Shown here piece by piece: positions 1 through 64,000 of a stretch of DNA of 64,000 nt. Positions within the stretch are counted from its first letter, which is position 1. Every line of letters starts with the position of its first letter. The translations under genes were made by a program, and so were the position numbers. A model generated the notes under the pieces. It ran no database searches, was not told the DNA's origin, and saw only the letters and a list, made by a program, of their open reading frames with translations. The stretch is from Carpediemonas membranifera BICM (taxonomy: Eukaryota; Protista; Fornicata), in assembly GCA_019828565.1 (NCBI GenBank), contig JAHDYR010000064.1, positions 558,001 to 622,000 of the forward strand. Reading direction: 5' to 3'.

Positions 1-1754
1 GGCGATGTCAGCGAAGCCCATGGCGGCCCCGCGGGCGTACTTATGGGCACCGAGGCTGGTCTCGTACTCGACGAGCTGGACGTACTCGGTCAGGGCGTGC
101 TTGCGGAGGGCGAAGTGGTGGAAGTCGAACTCGTCCTCCCGCATCGCCGCGAACATCCTCGTCACGTCCCGGTAGTCCCTGAGCGCCAGAAGCAGCTCCC
201 CGGCCCTCGTCCGGGACCGTGCGGTCGTGACCTTAAAGTGCTGGTTTTGGAGCTCGACGACGCAGATGTCGGGCTCGTCGCGGATAAACGCCCGCAGCGT
301 CTCATCAGCGGCCCTGAAGTCGCCCAGGCGGGCCCATGCGTGGTATGCAACGGTGTTCATGAAGCGGTCGTTGGGGTCCATGCGGCGGGCTGCCTCCAGC
401 GTCTCGGCGGCCTCGCGGATAGCGCCGTTGTGCTTGAGAGCAGTGCCGAGGAGCTCGTAAAGCACAAGGTGCGGCTCCGCAACGTCTGCGTCAACCAGGC
501 CGTCGTCGTCGTTGTCGCCGACGGACGGGTACTCCTTTGCACGCTCAAACAGCTCCCGGGCCAGCCCCAGGGCCGCCTCGGCGTGGCTGAGGGCGGTGGG
601 CGCGTCTGCGTCGGCCATGGCGTGGTGGTGGAGGTAGACGTGCAGCCAGACCTTGGTCTCGTCTGGGGCATCCGTCTCGAGCTGGTCAACGGCGTACTGC
701 CGCACGAGGGGCCGAACGTGCGGGCGGACGGCGTAGAGGCGGGCTAGCTCCCGGTACAGCGAGGGCGACCGCTTGGCAATGGACTTCTTCACCAAAGCCG
801 TCACGACCGTCATCACAGACCCCTCGGGCCCGTAGAGCGCCGGGATGAAGCGCGTCACGTGGGACCTGGGGTAGCGGGCGATGAGGTCGTCGTAACGGGA
901 GGCGAGGTCCGCAGGGCTCTCGGCCAGCGCCTTGACGACCATCTCGTGGGCCTCGATGTCGTCTGGGTTGAGCTGCATGAACTGCTCAAAGGACACCATG
1001 TCGGGGGCACCGGCATCGCACGACAGCTGCAGACGGAGCCTGGTGGCCTGGTACTGGTCGAGGATGTCGCCGCGGTGCTGGTCGAGTGAGGCCAGGGCCG
1101 CTTCGGGGCCGTGCGCCTTCATGTTGCAGACGACCTCGAACATCCTGAGGTGGGAGAGCTCCACGGGGGTGATCTCAGCCTTCGTCTGCGCCTCGGCCTG
1201 GATGAGCTGGTCGATCGTGTTGGCCGCGTCCCCGAAGGCGCCGGTTAGGTACTGACCGACAGCCACGCCGTACCAGTTCTGCCTGTCGCGAGTGCGGAGG
1301 GTGAGCATGCGGCGGCGGGTGTCGAGAAAGGCGTCGAAGTCGCGGCTCATTGCTTGCATCATAGACAGATCCCGCGCCACCTGCTGGTTCGTCTTCTCAA
1401 TCAATGAAGCAGCCTTGTAGCACGCCACAGCGCGGACGTAGTCCTTGTCATTCCGGGCAATGAGCCCGTTCACGTGAGGAACGATGTGGCACGTTTTGCA
1501 AGCATACTGCTCAGCCTCGCGGGCAAGCTGGCGTCCCTCCTCCTTACGGCCCATTGAATGGAGCAAAAGAGCCTTCATGGCCATCGTCTCGCCATGGTTA
1601 TGATGACTCTCTAGGATTTGGTCACAGACTTTGATTCCCTTCTTGTTATGGTTGAGATCGTGATGTTTCTGTGTAAAATATGTATGATAGAACAAACAAA
1701 GATCTCCTTGAACAGGTTCTTCTCCTTCTGGCTGAAGCCGTCGAGGTGATTCAT
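1..1754 (-). CDS. NAA15: NatA N-terminal acetyltransferase auxiliary subunit (Naa15/Nat1), TPR protein; 3' end runs off window; intron 1669-1697
   Basis: Manual translation MNHLDGFSQKEKNLFKEIF/KHHDLNHNKKGIKVCDQILESHHNHGETMAMKALLL...ARRMDPNDRFMN...EDEFDFHHFALRK matches Naa15 motifs; 29-nt GTTTGT..TTACACAG intron restores frame. Not in ORF track. Confidence 0.9.
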
Positions 1755-2120
1755 GCCTCTGGTTTGCAAGCAACATAAACTGCGGCGTCAATCATGCTCC
1801 TCCGGAGAGGGCCAAATGGACTAGAAGGTGCCAGAATTCGCAACTCGTCGTCTAAACTTTCTCAAGCTGTGTTGATTCTATTTCGTGAAGTGTTCACTTC
1901 AATGGGGAAGTTTTGTGGGAGTCAGTCAACCTATCGCGAGCGTGGTGCATTGGTGAGCATGCTGTTCTACGTCAGTGGATGCCAATGCTCTCGAGTGTTG
2001 TTTGATATTGATTATTGTTTTGATCATCCGTCCGAAGAAAGACTTTGAATCGGGTTTGTTTACCATCACTGCCCCAGAACCAGGGCAGTGACTCAATGTC
2101 ACTGAGATTTACCTGGCTTC

Positions 2121-2696
2121 TTAAAGCTTACGGAACTCGAACTCGACGTCCTTGGAGGTCATGTTCTTGTAGACAGTGGCGAAGCACTCAAGACGGAACT
2201 CGGCGGTGGAGCGGTCGGCGGGGTCGAGGAAGACGTTGATGCGGCGGGAAGAGTCAACGCAGTAGCGGGTCTGCTTGCCGGTGATCTTGACGGGGTAGAC
2301 GAGGTCCTCAAGAAGGGAGTCGTGGACGGCAGTAAGAGTGCGAGAGTGGGGGCGGTTGATACGGCCGGCACGGACGCGCTTGGCCTGCTTGGCGACGATG
2401 CGGCGGTCAGCAACGACGACAACGGTGCGGGCAAGCTTCTTCTCAAGCTCACGGACGAGCTTGGTCTGGATCTTCTGGAAGGCAGTAAGGAAGGGAACGG
2501 GGACATAGACGATAGCAGCCATCTCAGTCTCGTTCACCTTAACCTCAACGGCGCGGGAGAAGAAGAGAGTCTTGAGGGCAGCGCCAAACTCGGCGTGCTG
2601 CTCAAGATCAAACACGGCCTCAGCAACGCTGCGCTCGAACTCGGTGGGCTCGGAGCCATCAACCTTCTTAATCTTCCAGCTGGGGAAAGCGGCCAT
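2121..2696 (-). CDS. RPS7: 40S ribosomal protein S7 (eS7)
   Basis: KLVRELEKK, RPHSRTLTAVHDSLLEDLVYP motifs; strong codon bias. Confidence 0.97.
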   Translation of the reverse strand: MAAFPSWKIKKVDGSEPTEFERSVAEAVFDLEQHAEFGAALKTLFFSRAVEVKVNETEMAAIVYVPVPFLTAFQKIQTKLVRELEKKLARTVVVVADRRIVAKQAKRVRAGRINRPHSRTLTAVHDSLLEDLVYPVKITGKQTRYCVDSSRRINVFLDPADRSTAEFRLECFATVYKNMTSKDVEFEFRKL

Positions 2697-2926
2697 TGTT
2701 CACACGATCCTTCTCTGAAGCAGAGAGGTTTTGAAGGTTTGGATGAAAATGGCAAAAACCCATGATCGCCTGTATTCAACCCATAAAGTTACAAACTGCT
2801 GTTGGCAAGCTAGTTTGGGCAGTTCGTGGTGTTTTCAGAATTATGAATTTGTCTTGGTGCCCACTCTGCCACCGCCATGGCGGGCCGACCCCAAATCGCG
2901 GATCAGTCAGGCTGAAGAGATTGTGT

Positions 2927-3574
2927 TTACATGTTAGCAATGCCAGCGACCTTAACAGGGCCCTTCTCGAGCTTGCTGACAATGGCGGCGATGGCGGCCT
3001 TGCTGGGGCAGATGAATCTGCCCTCTGCCATGAATCCGTCATGGCCAAGGTCGGAGCCGATCAGAGTATCAAACGCTGCTTTCGCGATGTGGGTCGGGAC
3101 GTGCTGGCCCAGGGCTGCCCGGACACTTTCCACACTGCCCTGGCCTCTCAAACGGATGCTGTCTGCCAGTCGAGCCTGTGTGGCATCTGAGAGGGCGTCT
3201 GCCATGAGGTCGGCGTAGCGGTGCCGGCAGACGAGAGAACACTTGTCCCGAACGGCGCGGTACTCAGCCGAGTGTGAACGCTCGCGGTCCTCCTCTTCCT
3301 TGGCTCGGCGGTTATCTTCCTTCTGCTGCCTGGCAAGCTGCTCACCACGACGTTTCTCCTCCAGCTCGAGAGCCTTGCGCTTCCGCTCCTCTCGTTCGGC
3401 GGCCTCATGGGCCTCAAACTGTCGTCGCTCATCCCTTTCCTCCTCTAGGCGCCTCTTCTTCATAGATGTGTAACCTGCGTGTTCAGCGCCGGTTTCTGTG
3501 TCATTGATTCGAGAATAAGAACGAACTTGTTTCCTCTTCCGCTGCATGCTTCCTGGTCCGAGAAATGAAGACAT
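2927..3574 (-). CDS. Hypothetical charged coiled-coil protein
   Basis: ~215 aa ORF, E/R/K-rich central helix, basic NLS-like patches; start at first ATG. Confidence 0.6.
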   Translation of the reverse strand: MSSFLGPGSMQRKRKQVRSYSRINDTETGAEHAGYTSMKKRRLEEERDERRQFEAHEAAEREERKRKALELEEKRRGEQLARQQKEDNRRAKEEEDRERSHSAEYRAVRDKCSLVCRHRYADLMADALSDATQARLADSIRLRGQGSVESVRAALGQHVPTHIAKAAFDTLIGSDLGHDGFMAEGRFICPSKAAIAAIVSKLEKGPVKVAGIANM

Positions 3575-4070
3575 ATCCAACACTACCTCCTATAAACAGC
3601 ACGATAATAGGTGCAACCGCGATCAAGATCTCAACAACTGTCAAGTTTCCCATCGATTACCCGCACTCAATTCATCAGCTGATTGGTGTGCCAGATCCTC
3701 AGACACACTGATGCAGTGACCATGTCAGGCAACTGAGAGCAGAACAACGGGCTCGCAGTCACTTGGTCCTCGTTCTAGCTATCGACCCTCATCGACGCCT
3801 CACTCAGAGCGCCACTGGCAGACGAAACGGTGTGAACAGTGTGGAAACGCGATTAGGTGGATGTAAACACGTTGCATTGCCACCAGTCGGGCAAGCGATG
3901 GCAGTGGTCCGGCTCACTACTGCTGTTTCGTATACCGTCGCTGACGAACTCGTTCCTCGATCTCGGGAGAAACCGACTACATCTTTGAGACTGACTGCTT
4001 GTCGCGAGAGAAATGCACCTTTAAAACAAGAGGATCCGGATTTACTTGGGGGGTCCGGTGTTTTACTGCC

Positions 4071-4496
4071 TTAAAGACGGCGACCACGGCGGGAGCCCTT
4101 GCGGCGGGTGCTATCGGTAGGGATGGGGGTAACATCCTCGATGCGGCCGATCTTAAGGCCAGTGCGGGCAAGAGCGCGGATAGCGGACTGGGCACCGGGG
4201 CCGGGGGAGCGGGAACCGACACCACCAGTAGCGCGAAGCTTGATGTGGATGGCAGTAACGCCAAGCTGCTGAAGGCGCTCAGCAACCTTCTGGGCGGCGA
4301 GCATAGCGGCATAGGGAGAAGACTCATCGCGGTTAGCCTTCACCATCATGCCACCAGTGACGCGGGAAAGGGTCTCCTTGCCAGACAGATCCGTAACGTG
4401 GACGAAGGTGTCATTGTAGGAAGCATAAAGGTGGCAAACAGCTACCACCTCCTTTCCGGCGGGAACGGTGGGAAGAACGATCTCCTTAGTCGCCAT
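4071..4496 (-). CDS. RPS14: 40S ribosomal protein S14 (uS11)
   Basis: [29 protein letters not shown]-terminal [11 protein letters not shown]. Confidence 0.98.
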
Positions 4497-4530
4497 GTAG
4501 GTCTCTTTTCAGCGTTCGCTCGTCGAAGCT

Positions 4531-4548
4531 TTTTTTTCATGAAAAAAA
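4531..4548. promoter_or_regulatory. Palindromic T7-CATG-A7 motif upstream of RPS14
   Basis: TTTTTTTCATGAAAAAAA ~35 nt upstream of ATG; near-identical motif upstream of RPS6. Confidence 0.45.
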
Positions 4549-5091
4549 TTGTTCAGTTTTTTGGAAAAAAAGAAAGCGAAATTGGCCATGATAGAAACAG
4601 CGCCATGGTCTTGCCGGCACGTTGCCGAACGTGACCGACTGTAATTAGAGCTTAGGTTCTCGAGCGCAGCAGGGGTGACACCTTTGGCAATGATGCTGAT
4701 CGTGCCATCAGAAAGTTGTCAGGAAGGATCCAAGGTCGTCCCAGCAGAATCATTGCACTTCAATGTCGTTCAGCGCTAACCGAGTTTATGGTGTCGACAA
4801 TGAATGGGACGAATGTCAGGAGTCCCGGGGGGGGGGGTCAGGGACTTAGTCGACTAAATGACTCGACGTGAGAGGCCAGGAAGGGTCAAGGGTGATCTCA
4901 GGCTTACCGCAAGACACCAGCTATAGGACGCCGAGTGTGGTTATGGAGTGGGCGATGATTATGTCGTCTATGCTGGGTCATTCTCGACGCTGGTGTCAAG
5001 GCGAGTCAAGCCGCTACCCCGCCAGCGCCAGTCATCGAATCCTGAGAGAGTTTATCGAAACCACTGTTACCATCATAAACTGGATGTTCCA

Positions 5092-6747
5092 CTACCTTGC
5101 CGCACGGACGCCTCGTAACGTGCTGCCCGAGATGGGCACGAAGTCCCTGGTCACATCCAGATTCGAGAACTGCTCGTGGAGGCTGATGGTCTTGCCCCTG
5201 AGCTGTGCCATGTTCGTGCGTGGGGCCAACATGGGCGGCCGCCTCGGCACCTTGGCGGTCCGCGTTGCCTGCATCGCCCTTTCGGTGAGCCGGGCACGGA
5301 CATCGCTGAAAATGTCCCGGGAGTTGTTCTGCTGCTCACGCCGCTTGTCTGCATTGAATTCCGCCAACCGGGCAGCCGCCCCCTGCGGGTTTGTCCGTGC
5401 AAGCTCGTATAAGAACGTCGCCGTCGACCCGCTCGAGTTCGTCCCCGTTCGTGAAAGCCGCTGGGCCGACCCCCGAAATGGACCTGCCGTCCGCACAGGC
5501 GTGTACATGCGCGTCGTCTGTGCCCGCCGCAGCAGAGTTCCCGTCGCAGGCCGGGTTCTGTCCCGTAACCCCGCGGTGGTCATTCCATTGCTTGCCCGTG
5601 ACCCCGACCGCACGACGGCTGTACCGACACGATACATTGTGCCGGTCGCTCCCTGGTCACCCCCTACCATGGTATGACAAAGCGACGTCGTTCCTGCCCG
5701 ACTAGATCTCAACGAACGGTCGCTGGGCGATCGTTGGCTGCTCTGGGTCGGGACCGGGGCCCGCTGTGGCGTGGCAGGCCTCTGCTGGGCCTCCCTGCGT
5801 ACGGTGGCGGAGATAGGGCGGACCCGGACGCTTTGCATTGACTCTGGTGTCCGGACTTCCACCGGTTCGAGGTTGTCACAGTCGTTGATGCAGTCGACAA
5901 CCGAGAACGAATGAAAGGGGCCAGTTTGCCCACCCTCGGCGGCCATAAACTGCAGCCTAGTGACGGACAGCAGCGTGACGGGAAGCCGGGCTCCAAGTCC
6001 CCTCAGCTTCTTGCCCGCCAGCATCAGCGACAGGCCCGTGAGGTCGATGCCGTGGACGCTCGAGACGTGCGAGGCAACCAGAGCGATAGTCCGCTTGAGG
6101 TAAGCAGACATAGCAGCGCCGCACGCGACCGGGAGTTGGTATTCATAGCCGCGGGCCGTGTCGGACGTGTTGGTGACGCCGACAGACAGTCTTGGGCCGG
6201 GGACGTATAGCTGCACCGCGAAGGGGAAGCAGAGGCTCTGGAACATGCCTGCATGCTCCCCATGCCGCGTGTTCGGGATGGTGTCAGGATGTGTGCGGGG
6301 GACCTCGAGCTGACCAGTGAATCCGTAGTCTAGCACGGCATGCAGCTCGTTCTCGAAGATGTGGCAGGGCGGAAGTCTGCCCTGGAAGACGGATGCGTGC
6401 TCGACGGACCCGAACTCGTTCATTTCGCGGAGCCTTTGGAACGACGCCTGGATTGCCTCAATAGTTGTGTCCTGCGTCGATACTCGAACGATTCCATTGT
6501 ACTTCGCTGAATATACTGCGTTAGTGGGCAGATAATGCAACGAACGATACCAATCGGCGACCTTTGGCGCCGTGAACACGACTGTTGGTGGAATAGGGAT
6601 CGACAGACGCGAATTGTCGGGCCCCCAAAGCAATGGGAACGAGCGACTCTTGTCGACGACTGCACGTTCCTCTTGTCGCATACTTCGCTCCATTTCCACT
6701 TCTTTGAAATTTTGCCGTTCGGTCGATCGCCGAAATATCCGGCTCAC
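5092..6747 (-). CDS. Hypothetical protein with basic R/T-rich disordered C-terminal half
   Basis: 551 aa ORF with coding-like codon usage; no family recognised. Confidence 0.7.
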   Translation of the reverse strand: MSRIFRRSTERQNFKEVEMERSMRQEERAVVDKSRSFPLLWGPDNSRLSIPIPPTVVFTAPKVADWYRSLHYLPTNAVYSAKYNGIVRVSTQDTTIEAIQASFQRLREMNEFGSVEHASVFQGRLPPCHIFENELHAVLDYGFTGQLEVPRTHPDTIPNTRHGEHAGMFQSLCFPFAVQLYVPGPRLSVGVTNTSDTARGYEYQLPVACGAAMSAYLKRTIALVASHVSSVHGIDLTGLSLMLAGKKLRGLGARLPVTLLSVTRLQFMAAEGGQTGPFHSFSVVDCINDCDNLEPVEVRTPESMQSVRVRPISATVRREAQQRPATPQRAPVPTQSSQRSPSDRSLRSSRAGTTSLCHTMVGGDQGATGTMYRVGTAVVRSGSRASNGMTTAGLRDRTRPATGTLLRRAQTTRMYTPVRTAGPFRGSAQRLSRTGTNSSGSTATFLYELARTNPQGAAARLAEFNADKRREQQNNSRDIFSDVRARLTERAMQATRTAKVPRRPPMLAPRTNMAQLRGKTISLHEQFSNLDVTRDFVPISGSTLRGVRAAR

Positions 6748-6991
6748 AGTCGTAGTTCACAACACAGAATGCTCACACCCACAAATTGTGTACTCAGCTC
6801 AGCAGACGGAGTCCTGGTACGAAGACACTGCCAGGCAAGCAGAGCTATGTTGCCAATTCAATCTGGCGCTTGGCTGGAGGGACAAAAATAGACGGAAGCC
6901 GAGACCGAGCTTTATCATCCACTCGTACCCGTGCCGACAGCAGCAATCTTGTTTATTTGCAGGGTCTGGTTGGTTTGCGGCGATCAATCGG

Positions 6992-7229
6992 TCACTGGTT
7001 GATGGGGAGCAGGTTTTGCTGCTGTAGCTTCTGACGGAGGATCTGAGAGAACTCGTCGTTCTCATCAAATTCCCAGTCGCTCTCCCATTCCTTGTTCTTC
7101 TGAGCAAGCTCGGCATCAAGGTCATCAAGGCATATGTCTCCTGTGTGATTGTTGGAACAACTGAAACAAACTATTCTCGAATTCTGGGAAGGAATCGTCT
7201 TCAGTGAATACAATCTCGTCGCTGCTCAT
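6992..7229 (-). CDS. SEM1: Sem1/DSS1 proteasome lid subunit; intron 7141-7171
   Basis: Spliced product MSSDEIVFTEDDSFPEFENRDICLDD...EWESDWEFDENDEFSQILRQKL has both acidic/aromatic DSS1 motifs; 31-nt intron. Confidence 0.85.
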
Positions 7230-7337
7230 TGTATGCGTAGTCCGTAATTGGTCCGCAGTCGTTGTCTGACAAGTTAATGCATCCTTTTACGCAATGATAA
7301 ATGGCTCAAGACACCTCTGACAACAAATCAGCGCTAT

Positions 7338-10300
7338 TTACAGGATCGCACAGGCGCCACTCGACTGCTTCTGCACGACATACCGCACCTCGACTTCCCG
7401 GCCGTTCTCGATGAGATACTCAACCTTGTCGTACTTGACGCCGTCGATCACGACGTCCTTAGCGATCTCCTTGTCGCTATCCACATAGTTCTGGATCGAA
7501 CCGTTCTCCATGACAATGCCAAGCATGCTGGTCCGCCGACTGTGGCCGGTAGGGGCGAGCTTCGTGGGGAACATGCCTGGGCTACCAGACCCGCTGTCGG
7601 CCGACGTGGCGCTCAGCTCGCCGTCCTCGGGTATTGCCAGGGACATGCCTGTCGTGGCGTCCGTCTCGAACAGGGCGGGCGGGGCACCGTCCCGGGGCGG
7701 CGGGATCATCGAGTGGCGGCGGGAGATGAACGCGGGGTTGCCCGGCATGATGGAGTTCCGCCGCTGGTCCTGGGCTGTCGTCATCGGGCGTGCCTCCTTG
7801 GTCTGCTCACCGTAGACGTCGACGATGAGGACGTCCTCCTTGAGGAAGTTGAGGAACTCGGGCGTGACGGGGTCCGCGATGAACGTGTGCTCGTGGTTGA
7901 TGGCTGGGTTCGTCGTGACGACGGGACACTTCTCGGACGTCACGGGGTCCTCGATGAACCAGTGGTACTTCACGTGGACGTTCTTACACAAGTTGTGCGG
8001 CAGCCCCATCACCTTCACCACCTTCACCTTCAGCCGTGCGACCGTGCCCGGCTCGCACCAGTCGTCGTCGTCGATCTCGCCCTCCACACCGTCCTCCGTT
8101 ACGGGGTAGACGCCCAGCTCGAGGATGCCGCGCTCCTTGGACGTGCTGTCGACGATGGGCGTCTTCAACTCGCTGGGGATGCCGTACGACGTGAGCTCGA
8201 GCAGCAGCTGAGCCGACCCGATGAGCTCCGCCCTGTTCTCGTCGTAGAAGGGGTCCTGATCGAGGGGCAGGTCCTTGAGGGCGTCCTCGCCGACCTCTTG
8301 ATAGTTGTTGAACAGCTCCCGCATGACGTAGAGCCGCTCCTCGAAGTCGTCGAACTCCCACAGGGCCCTGCGGTCGATGTCGGGGTCCGTCGCGGCCACC
8401 ATCACCTGCGTCTGGTCGTCCTTGCCGTGGACGTCCTGCCGCAGCTCCACCTCGAACGTCATGCCGCGGTCGAGCTCCTCCGAGATGACATTGGCCTCGT
8501 CGATAAGGGGAAGGGCCCTGCCGAGGAGGTCCTCGAGGATGTTGCGGGCCTCGGCCTTCTTCACGGCGGACTGGCGCTGGGACTCAAGCTCCCGCTCCAT
8601 CTCGGCCATCTTCTGCTTCATCTCCTCCTGCTGCGCCTTGAACGTCGCCTGCCGGAACGCCGCCTGGGCGTCGGTCGTGCCCTTGGCGGTCTTCTTGAGC
8701 AGGTCCTCCTGCTCCTTCAACCTGGCCTCAGCCTCGGCCTGCTGCAGCTTGATCCGCTCCTCGAGCTCCTTGATCTTCTCGTCCATCGCGGCGGCCTCGA
8801 CCGGGTCCACTTGTGTCATGCCCTTGCTCGCCATCTGCTTGTCCCCGAACTCCTTGTGGGCCATCCTGAAGTCGATCGGCGGGGGCTGGTAAACGAGGCC
8901 CTGGGCCGCCGCCTCCTCCTGGAGCTCCTTGAGTCGCTTCGGGTCGATGAATTTGAACGTGTAGTTCTTGCCAATGATGATACGGTCGCCCATCGCCAGG
9001 GTCGCGGGATCGCTCATCCGGTCGCCGTTGCGGTGGACCTCAGCGCCCTGGGCGGGTGTGAGCGTCACCTCCCACACCTCGTCGTCGCCGTCGCCCCCAA
9101 TCTTCTCGCTGTGGAAGGCGCAGTGTCGGTGAACGATGCCGACGCCCTGCAGTGGGATGTCAGGCGGGTCGGCGGCGTCCTTCTTGCCGAAAACGATGGT
9201 GTCCTTGTCGGTGAGGGAGTACACGAGCGTCTCATTCATCATTGGGTCTTCGTGCAGGTTCACCAGGTGCGGCTGCTTGATGTTCACGCTCGCCCCACCC
9301 ATCAGCGCCTTGTTGCGCTCCTGCTCCTTGGCGAGCTCCTCCCTCATCTTCGCCTCCATCTTCTCGCGCCACGAGTCCTCTAGCTTCGCCATGATCGCGG
9401 GGTCCACCGACTCGGCGGTGGCGTCCCCAGCGACGGGGGCGGGGGCGCCGGTCCCGTTACGGGCGGCGAGCTCGGCCCTGAGGCGCTGGATCTCCTCCTT
9501 GAGCTCGCGGATGAGCTTGGCGTTGGGGCTCTCGTTCTTCTTGGCACTGTTCTTGATCTTCTTTGCCCTGTCAGCGTACCTGAGCGTGCTGAGGGTCTCC
9601 TCGTAGTTGATGTCCGCGGGCGACAGCGCGGCGACCATGGCTGTCTTGGAATTTCCGCCGAGACTCTCCTGCAGGAGCCGGGTGAGGCTGGAGTCACGAT
9701 AGGGAACGACCATCTTGGCCTTGGGGTTCTTGGCCTTGTCCGCGAGGGCGCTGATGACGTTGCCTAGGGCGGAGAGCGACTTGTTGATGGCACCTGGATA
9801 AACACATATGGTAATAGTACAAACAGCCCTCCTTGAACGTCGACGAGTCGGCACCAGCGCTCAGGGCACCAGTGGAGGCGGCACGCTCGGACCCGGCAAG
9901 ATCGACGAGGTTGATCTTGGACTCAATGTCGCTAGCCTGCAGCGTACCCTTGTTGAGCTTCGTCTGCTTGAAGTAAATGGTGAAGACGGAGTGGGAGCGG
10001 GAGGATGTCGCGTTCATCGCCGTCGCCGCCACCGTTCTGTTCTTGGCGCCTGTGTCGATGAGACGCTCGATCTCGTCAGCGCTCGACACCTGCAGCCGCG
10101 AGAGGTTTTCGACGTATATTCCCTTTTTGACGTCCTCTCTGATCTTAAGTCCGCCCTGCTTGTTGTTTGCGGGATTGAAGAGATCTCGTACGATCTCGTT
10201 GTAGATCTCGAGGTACGCTACCTCCACAGTGTATGTCATCTCGTTGCCCTCCTCGTCGATGGGCTTGGCCCGCAGTTTGTCGAGTCGGACGAAGAGGTCG

Positions 10301-10693
10301 CGTACGGCAAGAGGGATGATGCCCTTGTCCTCGCCGTACCCCATGATGCTGTACGACTTGCCTGTGTAATGGGTGTGGGGTGTACTAACCAGAGCCTGTC
10401 TGGCCGTAGGCGAAAATGGTGGTGTTGTAGCCATTGAAGGCCTGCGTGAGGATATCCGTGCCGAGGTCATCGAACAGGTCCTGCTGCCCGTGGTTCTTAC
10501 GGCTATTGTCGTGGGACCAGTATGCGAAATCAAACTTGAAGTCCTTTGGTGGGACGTTCGTCTCCTTCGGGTTTGTGATTCGGACCATGCCTGGATTGTT
10601 CTCGGGCATTTCAATGATCACATTTGCCTTCCGATCCTTCTCTCGTTGGTTAAATGGACGTACGCGCACAGCAACTCTAACAGCGTCGCTCAT
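7338..10693 (-). CDS. Kinesin-3 family motor (KIF28/KLP-6/KIF13-like): motor, FHA, coiled coil, C2-like region, C-terminal CaaX; introns 10362-10389 and 9794-9824
   Basis: [22 protein letters not shown] (after splicing), [39 protein letters not shown] lead-in; ends SSGACAIL*. Confidence 0.93.
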
Positions 10694-10883
10694 GCTTGAT
10701 GAAAATTCTTGGGCAAAAGTGCTCGACGATAAACGAGGGACGCGGATTCGGCTGCTCGAGAGTGCCCAAGGGTCTCCAAGCTGATGAGTGTCTTGCCTTT
10801 GGTATATTCTACTCATCCACAAAACTGGAAGAGCGACGATACCAAAATAGATCTTCGAGATTCAGGGATTGCATTTACAGACC

Positions 10884-13800
10884 TCACTGGGCGATGGTTT
10901 CCTCGGGAAGCTCGAGCTGGGCGACCAGCATGGGCCAGTCCTTGGCCCAGTCGTCGTTCCACTCGAACATGGACGCCAGTTGCTCCGTGATGCCGCGGAC
11001 CCCGGAAACGGTGTTGGACGCGAAGGAACGGAGTGCGTTTTCGGAGAACGGGACGATCGCGTCGTACAGGCTCAGCTCTGGCAGCTCTGGCTTGAACTCG
11101 ACGGGGTCCTGGTCGGGGAGCCACGACGGAACCGCCGCGGCCTCCTCGACGGACTGAACCACGGTCTCGGGCAAGGTCATCGGGGCCAGGGCCAGGTTGT
11201 GGCCTTCCTCGACCGGGATCTGGCTGTACAGTGCGGCGACTCGCTGTAACACCGCCCCGAGGTGGCCGAGGCCGGTCGTCGTCGCAACCACGAACTCGGT
11301 CACGACGTCGATCCACAGCTGCGTGACCTTAGCGGTGAAGTCCGTCTGAGAGGCCCGCTCAGCCTCGTCGACCTTCTTGAGCATCGCCTGGCCCGACCGG
11401 ATGCGGAGGCTCGGCCGCAGACTTCCCCTCGCAATGTTACGGGCCTCTCGCCGGTCGTTCACCAACTCGGAAAGCTCAGCAGACCTCCGCTCGACCTGCT
11501 CTGTGTAATTCTCGGTCGCATGGGCGACGACGGCGTCGACGATGGCTCCTACGGCCTGCTGGACGGACGTCAGCACGGGGTCCTGAGCCTCCTGCACCTG
11601 CTCGGCGGTGACCTTGATGCACTCGTCAACACTGGTGTTGAGCGATGCTATCCACGCATCGATGCCGGCCTTGATAGAGTCGGCCCCGGTCACCCCGCCC
11701 AGCTGGTCGTGCACACGGTCATTAAACTGCGCCAACCGACCGGCGACGTCGTCCTTCAGGGACCCGCCAACCGTGGGCACGAGGCTCGCGAGCTTGACGT
11801 GCGGCTGTTCAAGTGCATCGGCGACGGCATCGGCGAGGTCCTGCGCCACCGCGTTGTCTGTCACAGTCCCCGTCCACATCCCCGCCCGCACCCCGGCCTG
11901 CCTCACCGCCCCGAGCGCCGCGATCGCCCGCTCGACCCACCGCACACACTCGGCGGGGGTCGATGGCGCAGCGACGTCGGCGACCTTCGCGGCCATCTCC
12001 TGGGCGTCGTCCGTCGTGCCCCGGATGAGGGCAGACGCAGCCCTGTCGGCCCGCTGCCGGTGTCGCTCGAGGTTGTCCCGGGCCGTGAGCACTGCCGTCC
12101 TCCTCTCAAACCTCTCCTCGAGGGCCTTGGCACTTCCATGCGCTATCCTGAGCACCTCCGCGACCCACGCCGTGGTGGAGATGTCGACGTCGAGCTGCTG
12201 CATGAGCGCGCGCTCCTCGATGCGGTCGCACCCGCTGTTGAGCCCCAGGGGGTCGGACTCCACCGTGAACTCGGCCAGAGTCGTCTTGAGCTGCTTGTGG
12301 TGCGTCTGTATCGTTTTCACCCGCACTGTCGCCCCTGCAACAATCCGGGCCCGCAGCTCTGCCAGCGCCTTCGTCATCGGGCCGGCGATGTGCCTGTTGA
12401 GGTTTCGTACGGCCGCGCCAGCCTCTGGTGCTGTCTTCGCCTTCTTGCACTGCCGCTTGGCCGTCTTGAACGCCTTGACGTAGGCCGCAATGATGACGGG
12501 CAGGTCGGTCCCGGCCCGGGACTTCACGTCGCTCTCCAGCAGCCGCAGAAGCGTCAGGTCCTCAAGCTCCTCGACCGTCTGTCGGCCCCTCGTGTCCCGC
12601 GTGTTGAGTCTGAAGTCGGTCGCCATCTCAGCCGTGATGCGGGCCGTCTGGGCCAGTGCACGCGACACATGGGCCCTTCTGCGGGCGAGGTAGCCTCTAC
12701 TGGCCGCGGGTATGGCCTGGCTGAGTCTGACGCGCTCTGGGACGAGCGTCCTGAGCCTGTGCACGAGCTCGGTGTCGAGGGACGCGTTGACGTGGCTGAC
12801 CATGGCGCGGGCCTGCTGCTTGCGGTCCTCATACTCGGTCTCAAGGGACGAGGCCAGACACCCGAGCAGGCCCATCATCAGCGGGACCAGCTCAAGCTTG
12901 AGGACGTGCAGTCTGATGTGCAGCGGCTGGTTCGTCATCGGCTCGAAGATCAGGATGTCCTCCGGGTTTGACGCCACGCTCTCGGCTACGTCCTCGTCGA
13001 AGTCGTCCAGGCGGGCAGCATACGCCTCCGCGGTAACGCCCATCCGAGCCCTGGTGGCGTCCTCGTTTTCCTCCCGCTCGACGGCGTTGCCCCCGTCGCC
13101 TTCAGCCCCGTCCACGGCACTGTCACCCTCAGGCTGGTCGGCGTCTGTGAGCTTGGGGTCTGTCTCCCATTCAATGTTCGGCGGCGAGGCGGTAAACTGC
13201 GCGAAGAGGTCCTCGACAGTCCTGTACAGCATGAGGTTGACTGCCCCGCCCTGCACGCGGTCGACCGGGTCGCTCATGCGGAGCTCCTCGTCGGTCATCT
13301 CCTCGAACGGCTTGTCGCCATCCTCCTCCCCTTCGTCCGACGCCGGCTTCGACCGGGGGACATGGAAGGGCAGGGACTCGACGACGGCCACCCGGGTCGG
13401 CCGGATGATGCGGGCCGCGCCCTGGGCCATGCACCGCTCGATGTCGGGCAGGAAGCGCCGGCCAAGGTCGGTGATCTCGTCGTAGAAGTCGCGGTGCAGC
13501 TTCTCGAGGTCGTCGAGGAGGGCCCGGCCGCGGCCCTCGAGTCCGTCGACGTCGTCCTCGTCCTTGAGGCTGGCGAACTCGGCCTCGACCAGCTCCAACT
13601 GGGCCTTCAGGGCGCCCTCGTTCTTACGATGCTGGATGCCAGCGGTCGTCACGGCTTCCTGGAAGGCGTGCTCGATATCATCCAGCTCGCAGACCATGGC
13701 GTGGCACTCACGGTCGACGTCCCTGAGGATGGCTTCGAGCAGGTCCGTCGCCCCCTCCGCGTGTGCGAGGTCTGTCTCGGCCGTGCGGAACACGTGGTCC

Positions 13801-14891
13801 CGGATCTGCTCCATGTGACGGCGCCACTCGTTGAACGGCGGGTCGACCATCGTCCGGACCTCCTCGACGACCTTCTCGTCCTCTGTGATGAAACCGACCT
13901 CCGTAATGCGGCTCACCAGCGTCTCCCGCTCCCTTGCCATCTTCCCGACCTCCGTCGCCTCCACACCGGGCGTCTCGGCCGTGCCGATGTCCGCGCGGCA
14001 CAGCTGGACCTCCTTTTTGAGGAGGGCGTGTCTCTCGCGGACCTCCTCGATGACGTCGTTCTGAGGTATGAAGCTCGTGCTCTCCCGCAGCACCGACTCG
14101 AAGTTGCGGAGGATTTCGTTCCTCTTCTCAACGATGTCCTTGGTCTTGCTGGCCATGGCGCTGTACCGGAACGTCAGAGGCGGCGGCCATAGCTGCTCGC
14201 GGCACCGGCACTGGTCCGCGAACGTGTCGACCAGCTGACGGTGCCGGGCCTCCATCCAGCAGTGGTAGATCGTGTCGTACTTCTCGCGGTACTCCTTCTC
14301 GACGGCCTCCTGCTCAACTTTGAGTGTCTGCTCCACCTCCTCGAGGCCGTCCAGTGCCTCCTTCAACGCTGCCTTGGCCTTGTGGACGATGGGTGCAACG
14401 ATATCCCGCTCAATGGGCTCACGCAGCATGTGCGCGATGTCGTCGAGCCTGTTGGCGAGAGACTGCCCTGACTGTTCGAAGTCCTGGATGCTGACGGCAA
14501 CAACGTCGCGGAGGGCAGCGACATGCTCGGCCACGCCCATCGCCCGCTCCTCGATCCAGGCCTCCAGGTTGGTCTTGGTGACGGCCATGTCGCCAGGTGA
14601 CAGGAAAGGGAGGGCATCGGGCTGGAGCCGAAGGAATATATCGGCAACGGCCGCTTTGCCCTCCTCGATGTACTCCGCGAAGGACTCGTTCTCCTCCTTA
14701 GACACAGCATGGAAGTGGTCCATGCGCCTTGTGTAGAAGTCGTCGAATTCGACGAGTGCAGCATCATGATCCTTCTTTCGCGTCAACTGCATCTGTTTCA
14801 TCCGCGCAAAGCCCGTGCTGGACTGTTGAATGCGTATATTCCTGCTGAGGTCTTGCGATTCCTCGTCGATGTGCAAGGGCTCTTCGCTCAT
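10884..14891 (-). CDS. CCDC180/CFAP76-like coiled-coil flagellar protein
   Basis: ~1335 aa all-helical protein with acidic central linker; C-terminal 'RGSLRPSLR...EAERASQ' resembles the CCDC180 LRPSLG motif (from memory). Confidence 0.55.
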   Translation of the reverse strand: MSEEPLHIDEESQDLSRNIRIQQSSTGFARMKQMQLTRKKDHDAALVEFDDFYTRRMDHFHAVSKEENESFAEYIEEGKAAVADIFLRLQPDALPFLSPGDMAVTKTNLEAWIEERAMGVAEHVAALRDVVAVSIQDFEQSGQSLANRLDDIAHMLREPIERDIVAPIVHKAKAALKEALDGLEEVEQTLKVEQEAVEKEYREKYDTIYHCWMEARHRQLVDTFADQCRCREQLWPPPLTFRYSAMASKTKDIVEKRNEILRNFESVLRESTSFIPQNDVIEEVRERHALLKKEVQLCRADIGTAETPGVEATEVGKMARERETLVSRITEVGFITEDEKVVEEVRTMVDPPFNEWRRHMEQIRDHVFRTAETDLAHAEGATDLLEAILRDVDRECHAMVCELDDIEHAFQEAVTTAGIQHRKNEGALKAQLELVEAEFASLKDEDDVDGLEGRGRALLDDLEKLHRDFYDEITDLGRRFLPDIERCMAQGAARIIRPTRVAVVESLPFHVPRSKPASDEGEEDGDKPFEEMTDEELRMSDPVDRVQGGAVNLMLYRTVEDLFAQFTASPPNIEWETDPKLTDADQPEGDSAVDGAEGDGGNAVEREENEDATRARMGVTAEAYAARLDDFDEDVAESVASNPEDILIFEPMTNQPLHIRLHVLKLELVPLMMGLLGCLASSLETEYEDRKQQARAMVSHVNASLDTELVHRLRTLVPERVRLSQAIPAASRGYLARRRAHVSRALAQTARITAEMATDFRLNTRDTRGRQTVEELEDLTLLRLLESDVKSRAGTDLPVIIAAYVKAFKTAKRQCKKAKTAPEAGAAVRNLNRHIAGPMTKALAELRARIVAGATVRVKTIQTHHKQLKTTLAEFTVESDPLGLNSGCDRIEERALMQQLDVDISTTAWVAEVLRIAHGSAKALEERFERRTAVLTARDNLERHRQRADRAASALIRGTTDDAQEMAAKVADVAAPSTPAECVRWVERAIAALGAVRQAGVRAGMWTGTVTDNAVAQDLADAVADALEQPHVKLASLVPTVGGSLKDDVAGRLAQFNDRVHDQLGGVTGADSIKAGIDAWIASLNTSVDECIKVTAEQVQEAQDPVLTSVQQAVGAIVDAVVAHATENYTEQVERRSAELSELVNDRREARNIARGSLRPSLRIRSGQAMLKKVDEAERASQTDFTAKVTQLWIDVVTEFVVATTTGLGHLGAVLQRVAALYSQIPVEEGHNLALAPMTLPETVVQSVEEAAAVPSWLPDQDPVEFKPELPELSLYDAIVPFSENALRSFASNTVSGVRGITEQLASMFEWNDDWAKDWPMLVAQLELPEETIAQ

Positions 14892-14943
14892 CCTCAGCTC
14901 CGTGATTTTGAAGCGTCCAGAAGTGGGACAAGATCTGTTCACT

Positions 14944-16164
14944 TTACTCAAGACTCATTCCAGCTGCCTCAACGGCGTCCCGCACCCACTGTGGCGCGCC
15001 CTCGGGGAACTGCTTTGCCATGAAGTCCCGGACGAACGCCTCTAGCCTGTGCTCGACGATCGACTGACGCAGCCCCCGCATCAGCTGGAGCTGGTAGGCC
15101 ACGTTGTGGTATGCGATAAGCTGGCCCGTCAGTGTCTCCGATACGGTGTCGTGGAGGTAGGCGCGCGTGTACGTGCGGCACACGAAGCACCGGCAGCCCT
15201 GCATCACGGGGCGGCTGTCCTCCCGGAACTGGGCAAGACGGAGATTCATCGTGCCCGTCGGCACCAGCGCCGTCCCGAACCGCCCCGTCCGAGTGGGGTA
15301 GACGCAGTCGAACATGTCGGCGCCCAGGCACACGCAAACGACAAGGTCCACGGGGTAGCCCACGCCCATCACATAGCGCGGCTTGCTCGGCGGGAGAACG
15401 TCGCAGCACTGCTTGACTGTCCGCCAAAAGTCGGCCTTGTCCTCACCCCCGGACAGCCCGCCGATGGCGTAGCCGGGGAGCTTGGCATCGCGCTCCATGA
15501 AATGTTTGAGGCTGTACTCCCGCAAGACAGGGTCTGTGCCGCCCTGAATGATGCCGAACAGGTTCTGGTTGGCGGTGTTGGTGTGGGCAGCGATGCATCG
15601 GTCGATCCACCGCACACTACGCTCGGCCGCCAGCTCGAAGCGGGCATGGTCCTTGCATGTCACGGGGACGACATCGTCGAGGGCCATCATGATGTCCGAC
15701 CCGATGGAGTTCTGGATCGCCATGGACTTCTCGGGAGTCAGGAGCAGCTCAGTGCCGTCGACGGGCGACTGGAAATGCACGCCTTCCTCAGTGAACTCGG
15801 CCAGGTCGAGCAGAGAGACCATTTGGAACCCACCACTGTCTGTCAGCAGGTTGCGGGACCACCCTTCCAGCTTGTGGAGTCCGCCAATCTCGTCGAGAAG
15901 GTCGGTACCGGGGCGGAGGTTGATGAAATACGTGTTTGCTAGAATAATAGGCGCGTTGATGGGTTCTTCTTCGAGCTCAGAAGCTGTGAGGCCTTTCACA
16001 GTGCCCTGGGTGCCCACGGGCATGAAGATCGGTGTGTCCACGACACCATGAGGCAGCGTCAGTAGTGAAGCCCGTGACAGGTGATCCTTCGCTATGCATT
16101 GGTATTCAAGCGCCTCAGACTTGCCGTGCGGCAGCTCTTCCGAGGATGTCTGCTCGGTGCTCAT
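14944..16164 (-). CDS. QTRT1: Queuine tRNA-ribosyltransferase catalytic subunit
   Basis: TPIFMPVGTQGTVKG, LTDSGGFQMVSL, AIGGLSGGEDK, DMFDCVYPTR, CxCxxC..H zinc site; start codon uncertain. Confidence 0.96.
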   Translation of the reverse strand: MSTEQTSSEELPHGKSEALEYQCIAKDHLSRASLLTLPHGVVDTPIFMPVGTQGTVKGLTASELEEEPINAPIILANTYFINLRPGTDLLDEIGGLHKLEGWSRNLLTDSGGFQMVSLLDLAEFTEEGVHFQSPVDGTELLLTPEKSMAIQNSIGSDIMMALDDVVPVTCKDHARFELAAERSVRWIDRCIAAHTNTANQNLFGIIQGGTDPVLREYSLKHFMERDAKLPGYAIGGLSGGEDKADFWRTVKQCCDVLPPSKPRYVMGVGYPVDLVVCVCLGADMFDCVYPTRTGRFGTALVPTGTMNLRLAQFREDSRPVMQGCRCFVCRTYTRAYLHDTVSETLTGQLIAYHNVAYQLQLMRGLRQSIVEHRLEAFVRDFMAKQFPEGAPQWVRDAVEAAGMSLE

Positions 16165-16439
16165 CGTCGCTTCAGTCGCAGAGTCAAGCAAGATTAGGCC
16201 GGAGCTGGGCATGGAAGCGCGTGCACTGGTGCTCAGGTAGGGCAGCCAGCCCCGTTTTGTCGGATTTGCATGTTTTGCCGGATTTGCCATGCACTGACGC
16301 TGGGGCTGTCGCCCTGGCCTCTTGGTGGTGACTGAATACGCGACAGAGCTCCAGTGTGGGAAACGAACGGTTTATAACAGAGTAAGGTAAATATCCTGTG
16401 GCCTTCAGCCCCTGTCCGTGGAGGTAGCCGAACAAGCTG

Positions 16440-17749
16440 TCAGTTCGGTGCCGGCCCGGGAGGCGGCACAGGCCTAGCTGGTCTGCGGGGCGGCGCTGCT
16501 GCTGCAGGCGGTGCTGTGGGTGGCAAGGGGGGTTTCGTCACGGTGGCCCGGCCCAAGGACCTGAACGTCCGGCCGAACTGGGGCCGGCCCGCGGCGTCGG
16601 TCAATGGCTCCAGGTTCCGGGGCGGTGTGGGTGTAACAGACAGCCGGGCGGGGGTCCAGAAGCCCGGCGACGACGTCTGCGGGGGCACAGAGGTCGGTCG
16701 GACGATGTTCTCCGTCGTCCGGCTGTTCTCGTCGTTAATCGGTAGACTGACGCCGCCAGTGATAGAGTCGATCGCACGGTGCAGCTTATCGAGCGCCTCG
16801 CGGTACGGGGCTGGGAGTGAGTCGAGACCCGGGGCGACGTGGATAAGGCCCGAGGCCAGTGCCGTGGCGGCTAGTGCAACCAACCCCCGGTTCTCGCCCC
16901 CAAGCACTGCCTGCGCGAGGCTGAACACGGCGGCGTGAGCGGGCGTCGAAGTCGACCTCGCGTCCGACCGGAAGGCGTGGGTGATAGACAGCACGCCCGC
17001 AGCCGTGCCCTGGCGGGTGGAAGTGAGTACGGTGGACTTCGTCGCCGTGGCGGGGATGGTCACAGTGGTGTCGAACGGGAATGCCGCGGCGACCGCCTTG
17101 AACGTGCCCGGCGGGATGGCGTCAGTCGACTCGAATAGCGCGTTTGACCTTCCGTCTGCCCCGATAAGCGCTATTCGGCAGCCCAGATACCCTGGGAGCT
17201 GCGCGACGTGGTAGTTGTAGCCGATGGGCTCAGTCGCCCGCACTATCGCCGCTAGCTTGGGCTGGAACGACAGATAGGGTGAGTCGGGCGTGTCATTACA
17301 GCTGGGATCGATCTCCTGCGTGGCAGAGTGGACGGTGTAGCTGGACATGGACAGATGAAGGTCGGACCGCAGGGCAGAGAGATTTGCCGACAGTGACACG
17401 CGGGTCTCTGTCAGGAATCGGGCGAGTATCATCGCCACTGTCTGTGTGAGGTGCGTGTAATGGGTACGAACAAGCCAGGGGGCAAAGGCCTTGGGGACGG
17501 GCTTCGTGGCGAGGACACAAATAACGTCCTGCTCAAGAATGCAGAAGCAGTCGGTCTTCATAAACTGTAAACATGCGTGGGAACTGAATAAAGGGGCTTA
17601 GGGGTCTCATACGTGTTGAAAAACTGGAGTGTGGTGGAAACGAACATTCCGAGAGCTTCGGAATTGAGCTCGGGCTCGCTGGTACTGTAGTGTACCAGCA
17701 ATTGCCCGGCTTCACTAAATATGAATACGCCGAGCGTTTCTGCCCTCAT
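16440..17749 (-). CDS. Hypothetical protein with longin-like N-terminus and Pro-rich tail; introns 17584-17612 and 17442-17471
   Basis: 29-nt GTATGA..TTATTCAG intron joins two track ORFs (MRAETLGVFIFSEAGQLLVHY...FFNTSHACLQFMKTD); second 30-nt in-frame intron GTTCGT..CTCACACAG. Confidence 0.6.
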
Positions 17750-17913
17750 ACATATGAGTTCCAGGAGGCAACGATTGATAAGAATTTGCAGGATAAGACA
17801 CACCCGTTTCGCGTTACTCGCTGCTCCGCTCCTGGGCTCCAGGCTCGCTCGAGCCGCTGACAGTGTTGGACCGGTGGGACCGGTTACGTAATTCATAATG
17901 CACATGCATAAAG

Positions 17914-18463
17914 TCAGTGCTTGTATACATAAATCGCTGTTATTCACCACATCGGACAGCAACTGGCTCGCCAAAGTCGGCCGGAGTCATTCTCCCTGAA
18001 GGAAGCACGACATGCCCTGGCGATGTCATTGATGAGTTGGATTGGAGAAAGCCTCTACCAGGCCCGAACAGCGAACCACAGACGCCTGCCCAGGACCGCA
18101 CCTTTTCAAAACTCCTTCTTTACTCGCAAAGCCTGCCGGCCTGCGTCTGCCCAAGCAAGGCAAGGGAGCACAGGTGGGCGTCGGTTAGGGGAAATTAAAC
18201 GATGGTTCGGGTTGCAAGTGACTGTTGCACAAATCTGCAACCAAGTCTCCGCTCCCTGGCAGGTTCCCGCTCCGAACGCGACCGAAGTGCCCGAAGTACC
18301 CAGCGGATCGGCGCGAACTATTTTACCTGCCTCCCTGGAGGGGGTCGCGAACGGGGACGCCGATCGGCCTTCCCTTGGTGACATCCTCCCGGAGGAATGG
18401 TTGGCCCCGGCCAGCCGCATCTGATATGCATCAGTGCTTGTATACATACATATATATAAATCG
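17914..18463 (+). repeat. Direct repeat TCAGTGCTTGTATACATA at 17914-17931 and 18431-18448; third copy at 30003-30023
   Basis: 18/18 identity between first two copies, one mismatch in the third. Confidence 0.85.
17959..18418 (-). ncRNA. Candidate ~460-nt structured RNA or SINE-like insertion between direct repeats
   Basis: 5' and 3' ends pair, many internal stems, several UUCG loops, no convincing ORF; contains CCCUAACC. Confidence 0.4.
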
Positions 18464-18499
18464 ATAAGGCACAGGTTTATGTCTAACGCGCCCTAGTCA

Positions 18500-19960
18500 T
18501 CAGCTGGAGGAGTCCAGTTCCCGCTGCCGGGCGCATATATTATGGGCGGCCTCCATGTACGCTGACCTAAGCCCCTCACTGTCCATGCCGCCCGCGGTAG
18601 GGACCACGAGGGGCACCCACAGGACCTGGCTGCCGGGCATCGCAGACAGCAACACGGGGCGGCCGTCGATGTCCTCGCTGACGACGACGGGCCCTTGCGG
18701 CTCTGCCTCGTCCTCGGGCTGTGTCTGGCCGTGGGGCTCCTCGTGGGACTCCTCTGGCTGCTCGTCGTCCTGCTGCTCGTCAATATCCTGCTGCATCATC
18801 GCAGCCCTCGGCTGCCCCCCGCTCTCGGCCGACACGTGGGAGTAGTCCGCCCTACACACGGGACACGCCGCAGACCTGGCTGCCCACGACCGGAGGCACC
18901 CACCGTGCAGGATATGGCCGCACGGGAGTTGGATCGGGGTCGAGTCTCCCATGGCGCCGTGGACGACGGCCTCGTAGCATATGGTGCACGTGGTGTCCTC
19001 CAGGGCCTCCGGGGTCGGGGGAGGGAAGGAGGAGAAGAGGCGCAGGACGCGGCGGAACCGGTCGAACTCGCTGAAGGACCGGAGCAGGCCTGCCGCGACT
19101 GAGTAGAGGCGGGGCGCCGTGAAGTAGAGAACGAAGGGCAGGCTGACACGGGCAAAGCCGCTCCGCTGGATGAGGATCGGCTGGGCGATCAGGAGGACGA
19201 CCTGGGCGGTCAGGGAGAGCGTGGACGTCAGCAGACCGGTGAGGAGCAGGGTCTCGCTGCGGGCGCCCCTCAATCTGAGGATGGCCCAGACGCCGAGGCG
19301 GCAAAGGGACAGAACGAGCACGACGGTCGACCCGAGCGTCTCGATGGCGGCGTACTCGAACATGAGGTCGACCTTGGCCAGAGAGTGGAAGAAGGCCACC
19401 ACACCGAGGGCCATGGCGAAGAAGGTGACGAGATTCAAGGCACAGTGGAGTGCGAACTGGGCGTTCGGCTTAGCCGAGTTGAGGAAGAGGTTGTTCACAC
19501 GGTGCACGGGGATCACCTGGTACGCGAATGTGACGTCCTTCAGGGTCATGGCGAGTGCCAGGGCGAAGGGCTGCGGCATGCGGTACTGGCCGAACAGCAT
19601 GATCGCCTGGTTGTCGACGTAATATTTCAGCAAGGAAGGAATGAAGTGAGAATAGAGGCCCTCTACCCGCTCCGCGGTCTCGATGGGGCCGACGAGAGCC
19701 ATGCAGACGAACTCGTACACGATCTCCACAAAGCACGCTAGCACGACTGGAAGCAGTGTGGGCGTGATGGCGTCCTCTTCAACCAGGTACTTACAGACCA
19801 TGAACGCCGCTGATGGCTGCCCGCTGTGGTGTCTGTAAGCCTTGACAGCAATCAGAGCGATGTACCCGCAGCTGGACAATAGGATCGCAAGCATCCATGC
19901 ACTTGTTCGCCAGCTTTCCCGGAGCCCAAACAGCGAGCTGAGACGTCTCACTGTGAGCAT
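18500..19960 (-). CDS. Multipass RING-H2 E3 ubiquitin ligase, Hrd1/synoviolin-like
   Basis: Several TM helices then CTICYE...LPCGHILHGGCLRSWAARSAACPVCR. Confidence 0.85.
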   Translation of the reverse strand: MLTVRRLSSLFGLRESWRTSAWMLAILLSSCGYIALIAVKAYRHHSGQPSAAFMVCKYLVEEDAITPTLLPVVLACFVEIVYEFVCMALVGPIETAERVEGLYSHFIPSLLKYYVDNQAIMLFGQYRMPQPFALALAMTLKDVTFAYQVIPVHRVNNLFLNSAKPNAQFALHCALNLVTFFAMALGVVAFFHSLAKVDLMFEYAAIETLGSTVVLVLSLCRLGVWAILRLRGARSETLLLTGLLTSTLSLTAQVVLLIAQPILIQRSGFARVSLPFVLYFTAPRLYSVAAGLLRSFSEFDRFRRVLRLFSSFPPPTPEALEDTTCTICYEAVVHGAMGDSTPIQLPCGHILHGGCLRSWAARSAACPVCRADYSHVSAESGGQPRAAMMQQDIDEQQDDEQPEESHEEPHGQTQPEDEAEPQGPVVVSEDIDGRPVLLSAMPGSQVLWVPLVVPTAGGMDSEGLRSAYMEAAHNICARQRELDSSS

Positions 19961-20418
19961 CAATTTGCCTCCTGTTTTGTCGTGTGCAGTTTTGCCACGG
20001 CCTCACGCCTTCGGGTCAGAAGCTGTCCCTAACCGGCTGTCGGTTGTGCCATGGTTCAGCTGGTGTCCTTTGCCTGGTCACGCTGCATGCCATCATTGTT
20101 CGATCCGGCACATCAAGTCCATCCTTCTTCTGACGTAGACGTGGCTGCAGCCGGCCTTGGTCATCAGCCGGCATGTTTGGCAGACCGTATAGGGGGACGT
20201 CTAAATCACGCCAATCGGATGCAGGCGGCAAATAGGTCGCACAATGCCACCATCGTGTACCATCGTGTACCATCGTGTTGGACTTATGGCAGGAATGGCC
20301 TGGAATGGCACGACGGCAGACCTTTGGCGGCAATGACCCAAGTTTTCTCCCTCACCAGTAACTGCAGACAGACAAAAAAGGAAAAGGTACCGGTTTAGTG
20401 CATGCATAATCGTTCAAC

Positions 20419-20599
20419 TTAGAATCCCATCTTCTTTCCGAGCTTAGCGCCCTTGTTGGCCAGCTTGGCGGCCTTGTACTGGATAAAAAGGTATATATGA
20501 ACTACAAACTGCCTTCTTGCCGTCCTTGATTGAACCATTCTTGAGGGTGATCTTAATCACCTTCACAGCGATCTTAATCTTCATGGCAGTCATGCCCAT
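20419..20599 (-). CDS. 49-aa lysine-rich microprotein; intron 20479-20509
   Basis: MGMTAMKIKIAVKVIKITLKNGSIKDGKKA/YKAAKLANKGAKLGKKMGF*; canonical 31-nt GTTTGT..TTATCCAG intron; all Lys codons AAG. Confidence 0.75.
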
Positions 20600-20760
20600 T
20601 GTGGATATTTGCGTGGTTGTATCGTCTCGACTTCAGCGGAGTCGATGCCTGCGCCTGAGTAAGCCAAAGATAGAAGGATCGCGTTGACCCGTGCAGTGTG
20701 AGCTTTCAAGACATGATGGAAAGCCGTCTCTCCGCATTGCACCGCCTGACATGACCGACA

Positions 20761-23565
20761 TTATCTGACAATTGCGGGGAACCGCACGGTGAGCACGGTT
20801 CCCTCGCCCAGGGCAGACCGGAGCTCAATAGCCCCGCCATGGCAGTCAACGATACCCTTGACAGCAGCCATCCCGAGCCCCCGGGCGCCGGGCAGTTTTG
20901 TGCTGAAGAAGGGGTCGAACACATGCTGCCGGACCGCCTCCCCCATGCCGCAGCCCGTGTCCGCCACCGCCATATACACCCAGTGCATGCCGCAATGGCC
21001 CGTGGATATGGTGAGGGATCCCGGGCTGGTCCCGATGGCTTCGACGGCGTTGGCCACGATGTTGGACAGCACCTGCTGGAGCTGCGACGGGTCGCCCTTG
21101 ACTGCGGGGAGGGTGCTCTCCCGCGACAGCTTCCAGTTGACGGTGACGTTGGGGGGGAGGCTGGCCTGGATGATGTCCGCCATCGCACGGGCCATGGCCG
21201 TGAGGTTGATAGGGACTACCGCAAACTGGCCCTTCCCGGAGTACGCCAGCAGCTCCTGGGTGAAGCGGCTTGCCCTCGACGCCGCGCCAACGATCGAATC
21301 GAGCAGCACGCGCACGGGGTCTCCCGGGGCGAGCATCTCGAGGGCCATGTCCGCGTCGCCCATCATCACAGCTGTCAGGTTCCCGAAGTCATGCGACACA
21401 CCTGCAGCCAGGACCCCGAGGCTCTCGAGCTTCTGGGCGCGGTACAGCTGCGCCTGGGCGTCGGACTTTCGCTGCTGCGCCTCGATGATCTCGCTGATGT
21501 CGTTGATGAAGCCCGCAGTCCGGCACATCCCGTTTGTGTGCCGCACCTCCACGCGCTGGGACTGGATGTGGCAAACCCTTCCGCCGTCCAGGAGCAGCCG
21601 GTACCGTCTAAGGCCGCTGTCCCGGGCGAACATGGAGCGGGCTGTGTCCCTGTCCTCGGGGTGGACCAGGTCCCACCACTCGTCCGACCCCCGCCGGTAG
21701 AGGGCCTCGCGGGTCCTGCCGGTCAGGGTCTCATAGTGCTTGTTGATGTACAGCACCCTGAAGTGGGGCTGGCCCGCCATCTGGTCCATCAGGTAGTAGA
21801 TGGTCGTCATGTTGTCGCTGATCAGGTCGAAGTGCCGCATACTGGTCGCCAGCCGCTGCTGTGTCTCAACCAGGTCGGACACGTCGACGAAGCTGCCGAC
21901 CAGCCCCGCCGCCGCGCCCCGCAGTGACACCGTCGGCTTGGCCCGGACGAGAATATGCTTGACCCCGCCGGCCACGTGGGCCGCGAACATGAATTCGAGC
22001 CGGGCCGACGCGGGTTCAGTAGTGCACTGATGGAGGAAGGAGAGGACCGTCGCCAGTATCACGGGGAAGTCCTGCTCTGCCACGTACTCCTGCAGCAGGC
22101 CAGGGTGGTACTGGATGGTCTCGGGCGCCATGCTGAAGAGGTCGGATGTCGCGTGCGAGATGAAGCGGAGCGGTTTCCAGGCCGGCATGTCACCGCCAAA
22201 CATGACCTCGTTCACGTTCGGGGGAAAGTCGGCGATGAAGAAGACGTCCGCCACCGTCCCCGACATGTGCTCGAACATGCGGTTTGTCTGTCGGAGACGG
22301 TGTCGGGCGGCCACGAGCTCCGTCACGTCCGTCCCGATGATGACTGCCAGTGAGGGGCGGCCCGCGGAGTCCCGGACAAGTGTGCCCTTCGTTGTCATGT
22401 GGAACAGCTGGCCCGTCACCATGTTCCGGAAGCGGTGCTCGATGTTAAACTGCGGCAACTGGCCCTGGAAGAAGAGCCGGAGACGCCGCACAAACCAGTC
22501 CGCCTCGTCCGGGACTAGGAAGCCCCGGCAGAACTCGATCGCTCCAGCCTTGAATGTCGTCGGGGGGCAGCCCGTAAACCGCTCCCAGCCTTTGTTGACA
22601 AACAGCACGCGATACGACCCGCGGCTGACGTCAGCCAGCCACACAACGGTGTCCGAGCACCGCTCAAGCATGCTGTAGCTCAGCTGGAGGCCCTGGGAGA
22701 TCTCCTCGGCGGCGATCATGGCCGAGACGTCCTCGAGGGTGCCGAGGGCATGCCCCCCGCCGGTCCCGTCGACCTTCATTGCCCTCCCTCGTATCCAGCG
22801 GTCGGACCCACCGCACATTACTCGGACTGTGACGTCGATCTCGTCGCTGCGCCCCTGGACGAAGTTCAAGAAGGACTCGGCAGCCCGACCCCTATGCGCC
22901 GGGACGATGGGGCCGAGCCAGGCGGACGGGCCGGTGTAATGTGTCCAGCTCGGTAGACACCACCACTCCTCGATCTTGCGGCTGACGAAGAGGGGCAGGA
23001 TCCCTCTACGGTACTGCGGGCCCACCAACCCGACCCAGAAGCCCTCCTTGGCGAACATGTTCATGCAATTCAACAGGTTCACGTCCCCCAGCGGATCCAC
23101 CTGTCCCACGTCGTTCTCCGGTGGATCTGCCTCGACCCCGATGATGACTGCATGGGCCAGACGCCCCCTCCTATACCGGGCGGCCGACACCCAGTGGACC
23201 GTGTGCGGCCGGCCGTCCACGGTGCGCTGGTCCGAGAAGGCGGCGAACGGATGCTCCGACGAGATGGCGTCCAGGAAGTGAGCTGGAACGGCGGGTCCGT
23301 ACAGCCGTCGGAAGGCTGGGTTGCTCTCCACAATCGTACCGCCCGTGGTGTACTGACACAGCACCACGTTGGAGGAACGAAGACTCGTCCGGATCATGTC
23401 CTCATCGCGTTTTAAAGCGTTAACATGGCTCGTTAAGGCTTTGATCTCCTGTTCTATCTCCGCTAACTCGGCAAGAACCTGCTCGGGTGTACTTGCGACC
23501 TCAGTCCGAGGTTTGAACGAACAATACTGCCCAGAAGGGAAACTTGTCTTCGTGCTATGTCTCAT
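20761..23565 (-). CDS. Multi-PAS sensor histidine kinase (HisKA + HATPase_c), bacterial type, no receiver domain
   Basis: QKLESLGVLAAGVSHDFGNL H-box, NIVANAVEA N-box, DTGCGM G1, FDPFFSTK F-box, GLGM G2; PAS motif VHPEDR. Confidence 0.93.
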   Translation of the reverse strand: MRHSTKTSFPSGQYCSFKPRTEVASTPEQVLAELAEIEQEIKALTSHVNALKRDEDMIRTSLRSSNVVLCQYTTGGTIVESNPAFRRLYGPAVPAHFLDAISSEHPFAAFSDQRTVDGRPHTVHWVSAARYRRGRLAHAVIIGVEADPPENDVGQVDPLGDVNLLNCMNMFAKEGFWVGLVGPQYRRGILPLFVSRKIEEWWCLPSWTHYTGPSAWLGPIVPAHRGRAAESFLNFVQGRSDEIDVTVRVMCGGSDRWIRGRAMKVDGTGGGHALGTLEDVSAMIAAEEISQGLQLSYSMLERCSDTVVWLADVSRGSYRVLFVNKGWERFTGCPPTTFKAGAIEFCRGFLVPDEADWFVRRLRLFFQGQLPQFNIEHRFRNMVTGQLFHMTTKGTLVRDSAGRPSLAVIIGTDVTELVAARHRLRQTNRMFEHMSGTVADVFFIADFPPNVNEVMFGGDMPAWKPLRFISHATSDLFSMAPETIQYHPGLLQEYVAEQDFPVILATVLSFLHQCTTEPASARLEFMFAAHVAGGVKHILVRAKPTVSLRGAAAGLVGSFVDVSDLVETQQRLATSMRHFDLISDNMTTIYYLMDQMAGQPHFRVLYINKHYETLTGRTREALYRRGSDEWWDLVHPEDRDTARSMFARDSGLRRYRLLLDGGRVCHIQSQRVEVRHTNGMCRTAGFINDISEIIEAQQRKSDAQAQLYRAQKLESLGVLAAGVSHDFGNLTAVMMGDADMALEMLAPGDPVRVLLDSIVGAASRASRFTQELLAYSGKGQFAVVPINLTAMARAMADIIQASLPPNVTVNWKLSRESTLPAVKGDPSQLQQVLSNIVANAVEAIGTSPGSLTISTGHCGMHWVYMAVADTGCGMGEAVRQHVFDPFFSTKLPGARGLGMAAVKGIVDCHGGAIELRSALGEGTVLTVRFPAIVR

Positions 23566-23818
23566 GGCCGCGATTAACGGTCACGGGGGGCGTGCATGTC
23601 AGCCAAAGCATCAACTCACCCCACTCGACCCTGGCCTAAAAGAAGCCCACCCAGCAGGAGGTAGCAGATGTGTAGTCCAATGGGAGGCAATAGTCTGGTA
23701 TTACAGCTTTTGGCAAGTCCCGCCTTGATGCAAACCTGCGAACATGCTCCATGAGAACAGCAAGAAAATTCATCGGTGGCAAAGAAACATGGTACTGCAA
23801 GCAAAAGACTGACGCTAC

Positions 23819-23905
23819 TTGACCTTGACCTTTACCTTGATCGCCAGTGTTGCGCAGCATAAACATTGTTCAGGGCCTGAAAGGAACGATCAAAGTGACC
23901 AAACT
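23819..23905 (-). ncRNA. Putative omegaRNA scaffold / right end of the Fanzor element
   Basis: CUUUGAUCG pairs with CGAUCAAGG, enclosing hairpins UUCAG-GCC-CUGAA and UGUU-N10-AACA; ends GGUCAAGGUCAA. Confidence 0.5.
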
Positions 23906-23913
23906 GTACAATA

Positions 23914-24470
23914 TCATCCGTCAGCAGACGAATGGTGGCGGTTAGCCAATTGATGATACTGGAATGATGTTGGAAGGCGCGGGATCGATGTGCGACTGAA
24001 CGGAGAGCCACTGAGCTCATCTTCCGTGGCAAGAGAACGCCACAGGATGTTCTCTGCAGCACTCTTGTCCCGATGTTCAACATTCAGAGCATCAGGAACT
24101 GTTGCGCGCCACTGAGCACCACGGCACTGTGGTTTTTCGCAGAGCATCACACGATGTGGGTGAACGTGCTGGTCATCACGCGGACGAACTCGCTTGTAGG
24201 GGGCGTGGTAGTGAGGGCAGACGACGGTGGTGCGGTCCTCGTTAACCATGTTAAGATCGACGACAATGTTATTCCTCTTGAGAAGGGGAACTATCTCTCT
24301 CGCGAACTTTCGATATGACGCGCAAGGAATGAACATACCAGCAGGCTTGGTGAATCCCGAGCTCCCGTAGAAGACTTTCAGGCGAATGGGGGTGGCGATG
24401 GGATGGTGATGAGACGACGTGTGAGCGATTGTGATGTTTGCAGCTGTGCTGACGTCCACGAAGAAGACGC
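23914..24470 (-). pseudogene. Fanzor/TnpB C-terminal fragment (RuvC-II, zinc finger, RuvC-III)
   Basis: KVFYGSSGF...VNEDRTTVVCPHY...RVMLCEKPQC...HRDKSAAENIL fits VxExxTxxxCxxC..CxxxxC..RDxxAAxNI; one Zn Cys mutated to Tyr. Confidence 0.85.
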
Positions 24471-24471
24471 G

Positions 24472-24978
24472 TTAAGCTCCATCATGGAGGAGCGGACGCA
24501 CCCGTTCTAATTCAGCACGAGGACGGGTCAGGTACCCGGGTGACGCGCGCGAGAGCCAGACCCGGGTGGATGTGGAGTACTCGCCCAAACAGCTCTGAAA
24601 TGGCGCTGCAATTCCAACGTAGGCTTCCCTGAAGTCCCGGACGAGTGGGGTTATGTCAGGGTCCCCCCACATCGCCAGGTCGCCAATCCACCTGCACCGA
24701 TCCGCTGCCTTTGCCTTCGACACCTTTTGCTGAGCAATGCTGACGATCTGCGCGAGGACCTCCTGGTCGAACAGGTTGACCGTCCTCGGTGGGGTCAACG
24801 CGTGCGCAGATGCAGAGACGCACGCAAGCAGGCAAGTGAATGTGTACTTAGCCTGCGTGAAAGAACGCATGCCGGGTTCAAGATTTCCTCGCCGCGGCGC
24901 GTTGTTATCGCCTCCACCGTTAATCTCGCCAATGGCCTTGTTAACGGAAGCCTTCACCGTGTATATCTTGGAAGGCAT
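24472..24978 (-). pseudogene. Probable Fanzor N-terminal (WED/REC) fragment, truncated
   Basis: MPSKIYTVKASVNK start and helical 'FQSCLGEYSTSTRVWLSRASPGYLTR' segment, same strand, directly upstream of the RuvC fragment; no RuvC-I DPG motif between them. Confidence 0.5.
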
Positions 24979-25336
24979 CGGAGTCTATTGAGCTGCCTGC
25001 ATCGATCATTTCTTTTCAGGGTTCATCAGCTGGCAGCATCCCTCAAAACACAAGAAACCAGCATCATACAACACAAAGCGTCTTTACTACTAGCTACAAC
25101 CGCTTTCCACCACCCAGAACCGTCGCTCTTACCATCGCCGACGCCCTCATGTCCGCTACCCTTCTGGTGTACGACAGGGGGGCCGTCAGACTGAACCTGT
25201 TCAGTCCTCTGGAGTTCATCCCAGGGGGGTCGACAGCTTAAGTCACCTTTACATGAATCCTCCACATAAAGCCTCTAAATACCACGCCAGTTGTGCACTA
25301 ACCTGCACCGCAGCTCCCTCGATCCCCAGCACGGCG

Positions 25337-26326
25337 ATGGAGCTCAACATGGACAGCAACAGTGATATGTTTCCGAAAATAGCGGATACGACGAAGCGGA
25401 ATCATGCTTCCGTTGAGAAAGACCGAGATGATCATTTGGATGATCTGCAGCTTGAATACAAGCGCTATAACGGCCCTGTGCTACCGTCAGGAATCAGTGA
25501 CAGTGTCAAGTCGGAACGACTGATGGCACACGTCATCATTCTTGAGAAAGAGATCGATGAGCTTCGGCGACAGAACCGATTCCTCCAGATCCAGCGCATG
25601 ACGCGGCCCGAACCCACCATAGAGTGCACGCCCGTCATCAACACCACTGTAGCTGCTACCCAGACGGAGCCACTGGCCACACCTGTTGCGACGGTCCAGC
25701 CAGGCGTTGATGCAGGCCTGAAGATGAAGAAAATGAAGACCAAGCGCGCCAAGATGGTCATGCTGTTCGACCCGGTCAACCCGGACGTGCTGCCTACCGC
25801 GGCAGACCTACAACCGCTTGACCTGGACAAGCTGTGGCCCGACAAGACGGACGTCACGAGGAAGGCGTATGTCCGGTTGACGAACATGTTCTCACTGTTC
25901 ATGTACGACCGCTACTGGCCGGACCTCGGGGCCGAGGACATCCAGATGCGGTTCGCCCGTGTGCGGCAGATGCTCTGTACCGACATGGCCACCAGCGCGA
26001 GCTGCATCAACGCCTACATCGATGACCGAATGATGAATCAGCGCATTCACAAGTCCACCATCCGCCAGGAGCGCGCCATCCTGCTGATGATGTGCCACGC
26101 GCTGACAGGGGACAACCGCAGCTACCGCGAGCTCATCGCCCGCGTGCCCTTCTCTGAAGACGAGCTTGTCGGCGTCAACCCCCGGACCCGTGCCCCTAAG
26201 CTCGCCCCCGCTGCCCCACCGGGACAGGTGGACGATGCCGCCGTCATCACCGCTGAGGGACCTGTGCCGGCCCCCGTGGACGACGGGTTGCTGCCCCCGC
26301 CCGTGGCTGCGGCCGTGACGCAGTGA
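25337..26326 (+). CDS. Hypothetical protein: coiled coil plus possible integrase core-binding (SAM-like) domain
   Basis: TRKAYVRLTNMFSLFM...INAYIDDR...KSTIRQERAIL pattern; start could be 25253. Confidence 0.6.
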   Translation: MELNMDSNSDMFPKIADTTKRNHASVEKDRDDHLDDLQLEYKRYNGPVLPSGISDSVKSERLMAHVIILEKEIDELRRQNRFLQIQRMTRPEPTIECTPVINTTVAATQTEPLATPVATVQPGVDAGLKMKKMKTKRAKMVMLFDPVNPDVLPTAADLQPLDLDKLWPDKTDVTRKAYVRLTNMFSLFMYDRYWPDLGAEDIQMRFARVRQMLCTDMATSASCINAYIDDRMMNQRIHKSTIRQERAILLMMCHALTGDNRSYRELIARVPFSEDELVGVNPRTRAPKLAPAAPPGQVDDAAVITAEGPVPAPVDDGLLPPPVAAAVTQ

Positions 26327-26371
26327 CCGCCGCACGACAGCCAGTAAACACCCAGCTCCACTTTACGTTCT

Positions 26372-27516
26372 TTACTCCTCGAACAGGGCGGTCATTTGAC
26401 CGGCACGGTCCTTGGCGGTTACCACCATCTCGTTGGCAGCCACAACCTGCCCGAACCAGGCCTGAAGCTTGTCCTTCAGCGCCCTCGTCTGGTCAAGCGT
26501 CAGGGGGCGTGGTTTGAGCCACGTGACCTCGACCGACGCGGTCGTTGCCTGGATGCGGCCCCGGAGCAGCCCATGGGACAGCGCCGCCAGGGCGACGTCC
26601 TCGGCCTCCCGCTCGGTGCCGGCGATGACCGCGGCGATCTCCTCGAAGGAGAACGTCCAGTGCTGGCTGTCCCGGGAGAACACAAGGGCAAGCAGGGCGG
26701 AGATCTTCGCCTTCCGCAGGACGAGGCCGACCGGGTCCGCGGCGGAGAGGGCCGTCAGCTGTTGGCCGTGCTGCTGGGTCATCTGCGCCACCTCGGGCAC
26801 GTTTCCGGCGTGGATGGCCGCAAGCATGGCCGGCATCCAGGCCTGTGCGGCGTCGACTGCCGCGGGATTCTTGATGCACTCGACCGCGACGACGTCGTCG
26901 AAGGTCAGAATGCGGTCCGCGACGAGCGCGGCGGTGATGAGGGTGACGGCGAAGGCGGCCTCCTGGGAGGGGGCCAGGGTGACGCCCGCCAGGCCCCGGG
27001 CCGAGTCGTACGCGATCATCCGGTCGACCAGGGCCGTGTGGTCCCGCCTGGCCATACTGATCTCGATGTAGAGGTGTTGCAGCAGCATGTCAATGACGGC
27101 TGTCTCGGTTGCAACATCGCCGAACTGAGCGGCGAGCTCGTCGTCGTCGGGAACAGCGCCATTCTTCACTGAGATGCGGGCCTCGATGAGCGACATCGAC
27201 TGGCTGAGGATCGCGTTCTTGGACGTGAACGGCTGCTGCTTGAGGTCCGCGACAATGGAAGCAGCGCTCGAATCCTCACGGACAATTGCATCAATCATGA
27301 TTGCAACATGCAGAGGATACAGATTTTCTACTATTTCACGTACAAATGTGTTGTAAACCTCTACGAGAGGCATACTTTGTCCGATCATGTGCTTTTCATT
27401 GCAAAACGAAACAAGGTCACTCCCAAGGTTATACCAAAGTCTGAATAAGCATTGAAACTGTCTTTCACATACTCCTGATTCCTATTGTGTTGTATGCTGT
27501 CGATAACGCCCTGCAT
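26372..27516 (-). CDS. RPN9: 26S proteasome lid subunit Rpn9/PSMD13 (PCI domain); intron 27441-27472
   Basis: LWYNL..LVSF..YNTFV N-terminus; FEEIA..ALSHGLLRGRI..VTWLKPRPL PCI end; 32-nt intron. Confidence 0.85.
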
Positions 27517-27792
27517 TGCTAAATGTCGTCGTGCTTGTCACGCAGGATAAGGCTCCACGATCGATCGGGTAGATCAGTCCTGACAAATCACTGTGAAAGG
27601 GATTAGGCTGACTGCGTTTTCTTTTCCGCCATTTCGTTGACATCAGCGCTCGTTTTAACCCATGAAGGGATTGCAGGATTCTCGGCGACCGGCCGGACCT
27701 GCCCGGACCTGTACAGCAGCGAGAGAGGGTGTACCTGGTGCTACCCGTTGGCCGCCAGTCGATTGGAGTCAAAAATTCAACAACACTCGCGC

Positions 27793-28698
27793 ATGTTCGG
27801 GAGTTTCAGCATGGTTGAAGCCGTAGAGCAAAGCGAATCTAATCACACCAGGGCGCAGCAACGCATGGCTGTCTCTGTTGATGGTGCCGCTTCTGCCAGT
27901 GCTGATGTTCCCTCTTCGCTTTCACAGCTCGTCAGCAAGCACAGCTGGATCACAAGACGCGCAGCGCGCCCATTCTTCTCCGCCAATCCGCATAATGCGC
28001 CCGTTCAGCGCGCCGCACGTCGTCAGTCTGCGCCGCCATCGCGCCCCTCTGCCGATCAGTTCAGTCCAAACGTCGAACGCGGCCTCGGTTCGGCCCGGGA
28101 ACGCAAGGCAAGCATGCCACCGATGCCTTCTGTGGCGGAAGTGGAGCCATCGAGGCTGTCTGTGACTCAGTCCACAACGGCGGGCCCAAATGAGATGCCG
28201 AGCGAGTACGCCGAGATCACCCTCGTGCCCTGCAGATTCTGTGGTAAGAAGTTCGCGGAGGGACGTATCTCCAAACACGAATCTATCTGCGGCAAGCCCA
28301 GCAAGAAGCGCAAGGTCTTCAACGCTCGAGAGAAGGCGCTCAATGAGCTGGCGCAGGAGGGTGTCAGCGTCGGGGCGTCAGACAAAGCCCGCAAGGTCAA
28401 GACCGTCGCCAAACCCTGGCAGAAGAAAGCACCAGCCGGTGCTAAGGCCGGCCCGCCCAGTCCTGTAAGGAAGACGGGATCTGCCGCGAGGGCAGGCCCA
28501 GGTGGGCCCAAGCCCAGAGCAAAGGGTGGTCCGCCATCCCGCCTTATGCAGGCCAAGGCGGACGAACGCGTGGCGTGCGACATCTGCGGGCGGAAGTTCG
28601 ACCACGACCGGGTTGGGAAGCACCGCGACATCTGCGCAGCATCGTGGGCCAAGAAGAACAACAAGCCGATCCCGCCCAAGCCCAAGAGCATGCGCTAG
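27793..28698 (+). CDS. C2HC zinc-finger protein (ZC2HC1-like)
   Basis: Two fingers LVPCRFCGKKF..ISKHESIC and VACDICGRKF..VGKHRDIC; start uncertain. Confidence 0.85.
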   Translation: MFGSFSMVEAVEQSESNHTRAQQRMAVSVDGAASASADVPSSLSQLVSKHSWITRRAARPFFSANPHNAPVQRAARRQSAPPSRPSADQFSPNVERGLGSARERKASMPPMPSVAEVEPSRLSVTQSTTAGPNEMPSEYAEITLVPCRFCGKKFAEGRISKHESICGKPSKKRKVFNAREKALNELAQEGVSVGASDKARKVKTVAKPWQKKAPAGAKAGPPSPVRKTGSAARAGPGGPKPRAKGGPPSRLMQAKADERVACDICGRKFDHDRVGKHRDICAASWAKKNNKPIPPKPKSMR

Positions 28699-29219
28699 AC
28701 CCGTATCCCGACGGACACCCGCAAGGCCCTCTTAGCCACATTATAAACATCGTTATGGCGTGTGCGCAGACCTGTGCTCAGCTGCGGCCTTGTATGATTG
28801 TATGACGTGGAAATCTCAATTGATCTCGATTGCAACCACACGATGCTGCAAATGATGTGGCGTATATTTTACATTGTTCGTGTCACAAATACGTGCGATG
28901 ATTAGAACGCACCAATGCTATCGATCTGAACAGTCGGATCGACGGTATCCGCAGCAGCGACGGGGTCACCGATGCTGTTGCTTCCAAAGAATGAGGCTGC
29001 CTATATAAAATGATATTTGAGAACAGAAGCGCACTGTATGGCTTCTGGATAAGAAACAAACCTTTGATATGATTGCTCCCATGATAATTGAACGAATTGA
29101 AGAATTGAAGGTTAAACTGCGCGCAGTTTATGAACATCTACCTGTAGCGTTTAGAGGTGTTTACTGGGGGTTTTAGACTCAACAATTCTAATCCTGTGCG
29201 GCACATTACCATGTACCAC

Positions 29220-29937
29220 TATATACGGCTATCCGCGGACAGCCACTCTTCTGAAAGCACCCCGTGCCAAGGGCAGACTTGCGCCCTCAACCACGGGTTC
29301 TTCCAAAAGGAAGGGATATGATTGCGAGTGTGATCCGGTCCAAGCCAACCGCCTGTTGTTATCGCGACATCGATCGAGTTTCTCGTCATTCAGCGAAGGC
29401 AGACGCAAGGTGATGGTGGGTGTTGTGAAACGCAACCGTCCGTAGGTAGTCACATCAGACTCAAAAAGTGCACGACTCGGCATGACTCAAGAGGAGTCAC
29501 AGATTGATGATTTTACCGCAAATGAAGCGACGCGCTGCGTGGCTTCCTCCATTTCCCGCGACGATGTGGCAACAACCGAATTCACCTGGCCCGATGCCGA
29601 CGGTCAGCCTCCAGCTGTCCGCGCCAGGTTGACCAGCTGGGAGCGCTGAAGAACTGAGTGGCGTGACGGCGCACCATGTGTCTGACGCATCATCTGATTA
29701 AACAGAATTCTCAACAGACGTCAAGTACGCCACATGTCCATGCGCTTCTCGACGCCTGATGCGAACCCTGGCCTCGCTTGACTGCCACGGGTTGTAGAGT
29801 GATGAAAGATGCGATGCTTGATCTACCCTGTCGATCACACACGACTATCCTGAGTACTGTCTAGCGGCAGTCGATCACGCTACATAAATCATAAGGTGAC
29901 ATCATCCAGCTGGACCTGGGCCAGATAGCCGTATATA
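29220..29937. repeat. 14-bp perfect inverted repeat TATATACGGCTATC bounding ~720 bp of non-coding DNA (MITE-like or convergent promoters)
   Basis: 29220-29233 vs 29924-29937; outer inverted pair TTTATGAACA 29127-29136 / 29981-29990. Confidence 0.6.
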
Positions 29938-30101
29938 ATAGCATGTAACTTAGACATGGATAAATTCGTAACACGGTAAGTGTTCATAAATCTGATATGG
30001 CATCAGTGCTTGTATGCATAAATGTCATAAACAACTCGACCAGTGCCGTTTACTCCTCCAAGAGACACAGTTCCCATGGTGCTAATCGCCGAGGACATCG
30101 C

Positions 30102-31013
30102 CTAAGAGACGATGTCGTCTGCCATCCGGGTCATGATCAGCTTGTACGCCGCCCGGAACTCCGCCTCCTTCTTGTTACGGCCCAGGGCAGACGCCCTCAG
30201 CACCTCGCGACTGGCCGGGTTCGAGACCTTGACGGTGCTGTTGAACCGGGGCGCGTGGTCCGGGATGCCCTCGCCCATCTTGCGGCGGGTTTCGTAGAGA
30301 GGCAGGTTGAGTCCGTTTTTCTGCGTGTACTCGTTGAGGACGCCTTTGTAGTTCATGCCAGGCTGGAACGCGGGGCAGTTCCTTGGAACGCCCCGTGTGA
30401 TCTCCTCCGCCAGCTGGGCGTTAAACACGCTCTCAGCATCAGACAGTGACGATTGGTCAACCGCCTCCCGCTTGCAGGGCAGGTCGGCCGGCGGGGGTCG
30501 GAAGCCCGGGACCGGCAGCTCGGGCCGCTCGCACGGTGGAACCTGTGAGTGGCTGGGAGATGTAGTCTGGCCAGGCGAGAGCGTCTGGATCAGACCGCTC
30601 TCGTGCAGTCGGCCGATCGCGGTGAGCAGGCCGGCCATATGACCATTGGCTAGCTTCACGTTAAAGTAGAAGAGCCTGAAGAACTTGTCCTGCAGTCGTC
30701 TGACAGACAGTGGCAGCATCCCAGGTCCCTTCAGGGCATGGTAGAGGGTGATCATATGGCCCATCGCATGGGGGCATGAGCTGGCGCACGAGTGCCGGGA
30801 CACGAAGCCTTCAACCTCAGAATGCCCCCCTTCCGTCGCGTACATCGCTAACGCCGCGTTAAGCAGATACTTGCCTGTTTCATTCGCGGAAATGCAGTCT
30901 GCGGCAAATACAAGCTGAACTGTCCCCTGATCCCACTCTTGTTGGAAAAACTGGGTCAATTCAGCTTGTATTTGCCGAAACTCTGCATCGTTGCGCTCGC
31001 TGCCCGCGGACAT
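30102..31013 (-). CDS. Protein with C-terminal dsRNA-binding domain
   Basis: NYKGVLNEYTQK..LPLY..PDHAPRFNSTVKV..GRNKKEAEFRAA. Confidence 0.88.
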   Translation of the reverse strand: MSAGSERNDAEFRQIQAELTQFFQQEWDQGTVQLVFAADCISANETGKYLLNAALAMYATEGGHSEVEGFVSRHSCASSCPHAMGHMITLYHALKGPGMLPLSVRRLQDKFFRLFYFNVKLANGHMAGLLTAIGRLHESGLIQTLSPGQTTSPSHSQVPPCERPELPVPGFRPPPADLPCKREAVDQSSLSDAESVFNAQLAEEITRGVPRNCPAFQPGMNYKGVLNEYTQKNGLNLPLYETRRKMGEGIPDHAPRFNSTVKVSNPASREVLRASALGRNKKEAEFRAAYKLIMTRMADDIVS

Positions 31014-31180
31014 TCGAGTTTCACGCGTGGTTGTTGTGAGTGCCGCGTTGCCTCCCCTTAAATAGACTCCTTAAATTCGTCACCATCACCAACGAGCTTC
31101 TAGTACTGCGTCCTCCCCAGAACCAATGTTCCAGTGGGCTTCACCACGTCTCACAACAGGCCAGGTTAAAACCGTGCCAT

Positions 31181-32152
31181 TTAATACTCCGACACCTTGC
31201 TGACTGATATGGTGGCAGTCGCCTGGGGCGGGGACGGCGTCGTCAGCGTCGGGGGCGGCAGCTGACTCGACACGCCTTTGCCACGTCGAAGACTCTCGCG
31301 CTTCTTCTTGAACCGGAAGACGAAGTTCTGGATCTGCCGCAGGGACGGGCTCTCCTCGCCCATCGTCGACTGCAGGTCAGACGCAATGGTGCTCGGCGAC
31401 TTGCCCTGTTCGACCAGGTTCTCGATGAACCGCTTGAGCTGCGCCGTGATGCCTCGCCTCTGCCTGGGCGCGGTCTGCCGCAGGGCGTGGCCGCCGTGTG
31501 TTGAGTAGTAGACACGGCCGGACACGGGACAGAAGAGGTACTTGGCCTGGAGGGTGCAGGTGTTGCTGTCGCAGCAGGCCTTGTCGCACCGGTACCGCAG
31601 GACGAGCATTTTATGCCGGCCCTCGGACTGGTCGGCCCCGCACTGCGTGCACCACGCCCGGATCGACCCGCGGGATATCCAACCCTCCGTGGTGCGGTCC
31701 TTGGACTCCTTGACGGCTGCCTTGACGACATCCTCCGAAACGTTGCCGGGCTGGAGGCCGAGCTGATCCGTGATGTCCGCAAAAGCCCAGCCCAAAGAGA
31801 ACTGGGGGGGCACCGAAATACTGGGATCACTCGCATGCTCCATCGCTGCGGGCGCGGGGTCGATACACATTGCTGAGATTCCAAGCAGGCCAAGATCAGT
31901 TTCTGCATCGGTGGAGGTTTCGAACGAGCCATAGCTCGGGACAGATGGGATACGGCGCATCGTGGAACCACCGGACAGAACATCACTGTACTGGTCGCTA
32001 TACTGGTTGGAATAGTACTCCATTGCAGAATGGGTCTCCTCCTGGCTGAAAGAGCCGCCGCCAGGGCTGAACATGTTGGCGGATGAACTGTACGACAGCT
32101 GTGGGATCATAGGAATGTTCGGAGGCTGTAGTATATTTGGAGGAGGATCCAT
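31181..32152 (-). CDS. Putative transcription factor with MULE-transposase-type zinc finger/HTH, no DDE domain
   Basis: YRCDKACC..C..C..HGGH..RRGITAQLK..PSTI..PSLRQIQNFV; S/P-rich acidic N-terminus. Confidence 0.6.
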   Translation of the reverse strand: MDPPPNILQPPNIPMIPQLSYSSSANMFSPGGGSFSQEETHSAMEYYSNQYSDQYSDVLSGGSTMRRIPSVPSYGSFETSTDAETDLGLLGISAMCIDPAPAAMEHASDPSISVPPQFSLGWAFADITDQLGLQPGNVSEDVVKAAVKESKDRTTEGWISRGSIRAWCTQCGADQSEGRHKMLVLRYRCDKACCDSNTCTLQAKYLFCPVSGRVYYSTHGGHALRQTAPRQRRGITAQLKRFIENLVEQGKSPSTIASDLQSTMGEESPSLRQIQNFVFRFKKKRESLRRGKGVSSQLPPPTLTTPSPPQATATISVSKVSEY

Positions 32153-32262
32153 ATGAACGCGTAACAGCCTTTGAACCCGAGATTGAGGTCTGTCGTTGCA
32201 GAAGTGCACTTTACTATTCGATCTTGGAGGATCTTCGGATCGATCGCAATATAGGGATCAAT

Positions 32263-34416
32263 TCAGACAATAATACCAGCCTCCAGCTGCCCCTGGTGGA
32301 TGGGCGACATCAGGCCGTCGTCGTGGCGTGCCAGGAAGTCGGGGACGACGAGCCCGAGCTCCTCTGTTGCCTGGCGGACTTGCGTCCTGCTCGTCAACAT
32401 CCCGAAGAGCTGGCTGGTACGCTGGATGAAGAGCGTGGTCTCGCCGTAGAGCCGCTTGACGTCAATGACGTACCGCTCGCTTTCGGCGTCCTTGGAGCCG
32501 GGGAGCACGTTGATGTTCAGCCCGAAGCGCAGCTCGCGGTGGGACTTCGGCACCATCTGGTCGCCCGCTACCCTGAACCGCAGGGAGAATATCGATGGGG
32601 CGTCCCGGGCCTTGCGTTTGGGCGCCCCCGTGGCGATGGACACGCCACCGTCGGGCACCATGTCACCAGCAGCGTCCGGCGTCAGTGTGCTCATCGGTGC
32701 GGTCGGCTGTCCCGTGTTGTGGTCGCGGCGGAGTTCCTGGACGCTCTGGATCCTCACGACGGACCGGCCGATCTTCCACTCATACCCCGCCTTGCGGAGG
32801 GTCGACAACACGATGAGCAGCAGGTGGACGGGTGAGATCAGGCCGGTGTCTCCCATCGTCACCCCCAGTACGAAAGGCGCACACTCCTTCGGGCACAGCT
32901 TCGGTGTCCGGGTGTCCCTTAGCGGCCTGTAGGCGCGGTCGGTGTTCAGGTCCAAGCTGTCAGAGGACGACCCGAGCGAGAAGACGCCCGCGTCCAGCTC
33001 AGGCACCGCGGCGAAGGACGGCGGGATGACGAGGACCTCCTTGGGCCGCGACGCCAAACTCAATACGGGCGGCATCACTGCGCGGCCACCGGGTGTCCCG
33101 AGGAGGTTGATGCCGTCTGAGCTGGCGTTGGCGGACAGCGCGTTGACAGCGTCAATGTCGAAGGGGTCGGCGTCCTCTGTGTCGCTGAACAGGCCGTCCT
33201 GCCGGACCGGCTCTCCCCGGTGGGACAGCAGCTCGCGGACCTTTGGAGACTGCGGGACCGAGCCCTCCACGAACGTGTTGAAGACGTAGTCCCGGAAAGG
33301 ATGCCGCCCGTCCGTGAGTGGCGAGTGGGGGGCCGCCGCCCGCTCGCACCGCATGTCGCTGATCAGGGCGTACGCCACCATCACCTGGGACGAGAAGCGC
33401 TGCTCCGCAACGGCCTCATCGATCTCGGCCTGGCTGAAGCCATACCGCACCAGCTCCTGGAAGATGTCGGGATCGAGCTCTGTAGCTGCGGTCACGGTGC
33501 GACAATCGAGCAGGTGGTCGATGTACAGCGGCAGGTCCTGGCGGAACCAGGGGTGGCGGCGGATCTCGTCGATCTTGATGCGGTTGTCAGGGTTGACGAC
33601 GAGCATGCGGCGGATGAGGTCCTGGGCCATCGGGTTCACGCAGGAGGGCATGTGGAACTGCGCCTTCTTGATCTTGGCGAATAGGTTGGGGAGCTTGTAG
33701 TCGTCGAAGGGCAGCGATCCCGTCAGTAGGGCGAACAGGATGATGCCGCAGGACCAGACGTCGATCTGCGGGCCGATATAGTGCTTGCCCGAGACCACCT
33801 CGGGGGCAGCATAGTTGGGGCTGCCGCAGCTCGTCGAAAGGAAGTCGCCGTCGGCCATGATGTTGGAGAGACCGAAGTCGGCCAGCTTGATGTTCTTGTG
33901 TGATGATAGCAGCAGATTCTCGGGCTTCAGGTCACGGTGAACAACCTGGTGCGAGTGACAGTATGCCACAGCCGAGATGAGCTGCTGGAAGAAGTGTCTG
34001 GCCATGTCTTCCGTGATGGTTTGGGACACGATGAAGTCGAACAGCTCTCCACCACTGACGTACTCCTGGACAACTGGGTAAGGGGAGATGGGGCGACTGA
34101 CGGTAGATGTGGCGCTCGGTCTCGAGGACCTCGTACAACCGCACGATGTGGGGGTGGTTGAACAGCTTAAGGATGTTGATCTCCCGCTGGATCTTCTCCC
34201 CCATGTTCAGCTCACGGATCTTAGCTCGTGACAGGATTTTCACACCTGTGTAATACAAACAATACGGCAAAACAAACCGACACTGTGCCCTGTCCTCATG
34301 TGCACGCCAAGGTGCACCGTACCGAAGCTGCCTGAACCAAGCTGCTTGCCGATCTTGTACTCAGAAACAACTTTCACCTTTGTGGAAGTATTCTGGTGCT
34401 TGTGGCGGTGCGGCAT
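32263..34416 (-). CDS. SNF1: SNF1/AMPK alpha catalytic subunit; introns 34246-34277 and 34074-34101
   Basis: LGSGSFG, HRDLKPENLL, DFGLSNIMADGDFLSTSCGSPNYAAPEV, UBA/AID region, C-terminal YVIDVKRLYG. Confidence 0.95.
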
Positions 34417-34872
34417 TCAAGCGGGCTATCCTGCGCGGTTCTGGCTCGACGGTCGACAGAATTTCGCACACCATTCGAAGCCGTACAACATGATTCGGCT
34501 GGGTCGACGGCATCCCTCCATTTTCGTGCCCTGAAAGACGTTGATTGCCTCGCAATCCGAACTCAGTATACTTAATCTGCCGATAATCAGAAATCAAATC
34601 GAAACCGGAATCTGCAAGTTTAATCGATGACTAGGGAGACTGACTGACGTCTGGCGGTATTACCGTGCTTATCCATGGGGGCGGACGATGCAAACGACAG
34701 AGGTCGCGCTCAGTCACCAATCGACCTTGGCCGCGACAAACTAACTCTCCATGATATCGGCGGCGCGGTTTTACGCAGAGATGCTGGCATGGCTGGTAGA
34801 ACGGTCGAGCCACAGGTGATCGGTGGCTTTGTGTAATACGCGTAGTTTTGCGACGACGATAGCGAAGCCACG

Positions 34873-35550
34873 ATGCCGTCAATCAACGAATACGAATACT
34901 ACATGTTCGATTTCGATGGGACAATCTTCGATTCGTTTCCACTAAGCGTCGTGTCCGGCGCAGAGACGATGGCGAAGTTCCGCCCTGGCTCGCCCACCGT
35001 GACGGATGCCTGGGTGAAGGTCAACATGGGACAGACGCTTCCATCCTTTGTCAGGGACATGCTGGGGTGCTCTGGGACGCCTGCCACCGACGACGAGGTT
35101 GTAGAGGCGACTGCGTTCTTCTGCCAGCACCAGGCAGACTTCGGGCAGATGTACGCCCGCATCTTTGACGGCTCGAGAGAGGCCATGCAGAAGCTGAAGC
35201 AGGCTGGCAAGAGGATTTCCATCGTGACGTCCAGGACGAACCAGACGCTCCTCCCCTACCTGGATGTGTTCGGGCTGGCCGAGTTCGTCGACTCAGTCGT
35301 CACCCCAGACACTGTGAAGAATCACAAGCCCGACCCCGAGAGCATCGACCTGGCTTGCGAACAGATGGGCGTCACGGACAGACACGCCGCCATCATGGTC
35401 GGCGATATGCCGACTGACATCCTAGCCGGCGTGGCTGGGGGCGTTGACACATGCATGGTGGGTTGGGCCAACATCTTGCAAGTCAAGACGCCTGAGGACC
35501 TTGAGCCGAAGCCCACCCACATTGTCTCTTCCATGCTGGACTTCGTTTAA
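34873..35550 (+). CDS. HAD-superfamily phosphatase (PpaX/phosphoglycolate phosphatase-like)
   Basis: FDFDGT, IVTS, KPDP, MVGDMPTD motifs I-IV. Confidence 0.93.
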   Translation: MPSINEYEYYMFDFDGTIFDSFPLSVVSGAETMAKFRPGSPTVTDAWVKVNMGQTLPSFVRDMLGCSGTPATDDEVVEATAFFCQHQADFGQMYARIFDGSREAMQKLKQAGKRISIVTSRTNQTLLPYLDVFGLAEFVDSVVTPDTVKNHKPDPESIDLACEQMGVTDRHAAIMVGDMPTDILAGVAGGVDTCMVGWANILQVKTPEDLEPKPTHIVSSMLDFV

Positions 35551-35778
35551 AACATAATCTCTCAACTCGGTGGATGTCTTAACCGTCATGTTGGGACTAT
35601 TGCGGGGTTTCCCATTGCCTTGAGACACAGCCGTTGGGGTAGAAGTAGTTCTGCCGTTGAGGTGCTGATTGTAAACATCCGTGTTGCTGGGCTTGGAACT
35701 TTAGTGGCCCCTGATCAATCAGTCTTTTTTTCATGCCATAAAAAACTCACAACACAACAAGACCTTATAACAAACCAG

Positions 35779-35962
35779 ATGGCACGTTTCAGGCATCAGC
35801 TAGCTTATACAGGGAAAGAGAGAGTTCGACAGACACAGTGGCACCGGTCGTGGCCATGAAGAGCGCAAGGACGGCTTTGCCGGCTGGGGAGAGAAGGATA
35901 AGAACGTCGAAGGCGGCGAGAAGCTTGATCCCCACGATCCTATGTTCGAGGAGAAGGAATAA
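35779..35962 (+). CDS. 50-aa SERBP1/HABP4-motif microprotein; GC-AG intron 35782-35812
   Basis: M/GKREFDRHSGTGRGHEERKDGFAGWGEKDKNVEGGEKLDPHDPMFEEKE*; GKREFDRHSG is the HABP4_PAI-RBP1 signature. Confidence 0.75.
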
Positions 35963-36115
35963 GTAAATATCCCTGCGCGTGCTCATTGGCTCGCAGTTGT
36001 CAACTGACAAGGGGAAAATGCTGGAACCGCCAGAGCCAGCGAGCAACGCCAACAGCTGCGAGTGGGCAACAACTGATCGGAATATGAAGGCAAAAACAAG
36101 ATATTTTACTGACCC

Positions 36116-37513
36116 CTACTCGACAAGGTCGTTGACCTCAGGGCCGTCGATGGGCGTGTACCCGACGGCAGAGGCGGTCTTGGTGCCGGCCTTGATGAGC
36201 TTCATCTGGCGACGCCTCTCCCAGTAGCCGTAAACAGCCATGGAAATGACACCGATGAAGATGACGACAGAGAGGGCGGGGATGGCGAGGTTGACGGGGG
36301 CGGGAGGGTTGTTGCACGCCTCGATGATGAACTTGGCGTGGTCGTTGAACGACTTGATGTACTCGCACTTCTCGGCCTGGACCTCGAAGACGTTGTCCGT
36401 GGGGTCGGCGTACATGGAGAGGACGGTGTCCTCGTCACGGATGGGGTAGATCGACAGCACGTTCTTCAGGAAGCCGTCCCGGTTGAGGTTGCTGTTCACA
36501 TCGACGGCCTTGCGGACGGCAAGCCACTTGTCGGTGGCGGTGATGGCCTCCTGGATCTTGGTGGAATCCTGCAGCATCATGTGGTGGTGGATGTCGAGCT
36601 TGGTGGCGGATGTCAGGTAGTCACCGTCGGTGGAGTAGATCGTCGCGGAGTTGGACCCGGACCCGACAACGGACATGAAGATGGGCAGCTTGGTGGCGAC
36701 GCCGGTCGTGATGTAGTTGATGGCGGAGTTGTAATTGTCGCGACCCTCGATGAGTTCACGGAGGTAGATGGAGGGAAGGACGTAGTGGTTGGTGAAGCCG
36801 GAGATCAGGTCGGCGAGCTTGGGCACGGCATCCTGGTAGTTGGCGGCGTAGGTGGCGGCGAATGACTCGGCGCCAGTGTAGGTAACCCCACCGATGACAC
36901 CGACCCAACCGGCGAGGGTGACGGTGGACTTGGTGTGGACTTCGGTGTCGCGATCCATGTAGTCAATGGCGACGACAAGGTCCTGAAGCTGAGTCTTGCT
37001 ACGGTGGGTATACTTGTTGGTGTTCTCAACAGCGCCGGCGTTCCAGGAGAAGCCAAAGATGGGATGGCCTTCGTCATCGTCGGGCTTGCGGACGATGAGT
37101 GTGGTGGAGGCGTCACCGACCGAAAAGTCGTACCAAACGTTGAGAAGGATGAGGTCGCTGAGGGTGATGTCGGTCTTCTTGCCGTCATCAGACAGAGCGT
37201 TGTAGATCATCTGGATCTGCTTGTAGTAGCGAGTGGGGAAGAAGGTGGCGGCATTGTTGAGGATGGTAGTCTTCTCAGTGGCATCGAAGACGCTCTTCGC
37301 GGTGCTGATCGCAGCCTTGATTTCGCTCCTCTTAGAGTTCACAATATCAGCCCATGGGTTGACAGTGGTGCTCTGGAGATCAGCCATGTAGAACTTGTGG
37401 CGGTGGAGGGTACGGGGCCACTGAGTTCCGAGGGCGAAGGGGTTGGGGAATGCTGAGACAGTAACGCATACTGCAAGCATCGAAAGCAAAAACATCGCCG
37501 AAACAGCCTTCAT
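36116..37513 (-). CDS. Acid ceramidase/NAAA-like Ntn-hydrolase homologue, type I membrane protein
   Basis: Signal peptide; LSDLILLNVWYD..STTLIV..GHPIFG; TLAGWVGVIGG; C-terminal TM then GYTPI. Confidence 0.7.
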   Translation of the reverse strand: MKAVSAMFLLSMLAVCVTVSAFPNPFALGTQWPRTLHRHKFYMADLQSTTVNPWADIVNSKRSEIKAAISTAKSVFDATEKTTILNNAATFFPTRYYKQIQMIYNALSDDGKKTDITLSDLILLNVWYDFSVGDASTTLIVRKPDDDEGHPIFGFSWNAGAVENTNKYTHRSKTQLQDLVVAIDYMDRDTEVHTKSTVTLAGWVGVIGGVTYTGAESFAATYAANYQDAVPKLADLISGFTNHYVLPSIYLRELIEGRDNYNSAINYITTGVATKLPIFMSVVGSGSNSATIYSTDGDYLTSATKLDIHHHMMLQDSTKIQEAITATDKWLAVRKAVDVNSNLNRDGFLKNVLSIYPIRDEDTVLSMYADPTDNVFEVQAEKCEYIKSFNDHAKFIIEACNNPPAPVNLAIPALSVVIFIGVISMAVYGYWERRRQMKLIKAGTKTASAVGYTPIDGPEVNDLVE

Positions 37514-37941
37514 TGAAGAACCTGGACTAAGCTTTGGCAAGTTTGCTGAACACGACTTCCCGAGACTGCACGCACTTTTGCCCAGCTAGCTCAGCGGTGG
37601 GTCCGAAGAACGGCGCTGGATTGAGAGCTATCAGGAAGATGTACCGCATCAGCCGTTGTTCTGACGCCGATTTGTTTCTTGTGCTCACAAAGAAGAATAC
37701 TATATCGGCAGCTGCTCAAGCAAGGAGATGAATAAATGATCACTTGTCGTCGTGAGGCTCAGGCAGGTCGAGATTCAAGCATGACGCTTGGGTCAAGGCC
37801 AGAGCAACCTTGTCATCGGCTGACTGCCAGGCGTCCAAACATCGTATGGTCAACCATTTTCATGTCTGTTCCCCATATACCCTGGATGCGCGCCCTATAT
37901 CGCGATTTATGCGGGTATGCATTGCTGACAGAAAACAACAA

Positions 37942-39834
37942 ATGACAGAAGTCGAGCAACAGCAGCTCTTCAAGCTGCTGGAGTCGCTCAGCGATACTAG
38001 TAACCACTATAAGCTGCTTTATGTTCTTGAAAATAGCCCGCCTGGCAATGTCATTCCAGAGCTTGCCGACATCAGCGTTACTGACCTACCAGCCAGGTTC
38101 GCGACATTCTTTGATGCAGAGTCTCATAGATTCACCGAAACACGCATGGATACGCTTTTCCCGCCCCTCGGAGGAGCAAAGCCGACCGTATACTCTGGCC
38201 GGGAGGACAACCCCCTCGCTGCCGTCTACGGCGCCTTCCACGGGGCCCTTATCGCCAAGGGCTACCTGTATCCGTATAGACGCATTCGTATGCTGGCCAG
38301 GCTGGCCAGTGCGGACCGAGCGGCGCCCCCTGGCCCCGTATCCGTCCTTCGCACTCTCAACGACGCCAGCGCTTTTGTCCAGGTCACCGTAGCGCACATG
38401 GGCGACTTCATCTGCATTATTCCGCCCGTGGTCCGTGCGGAGATCGTCAAGACCATGCCCCCGCCCCTGACTGCCCGCCTGCCGCCCCCGCCCCGTGGGG
38501 TGACCGACGATCTCCGCGTGTTCGCACAGGCTCTCACACTCCCCGCCGTGCCCGACCTCTCCAGGGCCAAAGAGGCACTGTTCGTCGCCTCCAGGGCTTC
38601 CGACCCGAAGGAGCTGGCCGCGGCCATCAACCGACCCGGACCTGCTCTCGACGCTGCTTCCGTGCAGGCTATGGCTGTGCTAGACTTCTACATGACTCAG
38701 GCGATGCCTGTTGGTCTGTCCCGCCGGACGACACTCATGGGCCGCGTGCATGACGGACAGAACGAGGCAGAAGAGCTCCGGATCAAGGCATTGAAACTGC
38801 TCCGATCCGTAATCGGATCAGCAGATCTCGATTCGACAATCCGATCTCAGCTCTATCTTCACGCGGTGCACTTCCTGACCGAGACGCTCGGGTTCCAGGC
38901 CCACGTCTCCGCGACCGAGGCTGTTCGGGCGGCCCTGGCCCTGGCCCATGTCATCGAGGACGCTGGTATTACCGCCATCGGGCGGCTGGCCCGGGGAAAG
39001 AAGGCCGTGTACCCCTGGGTGGTGGTGGACATGCTCCGGGGCATAGAGCCCGCCGACTGGCTCTTCGACGCCCTGGGCACCCGGACGTTGTTCCTGGCGG
39101 TGTCTGCGGTGATCCCGCTGCTCTCGTCCTGTCTGTCCGCCTTCTCGGGCCATCTGGAGGAGCATCTTCCATCCTCGGTGGTCGATGCGCTGCACATCCT
39201 CGCCTGGGCCCGCGAGGAGTCTCTCTGCCACCAGCCCCACCTGCTGTGTCTCTACACACTCGACCTGCTCGACCAGGCACCGCAGGCCCGCGGCACACCA
39301 ACAGCCGGCCTCAGGCAGAGATTTATCACGGCCTCGGCCGCCTGGCTGGAGGGGGCGGGGCCGGACAAGGACGACTCGGCGGCCGGGGTCAGGTTCGTCC
39401 GGAACTGCTGGCCCCAGCTAGCCGTGTGCCTCGAGCCGCTACATTCTAGGCCCACGGATGAGACTCGCGCGGCAACCCAGACGCCGCAGGGGCTCCATGG
39501 GCCTGGGCAAGGGACGCGGCGCCGGAATCGGGTCCGGGCAGCCGTCGAGCATGAGAACGACATCGATGACGACGACGTCTTCGACCGCAGGCTGGGCTCT
39601 CTACCCAGGGCACTGCGGGAGACGATCTCGCTCGTCCACGGCCGGCTGATCGAGTCGGTCAAGGCTGGTCTGCCATCCGAGGTCCCCGACTACCCGGCCC
39701 TTGCGGACGACATCTGGCGGCGGACATGCGGCGTCATTCAAGGGCTGTCTGACACTGACTGCACGCCCGCGATGATGGCTGCGGCCGCTGAGTGCTGCGC
39801 GGAGATGGTTTACCGGGAGCTCGCCTCGGGGTGA
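37942..39834 (+). CDS. Hypothetical alpha-helical protein
   Basis: ~630 aa ORF, L/A-rich, no family recognised. Confidence 0.7.
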   Translation: MTEVEQQQLFKLLESLSDTSNHYKLLYVLENSPPGNVIPELADISVTDLPARFATFFDAESHRFTETRMDTLFPPLGGAKPTVYSGREDNPLAAVYGAFHGALIAKGYLYPYRRIRMLARLASADRAAPPGPVSVLRTLNDASAFVQVTVAHMGDFICIIPPVVRAEIVKTMPPPLTARLPPPPRGVTDDLRVFAQALTLPAVPDLSRAKEALFVASRASDPKELAAAINRPGPALDAASVQAMAVLDFYMTQAMPVGLSRRTTLMGRVHDGQNEAEELRIKALKLLRSVIGSADLDSTIRSQLYLHAVHFLTETLGFQAHVSATEAVRAALALAHVIEDAGITAIGRLARGKKAVYPWVVVDMLRGIEPADWLFDALGTRTLFLAVSAVIPLLSSCLSAFSGHLEEHLPSSVVDALHILAWAREESLCHQPHLLCLYTLDLLDQAPQARGTPTAGLRQRFITASAAWLEGAGPDKDDSAAGVRFVRNCWPQLAVCLEPLHSRPTDETRAATQTPQGLHGPGQGTRRRNRVRAAVEHENDIDDDDVFDRRLGSLPRALRETISLVHGRLIESVKAGLPSEVPDYPALADDIWRRTCGVIQGLSDTDCTPAMMAAAAECCAEMVYRELASG

Positions 39835-40052
39835 TTGCGGGCCTCTGGTCTTCGGTCTTTAGGAACTGTTTTTGAGGTGTTCTCTGGCTTCTGGGACATG
39901 CTGGCCAAGCTGCTCATGTCTACACTCGAGGAGTGCACATTCTGCAGCGTCGGGATCCCATAAATAGGCGTGGGGAATGCGCGCAGCGTTGCTTTTACCT
40001 TGAGTCGGACGTCCGGAGACGTCATTCTTTCCAAATTTTGACGAGTTCAACG

Positions 40053-41074
40053 ATGCACCCGAAAGCTCACTCGCAAACCAAACTGATGGTGGTGCTTTCA
40101 GAACTAAGCTCCGTTCCAGAGCTATCGTTGTTTCTTAGATTTCACATAATTGGCGCTAATGTACCTGCAAAATCGATGTATGTCCAAATTTCCGGATCTT
40201 ATGCAGTATGGTCGAAGCTATTCTCGATACAGAGGGTTTGGAGGCCGATCCGAACGAAACAACGTACTTCTCACAGATTTGCAATCGACGTGTCGACGTT
40301 CTCCACCGCCTTGCCAGCCACCCCGCTGCAAAGGTCACCGCCACAGCCAACCCGATGCCGATCAATCCCGACCTCAACAGACGCCTGGTAGCGAACAAGA
40401 CAGTCGGGATGCTCATGACTGCTGCCAAAGGCGGCTCGGCACTCCCCACACCGCCCCAGTTTCTCACGGCCCAGCACAGGCCCCAGCCCCAGGCCGTGGC
40501 TCCACGGGCACCGTTCGTGCTCAACTTCACTCTTCCCGACATTACGCTGCACCGGTCTGCTGGAACGACCACCACTGGCCTCCAGATGGTCCTCCGCGTG
40601 TGGGAGGTCCGCGAGGCAGCTGTGGGAACATGCCTCGGCGTGGCTCACGTCCCAATCTCTAGCAGGGCAGGGTCTGATAGGCGCAGGGCACCAGTACTCG
40701 CTGAGAAGCTGTCCTCGACCCACGTTGTCACAAACACCTTCTTGGGCGGGGTCCGGTTCGACCCGCCGCTGTTGGCGGCTAAGGTCGACGGCAGACCAAG
40801 TACAGAGTCGATAGGCTTCATTGATATCGAGTATGAGAGCCTGTTACAGAGACCGCCGCCTCGTAGACGAGCGGGGAGCCGCCGCAGTCGCCGGGAAACC
40901 AGTGGGGTGCGGGATGGCGTCACGATGGGGGAACTTGTGTCCAGCAGCCGTGTATCTCGACGGATGCGCGATGGAAGCGAGAGTGCCCGAGGCGATTGGA
41001 GTGCCAGGAGACGGTCGCGGCACACGTCGTCGAGCGTACTACTGCCCATTCCTGACATTGATGGAGCTGGTTAG
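40053..41074 (+). CDS. Hypothetical protein, possibly C2-like; intron 40178-40206
   Basis: 29-nt GTATGT..TTATGCAG intron joins MHPKAHSQ..AKSI to ORF 40208-41074. Confidence 0.6.
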
Positions 41075-41278
41075 ATGACAGAATGGTCATTTTTTATGTT
41101 AGAGCGTTGTACCCACAAAGATTCAGATCAATAAAATGGAATAGGCCGGCTGAGTCGAAATGACATGCTAATTGAAGCCTACGAATGTTCTATAAGAGAC
41201 ATACTGGCTGGAGTCTGGCGGAGTGAGTCAGGAGGGCGGTAGCTACCCATATTTTCAGCCTCGCTTTTTTATGCAGTT

Positions 41279-41295
41279 TTTTTTCATTGAAAAAA
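41279..41295. promoter_or_regulatory. TTTTTTCATTGAAAAAA palindrome upstream of RPS6
   Basis: ~25 nt upstream of ATG; same motif as at RPS14. Confidence 0.45.
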
Positions 41296-41320
41296 GTTGC
41301 TTTGCTCCCCAGGCTTGCTA

Positions 41321-42000
41321 ATGAAGCTCAATCTGTCCTTCCCTGTTAACGGCACCAACAAGGTTGTTGAGATTGAAGACGAGAAGAAGCTGTATGTTTA
41401 TTTTTTGGTTGATTACCAAGCGCCATCTTCTACGACAAGCGCATGAGCCAGGAGGTTCCCCTTGACGTCCTCGGTGAGGAGTTCACCGGTTATGTCGCCA
41501 AGATCACTGGTGGCAACGACAAGCAGGGCTTCCCCATGTACCAGGGTGTCCTTGTCCCCCACCGTGTCCGCCTTCTCATGAAGCCCGGCAACAAGTGCTA
41601 CACTCCCCGCCGTGAGGGCGAGTTCAAGCGTAAGTCCGTCCGTGGCTGCATCGTCTCCCACGACCTTTCCGCCCTCTCCCTTTGCATCACCAAGAAGGGT
41701 CTCGCCGATCTCCCCGGCCTTACCGATGCCACCAACCCCCGCCGTCTCGGCCCCAAGCGCGCTTCCAACATCCGTAAGATGTTCAACCTCGAGAAGACCG
41801 ATGATGTCCGTAAGTTCGTCGTTCGCCGCTCTGTCACCACCAAGGGCGGCCACACCAAGTCCAAGGCCCCCAAGATCCAGCGCCTTGTCACTGCCCAGAC
41901 CATCCAGCGCAAGCGCCACCTCCAGAAGGTGAAGATGGCCAACTGGCGCCGTTCCATCGCTGAGGCCAAGGAGTACAAGACCAAGTACGGCCGTGCTTAA
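41321..42000 (+). CDS. RPS6: 40S ribosomal protein S6 (eS6); intron 41392-41420
   Basis: MKLNLSFP.., [48 protein letters not shown]. Confidence 0.98.
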
Positions 42001-42614
42001 GCGTTGTAAAGGTTCTTCTAAATCTCAGCACCTGCCCTCATAGAGTAGAAGATATGAGCGTCATGAAATCTGGCCTGCGTGCGTTTATGTTAGTTGAAAG
42101 CGGGACAAATTGTCCACAAATCTTATCTAGCTTTTGTGGCAAGAGCTGGGTAAAGAATGGGATCAAATGCAAACGTTCAGTTGTCCTAAGCTTGTACAGG
42201 ATCTTCCCTGAGCACAAATTGCATTCAACGCCGTCGTGCCCGCCGATACTATCACCCTCTTGGTGTTTGAGCTGAACAACGTTGCCACAAGCTGTATAAC
42301 TTAAAGAAGCAGTGAAACATACACCCGCAAAGATATTTGAGATGTTCTGCAGGCACCGTGTTGTACGTAGACTGATTCATCCCGCTCCGACCCGTGGTGG
42401 CGTTGGAAATACATTTTCGATTTACGTGTTACTTGCCACTTACAGGAGAGTAATATGGAGACAGGACAGCTTGCATAGGGCACTCTGCCCAAGTCTAGGG
42501 CCCCTTCTGCGACATTCACCATGCGATTTTTTTCTGACACGAAAAGTTGCAGAACAATACACAGCCCAATTCTCAACACCCGTTCGTCCTCATTGTTAGT
42601 TACTCATCCAGCCC

Positions 42615-43499
42615 ATGTCTTTCACCGCTCAGGGAAATATCCGCGTCGAAGACCTTGATAAGATCAAGGGCACCATTAACGACATCCGCGACGCCACGAA
42701 GCCCACACAGTGGATGACTCTGACCTACGGCAAGGGCCGCAATGACATCGTCATGAGCCAGACCGGCAATGGCGACATTAACGAGCTCGTCGACGCCCTG
42801 ACGCCCGATACGATCTACTTCTCCTACATCCGCGTGCCCCTCGACGCCCTCCGCGAGAAGTTCGTCTTCATCACCTACATCGGTGAGTCCGTTCGCCCCA
42901 TGAAGCGCGCGTTCGTTTCCCAGCACAAGCCCGATATTGAGAAGATCCTGTCTCCACACCACCTCTCGGTGTCGGCCTCCAGCGAGGAAGACCTGGCCGC
43001 TGAAGAGATCCTCAAGTCCCTGCACAAGGGTTCTGGGGCCAACTACGACGCGCAAGCCTCCCAGGACAAGGGCATCCTCCCGGTCGACCCGAACTACCTC
43101 AGAGAACGGAAGGACTTCTACAAGAAGCAGGAGCTCACCGAAGAGCGCGACCTCACTAGGGCCTTCAACAAGGACCCTCTGTCGACTACCCCCATGGACC
43201 TCCGCGGCCGTCCCGGCATCACCGAGCGTTACATCAACGACAATGTCCCCAAGACCGCCGCCAAGCCCGCCCCCGCCCCTGCCACGAAGCCCGAACCCGT
43301 CGCCGAGCCTGATAAGCCCGTCGAGCCCGCAGTTGAACCTGTTGAGGAGCCCGCCGTCGAGGAGCCGACCCCCGAGGAGCCCGCCGAGGAGGGCAAAGAG
43401 GTTGTTGAAGAGCAGCCTGAACCTGAACAGGTCGAGGCTGAGGTTGAGGCCGAGGTCGAGGCCGTGGACGTGTCCCCCGAGGACAGCCCCCAGGAGTAA
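42615..43499 (+). CDS. ADF-H domain actin-binding protein (coactosin/drebrin/Abp1-like) with E/P-rich tail
   Basis: WMTLTY..GDINELVDAL..YFSYIRV..KFVFITYIGESVRPMKRA. Confidence 0.85.
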   Translation: MSFTAQGNIRVEDLDKIKGTINDIRDATKPTQWMTLTYGKGRNDIVMSQTGNGDINELVDALTPDTIYFSYIRVPLDALREKFVFITYIGESVRPMKRAFVSQHKPDIEKILSPHHLSVSASSEEDLAAEEILKSLHKGSGANYDAQASQDKGILPVDPNYLRERKDFYKKQELTEERDLTRAFNKDPLSTTPMDLRGRPGITERYINDNVPKTAAKPAPAPATKPEPVAEPDKPVEPAVEPVEEPAVEEPTPEEPAEEGKEVVEEQPEPEQVEAEVEAEVEAVDVSPEDSPQE

Positions 43500-43607
43500 A
43501 GCGTCTGGCACGTTGAACTGGTTTATGTGAATTTTTCGCATGGGAGCCGGCTTGCAGTAAAGTAGCAAAGTTTATTATGTAACAGCAACATATCCCGTGC
43601 ATGCGGG

Positions 43608-46600
43608 TCACTGGTCGTTCTCATCCTGTCCCAGCAGCCCGCGATCCTTCAGATAGGCCGCCAGCAGGGTTGTCTCGCCAATGACGCCACTGGGGATCAT
43701 CTTCAATAGCCCCTGTATCATCGTCTCCGAGTGCTGTAGGGATCGGAACATGGGACGGAAGACGAGACGGTAGCTCAGCCCGATCGCCAGCAGGCCGGCC
43801 AGGCTGACAGGGATGTTGATGATGCGGTACACGAGGAGCACTGTCGTCAGCAGCGACCGGTAGTCCTCGAGCTCCGCCCAGAGCCCGGTCGCCATCGTCG
43901 TCTCGAGCCGCAGCGCCTCTGCCCATACCTCGTTGTCGACGCCGCCGTCGCAGATGCAGGTGGCCGTCGAGGGGCTGACGAAGGCGCTTGTCTGCTCGAA
44001 CACGGCAATCATGTCGCTCAGCGTCAGGCCGTCGATCGAGGAGCAGTTGTCGCAGTCGAAAGAGTGGATGGCGTCGAGCAGCCCGCCGTTCGACCGGAGG
44101 GAGTTAGCGAATATGAGCGGCACACTGTGGGAGCCGACGAGCTGCCCGTGATCATCCTGGAACGCCTCGTTTGCTGACAGAAGCAGCTCGTAGAACTCGG
44201 CGGACTCAGAGGGCTGCGTGGCGATCGGCACGAGGGAGTTGACCGATACGAAGAAGTCCAGGATGCGGCGGGCGCTGATGTCGATCGAGTCAGAGAGGGA
44301 AATGAGGAAGTAGGACGCCAGACTCAGCCCCACGATCGCCACGAAGATCGCCGCGACAGCGTACAGATTCAGCGATGATAGGTAGAAGAACTTTGTGATG
44401 CGGGTACGGCCAGGTCGCTGCTTGATCACGTCAAGCTGCGTCGGCTGGCGTGGGCTGGCGATGTGCCAGATCGACCGCAGACCGGCGACCGTGAGCACGC
44501 CTTCCGCGGCCAGCAGCACGACCAGCAGGCCGGTCCACAGCTCAAGTGTCGTGGTGGTGTCACTGATCTGGCCCTGGAGGTGGTTCTCGAGCGTGTCAAC
44601 CACCCCAACGTAGCCCTTGGAGAACGCCTCAAGCAACGACGCGAACTTCTCGTCGAACAGGATGGCGCGGCCAATGGCGCACTGCGTGTCGGGGTCGAGG
44701 CTCCGGTCGTACGTCGAGTTGGTGTAGAGGCGCGGGGGCCGGGAGAAGAGCACGGTGTCCGAGGCGGTGTCCTCGTCGGCGATGTCGTACTCGAACGCGG
44801 ATAGCTCTGCCAGCACTGTGTCGCCGACACCGCTCCCCCACAACTCTAGGGCAATCGAGATCCGCTCGATCCGGCGCATCTCGTCAAGCGGCACGGTCAT
44901 TTCCTCGAGCACGGCCAGATCGAGCCCCTCGTCCTCCATGACTGTCGTCAGGTAGGGCACGTGGCTCTGCTGGAGCCCCTCCTCGAAGGCCAGGGCCAGT
45001 CCATGGTCCTGGAACTGGGCGAAGAGGCGGGCGTCGGCAAGCAGGTCCCGGTGGACGGCCATCAGCGCCGACAGGGACTCGGCGATGTCCAGCCGGAGAT
45101 CGCCGAGTCCAGACAGTTCACTCTCGACGTCCTTCATGCGAGCGTCAACGTTGTAGATGGCGAGGACGCCGAGCAGGAAGAGGGCCATGAGGGCGACGTC
45201 GATTGCCTGGCCCACCCACATCAGCACGCGGGGCAGGTCGATGAAGGGCTTCTTGGTCTCGCCCCCGATGTCGATGGCGCTGTCGGTGCGGTTGGTGAAG
45301 AATGACGTGAACGACGTGCCCGACGTCCTCGATGCGACGTTGGACCTGGTCGTCTCATCCGTCTCGGCCACCGTCGAGTAGTTCAACTCAGCCTTCTCCT
45401 CGGCGGAGGTCTCAAAGATGATCTCACGTGCGGCCACACGCTTTGAGTCGACCCGCGATGCCCCGGCCCGGATGCTGAGGCTGCAGCAGATGCAGATGCC
45501 GAGGATGATGCCGGTCAGCACGCACACCCCCATGAGGACGGTCGACACCGTCCGGGCCCAGCCGCGGTAGTCTGTGATGTCCGTTACACCCGTGTCCGAG
45601 GAGGACTGCAGGGAGGCGCGGGCCTCGCTGACGTACGCCGCGACATTGTCCCGCTGGGTCCAGTAGCGATCGTCCGACAGCACTGTGCGGGCGAGCAGCT
45701 GGCGCAGGTCGGGATCGAGGGCGGTGTCGTTGGCGGCGTCGGTGTAGTATCCGAGGGCGAAGACGGCATCCGTGCGCTGGTACGTCTCGAGATCGGAGTG
45801 GTATGTCGTCTCAGCGGTGTAGTTGTACGTGAAGTCGTACAGCGGGCACGACGCCTCGGGGGGGAAGTCATCGGGCAAGACCAGTCGCACGGCAATCAGC
45901 TCCAGGTACTCGAGCAGCGTGCTCCCGGTCTGAGCCGCAGCGATGCCGGCCCGGACGTCGGCGTCCATGTCGATCGCGATGAGGGTGCCGAGGATCGCCT
46001 CCCGCTCCCGGGCAGCCCCGTACGCCCAGTACTCCTGGAGCGTGGTCAGCTGGCCGTTTTCGACGAAGCTGAACGCGGTCCAGGTCATGGAGTCGATGCA
46101 TTCGCTGAACTCGTCGACGAGGCCCAGGATCTCAATGGACGTATCGACGGTGTCCAGGATCTCGAGCGTCAGGACAACGCGTGCCACGGCCATGACGCCC
46201 AGTGTGATCAGGGCGCCGGCCACGACGGTGGCGATCATCGTACCCACGACCCAGAACTTGTGGAGCCGGGTGGTGCACTCCTCGAAGCGCTGTTCGCACT
46301 GCAGAATCTCTGACTCGAGGATCTGCACCAAGCCCTCGTTGTTGACGAGAGAGTTGGTGCTGATGCCGTTGGCGAGGTTGGTGATGGATGCCGTGGACTG
46401 CTGTATCAGGGCGTGCGACATCAGGGGGGGCGAGTCGTCCGAGTCGAGCGCGGACTCCGTCTCCTGCTCCGTCGTCGAGATCATCTGCGTCGTCACCTCG
46501 TCGTGGGCTAGCTGCGAGTGGCTCTCGAAGCCGAAGCCATCATCGAGCGCGCTGTCGTCCGTCAGGTCTGTGTCCGATAGCTCTGTCCGCTCGGTGACCG

Positions 46601-49523
46601 TTTGGGCGATAGTCACGGACCGCCGCGACAGCTGCTTCGTGAGGTCGGGCCCTGAGTCCTTGAAGCTGATCATTGCCCTCGTGGCGAGCTTGGACCGCAT
46701 GATGGGCTTCTTGCGGGGCTTCTTCTTGGTCTCAGAATTCCGTACCATCTGCTCGACGACGCTGGCGTCTAGATGCAGGAAGAGGTTGATGGATTCCGTC
46801 TGGTAATCGCCCACATCGTTGAACGCTCGCCGCAGCACGAACAGCTGTAGTACCGCGATGATCGCGAGGACGACCACGAGAATGAGCCCGTCCGCCACAG
46901 CGCCGACAGCTCGCAGCCGTGTGAGGGCGTCGCTCACGGTGGTGAGGGCCAAACGGGCGGCGTCGAGGAAGGCACCAGACCCGTTTGCCCGCAGGAACTG
47001 CTGGTCCCGTGCGGTGGCGACGTGGGCCTGCACTCGGTCGAGGCTGACGACGATGGACGAGATGTAATCGAGAAGACCCGTCGTCGTTTCCTGCAGGCTG
47101 ACAGGCGCCAGGGGCACGAATGAGGCGGCGAACAGCCTGCGGTCCTGCAAGAGGTCGTTGAGCCCGGGGAAGACGAGACCGATCGTCGTCGACGTCACGC
47201 CGTCGACCACGGCCGTGGTATGTTCCCGCAGCTTGGCCGTCGTCGCCTTCAGCCGCACGTCCACGGGGTCGTCGGATAGCATGTAGCCCGAGACGGCGCC
47301 GGGGCTGATGCTCTCGACCTGCAGGACCTCCGCGAGTAAGGTGCTCTCGGCAGCCGATCCGGCGGTCCCTGCGACGTTGTACGCGATGTCGACGAGCGTC
47401 TCGATGAGGGTGATTCGGACCTGGGCCTGCAGCAGGAACAGGGCGCAGATGGCGGTCAGCGTCAGCAGCACGATGTTAACCATGCCGTTGAGACGGCGGA
47501 CGGCGCTGCTCTTCTTGTCGCTGTCCTGCTTGAGGATGTCGAGCACGTTGAGCTCGTTGTATCCGCCCCCCATGGATGACGCCGACTGCGACGACCCGTT
47601 GTCACTGCTTCCGTCGTTCCGGATGTCCTCGTTGCGCCGCCTGACCGAGATGTCATCGGCACACTGATAGAGGAGCGCGCTCTTCTCGGGGTCCTGCCGA
47701 ATGTCCCTGACGAACTCCGCGTACGACCGGATGATAGCGTCGCGGTCGGGGAACGTCTTGATCAGCTCGACGTAGATGCTGTTGGCCGCCGCCGAGTGCC
47801 TATGAATGGACTCCGAGACCTCCAGCAGCAGCGTGATATTTGGGTCGGGCTGCGAGAGGCACTGCCAGAAGTAGTGGATCGCCTTCCTCGCCGCCTCCGT
47901 CTCGTCTCGGGCAGCCCGTTGCTTCCGCATGAGGACGCCGTGCGTCTCCTGGGCGGTTCCACAGTCGTGCTTGCGGCGGTAGCCGTCGGCCGACGCGTGT
48001 AGGGCCGTGAGAAAGGAGAGCGAGACGATGTCGATCGGGGGGATCAGGTCCATCGCCGCGAACGACGGGATGCGGCAGGCCTCGAAGATGGCGTTCTCGA
48101 CGTTGGCGCTGACCGTGAGTGTGTACTGGATGAGCGCCAGTCGGGACATCGCACCAGTGAACCGACTGGCGCACAGCATCTCCAGATGCCGCTGCAGGTG
48201 ATGGGCGAGTGTCTGCTTCGCCTCGACCCGTGCACCGTTCGTATAGGGCATGCCGAGCAGCTCGAAGCGCTCCCTGTCGTGCTGCTCCTCAGCCATGTAA
48301 AGCTGCTTCGCCCAGGCCAGAGCGAAGATATACTGTGTGAAGCTGTACCGTGTGTAGGGGCCGGTCGGGGAGCGGAGGGAGGGCAGCAGGGACGAGGGCT
48401 GCTTGAGGATGCCCCTACTCATCGATCCGACGGTCATGTCGTCCTCGGTGAGGCGCATATCCAGTACGCTATGCAGGAGCAGGTGGAGGTATGCGAACTT
48501 CGCCAAGACCAGTGCGACGACGATGGGCGCGGCGATGAACGGGGCCGACCAGACCAGGAGGGGCGTCACCTGGGTGGCAATGGTCGCTGCCAACACGGCG
48601 CCGTACCAAGCGAGGTGGGTGGTCCACATGACGGGGTGGAGGAAGTGCGGGATGAAGAACTGCACCGCCGCGGCCACAGTCTCGACGGCGACCAGGGCGC
48701 CTGCAGTCACGGTGGGCCGGCCGTGCCCGAACCCAAACGTGTCCGTGGTCGCGAGCATTGCAACGACCATGAGGATCGGGTGCTCGAGCAGGATTACGCG
48801 GCTCGGGAAGGATAGCAGGCGCGACGACGACGGGGACACTGGGTGTGAGAATGACACGCACGTCGCCACAGCGGAGACGGCCACGACGCAGCCCAGCCCC
48901 ATCGTGGAGATGGCGATCATGGCGACGTGGCTGAGGGAGCCCGTCGAGATGTCTGCATAGACGCCTGCAAACGCGTCGGGGGCCTTCGAGGGCGCCACGA
49001 ACGCGATCGAGAGCATCTGTGCGAACGGGATCAGGAGGGGGCCGCGGCCGATGAGCATCGTGAAGATGTAGAGCGGCTGGAGGCGGGCCCGACGCTTTCC
49101 TTCACTCACGACGAGGACCTCGATGAGGGTCCATAGGAGGGCCAGTGCGGAGACACAGGCGCACGCTACCACAGCTACCTGGGCAACAGTTGACACCTTG
49201 AAGACGTTGAGCAGCGGCCATATGAGGAAGAGGCGCAGGAACGCCGTGGTATCGTCGTCAGCCTGGGGAGGGAAGGAGAGGGCAAGAAGTTGGACGACCA
49301 AGATAGGATAGAGAGCTATAGACATGAAATTATCAAGTGTAGATAGACGTACACTTGTAATGAAGTTTGTGAACTGCACATGGGGGAACGATGGAATGGA
49401 TAGGGGGCGAAGGAAGCCCTGTACGGAGGTGTTCGTGTATGCTGAGCTAGCTGTGCCTCTAAACGAAAATGACACAGAAACACCGCTCTGTGCATGCGCT
49501 AAGGAGCCTCGGTTAGACCCCAT
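43608..49523 (-). CDS. Giant multipass membrane protein, TmcB/TmcC-like, with repeated extracellular modules
   Basis: N-terminal TM bundle; FWQCL..ANSIYVELIKTFP..IRSYAEFVRDI TPR-like segment; repeated TM-loop-TM units; start uncertain. Confidence 0.75.
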   Translation of the reverse strand: MGSNRGSLAHAQSGVSVSFSFRGTASSAYTNTSVQGFLRPLSIPSFPHVQFTNFITSVRLSTLDNFMSIALYPILVVQLLALSFPPQADDDTTAFLRLFLIWPLLNVFKVSTVAQVAVVACACVSALALLWTLIEVLVVSEGKRRARLQPLYIFTMLIGRGPLLIPFAQMLSIAFVAPSKAPDAFAGVYADISTGSLSHVAMIAISTMGLGCVVAVSAVATCVSFSHPVSPSSSRLLSFPSRVILLEHPILMVVAMLATTDTFGFGHGRPTVTAGALVAVETVAAAVQFFIPHFLHPVMWTTHLAWYGAVLAATIATQVTPLLVWSAPFIAAPIVVALVLAKFAYLHLLLHSVLDMRLTEDDMTVGSMSRGILKQPSSLLPSLRSPTGPYTRYSFTQYIFALAWAKQLYMAEEQHDRERFELLGMPYTNGARVEAKQTLAHHLQRHLEMLCASRFTGAMSRLALIQYTLTVSANVENAIFEACRIPSFAAMDLIPPIDIVSLSFLTALHASADGYRRKHDCGTAQETHGVLMRKQRAARDETEAARKAIHYFWQCLSQPDPNITLLLEVSESIHRHSAAANSIYVELIKTFPDRDAIIRSYAEFVRDIRQDPEKSALLYQCADDISVRRRNEDIRNDGSSDNGSSQSASSMGGGYNELNVLDILKQDSDKKSSAVRRLNGMVNIVLLTLTAICALFLLQAQVRITLIETLVDIAYNVAGTAGSAAESTLLAEVLQVESISPGAVSGYMLSDDPVDVRLKATTAKLREHTTAVVDGVTSTTIGLVFPGLNDLLQDRRLFAASFVPLAPVSLQETTTGLLDYISSIVVSLDRVQAHVATARDQQFLRANGSGAFLDAARLALTTVSDALTRLRAVGAVADGLILVVVLAIIAVLQLFVLRRAFNDVGDYQTESINLFLHLDASVVEQMVRNSETKKKPRKKPIMRSKLATRAMISFKDSGPDLTKQLSRRSVTIAQTVTERTELSDTDLTDDSALDDGFGFESHSQLAHDEVTTQMISTTEQETESALDSDDSPPLMSHALIQQSTASITNLANGISTNSLVNNEGLVQILESEILQCEQRFEECTTRLHKFWVVGTMIATVVAGALITLGVMAVARVVLTLEILDTVDTSIEILGLVDEFSECIDSMTWTAFSFVENGQLTTLQEYWAYGAAREREAILGTLIAIDMDADVRAGIAAAQTGSTLLEYLELIAVRLVLPDDFPPEASCPLYDFTYNYTAETTYHSDLETYQRTDAVFALGYYTDAANDTALDPDLRQLLARTVLSDDRYWTQRDNVAAYVSEARASLQSSSDTGVTDITDYRGWARTVSTVLMGVCVLTGIILGICICCSLSIRAGASRVDSKRVAAREIIFETSAEEKAELNYSTVAETDETTRSNVASRTSGTSFTSFFTNRTDSAIDIGGETKKPFIDLPRVLMWVGQAIDVALMALFLLGVLAIYNVDARMKDVESELSGLGDLRLDIAESLSALMAVHRDLLADARLFAQFQDHGLALAFEEGLQQSHVPYLTTVMEDEGLDLAVLEEMTVPLDEMRRIERISIALELWGSGVGDTVLAELSAFEYDIADEDTASDTVLFSRPPRLYTNSTYDRSLDPDTQCAIGRAILFDEKFASLLEAFSKGYVGVVDTLENHLQGQISDTTTTLELWTGLLVVLLAAEGVLTVAGLRSIWHIASPRQPTQLDVIKQRPGRTRITKFFYLSSLNLYAVAAIFVAIVGLSLASYFLISLSDSIDISARRILDFFVSVNSLVPIATQPSESAEFYELLLSANEAFQDDHGQLVGSHSVPLIFANSLRSNGGLLDAIHSFDCDNCSSIDGLTLSDMIAVFEQTSAFVSPSTATCICDGGVDNEVWAEALRLETTMATGLWAELEDYRSLLTTVLLVYRIINIPVSLAGLLAIGLSYRLVFRPMFRSLQHSETMIQGLLKMIPSGVIGETTLLAAYLKDRGLLGQDENDQ

Positions 49524-49673
49524 TGCTGCGATATGATTCAGCCTCCGTCGTTCGGACAAGTTTATCGTACCGCAAGTAAATCGCCTTGTTGATCGCCCCG
49601 ATCCTGCTGACGTGCCCCAAGGTCGACACATGGTTGAATATGTCTTTTATGTGTATATCGTAACAATACCGGC

Positions 49674-51029
49674 CTAGTCCTTGAGCACGGGCGCCAGGCT
49701 CCACGCACAGATGAATCCCTCGCTCTCGCTGGTGACAAGCTTCACCACGGGCGAGCCGTCCTTGTTCTTCGTCGTCAGTGTCATGCCCTTGCTCTGGATA
49801 ACCCCTGGCAGGGCCGCTGCGACGGCGGCGGGAACCACTGTGGCGTGGCCGGCAGGGTCGAGGGCGAAGTGGAAGATCATCGTGGGGGACCCGTACGCGA
49901 TGAACATGCCGCCCTGGGTCGTGCGCTGGATGAGCTGGATGTCGTGCACCATGGTCGTCGGTACCTCGTTGACGACGACAGGCGTCTGCTCATGCGTCGT
50001 TCGGTCAAACATGGTCATCAGACTGCCGTCTGCGCCGAGTTCGACGTGCCCGACGACGCCGATGGTGCTGGAGAGCCACACGTGGGTGTAAACGCGGGTC
50101 TTGAAGTTGACCCACTGGACCTGGGGCGCCTGCAGGTCGGCCATGTCGATGACCACCACATCGCCCCGGTCCAGCGAGGCGGAGATCTCCACATTGTTGC
50201 GGGTGATCAGCCACCGCACGGAGCCAACCACCGCCCCGCAGTCGAACGAGAAGACGTCCCGCAGCGTGCGGGTCGCGCGGTCGTACTCGGTCACGGCTAC
50301 GAGGTGATCGTGGCCGCCGGACAAGATCAGCGTCTGCTCGGGGTGAATGGCGAGCTCCCGGATGAAGTTGGTGTGCACCGCGCGGCTGGTGACGACGGCG
50401 CCCTGCCGACGGACGTGGTCGTACGTGATGACGACAAGGTGGGACTCGGCCGCGACAACGAGCGTGGCGGCGTCGAGCCAGGCGAGGTCGAGCACCTCCC
50501 AGTCGAGCGCGAGGGCGGCAGCAGCCGTCAGGTGTGAGACGTGGTCGTCGAACTCACCGAACGCCACCGCGTGCGTGCCGTCGCCGAACTCGACGCCGGT
50601 TGCATAGACACGGCCGTGCTCGGGGATGGCGATTGGACCCATGACGCCGGCCCGCCCACCGAGGTCTGGCAGCATCTGTCGCAGCTGGATCATCATTCGG
50701 TGCAGCGGAGGGCGTGTGGCGGGCGGCTTGGCGATCGGTATATTGGGGGAGGAGATGGCTGAGTTTGTGAAGCGTGCCGGGCTGCTGACAGCGGACATTT
50801 CGGAGGGGATGGGCGTGTAGCCGAGCGGCGACGGATCCTGCATAGATATCGGACGCTGTACGGGCAGCTCTTGATACACATAGGCATCTTGGGCGGCGCC
50901 GAAGGCACTGGTCATGATTCGCTGAGCATTGCCAGGCAGGTTGTGCTCTGTGGAGCCATTATTGTTGATTGGAAAGCCAAGATGGCCAAATGAAGGTGAG
51001 TAGACGCCGTAAGAGAGCTCTGAAGACAT
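49674..51029 (-). CDS. WD40-repeat protein
   Basis: HTNFIRELAIHP..ILSGGHD, LVTSESEGFICAW; low-complexity N-terminus. Confidence 0.8.
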   Translation of the reverse strand: MSSELSYGVYSPSFGHLGFPINNNGSTEHNLPGNAQRIMTSAFGAAQDAYVYQELPVQRPISMQDPSPLGYTPIPSEMSAVSSPARFTNSAISSPNIPIAKPPATRPPLHRMMIQLRQMLPDLGGRAGVMGPIAIPEHGRVYATGVEFGDGTHAVAFGEFDDHVSHLTAAAALALDWEVLDLAWLDAATLVVAAESHLVVITYDHVRRQGAVVTSRAVHTNFIRELAIHPEQTLILSGGHDHLVAVTEYDRATRTLRDVFSFDCGAVVGSVRWLITRNNVEISASLDRGDVVVIDMADLQAPQVQWVNFKTRVYTHVWLSSTIGVVGHVELGADGSLMTMFDRTTHEQTPVVVNEVPTTMVHDIQLIQRTTQGGMFIAYGSPTMIFHFALDPAGHATVVPAAVAAALPGVIQSKGMTLTTKNKDGSPVVKLVTSESEGFICAWSLAPVLKD

Positions 51030-51266
51030 TCTCTACAACTATGTTTGCTCTACAGCGCTAAAACTAGAAGTTTAGGGTTAGTAACATGTCAGTGGAAGAT
51101 AGCTGCCTTGGCGAGTGACATGAGAAAATAAACTCTACCCTAACCCGCCGCAGGGGTCTGGGCGGGACGGGGCATGGGTGCGTAGGGTGCCAGGAAGAAT
51201 AGCCTCAGCGTTGTGCTAGGGCGAGCACTTTAAGGCACAGCGATTTGACGACAAGTGGACAAGGGT

Positions 51267-52652
51267 ATGATCATTCGAGTGCGCACGACAGGCGGGATGA
51301 AGCGCATGGAATTTGATGAGAAGCACGCCACGGTTAAGGACCTTCGAGCGAGGCTTGCTGAGGAGTACAACACCACTGGCGATCAGCCGATCTATATGGG
51401 TCCTACTCCCACTGGAAAGCCGTTAGTCGCCAAACTCAGCCACAAGCTGGCCAATGAGGGGTTCAAAAACGGTACACAGATTTTCTTTGATGAGAAGAAC
51501 ATCGCACAAGAGCCATCGGCCCTCGAACAGAGCGGGAAGAACTTCACGGTCCACGAAGCCAAAGACAAGCGCCCCCGCCCCCCGCACATCGGGCCCGACT
51601 GCACGCATGACGCGACTATGCGGTGTCACCAGTGCTTTGAGGCTTACTACAAGGACCAGAAGGACCCCCTCGCCATCTCGGACGACGAGGAGGCGCCCCC
51701 GGTATATGCCCGCAAGAACATGCGGGACGCGCGGTACCTGCACTACCAGCAGTCGCTGATCCCGCACATCAAGCACCAGGACACAGGCCGGGTCCGGACG
51801 GTCAGCCTCGCACAGCACGTCGTGGAGCAGTTTAACGCGGGCCTCGTAACCTATGAGTACTACCATCGCCGTCTAGCCATCCTCTTCGGCCGCTTCGACC
51901 AGGACAACGAGACCGTTATTGTAGAGACGTCCTACGAGCCCAAACAGGACTTCAACACCGACACCCAGCAAATTAGACTCGGCGACGACGAGCACTTCGA
52001 CCGGGTTCGGACACTAGGGACGTTCCTCGGCATGGAGCCCGTCGGCTGGATCGTGTCCCACCCCATGATCTCGGATGAGGACGGCGCCCCGCTGAGGGCA
52101 TCAGAGGTCGTTCAGGCGGCTTCGTGGCAGCTCGAGTTCGACACGCGGTTCGTGACCGTCACGGTCTCCGTTGACGATGACAAACAGCTGAGCGTCGACG
52201 CGTTTCAGGTGTCGGATCAGGCGTGCAAAATGGCGAGGAAGGGCTTCTTCGACTGCCCCCAGAGTTCAGATGAGCCCTTCTCCTGCCAGACAACAAAGGA
52301 GGTCGACATCAACGCCGAGATGGTGAAGTCCGTCGGTACCCCCTACCTTACCGTCCCGGTTGGCATCACCACCCACGATGGCGTCTTCGGCGGGGACTTC
52401 CCTGTGCAGAACAGACTGATCGAGCCGACGCCCCGGGACGTGCTGGCGTATCTGGATGCCAACCAGGCCAAGGGGCAGCTCGCGCGCTTCGGGAACATGG
52501 CGTTTCTGCTCTATGTCAGCTACATCCTCGATCTGCACACCCAGATCGCGGAGATCTGCGGTTGTATCCAGCACGGCCTCGAGGAAGGCTTCACGGCAGA
52601 GCACGAGGCCGATATCCGCCGCCACTGCGAGCTCTTGATGCAGTTTGAATGA
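51267..52652 (+). CDS. NPL4: Npl4-like Cdc48/p97 cofactor (UBL, zinc finger, MPN-like)
   Basis: MIIRVRTTGGMKR, CTH..CHQC, YEPKQ, LGMEPVGWIVSH, FVTV, AFQVSDQ, FPVQNR. Confidence 0.9.
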   Translation: MIIRVRTTGGMKRMEFDEKHATVKDLRARLAEEYNTTGDQPIYMGPTPTGKPLVAKLSHKLANEGFKNGTQIFFDEKNIAQEPSALEQSGKNFTVHEAKDKRPRPPHIGPDCTHDATMRCHQCFEAYYKDQKDPLAISDDEEAPPVYARKNMRDARYLHYQQSLIPHIKHQDTGRVRTVSLAQHVVEQFNAGLVTYEYYHRRLAILFGRFDQDNETVIVETSYEPKQDFNTDTQQIRLGDDEHFDRVRTLGTFLGMEPVGWIVSHPMISDEDGAPLRASEVVQAASWQLEFDTRFVTVTVSVDDDKQLSVDAFQVSDQACKMARKGFFDCPQSSDEPFSCQTTKEVDINAEMVKSVGTPYLTVPVGITTHDGVFGGDFPVQNRLIEPTPRDVLAYLDANQAKGQLARFGNMAFLLYVSYILDLHTQIAEICGCIQHGLEEGFTAEHEADIRRHCELLMQFE

Positions 52653-52699
52653 TTCTAAAGTTTTGTCAGATGCAACCATTCCCCGCCAGCATGTCCCAA

Positions 52700-54840
52700 G
52701 GGGCCTAACAAACGTTATCAGTGCACGCCGTTCGAGTCTGCCTGGATCTTGGGGTTGGAGAACAGCCGCTTGGCACCCAAATGCCTCAACACCTTCACGC
52801 TGACCTTGAGGGTCGCCCTGATCATGGCGACGACGTACTTGGCGGCCATGAGGACGGTCGTGTAGGTCTTGCAGACGGCGAACACCGTGTCACGAACAAC
52901 GCCGTGAGGACGCCTGAGATGTTTAGGACGCGGGACTTGATCGTCAGGGCGACGGAAATGCTCGTGTCGAGGTCGGGGATGACCCGGATTCAGTGATGAG
53001 GTCCAGCGTCGTCCTCGAGTCGAACAACGGCTTTGGAGTTGTGGCGAAGTGCAGCTGAACCACTGATGCTAGAATACAATACTTTACCCCATAAACTGCG
53101 CAGAGTCAGGTGAGGTCCCATGACAGGGTGAAGGCGAAGGACGACGTCACGCTCTCCTTGAACAACATGCCGCTCAGGTCCTCGTGCTGGATGAGGCGGG
53201 CCCTCGGCGTGTTGCTTCACTCTCGGCTGGCGTCACCGGACACTACACTGCCATTGTAGAGGGACACCGAGCTATTCTTACTGAAGTGGATCGTACCCGT
53301 GGTGTTGACCTTGACGATGACGTTCGGGGTCGCCGCGTCTGTCGCGTCCATAGCCCCGTCGGTTACCGACTCCCAACCGAGTCGGTGGCCGTCAAAATAT
53401 TCGCCGATGCAGTGGTAGTCGAGATCCTGGCATGGCACGTTGTTCGTGTGAAGCAGCCGGCCGAGGTGAGCGATTCGATGAACTGGCCGGAGCATGTCAT
53501 GTCAGCGAAATACATGAGCTTCATTTATAAAGTAGACATCCGAGATCGGCGTCGTATTCGAGCAGCGTCGTTGTCGCGGGGTCCAGGAACTCGAGCTTCT
53601 GGAACTCAGACTCGACGACGGAGTTTCTCTCGCCGGTGGCGTCCGCCGTGTAAGCCCGGAAGAACACAGAAGCGTATCTGATCAGGTAGCCGATGACGAA
53701 GAAGGGCGTCATGAGGCTGCCGGTGAACGTGCCCCTCGAGGCCACGTAGTATCCGTCGCGGGACCTCGACGTCGCCGGATCCGCGTCGAAGGACACGAAC
53801 TGCCCTTTGACCGGATCAACCTGCCGGGCGAAGGAGATGAAGGCCGAGTGGCCCGCCTCGAACCAGCGCATGGGGTGCCACTTGGACTTGAAGCGGTCCT
53901 GGTCTTTGATGACGATGTGGATGTTGAGGACCGCGATGGACCCTGTCGCCATGCAGCACGAACAGATGTACGCGCTGTACACGATAGCCGTCGTGATGAC
54001 AGTGGCACAGTCAGCTCGGCGAAGTCGACGGCCTTGTCAATGACCCAGGAGCTGAAGTCGACCGCGGTTTCACTGAGAATGCCGAGGCTGTGCGTCCTGG
54101 TCCCATTCACCAGCGAGGTGTACGTCAGCGGCACGTACGCCCCGGCCGGTCAGCACTGATCGTCCGTGCAGGCGTGGCAAGCGTCCTCTCAGAAGGGGCT
54201 GAAGGTGTGGGTCGCAGAAGACGCAGGCGCCGAAGTACTGCTCGCTACGGTGGGTCCCGGCGAAGCAGTCGTACTGCTTGAGTGAGTGAATGAGGAAGAC
54301 GACCTCACTCAGCCTGAACGTGCTCGTATGGACCAGCAGAGACCCGTTGCTCCACATGATCGTGGGGTGCGCGGTGTACTCGTCCAGGATGCCGGGGTTC
54401 AGGAAGCGGTTGGGGTGGGCGTACGCGATGGTGCTAGCCGCGTCGACGTGGCATGTGGCGGGGGCCGGGGGGCAGTACACACTCGACGTCGGGGGCAGGG
54501 TGCGGCGATCTCCGCCTCCGTCTCCCAGAACTCGTCGATGACGTCGACCCGGTTCATGTTGGGGACACCCAGCCCAACGTGTGAGAGGCTGGTCTTCTCG
54601 TCGTATTCCACCCGCATCACAGGCATGCAGTGGCCGTATTGTCCGCGATGGGCTTGACGTACCCGGCGCCGACGAAACCACCGGCCGAGTCGGTGGAGTT
54701 ACGGGCGAAGAAGCACATCTCGGGGATGTTGTAGTCGCCATAGCAGCCGGTGAATGTCCCGCTCCGTCATGCTCCGACAAGCAAGCCAAGGCGTGACCTT
54801 GGCGCACTCGCGGAGCTAAAAGGTAATACGCTGCAATCAT
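52700..54840 (-). pseudogene. Decayed gene for a Cys-containing surface/membrane protein (boundaries approximate)
   Basis: Coding-like fragments switch frames repeatedly with in-frame stops (e.g. GACVFCDPH / EDACHACTDDQC*), and no intron signals at the breaks. Confidence 0.55.
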
Positions 54841-55026
54841 GGCTATGTAAACCCAGATTCGTCATCCTCGGCCTAGTTGTGCCGACAGCGCTTTGTCCCG
54901 CGCTGGGAGGCCTTGGGCATCACACATGTAGCAAATAAACCAGCAGTCATAGAAGCACATAGCGGGGTGTGGGGCTCTGAATAGCGCTATGGCAGGGTTT
55001 TGGCGCGTGGTTCATGTTGGGTCATT

Positions 55027-56013
55027 ATGAAGGTCGTCGGAAAGGATGTGAGGATTGCCACCATAACCCTCAATCCAGCACTGGACGAGATGCTAGAGAT
55101 CCCTAACTTCCACGTGGGAGAAGTGAATCGCGTTGAGAAGCGCAGTTGCTTCGCGGCAGGGAAGGGCATCAATGTCGCCGCCTTCCTGAGACAGCTGAGC
55201 AGTTGCAGCGTTGATAGCAAAAACTACGATGTTTCAGTACTGGGATTTCTCGGCGATGCGAATGATGGGCCATTCCGCGCCCTCTTTCATCGCCTGAACA
55301 TCACCGACGCCATGACCCGAGTCTCTGGACCGACGAGGACAAATATCAAGATTATGGCTGCGGCAGGCACTACTGACATCAACGTACCAGGTGCCCCGGT
55401 CACGGCGGGGGACGTGGCCGGTCTCCTCGCCGCAGTGACCGCCGCCGCCCCAGGGCATGGAGTCTTCGTCCTGGCGGGCAGTCTCCCCAGTGGCGTGGAT
55501 GCTGCGTTTCTTCAGTCGCTCGTTAGTCAACTCCGCGAGGCCGGTGTAGTCGTCGTCGACACCAGTGGCCCCGCTCTCGCCGCCGCCGTCCGGGCTAGTC
55601 CGGACATCATCAAGCCCAACGAGGACGAGCTTGCTGAGCTGTGCCCCGAGCTTCCTGCTGCCCCAACCCTGGCAGACTACCGCGAGGCCTGCCGAGCTCT
55701 TGTGTCGCGCCACGGTGTAGGCCTGGTCGCCCTCACACTCGGCCAGAGAGGCTGCCTGCTCGTCACCGCAGACGAGTGCGTCCATGCGGCGCAGGACCCC
55801 ACGGCACACGTGCCCGTCGTCAGCACCGTCGGGGCGGGGGACGCTTTCCTCGCCGGACTCGTCGGGTGCCTCATCTCGGGTGACAGCCTGGCCACAGCAG
55901 CTTGCACTGCCACCGAGGTTGCGATGCGGACGCTGGGCCAAGTTGGGCCATTCCTCTGTACAGAGGTCGGCAAGGCCGTTGTCGTTCCCTGGGATGGGCC
56001 TGCATTCAAGTGA
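55027..56013 (+). CDS. 1-phosphofructokinase-like PfkB carbohydrate kinase (FruK/LacC type)
   Basis: TITLNPALD, AGKGINVA, LAGSLP, VDTSG, IKPNEDEL, STVGAGDAFLAG. Confidence 0.93.
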   Translation: MKVVGKDVRIATITLNPALDEMLEIPNFHVGEVNRVEKRSCFAAGKGINVAAFLRQLSSCSVDSKNYDVSVLGFLGDANDGPFRALFHRLNITDAMTRVSGPTRTNIKIMAAAGTTDINVPGAPVTAGDVAGLLAAVTAAAPGHGVFVLAGSLPSGVDAAFLQSLVSQLREAGVVVVDTSGPALAAAVRASPDIIKPNEDELAELCPELPAAPTLADYREACRALVSRHGVGLVALTLGQRGCLLVTADECVHAAQDPTAHVPVVSTVGAGDAFLAGLVGCLISGDSLATAACTATEVAMRTLGQVGPFLCTEVGKAVVVPWDGPAFK

Positions 56014-56145
56014 CGTAAAGGAATGCATGTTGACTCGGCCTGTCGTGCTTGGGCGAGATATTAGACGGCCGTCGCAGTAGGCCAACTAGCAGCCTGATTT
56101 ACGTGACACGTAATTCTTCTTGTCTTGCAGACCAACGAGAGCCAT

Positions 56146-59100
56146 ATGATCCTTCACGAACAGATCATATCGGGTTTCGCCTTCATTCCAGCAGAACGTT
56201 CGTTCTTTAACCTCTTCCTTGGCTTCGTGAAAACGATGCGGCGCTACTCCATCGTCCCCCTTGTTACTTTCTTCATCCTACACGCTTATTTTATCATCCG
56301 GGCCACGTCCTTCATCGGAGACTTGCTCATATACCGCGAAACTGTCATCTCTGTGCTCAACAAGCTGACGGGGTCGATCACGATCGCCGTGCCCGTGCTC
56401 TTCGCCATCCTCGGGGTCATCTCGCTCACCACAGTCACGCTGGGGATGATAGTAATGTCTGTGCGACGACAGATCAACGACGTGCACTTGCAGCGCCCCA
56501 CGCCGCTGTCTTCCGTCCTCTTCGTCCTCGGCACGGTCCACGTGGACGTTTTGGCGCCCCTGTCGGCGTATTCCGCGGCTCATGTCGGCGCGGTGTTGAT
56601 CAAGACCGGGAACCTTGCAGTCGTATCCATTACAGTAGTCGCCCTCGTCGTCATGCAGGCGACGCAGGCGCTCTTCTGCGGCACGTTCACGCTCTTCATG
56701 CTCGACCCCATCCCGGGCAACCTCAGTCCCGTCAAGCCCGCTACCACAAGGCCCAGGGCAGCCCTTGCTGTCACTGAGTCCGTCGCAGTGCCGCTGTGCA
56801 GCCTGTGCGCCTCGTTCCCGGCCCTGCGGACCCCGGCCCTCGTCTTCCTCGCCGTGGCCCACTGCGGGTTCGGGCTGTACACCACCGTGTACATCCCTAT
56901 GGCCGCCATGATGTCCACCGTCGCCACCGTCGCCCACGTGACGGCCGGCGGCGTTGCCCTCCTCGCGCTGCTCGTCGAGCCGTGGTCGGGCCTCTTCTCC
57001 CTCGGGCTGTGCTGCATAGTCGCAGCCAACCTGCTCGCCGTCAACGCGGCGTCCTTCCTGAGCCGCTTCCGGTGCGCGTCCCGAGGCTACAACACGCTCA
57101 TTCTCCCGCCCCTCGCCACGTCGTACGACGCAGAGATCGCAGTTCGATCCGCCCGTGACCCAACGTTCTTCACGTCGCACAGCTGCACGGCCGCGAACGC
57201 CGCGACGCTGCTGACTGCGCGTGCCCAGAAGAGCCGTTGGGCCGGGAGTCCGTTCTTCATCATCACAACGATCCAGATGCTCCTGCTGGCCAGGCCGAGG
57301 GACACCGCCATCGCGACCCGCCTCATCGACAGCATGACGCGGGTGCCCGCCCTGGCAGACACGCGGTATCAGCTGTACGCGCTGACGGAGCTTATCAAGT
57401 CCGGGGTTATGCAGGACTCCGCCAAGGCCGACGCCAGGGCCCGCCGCATGAGCATGCTGCGGTCCGCCACAGGCTGCATCGTTGAGCTCGTGGAGCTGCG
57501 GGTTGCGCTGCTGTCTGCGCTGCTGGCCAAGGACCCGGCAGTCGACGGCCTCCTTGCGACGTACATCGAGGCGTCCATCGACGCCCAGGCGACACTACAC
57601 CGGGCGGATACGGCGCTGTTCCAGGACGTCACGTGGCTGGCGTTCGCGCTGTACTTCTACGTTGCCCTGTTGCCCCACTCGCGGCAGACCCAATCCGTCC
57701 TGACGGGGGTCGCGCCGAGCCATGGGTCCCACCCGGTCGACCAGATCCACAACTACCGCACGGTCAAGCGGAACGAGAGCATCGTCGACCCCTCGGCGAC
57801 GCTCTTCAGCAGGCCGGGCTCCCTTTTCACCCGGGTCGACCGGCCGTCCGCCCGACTCCTCCAGTCCCCGAACGCCAAGGCTGCCCGGCTCCGTCGCGCT
57901 ACAAGGGTTCCGCCGACAGGCGACATGCCGTCTGTGAGGGATAGCCTGGCGCTGATGTACCCCCGCCGCCCTGACGGCCGGCTGCACGTCGCCGCATGGG
58001 TGGTGGACCCCTCGGCCGTACCCTACATCTTCGAGCGCGCCGCCGAGGAGAAGCCGATACACCCCCCGCACTCCCGGAGCAGGCCGCCGGCCCAGCCCGA
58101 CATGTCGAGAGACGACCAGCCCTCGCCGGACCCCCTGGCCGTCCGCACGAAGAGGCCGCGGCGGACGAGGGCGGAGGTCGAGAGCCAGCGCGCCCTGGAC
58201 AACATCGCGCGCGCCCTTCTCACCGCCGTTGTTGGTGACCGCTTCCCCGAGGTGCGCCGCTTCGTCGAGAGGCAGAGGAATCGACTAAGACGACTCAGGC
58301 CGGGGCGGGTGGAGCTGTGTCGGCTGGGCGCGTACGCACTCTTCCTGCTGTCGGGCGCGGTGCTGCTCCTGTACTGCAGACACATGCCCGAGGCCGTCAT
58401 GGCCGAGTCCAGGACCCGCCTGTCCGCCGTGGTGGCCCTCGAGGCGACCGTGTCGGCCCAACAGGACGCCGTAACGGCCATGCTCTTCTCTGACATGGTT
58501 TACTCCCCCGAGCAGTGGGATGCAGTCGCGGGGCTGGCGGCCAAGAGCGGGGGCGCCGTGACCGACATGCTCGCATGGTCCAAGGCCGTCCCGGCATTCC
58601 ACGACCTCACAGTATCCCTTGAGTTCCCCAACGGGACGAGCCTGTTGGTCGTCGAGCGGGCGATCGAGCAGACACAGACGATGGTGGACGCCGGCATCGA
58701 CAACGCCACGGCGCTGCTCTCGGTGCCGGGCCTGGCCTGCTTCTCGGACCATGTCCTCGGCGTGCTCCCCTTCGCCGTGCTGGACGCCGCCGGGCAGATC
58801 TGCAACGGTGTGGCTGTCAACTACGTCGTCGCCGAGATGCTGGCGGTTGGGCTGCTCTCCATCGTACTGCTGACGTCGCTGGGCGCCCAGTGCTCATGTA
58901 TGGGGGCCTTCGAGGCCGTCGACAAGCGCTTCGACCTGCTGCAGCTCGCCATCAAGAACCTCCCCAAGCCCATGGTCGAGAGCGCCCTGCTCGGCATGGA
59001 TGCCCTCTCCTTTATCGGCCGGACCCTCCTCGACAACATGGCCCTCGAGAAGCCCGACGCCCGGCCGCCGGCCATTCTGCCACCTCCGCCCCAGTTCGCT

Positions 59101-61659
59101 GGGCTCGGGCTCGACCAGATCGAGCACGCCTCGAGCAAGAGCAACACTAGCACGCCCAGTGAGGTTACGCCTGTCGCCCCGGACGCGCTCATTGTCACGC
59201 CGAGGTTCGCCAGTGGGTTGGCCACGCACCAGACGAACGCTAGCTCGACGGAGACCCTCGCCGGGAGCCGGTCGGCCCTGGACCTGACGACGGGGGAGAT
59301 GAAGTCGGACGCTGGCCGGAAGCTATTCGCCCGCCGAGCAGACGTGGTGCTGCGGCACCTGACCCAGCATGGGCCCTGGGCGATGGACGCCTTCGAGCCG
59401 GCCATGCGCTTCCCCCACTTCGCCGCCCAGATGCTACTGCATCTCTTCATCGCGGTGTCTACGCTGGTCGTCGTGTGGTTCTTTGTGACCATCCCTGATC
59501 GCAGCGTCCATGCGGCTGCCGTCCGGGACGTCGCCACCGACACTGCCCGGGCACAGCTGGGCGCCGTCCGTCTGTTCGAGTTCGCGGTGTCCGGCAACGC
59601 GTCCCTCGTCGCCGACATCCTCCGTGCCGACGGGGCCGCGACTCCCCCGGCCGGTCGGCTGGGGCCCTGCGACACGGATGTGCTGGCCGCCTACTACCGC
59701 GCCCGCACTCGGCACCGGGCCTTGCTGCGGGCGGGGCTGGCGGTGGCCGCGGATGTCGCCGGCCTGGCCCCCAGCCCGATTTCAACCGACACCTTCGCCG
59801 CGGCATCGGAGTCCCTGCACCACTTCGCCCGCAGCGGCCTGTACAGCACGGCGCTGCTCGTCGAGAGGCTCCAGCCGGGGGACACCGAGGGCCTTGCCGC
59901 GGTGCTGACACACCCAGCCGTCAGGGACGTCGTCAGCGACTATGGTGCGGCCACTGACGCGCTGCTGGCCGAGGTCCACGCTGCGGCGGATAGTGTGACG
60001 TGGGGCTACACCATCGTGGCGATGTTTGTGGCGCTCTTCGTGCTCCTGGGGCTGTTCCTGGTGACGCTAATGTACTACTTCCTCGGTACCGCCATTCCCC
60101 ACGCCGACTGGGACTACCGACGCATACACATCGCCCTGCGCTACTGGGTGCTCGCCGTCCTGCTCGGATCATCCCTCTTCGCCTTCATCGCCGTCCACAC
60201 CATCCTCGTCTTCCCCCGCTTGGCCGCTGCCGCGTACGTCGACCAGCAGGCCCTAGACGCCATCCAGGTCGCCACAACGACCCTCAGAGCCACGGGACTC
60301 CAGGCCCTGGGCGCCATGACGTCCGCCGCGGGTGTCCTGGCGCCATCTGTCCCTGCGGTCGCCACGGTGGGCTTCGACTACATCATGGCCCGCGAGACAC
60401 CATCCGGGCACATGGCGGGACTGCATGCCCGGGTGGTGGGGGCGCCGGCCGAACCCTACCAGGAGCTGCGCTTCCTCCTCAAGGACACCATGCTCACGGA
60501 GGTCGCCGAGCTGGGCTTCGGCGACCTCATCGCCACACTCGCTGAGGCTGTCGAATTCGTCGACGCCATGACGAATCGCGTGATGGCGCTGGTGTTGGAT
60601 GACGAGGCCACCATCGGCTATGCACCCCTCAGGGCGAATTTCACTGCTGCCCGGGCAGCAGACCTCGCCTGGGCCGACGTCCCGGCCCGCTTCTCGGGTC
60701 TGATCACGCCCTTCGTGTCGACCGCGACCGACCTCACCCTGCCAATCGAAGCGAGGCGCACCCTCGCAGGAGCAGAGGTCGCGGAAGGCGCCCTCTCGGC
60801 CGCAGCGGTCACCGTCGAGGCATTCCTGGCGGATGTCTTCGAGGCACTGCCCGACCGGTCGTTCTCGTCGACACTCGTCGCCATGCTGCTCAGCACGGCT
60901 GCCATCTCGACAGTCACCGTCGTCCTCTCCCTTGCGGCCCGGTCGAACGCGGCGTACCAGCGCCAGCACCTGCTGATCGCGGTGCCCCCGCTACGGTCGG
61001 CGGGTCTCGTCGCCGCCTTCCTCGTGGTGACCGGGGCGAGCGTGATGGGCGTGCTGCTGGGCGTGTGGGGCGGGCATCTGCTGATGGTCCACACGACGCT
61101 GGACGCCATCCAGTCCATCCACAAGGCCGCAGACACCGTCGTCCTGATGTCGACAATCCGCACCGTCGTCGCCGCCTGTGCCTCCGACAGCACCCAGTGC
61201 CCCAGGCTGCAGGGAGAGTACGCCGCGGCCGTCGCCCTGCTCGACGAGCTCCTGACCGAGTTCGTGGACGCGGGCGTGCCCTTCTTCCTCAGGCTCCGGG
61301 CGGCCTCGACGGACGATGTCATCGCGGTGCTGTTCGACTCGGATCCAGAGTCGTCGTTCACCATCGACGCCAAGCTGCTGCTCCGACAGTGCGAGGAGGA
61401 GATCGCGACGACCAACAGCACCGCCGTCACGTCCATCTGGGCCGGAATCCGTGCCGACTTCCCGACTGTCGTTGAGGACTACGTGACCGCCTTCGAGAGC
61501 AGCATCGACCGCTACCTCTTCGTGTCCAACGCGACATTCGTGTGGGTGCGCTGGTTCGCGGTGCTTGTCATCAGCACGCATGTCGGCGTCTTTCTCTGCT
61601 ACCACCGCTACCGCACGACTAGGATCCACCACGCCGACCGTGTGCTGGCGCCGTACTAG
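56146..61659 (+). CDS. Giant multipass membrane protein, probable divergent paralogue of 43608-49523
   Basis: ~1840 aa with the same layout: N-terminal TM bundle, helical cytosolic region, repeated TM-loop-TM units. Confidence 0.75.
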   Translation: MILHEQIISGFAFIPAERSFFNLFLGFVKTMRRYSIVPLVTFFILHAYFIIRATSFIGDLLIYRETVISVLNKLTGSITIAVPVLFAILGVISLTTVTLGMIVMSVRRQINDVHLQRPTPLSSVLFVLGTVHVDVLAPLSAYSAAHVGAVLIKTGNLAVVSITVVALVVMQATQALFCGTFTLFMLDPIPGNLSPVKPATTRPRAALAVTESVAVPLCSLCASFPALRTPALVFLAVAHCGFGLYTTVYIPMAAMMSTVATVAHVTAGGVALLALLVEPWSGLFSLGLCCIVAANLLAVNAASFLSRFRCASRGYNTLILPPLATSYDAEIAVRSARDPTFFTSHSCTAANAATLLTARAQKSRWAGSPFFIITTIQMLLLARPRDTAIATRLIDSMTRVPALADTRYQLYALTELIKSGVMQDSAKADARARRMSMLRSATGCIVELVELRVALLSALLAKDPAVDGLLATYIEASIDAQATLHRADTALFQDVTWLAFALYFYVALLPHSRQTQSVLTGVAPSHGSHPVDQIHNYRTVKRNESIVDPSATLFSRPGSLFTRVDRPSARLLQSPNAKAARLRRATRVPPTGDMPSVRDSLALMYPRRPDGRLHVAAWVVDPSAVPYIFERAAEEKPIHPPHSRSRPPAQPDMSRDDQPSPDPLAVRTKRPRRTRAEVESQRALDNIARALLTAVVGDRFPEVRRFVERQRNRLRRLRPGRVELCRLGAYALFLLSGAVLLLYCRHMPEAVMAESRTRLSAVVALEATVSAQQDAVTAMLFSDMVYSPEQWDAVAGLAAKSGGAVTDMLAWSKAVPAFHDLTVSLEFPNGTSLLVVERAIEQTQTMVDAGIDNATALLSVPGLACFSDHVLGVLPFAVLDAAGQICNGVAVNYVVAEMLAVGLLSIVLLTSLGAQCSCMGAFEAVDKRFDLLQLAIKNLPKPMVESALLGMDALSFIGRTLLDNMALEKPDARPPAILPPPPQFAGLGLDQIEHASSKSNTSTPSEVTPVAPDALIVTPRFASGLATHQTNASSTETLAGSRSALDLTTGEMKSDAGRKLFARRADVVLRHLTQHGPWAMDAFEPAMRFPHFAAQMLLHLFIAVSTLVVVWFFVTIPDRSVHAAAVRDVATDTARAQLGAVRLFEFAVSGNASLVADILRADGAATPPAGRLGPCDTDVLAAYYRARTRHRALLRAGLAVAADVAGLAPSPISTDTFAAASESLHHFARSGLYSTALLVERLQPGDTEGLAAVLTHPAVRDVVSDYGAATDALLAEVHAAADSVTWGYTIVAMFVALFVLLGLFLVTLMYYFLGTAIPHADWDYRRIHIALRYWVLAVLLGSSLFAFIAVHTILVFPRLAAAAYVDQQALDAIQVATTTLRATGLQALGAMTSAAGVLAPSVPAVATVGFDYIMARETPSGHMAGLHARVVGAPAEPYQELRFLLKDTMLTEVAELGFGDLIATLAEAVEFVDAMTNRVMALVLDDEATIGYAPLRANFTAARAADLAWADVPARFSGLITPFVSTATDLTLPIEARRTLAGAEVAEGALSAAAVTVEAFLADVFEALPDRSFSSTLVAMLLSTAAISTVTVVLSLAARSNAAYQRQHLLIAVPPLRSAGLVAAFLVVTGASVMGVLLGVWGGHLLMVHTTLDAIQSIHKAADTVVLMSTIRTVVAACASDSTQCPRLQGEYAAAVALLDELLTEFVDAGVPFFLRLRAASTDDVIAVLFDSDPESSFTIDAKLLLRQCEEEIATTNSTAVTSIWAGIRADFPTVVEDYVTAFESSIDRYLFVSNATFVWVRWFAVLVISTHVGVFLCYHRYRTTRIHHADRVLAPY

Positions 61660-61687
61660 ACTAGCTAGGAGTAAATGCTCGCCATCT

Positions 61688-63313
61688 TTACCGCATCATG
61701 AACTTCTTTGACTTCATTTTGGTCTGCACGCGGGCGACGTTTGCGTACATGGCCTCGCTCTTCATTGCCGCGTTGCCCCGCTGCACCTGGTGCGACCATG
61801 CCGACCCCATCGCATACTGGTCCATCGCCGCTACGGAGACCAGCAACGACGCCAGCGCCTGATCCAGGTCGCTGATGAAGCCGTCCTTGACGTAGACCGG
61901 GATCGTGGACGCCTTCACTCGCGTCAGCAGTCCCTCGAGCAGCTCGCGTGCCTTTTCCGGGCTTGAGCGGGCGACCTCCCGGGCTTGCTTCATGACGAGC
62001 ACGACGTCACGCCGTATGATATTCTGCGCGAGAAGATCGGACTCCTCGCGGGTTGAAGTGCCGCCCCGCTCGATCTCCAGCGAAACCGGCGGGATGGTGG
62101 CCTCGGCCTTGGCCTTGATGTCGAAGTAGGAGACGGTCATCGTCATCGCAGTCCAGCGCTCGTCCGGCCCGAGCAGCGCTGGCACCTCTGCCGTGAAGGG
62201 GATGTCGCGCCGCTCGCCGAGGGAGATGTCAGTAGGCAGGGTGAACTCGATGACCCCGGGCCCCGCTGTGACCTGGCCGCCGGTAAAGACGGATTCGGCA
62301 GGCACTGTGACGCCGGGGGCGAGTGTCAGAGTGACCTTGGTGCGGTCCATGAAGGCGGAGACGAGGCCGCCGAGGATCTCGCCGAACACGTCCGCGACCT
62401 GGGCGTTCGCTGTGATGGGGTAGTACATGCCCGCCGCCCCCTCGGCGATGGCCGACAGCATCGCCTGGTCGTGGCTTGACCCGAGCCCGATGGTGGTGAT
62501 GCTCATGGGCTGGCCCGGCCGGTCCATCATCTCCAGAAGCATGCGGGTGTCGACGTTGGCCATGTCAACGCCGTCCGAGCCGCACACCAGCGGAGCTGAT
62601 GGGAGCTGCATCTGCTGCTGCTGCTGCTGCTGCGGGGCCGGGTGGTGGTTCTTCTTCTTCTTCTTGCCGAGCAGCCCGCCGAAAAGTCCGCCTTTGGCGA
62701 CCTTGCTGCCGGGCTGGACGTTGTTCCAGCTCGGTGCGGCAGCAATCCGGTCAATATGGGGCGCGGTGGCGTCGAACACGTGCTTGTCGCCAGAGAGCAG
62801 CTGTTTGACCCGGCCACAGATGACGCTCGCCTCGGAGTCACCCTCATTGGCAAACCCGTCTGTCAGGAGCACGAGCGAGCCGACCGGGTTGGCGTTCACA
62901 CGGTGGCGTAGGGTCACGATACCCTGGTACAGGGCTGGGGCGAGGGCCGTGCAGGACGTGGCGTTGATGCGGTTGTCGATGAGGGCGTTGATGCGGGCCT
63001 TGTCCTGAACCGCGCTGAGCTCGAAGACCGTCTCCACGTGCGAGCAGAATGAGATGATTGCGATCCTATCTTGGGGCCTCATCTCGGAAACGAGGAACTT
63101 GAGACTGAGGCGCAATAAGTCGATCCTCTCTCCACCCATAGAGCCGCTGACATCCACGACCGTAACGATGTCGATTGGCGGCCTGTCATCTTCTTCGTCG
63201 TACATCTGCGACTCAGGAACGACGATTGAGCCAAGAACGTTGATCTGCATCTTGTCCTGGTAGTTGATCGCACTATAGTCCGCGATGAGGGACGTTGTGG
63301 GAGTAACTGACAT
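61688..63313 (-). CDS. von Willebrand factor A domain protein with polyK/polyQ insertion
   Basis: DIVTVVDVSGSM MIDAS, LLTDGFAN, TIGLGSSHD..LSAIAEG, FGEILGGLVS. Confidence 0.9.
   Translation of the reverse strand: MSVTPTTSLIADYSAINYQDKMQINVLGSIVVPESQMYDEEDDRPPIDIVTVVDVSGSMGGERIDLLRLSLKFLVSEMRPQDRIAIISFCSHVETVFELSAVQDKARINALIDNRINATSCTALAPALYQGIVTLRHRVNANPVGSLVLLTDGFANEGDSEASVICGRVKQLLSGDKHVFDATAPHIDRIAAAPSWNNVQPGSKVAKGGLFGGLLGKKKKKNHHPAPQQQQQQQMQLPSAPLVCGSDGVDMANVDTRMLLEMMDRPGQPMSITTIGLGSSHDQAMLSAIAEGAAGMYYPITANAQVADVFGEILGGLVSAFMDRTKVTLTLAPGVTVPAESVFTGGQVTAGPGVIEFTLPTDISLGERRDIPFTAEVPALLGPDERWTAMTMTVSYFDIKAKAEATIPPVSLEIERGGTSTREESDLLAQNIIRRDVVLVMKQAREVARSSPEKARELLEGLLTRVKASTIPVYVKDGFISDLDQALASLLVSVAAMDQYAMGSAWSHQVQRGNAAMKSEAMYANVARVQTKMKSKKFMMR
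62612..62632. repeat. (CTG)7 microsatellite encoding polyQ
   Basis: Directly visible; followed shortly by a (TTC)5 polyK run. Confidence 0.9.
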
Positions 63314-63379
63314 TTGCTGGCTGATTATGTTGTATCTTCTTGTGAGCGCCACGCAGGATACGACAACGCCGCAAATAGC

Positions 63380-64000
63380 TGTGTTTATACTGCGCAACAC
63401 TGCCCTGTCTCCCTCCTACTCACGTCTTAAGTCGGTAGGGAGATCGTCTTCTCCAGGGCTTCCACAAAGCGTCTTCTTCGTGGACGTCAGTCCAGCTGCA
63501 AACATCACAATCGCTCACACGTCGTCTCATCGCCACCCCCATTCGCCTGAAAGTCTTCTACGGGAGCTCGGGATTCACCAAGCCTGCTGGTATGTTCATT
63601 CCTTGCGCGCCATATCGAAAGTTCGCGAGAGAGATAGTACCCCTTCTCAAGAGGTATAACATTGTCGTCGATCATAACATGGTTAACGAGGATCGCACCA
63701 CCGTCGTCTGCCCTCACTGCCACGCCCCCTACAAGCGAGTTCGTCCGCGTGATGACCAGCACGTTCACCCACATCGTGTGATGCTCTGCGAAAAAACCAC
63801 AGTGCCGTGGTGCTCAGTGGCGCGCAACAGTTCCTGATGCTCTGAATGTTGAACATCGGGACAAGAGTGCTGCAGAGAACATCCTGTGGCGTTCTCTTGC
63901 CACGGAAGATGAGCTCAGTGGCTCTCCGTTCAGTCGCACATCGATCCCACGCCTTCCAACATCATTCCAGTATCATCAATTGGCTAACCGCCACCATTCG
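63380..64000 (+). mobile_element. Fanzor/TnpB-like element, copy 2 (frameshifted, runs off window)
   Basis: 63469-64000 nearly identical to the reverse complement of 23929-24470; intact CPHC; 11-nt and 1-nt indels; structured leader 63380-63460. Confidence 0.8.

Follow-up and report, generated by a model that had tools for sequence, protein, structure and literature searches.

In the genome of the free-living protist Carpediemonas membranifera, positions 23848–25285 of the window, by which we mean the whole 64,000-nucleotide stretch of DNA analysed, hold what sequence comparison identifies as a dead hybrid of two families of Fanzor-carrying elements, A and B (Table 1). An initial annotation had placed a Fanzor/TnpB-like element at 23819–24978; the locus was right and the limits were wrong, as the unit runs between two CTGGC pentamers. 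The four motifs on which that annotation relied do lie in a single minus-strand frame (23914–24459, without a start of its own), and the 168-aa ORF said to precede it exists at 24472–24978. The two had been read together as a single, internally deleted Fanzor, a reading that we reject: the 168-aa ORF is 89% identical to residues 1–168 of a 635-aa family A ORF (locus L058, contig C18), whereas the C-terminal peptide matches family B at 93% identity and family A at only 43%. Genome searches divided the locus in the same way, 24481–25113 and 25110–25285 matching one set of loci and 23848–24408 and 24409–24473 another. From these two sets of blocks with different partners, together with the 89% and 93% matches, it follows that the locus is an A/B hybrid.

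Table 1. Parts of the hybrid unit and related copies, in window positions
Feature	Position	Strand	Basis
Target-site motif TGCAGGTTAGT (family pattern YGCASKWTAWG), probably a host core-promoter element	25297..25307	-	sequence
Left copy of the 5-bp target duplication, CTGGC	25286..25290	-	
Family A left tip GTGGTATTTAGAGG, usual first T absent	25271..25285	-	
3'-terminal fragment (C-terminal codons and 3' UTR) of an RT+RLE non-LTR retrotransposon, antisense to Fanzor, within the A left end	25110..25270	+	
Family A body: partial 5' UTR and Fanzor A codons 1-165 (ORF 24472-24978)	24481..25113	-	
A-to-B fusion junction, about 8-10 bases unlike either parent	24474..24480	-	
Family B 5' untranslated piece	24409..24473	-	
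C-terminal 164 codons of family B Fanzor: RuvC-II alternative Glu, zinc finger (one Cys to Tyr), RuvC-III RD; RuvC-I absent	23914..24408	-	
Putative omegaRNA scaffold and right terminal repeat, ending CTGCGCAACA; terminal stem with 12-nt deletion	23848..23965	-	
Right copy of the 5-bp target duplication, CTGGC	23843..23847	-	
Second family B deletion copy, extending beyond the window end	63381..64000	+	
Family A solo terminal-repeat unit, 63 bp	29143..29205	+	

Both halves of the hybrid are deletion types present at other loci. Upstream in the A body, a deletion junction with 4 nt of microhomology is common to the window copy and locus L002, and takes out the internal direct repeat and the purine tract; in the B half, the deletion that links the 5' piece to the 3' block recurs in three copies on contig C63 (L016, L023, L029). 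The retrotransposon fragment within the A end has a 95% match at C63:583107–583238. The simplest origin, and one towards which we lean slightly, is that an A element inserted ahead of a B copy already occupying the site, and that a deletion with a short non-templated junction then fused the two; template switching before insertion is the alternative. A joint bridging A and B was sought in the read data (contigs of run X1) and none was found; since none of the joints in these reads spans the junction, it is known from the assembly alone. RuvC-I has been lost from the window copy, as first noted, by deletion of GFDPG. The zinc finger described with an ambiguous (Y/C) position is present, its second ligand being Tyr here (CPHY) and Cys in other copies. 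Since RuvC-I is missing, Tyr replaces one zinc ligand and the right end has lost 12 nt, this copy cannot make a nuclease. Two further copies lie in the window. The B copy at the window end, whose C-terminal part occupies 63466–64000 (+), has lost its left tip and has a 12-bp duplication, with its right junction at the usual position relative to a motif at 63352, while the solo A unit lies 10 bp from a motif at 29122 and is flanked by a near-perfect 5-bp duplication.

The initial annotation supposed that an intact parent exists elsewhere in the genome, and one was found at L058:6664–8568 (−), with 635 aa and a complete DPG/E/D triad. In this parent the triad reads D385 (in GFDPG), E540, zinc finger and D598 (RD597), with E540 six residues before CPYC547 and a second zinc pair of the form CxxxxC. 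GFDPG is present in families A, B and a third family, C, and the DPG, the Glu six residues before CxxC and the RD are kept at published spacing in these three families, which are about 45–50% identical (for A and B, in the nuclease half). An alternative Glu six residues before the zinc finger and 120–160 aa past DPG is found in 21 ORFs of the fetched loci; the DPG plus alternative-Glu fingerprint occurs in under 1% of TnpB-family proteins (PMC10711439). The motif D-x(125,275)-[TS][TS]-xx-C4-x(5,50)-RD of Bao and Jurka (PMC3627910) is matched when the second Cys pair is allowed to be 2–4 residues apart, and the strict CxxC/x(4,8)D tail of the Yoon pattern (PMC10711439) is absent from the L058 parent. 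The TnpB/Fanzor-type C-terminus first proposed is thus real in its motifs, and of Fanzor type.

Profile and structure comparisons, which the initial annotation had put forward as a check, gave a divided answer. The best Pfam match was PF07282 (Cas12f1-like_TNB), with E=0.02 in 6 of 14 members, below the cut-off, and nothing significant was returned by Pfam and NCBIfam profiles; a PDB sequence search and plasmid tblastn gave no matches, nor did Pfam and PDB sequence searches with the window peptides. Language-model similarity was strong, the top ESM Atlas matches being Cas12f1-like_TNB clusters at 0.97 for both the 635-aa parent and the window peptide, with the latter matching eukaryotic and giant-virus clusters. 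AlphaFold models (pLDDT 37 and 32) were too poor for fold searching, and fold searches gave nothing informative. Homologue searches among 1.8 billion representatives returned host proteins and no outside relative. This lack of significant HMM matches outside the host, and of a fold match, is what an unrelated zinc-ribbon protein with chance motifs would give. We consider such a protein very improbable, since three diverged families retain DPG, Glu and RD at published spacing, the Atlas score is 0.97, and the right ends are omegaRNA-like. We are accordingly highly confident that the protein is a Fanzor, and its intact members are very likely to act as RNA-guided nucleases. Size and the VxYG motif lean towards Fanzor1 over Fanzor2, and no recombinase (the IS607 serine partner of Fanzor2) was seen in any copy. 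A literature search found no paper joining Carpediemonas and Fanzor, in agreement with the earlier statement that no characterised Fanzor is known from such a host. In the public annotation, the family A protein is labelled 'cytosine deaminase' and the B and C proteins 'transposase' (P0001), which look like mis-annotations.

Although the right ends of the two families have little sequence in common, the fold predicted for each consists of a pair of short hairpins and a long terminal stem, as has been reported for Fanzor1 RNAs. Fold scores for this three-stem arrangement were z=−4.5 for B and z=−1.6 to −4.0 for A; no covariation was detected within families, the copies being too young to show any. 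The right repeat corresponds to the 3' arm of the predicted terminal stem. It is highly probable that the right end is the omegaRNA, that the flank supplies the guide and that the protein is RNA-guided. In run X1, the B 3' part of the window (23909–24413) has a summed contig depth of about 40,000–79,000, compared with 7–60 on flanking genes, a depth that is summed over copies; the run looks like RNA, as intergenic cover is absent, but this assignment is a guess. The depth hints at strong transcription of family B as a whole.

The families are young and numerous. As the initial annotation proposed, they were recently mobile: there are 48–59 DNA matches at 93–98%, and exact terminal motifs number 223 for B and 193 for A genome-wide, against none in reversed controls. 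One full unit holds up to two terminal motifs, so these counts correspond to about 100 or more units per family. The average difference among copies is 2.0% in B and 4.0% in A, figures that refer to the best-scoring copies and understate the true spread. Most copies are deleted or frameshifted, and an uninterrupted full-length frame was present at one A locus (L058) among about 27 examined. An intact A element measures about 2.4–2.6 kb and carries one 635-aa ORF and a 3' end with a predicted RNA structure. Family C, whose protein starts MTSIYTVKF, is represented by L036:13-1995 and by P0013, P0014 and P0021; a C/B hybrid with a crossover near RuvC-I is also present. Tandem arrays with units of 2.08 kb and about 1.67 kb include, besides flanking DNA, fragments of Fanzor A or of the LINE (L079; G000:C8:148108-156685).

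The carrier of these genes has an unusual anatomy. Units of both families have at each end a repeat of about 41 bp, in direct orientation, starting with TGT and ending with ACA, so that the combination of direct repeats, TG...CA ends and a TSD of 4–6 bp known from non-autonomous LTR retroelements is present. A pyrimidine run follows the left repeat; its complement is a purine tract that directly adjoins TGT, antisense to Fanzor and of the same style as the tracts of resident gypsy elements. The window copy and L002 lack this tract. Solo repeats, each flanked by a TSD of its own, are found in the window (29143–29205) and at L024, L074, L075 and L083. No TGG-type primer-binding site was seen by eye after the 5' LTR, and one resident gypsy family is likewise without such a site. 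In both families the left repeat departs from the right one in a consistent way over the first 10–18 nt, where the LTRs of a young copy should be identical. In one longer B left tip (L051:1300-1496), the tip runs into a two-copy sequence whose reverse strand reads, by eye, like a WD40 C-terminus, suggesting that the B left tip came from a host gene.

One explanation of the tips is that a DDE DNA transposase, for example an integrase-derived, Ginger-like one, recognises TGT...ACA, with Fanzor serving in restorative homing. The TGT/ACA ends, the fixed TSD, clustering of copies on the same contig and internal deletions resembling gap repair all agree with this, and established Fanzor1 carriers are all DNA transposons (PMC3627910; PMC13565253). 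Nevertheless we judge it unlikely. Inverted repeats do not extend beyond the 4 bp of TGT(G)/(C)ACA, and direct repeats, purine tract and solo repeats are left unexplained; the insertion point has no conserved adjoining TAM; and no ORF for such a transposase occurs in the fetched copies, so that of the full-length parent and neighbouring transposase that were to be looked for, the DPG-bearing parent alone was found. Because the characters of a TIR transposon were not found, and because one defining LTR character, identical repeats, is likewise missing, we have not filed the carrier as an LTR retrotransposon. No described kind of carrier for these nucleases could be found that corresponds to it; it is LTR-like and promoter-targeted.

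At least 73 A copies have their left repeat interrupted by an RT+RLE non-LTR fragment of variable length, anchored at the LINE 3' end and with a fixed joint. This A 'leader' was considered as a gypsy U3 and rejected, the sequence being a LINE 3' fragment. In CRE/R2-like RLE elements, the corresponding region comprises a CCHC motif, a PD-(D/E)xK end and a 3' UTR; the left-end insert is such a piece, 5'-truncated. Conceivably, therefore, an RLE-type non-LTR retrotransposon nicks the target and reverse-transcribes, synthesis starting on a LINE-containing template and jumping to the Fanzor RNA. The 3'-anchored, variably shortened fragments at a fixed joint are in keeping with this, intact-looking relatives of 1391 and 1505 aa exist in the genome, and Chlamydomonas Fanzor elements with one precise end provide a precedent (PMC3627910). 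We find it quite improbable all the same: the only near-full-length copy ends natively in a TAAA-repeat tail, without the TGTGGTA tip and away from the motif (one copy), so that the Fanzor units do not sit at the LINE's native 3' end, and family B has the same targeting without any LINE piece. On this route the TG/CA ends would be a coincidence. Here the LINE piece appears as a passenger; the near-full-length copy has a different 3' end and site. A second RLE non-LTR family (1391–1505 aa, RVT_1; L086-L089) inserts at ATAAA, including sites inside a gypsy LTR and a Fanzor A tip.

Insertion sites are sharply defined. Left ends lie downstream of YGCASKWTAWG by 10 bp (most A-type) or 11 bp (B-type), in a single orientation throughout; sites were chosen by requiring the motif within 20 bp, so the result is the sharp offset and not the presence of the motif. 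Genome-wide, the motif followed by TGT at 10–11 bp occurs 155 times, compared with 10 times for the reversed pattern. Of the ends, TSD and TAM that were to be derived from aligned copies, the ends and a 5-bp TSD (exact at 14 loci) could be defined, with the motif 5–6 bp outside the TSD, whereas no conserved TAM adjoins the insertion point. Terminal repeats carry the same motif 5–7 nt from their end, and at four loci new copies are stacked at occupied sites. Within 60 nt of the motif, the opposite strand has a start-like long ORF at 11 of 27 sites, whereas the frequency in a matched control was 17% (p=0.004). This test supersedes two earlier ones, the first non-significant and the second made with a biased control; given the enrichment, the motif is probably a host promoter element. 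At the hybrid itself, a host ATG lies on the opposite strand at 25337, 30 bp from the motif. Other multicopy repeats in which the motif is followed by TGT at 10–11 bp were noticed on G000:C1, C6, C11, C13 and C18, several of them near contig ends.

Such geometry could also arise if the Fanzor RNP itself bound the motif, reading it either as a TAM together with the seed or as a TAM with a spacer, and made a staggered cut 13–18 nt past YGCA, where the element would be copied in through synthesis-dependent repair or alternative end joining by the host. In favour, each family has its own offset (A 10, B 11), the putative omegaRNA end on the right remains exact where the left end is damaged (L029 and the window copy), microhomology deletions and local clustering are common, a transposase is absent from all copies, and the host lacks NHEJ and retains a-EJ and HR (PMC8516963). 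Self-guiding from the right flanks was sought and rejected, with a seed-like start able to guide to the motif in none of 45. Solo repeats without a full omegaRNA have the same geometry, and TG/CA ends combined with an exact 5-bp TSD are seen more typically with integrases. We regard siting by Fanzor as rather unlikely.

We tentatively propose instead that movement occurs in trans, the elements behaving as miniature LTR-like units with Fanzor in reverse orientation. The reverse transcriptase and integrase of resident Ty3/gypsy elements would reverse-transcribe and integrate them, and a host factor would steer the integrase to promoters. The route fits in that TG/CA ends, a 5-bp TSD, a purine tract and solo repeats are all present. 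Resident gypsy LTRs measure 53–87 bp and start with TG after a purine tract, with a 5-bp TSD in at least one family; at least 93 integrase matches occur in the genome, many in long open frames; and one gypsy LTR has an end similar to the A tip (TAAACCTCT...ATACCACA). Several observations speak against it. The two repeats consistently differ, though LTR replication should equalise them, two loci (the window copy and L002) have a junction without the purine tract, and nearest relatives lie on the same contig above chance (9 of 30 for B, 1.3 expected; 5 of 27 for A, 0.7 expected), which DNA-level copying fits better. The census of gypsy flanks covered 40 LTR ends of the best candidate helper, a family with a 53-bp LTR whose LTR end and purine tract are most A-like, and about 20 others: none of the 40 had the motif 8–14 bp downstream, leaving this family unsupported as a helper through a shared target, and the others gave one possible motif case. 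No LTR start already seen was found behind the motif among the first 100 motif sites listed. An apparent gypsy-to-Fanzor template-switch recombinant (L057) was rejected, as it consists of a complete gypsy element inserted into a B copy, with CTCGG duplicated; L059, L078 and L085 are probably nested in the same way. Taken whole, including promoter steering and the carrier mechanism, mobilisation by gypsy in trans is a possibility to which we give slightly less than even weight. The wider statement, that these are promoter-targeted retroelement chassis with the omegaRNA end as a terminal repeat or that Fanzor itself sites insertion without a transposase, seems to us modestly probable. The gypsy complement comprises about 14 chromovirus-like families with unusually tiny LTRs (53–87 bp) and many long open frames (L059-L073, L092-L098); several of these LTRs hold the same promoter-like motif in either orientation, and one family's LTR ends in CCAAA, not CA.

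Among known systems, Fanzor1 (Bao and Jurka, 2013, PMC3627910; Yoon, 2023, PMC10711439; Jiang, 2023, PMC10530073) is the closest in protein and RNA, with a single ORF of about 635 aa, a DPG RuvC-I, an alternative Glu six residues before the zinc finger, an RD RuvC-III, a three-stem right-end RNA (here predicted) and non-autonomous multicopy elements. The Carpediemonas families differ from it in having no outside sequence relative among 1.8 billion representatives, a CxxxxC second zinc pair, a longer spacer to RD, a carrier without TIRs or transposase, no conserved adjoining TAM and a metamonad host. The unclassified Fanzor elements MCi-2 of Mucor and CRe-1/2/3 of Chlamydomonas, partial precedents, share the absence of TIRs, a precise 3' end, variable 5' parts, internal deletions and a target-sequence bias; their TSDs, however, are 11–12 bp or a variable 7–19 bp with the motif within or beside the TSD, whereas in Carpediemonas a 5-bp TSD is combined with a motif 5–6 bp outside it and with direct repeats (PMC3627910). 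DNA-transposon associations predominate among Fanzors (PMC10530073), and no retrotransposon encoding Fanzor is known (PMC13565253).

The carrier itself invites comparison with two groups of LTR elements. Short TG...CA repeats, a purine tract, a 5-bp TSD, solo repeats and insertion at a fixed distance near a host-factor site characterise non-autonomous TRIM/SMART/LARD elements and Ty3/gypsy elements targeted to promoters or tRNA genes, such as Tf1, Ty3 and DGLT-A, and the Carpediemonas elements have the same features. Unlike those elements, they have end repeats that are not identical, no clear primer-binding site and, as cargo, an antisense Fanzor whose putative omegaRNA forms one repeat; a helper with the same target was not found in the sampled flanks.

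If either the retroelement chassis or insertion sited by Fanzor itself is true, OMEGA nucleases would no longer be confined to excising DNA transposons. The triad is kept in three families despite an LTR-like anatomy and no adjoining TAM, a setting that tests further roles for Fanzor; candidate services to the carrier are allelic homing, cutting of rivals at a shared landing site and site choice. They also add a Fanzor clade for which no outside relative was detected, in a host that lacks both ORC and NHEJ, and their target sites offer a candidate core-promoter motif for Carpediemonas. The hybrid in the window is itself dead, and the interest lies in the young, divergent families on an LTR-like carrier.

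Several neighbours of the hybrid deserve mention. About 280 bp from its right end starts an intronless gene for a 934-aa multi-PAS histidine kinase of bacterial type by Pfam (20761–23565, −), a possible lateral transfer. Just past the motif, on the other side, lies a host ORF (25337–26326, +), covered in run X1, with a weak match to a phage-integrase SAM-like domain (E=0.065). Farther along, near the start of a dsRNA-binding-motif gene, a 25-bp inverted repeat with a 26-nt spacer occupies 30902–30977.
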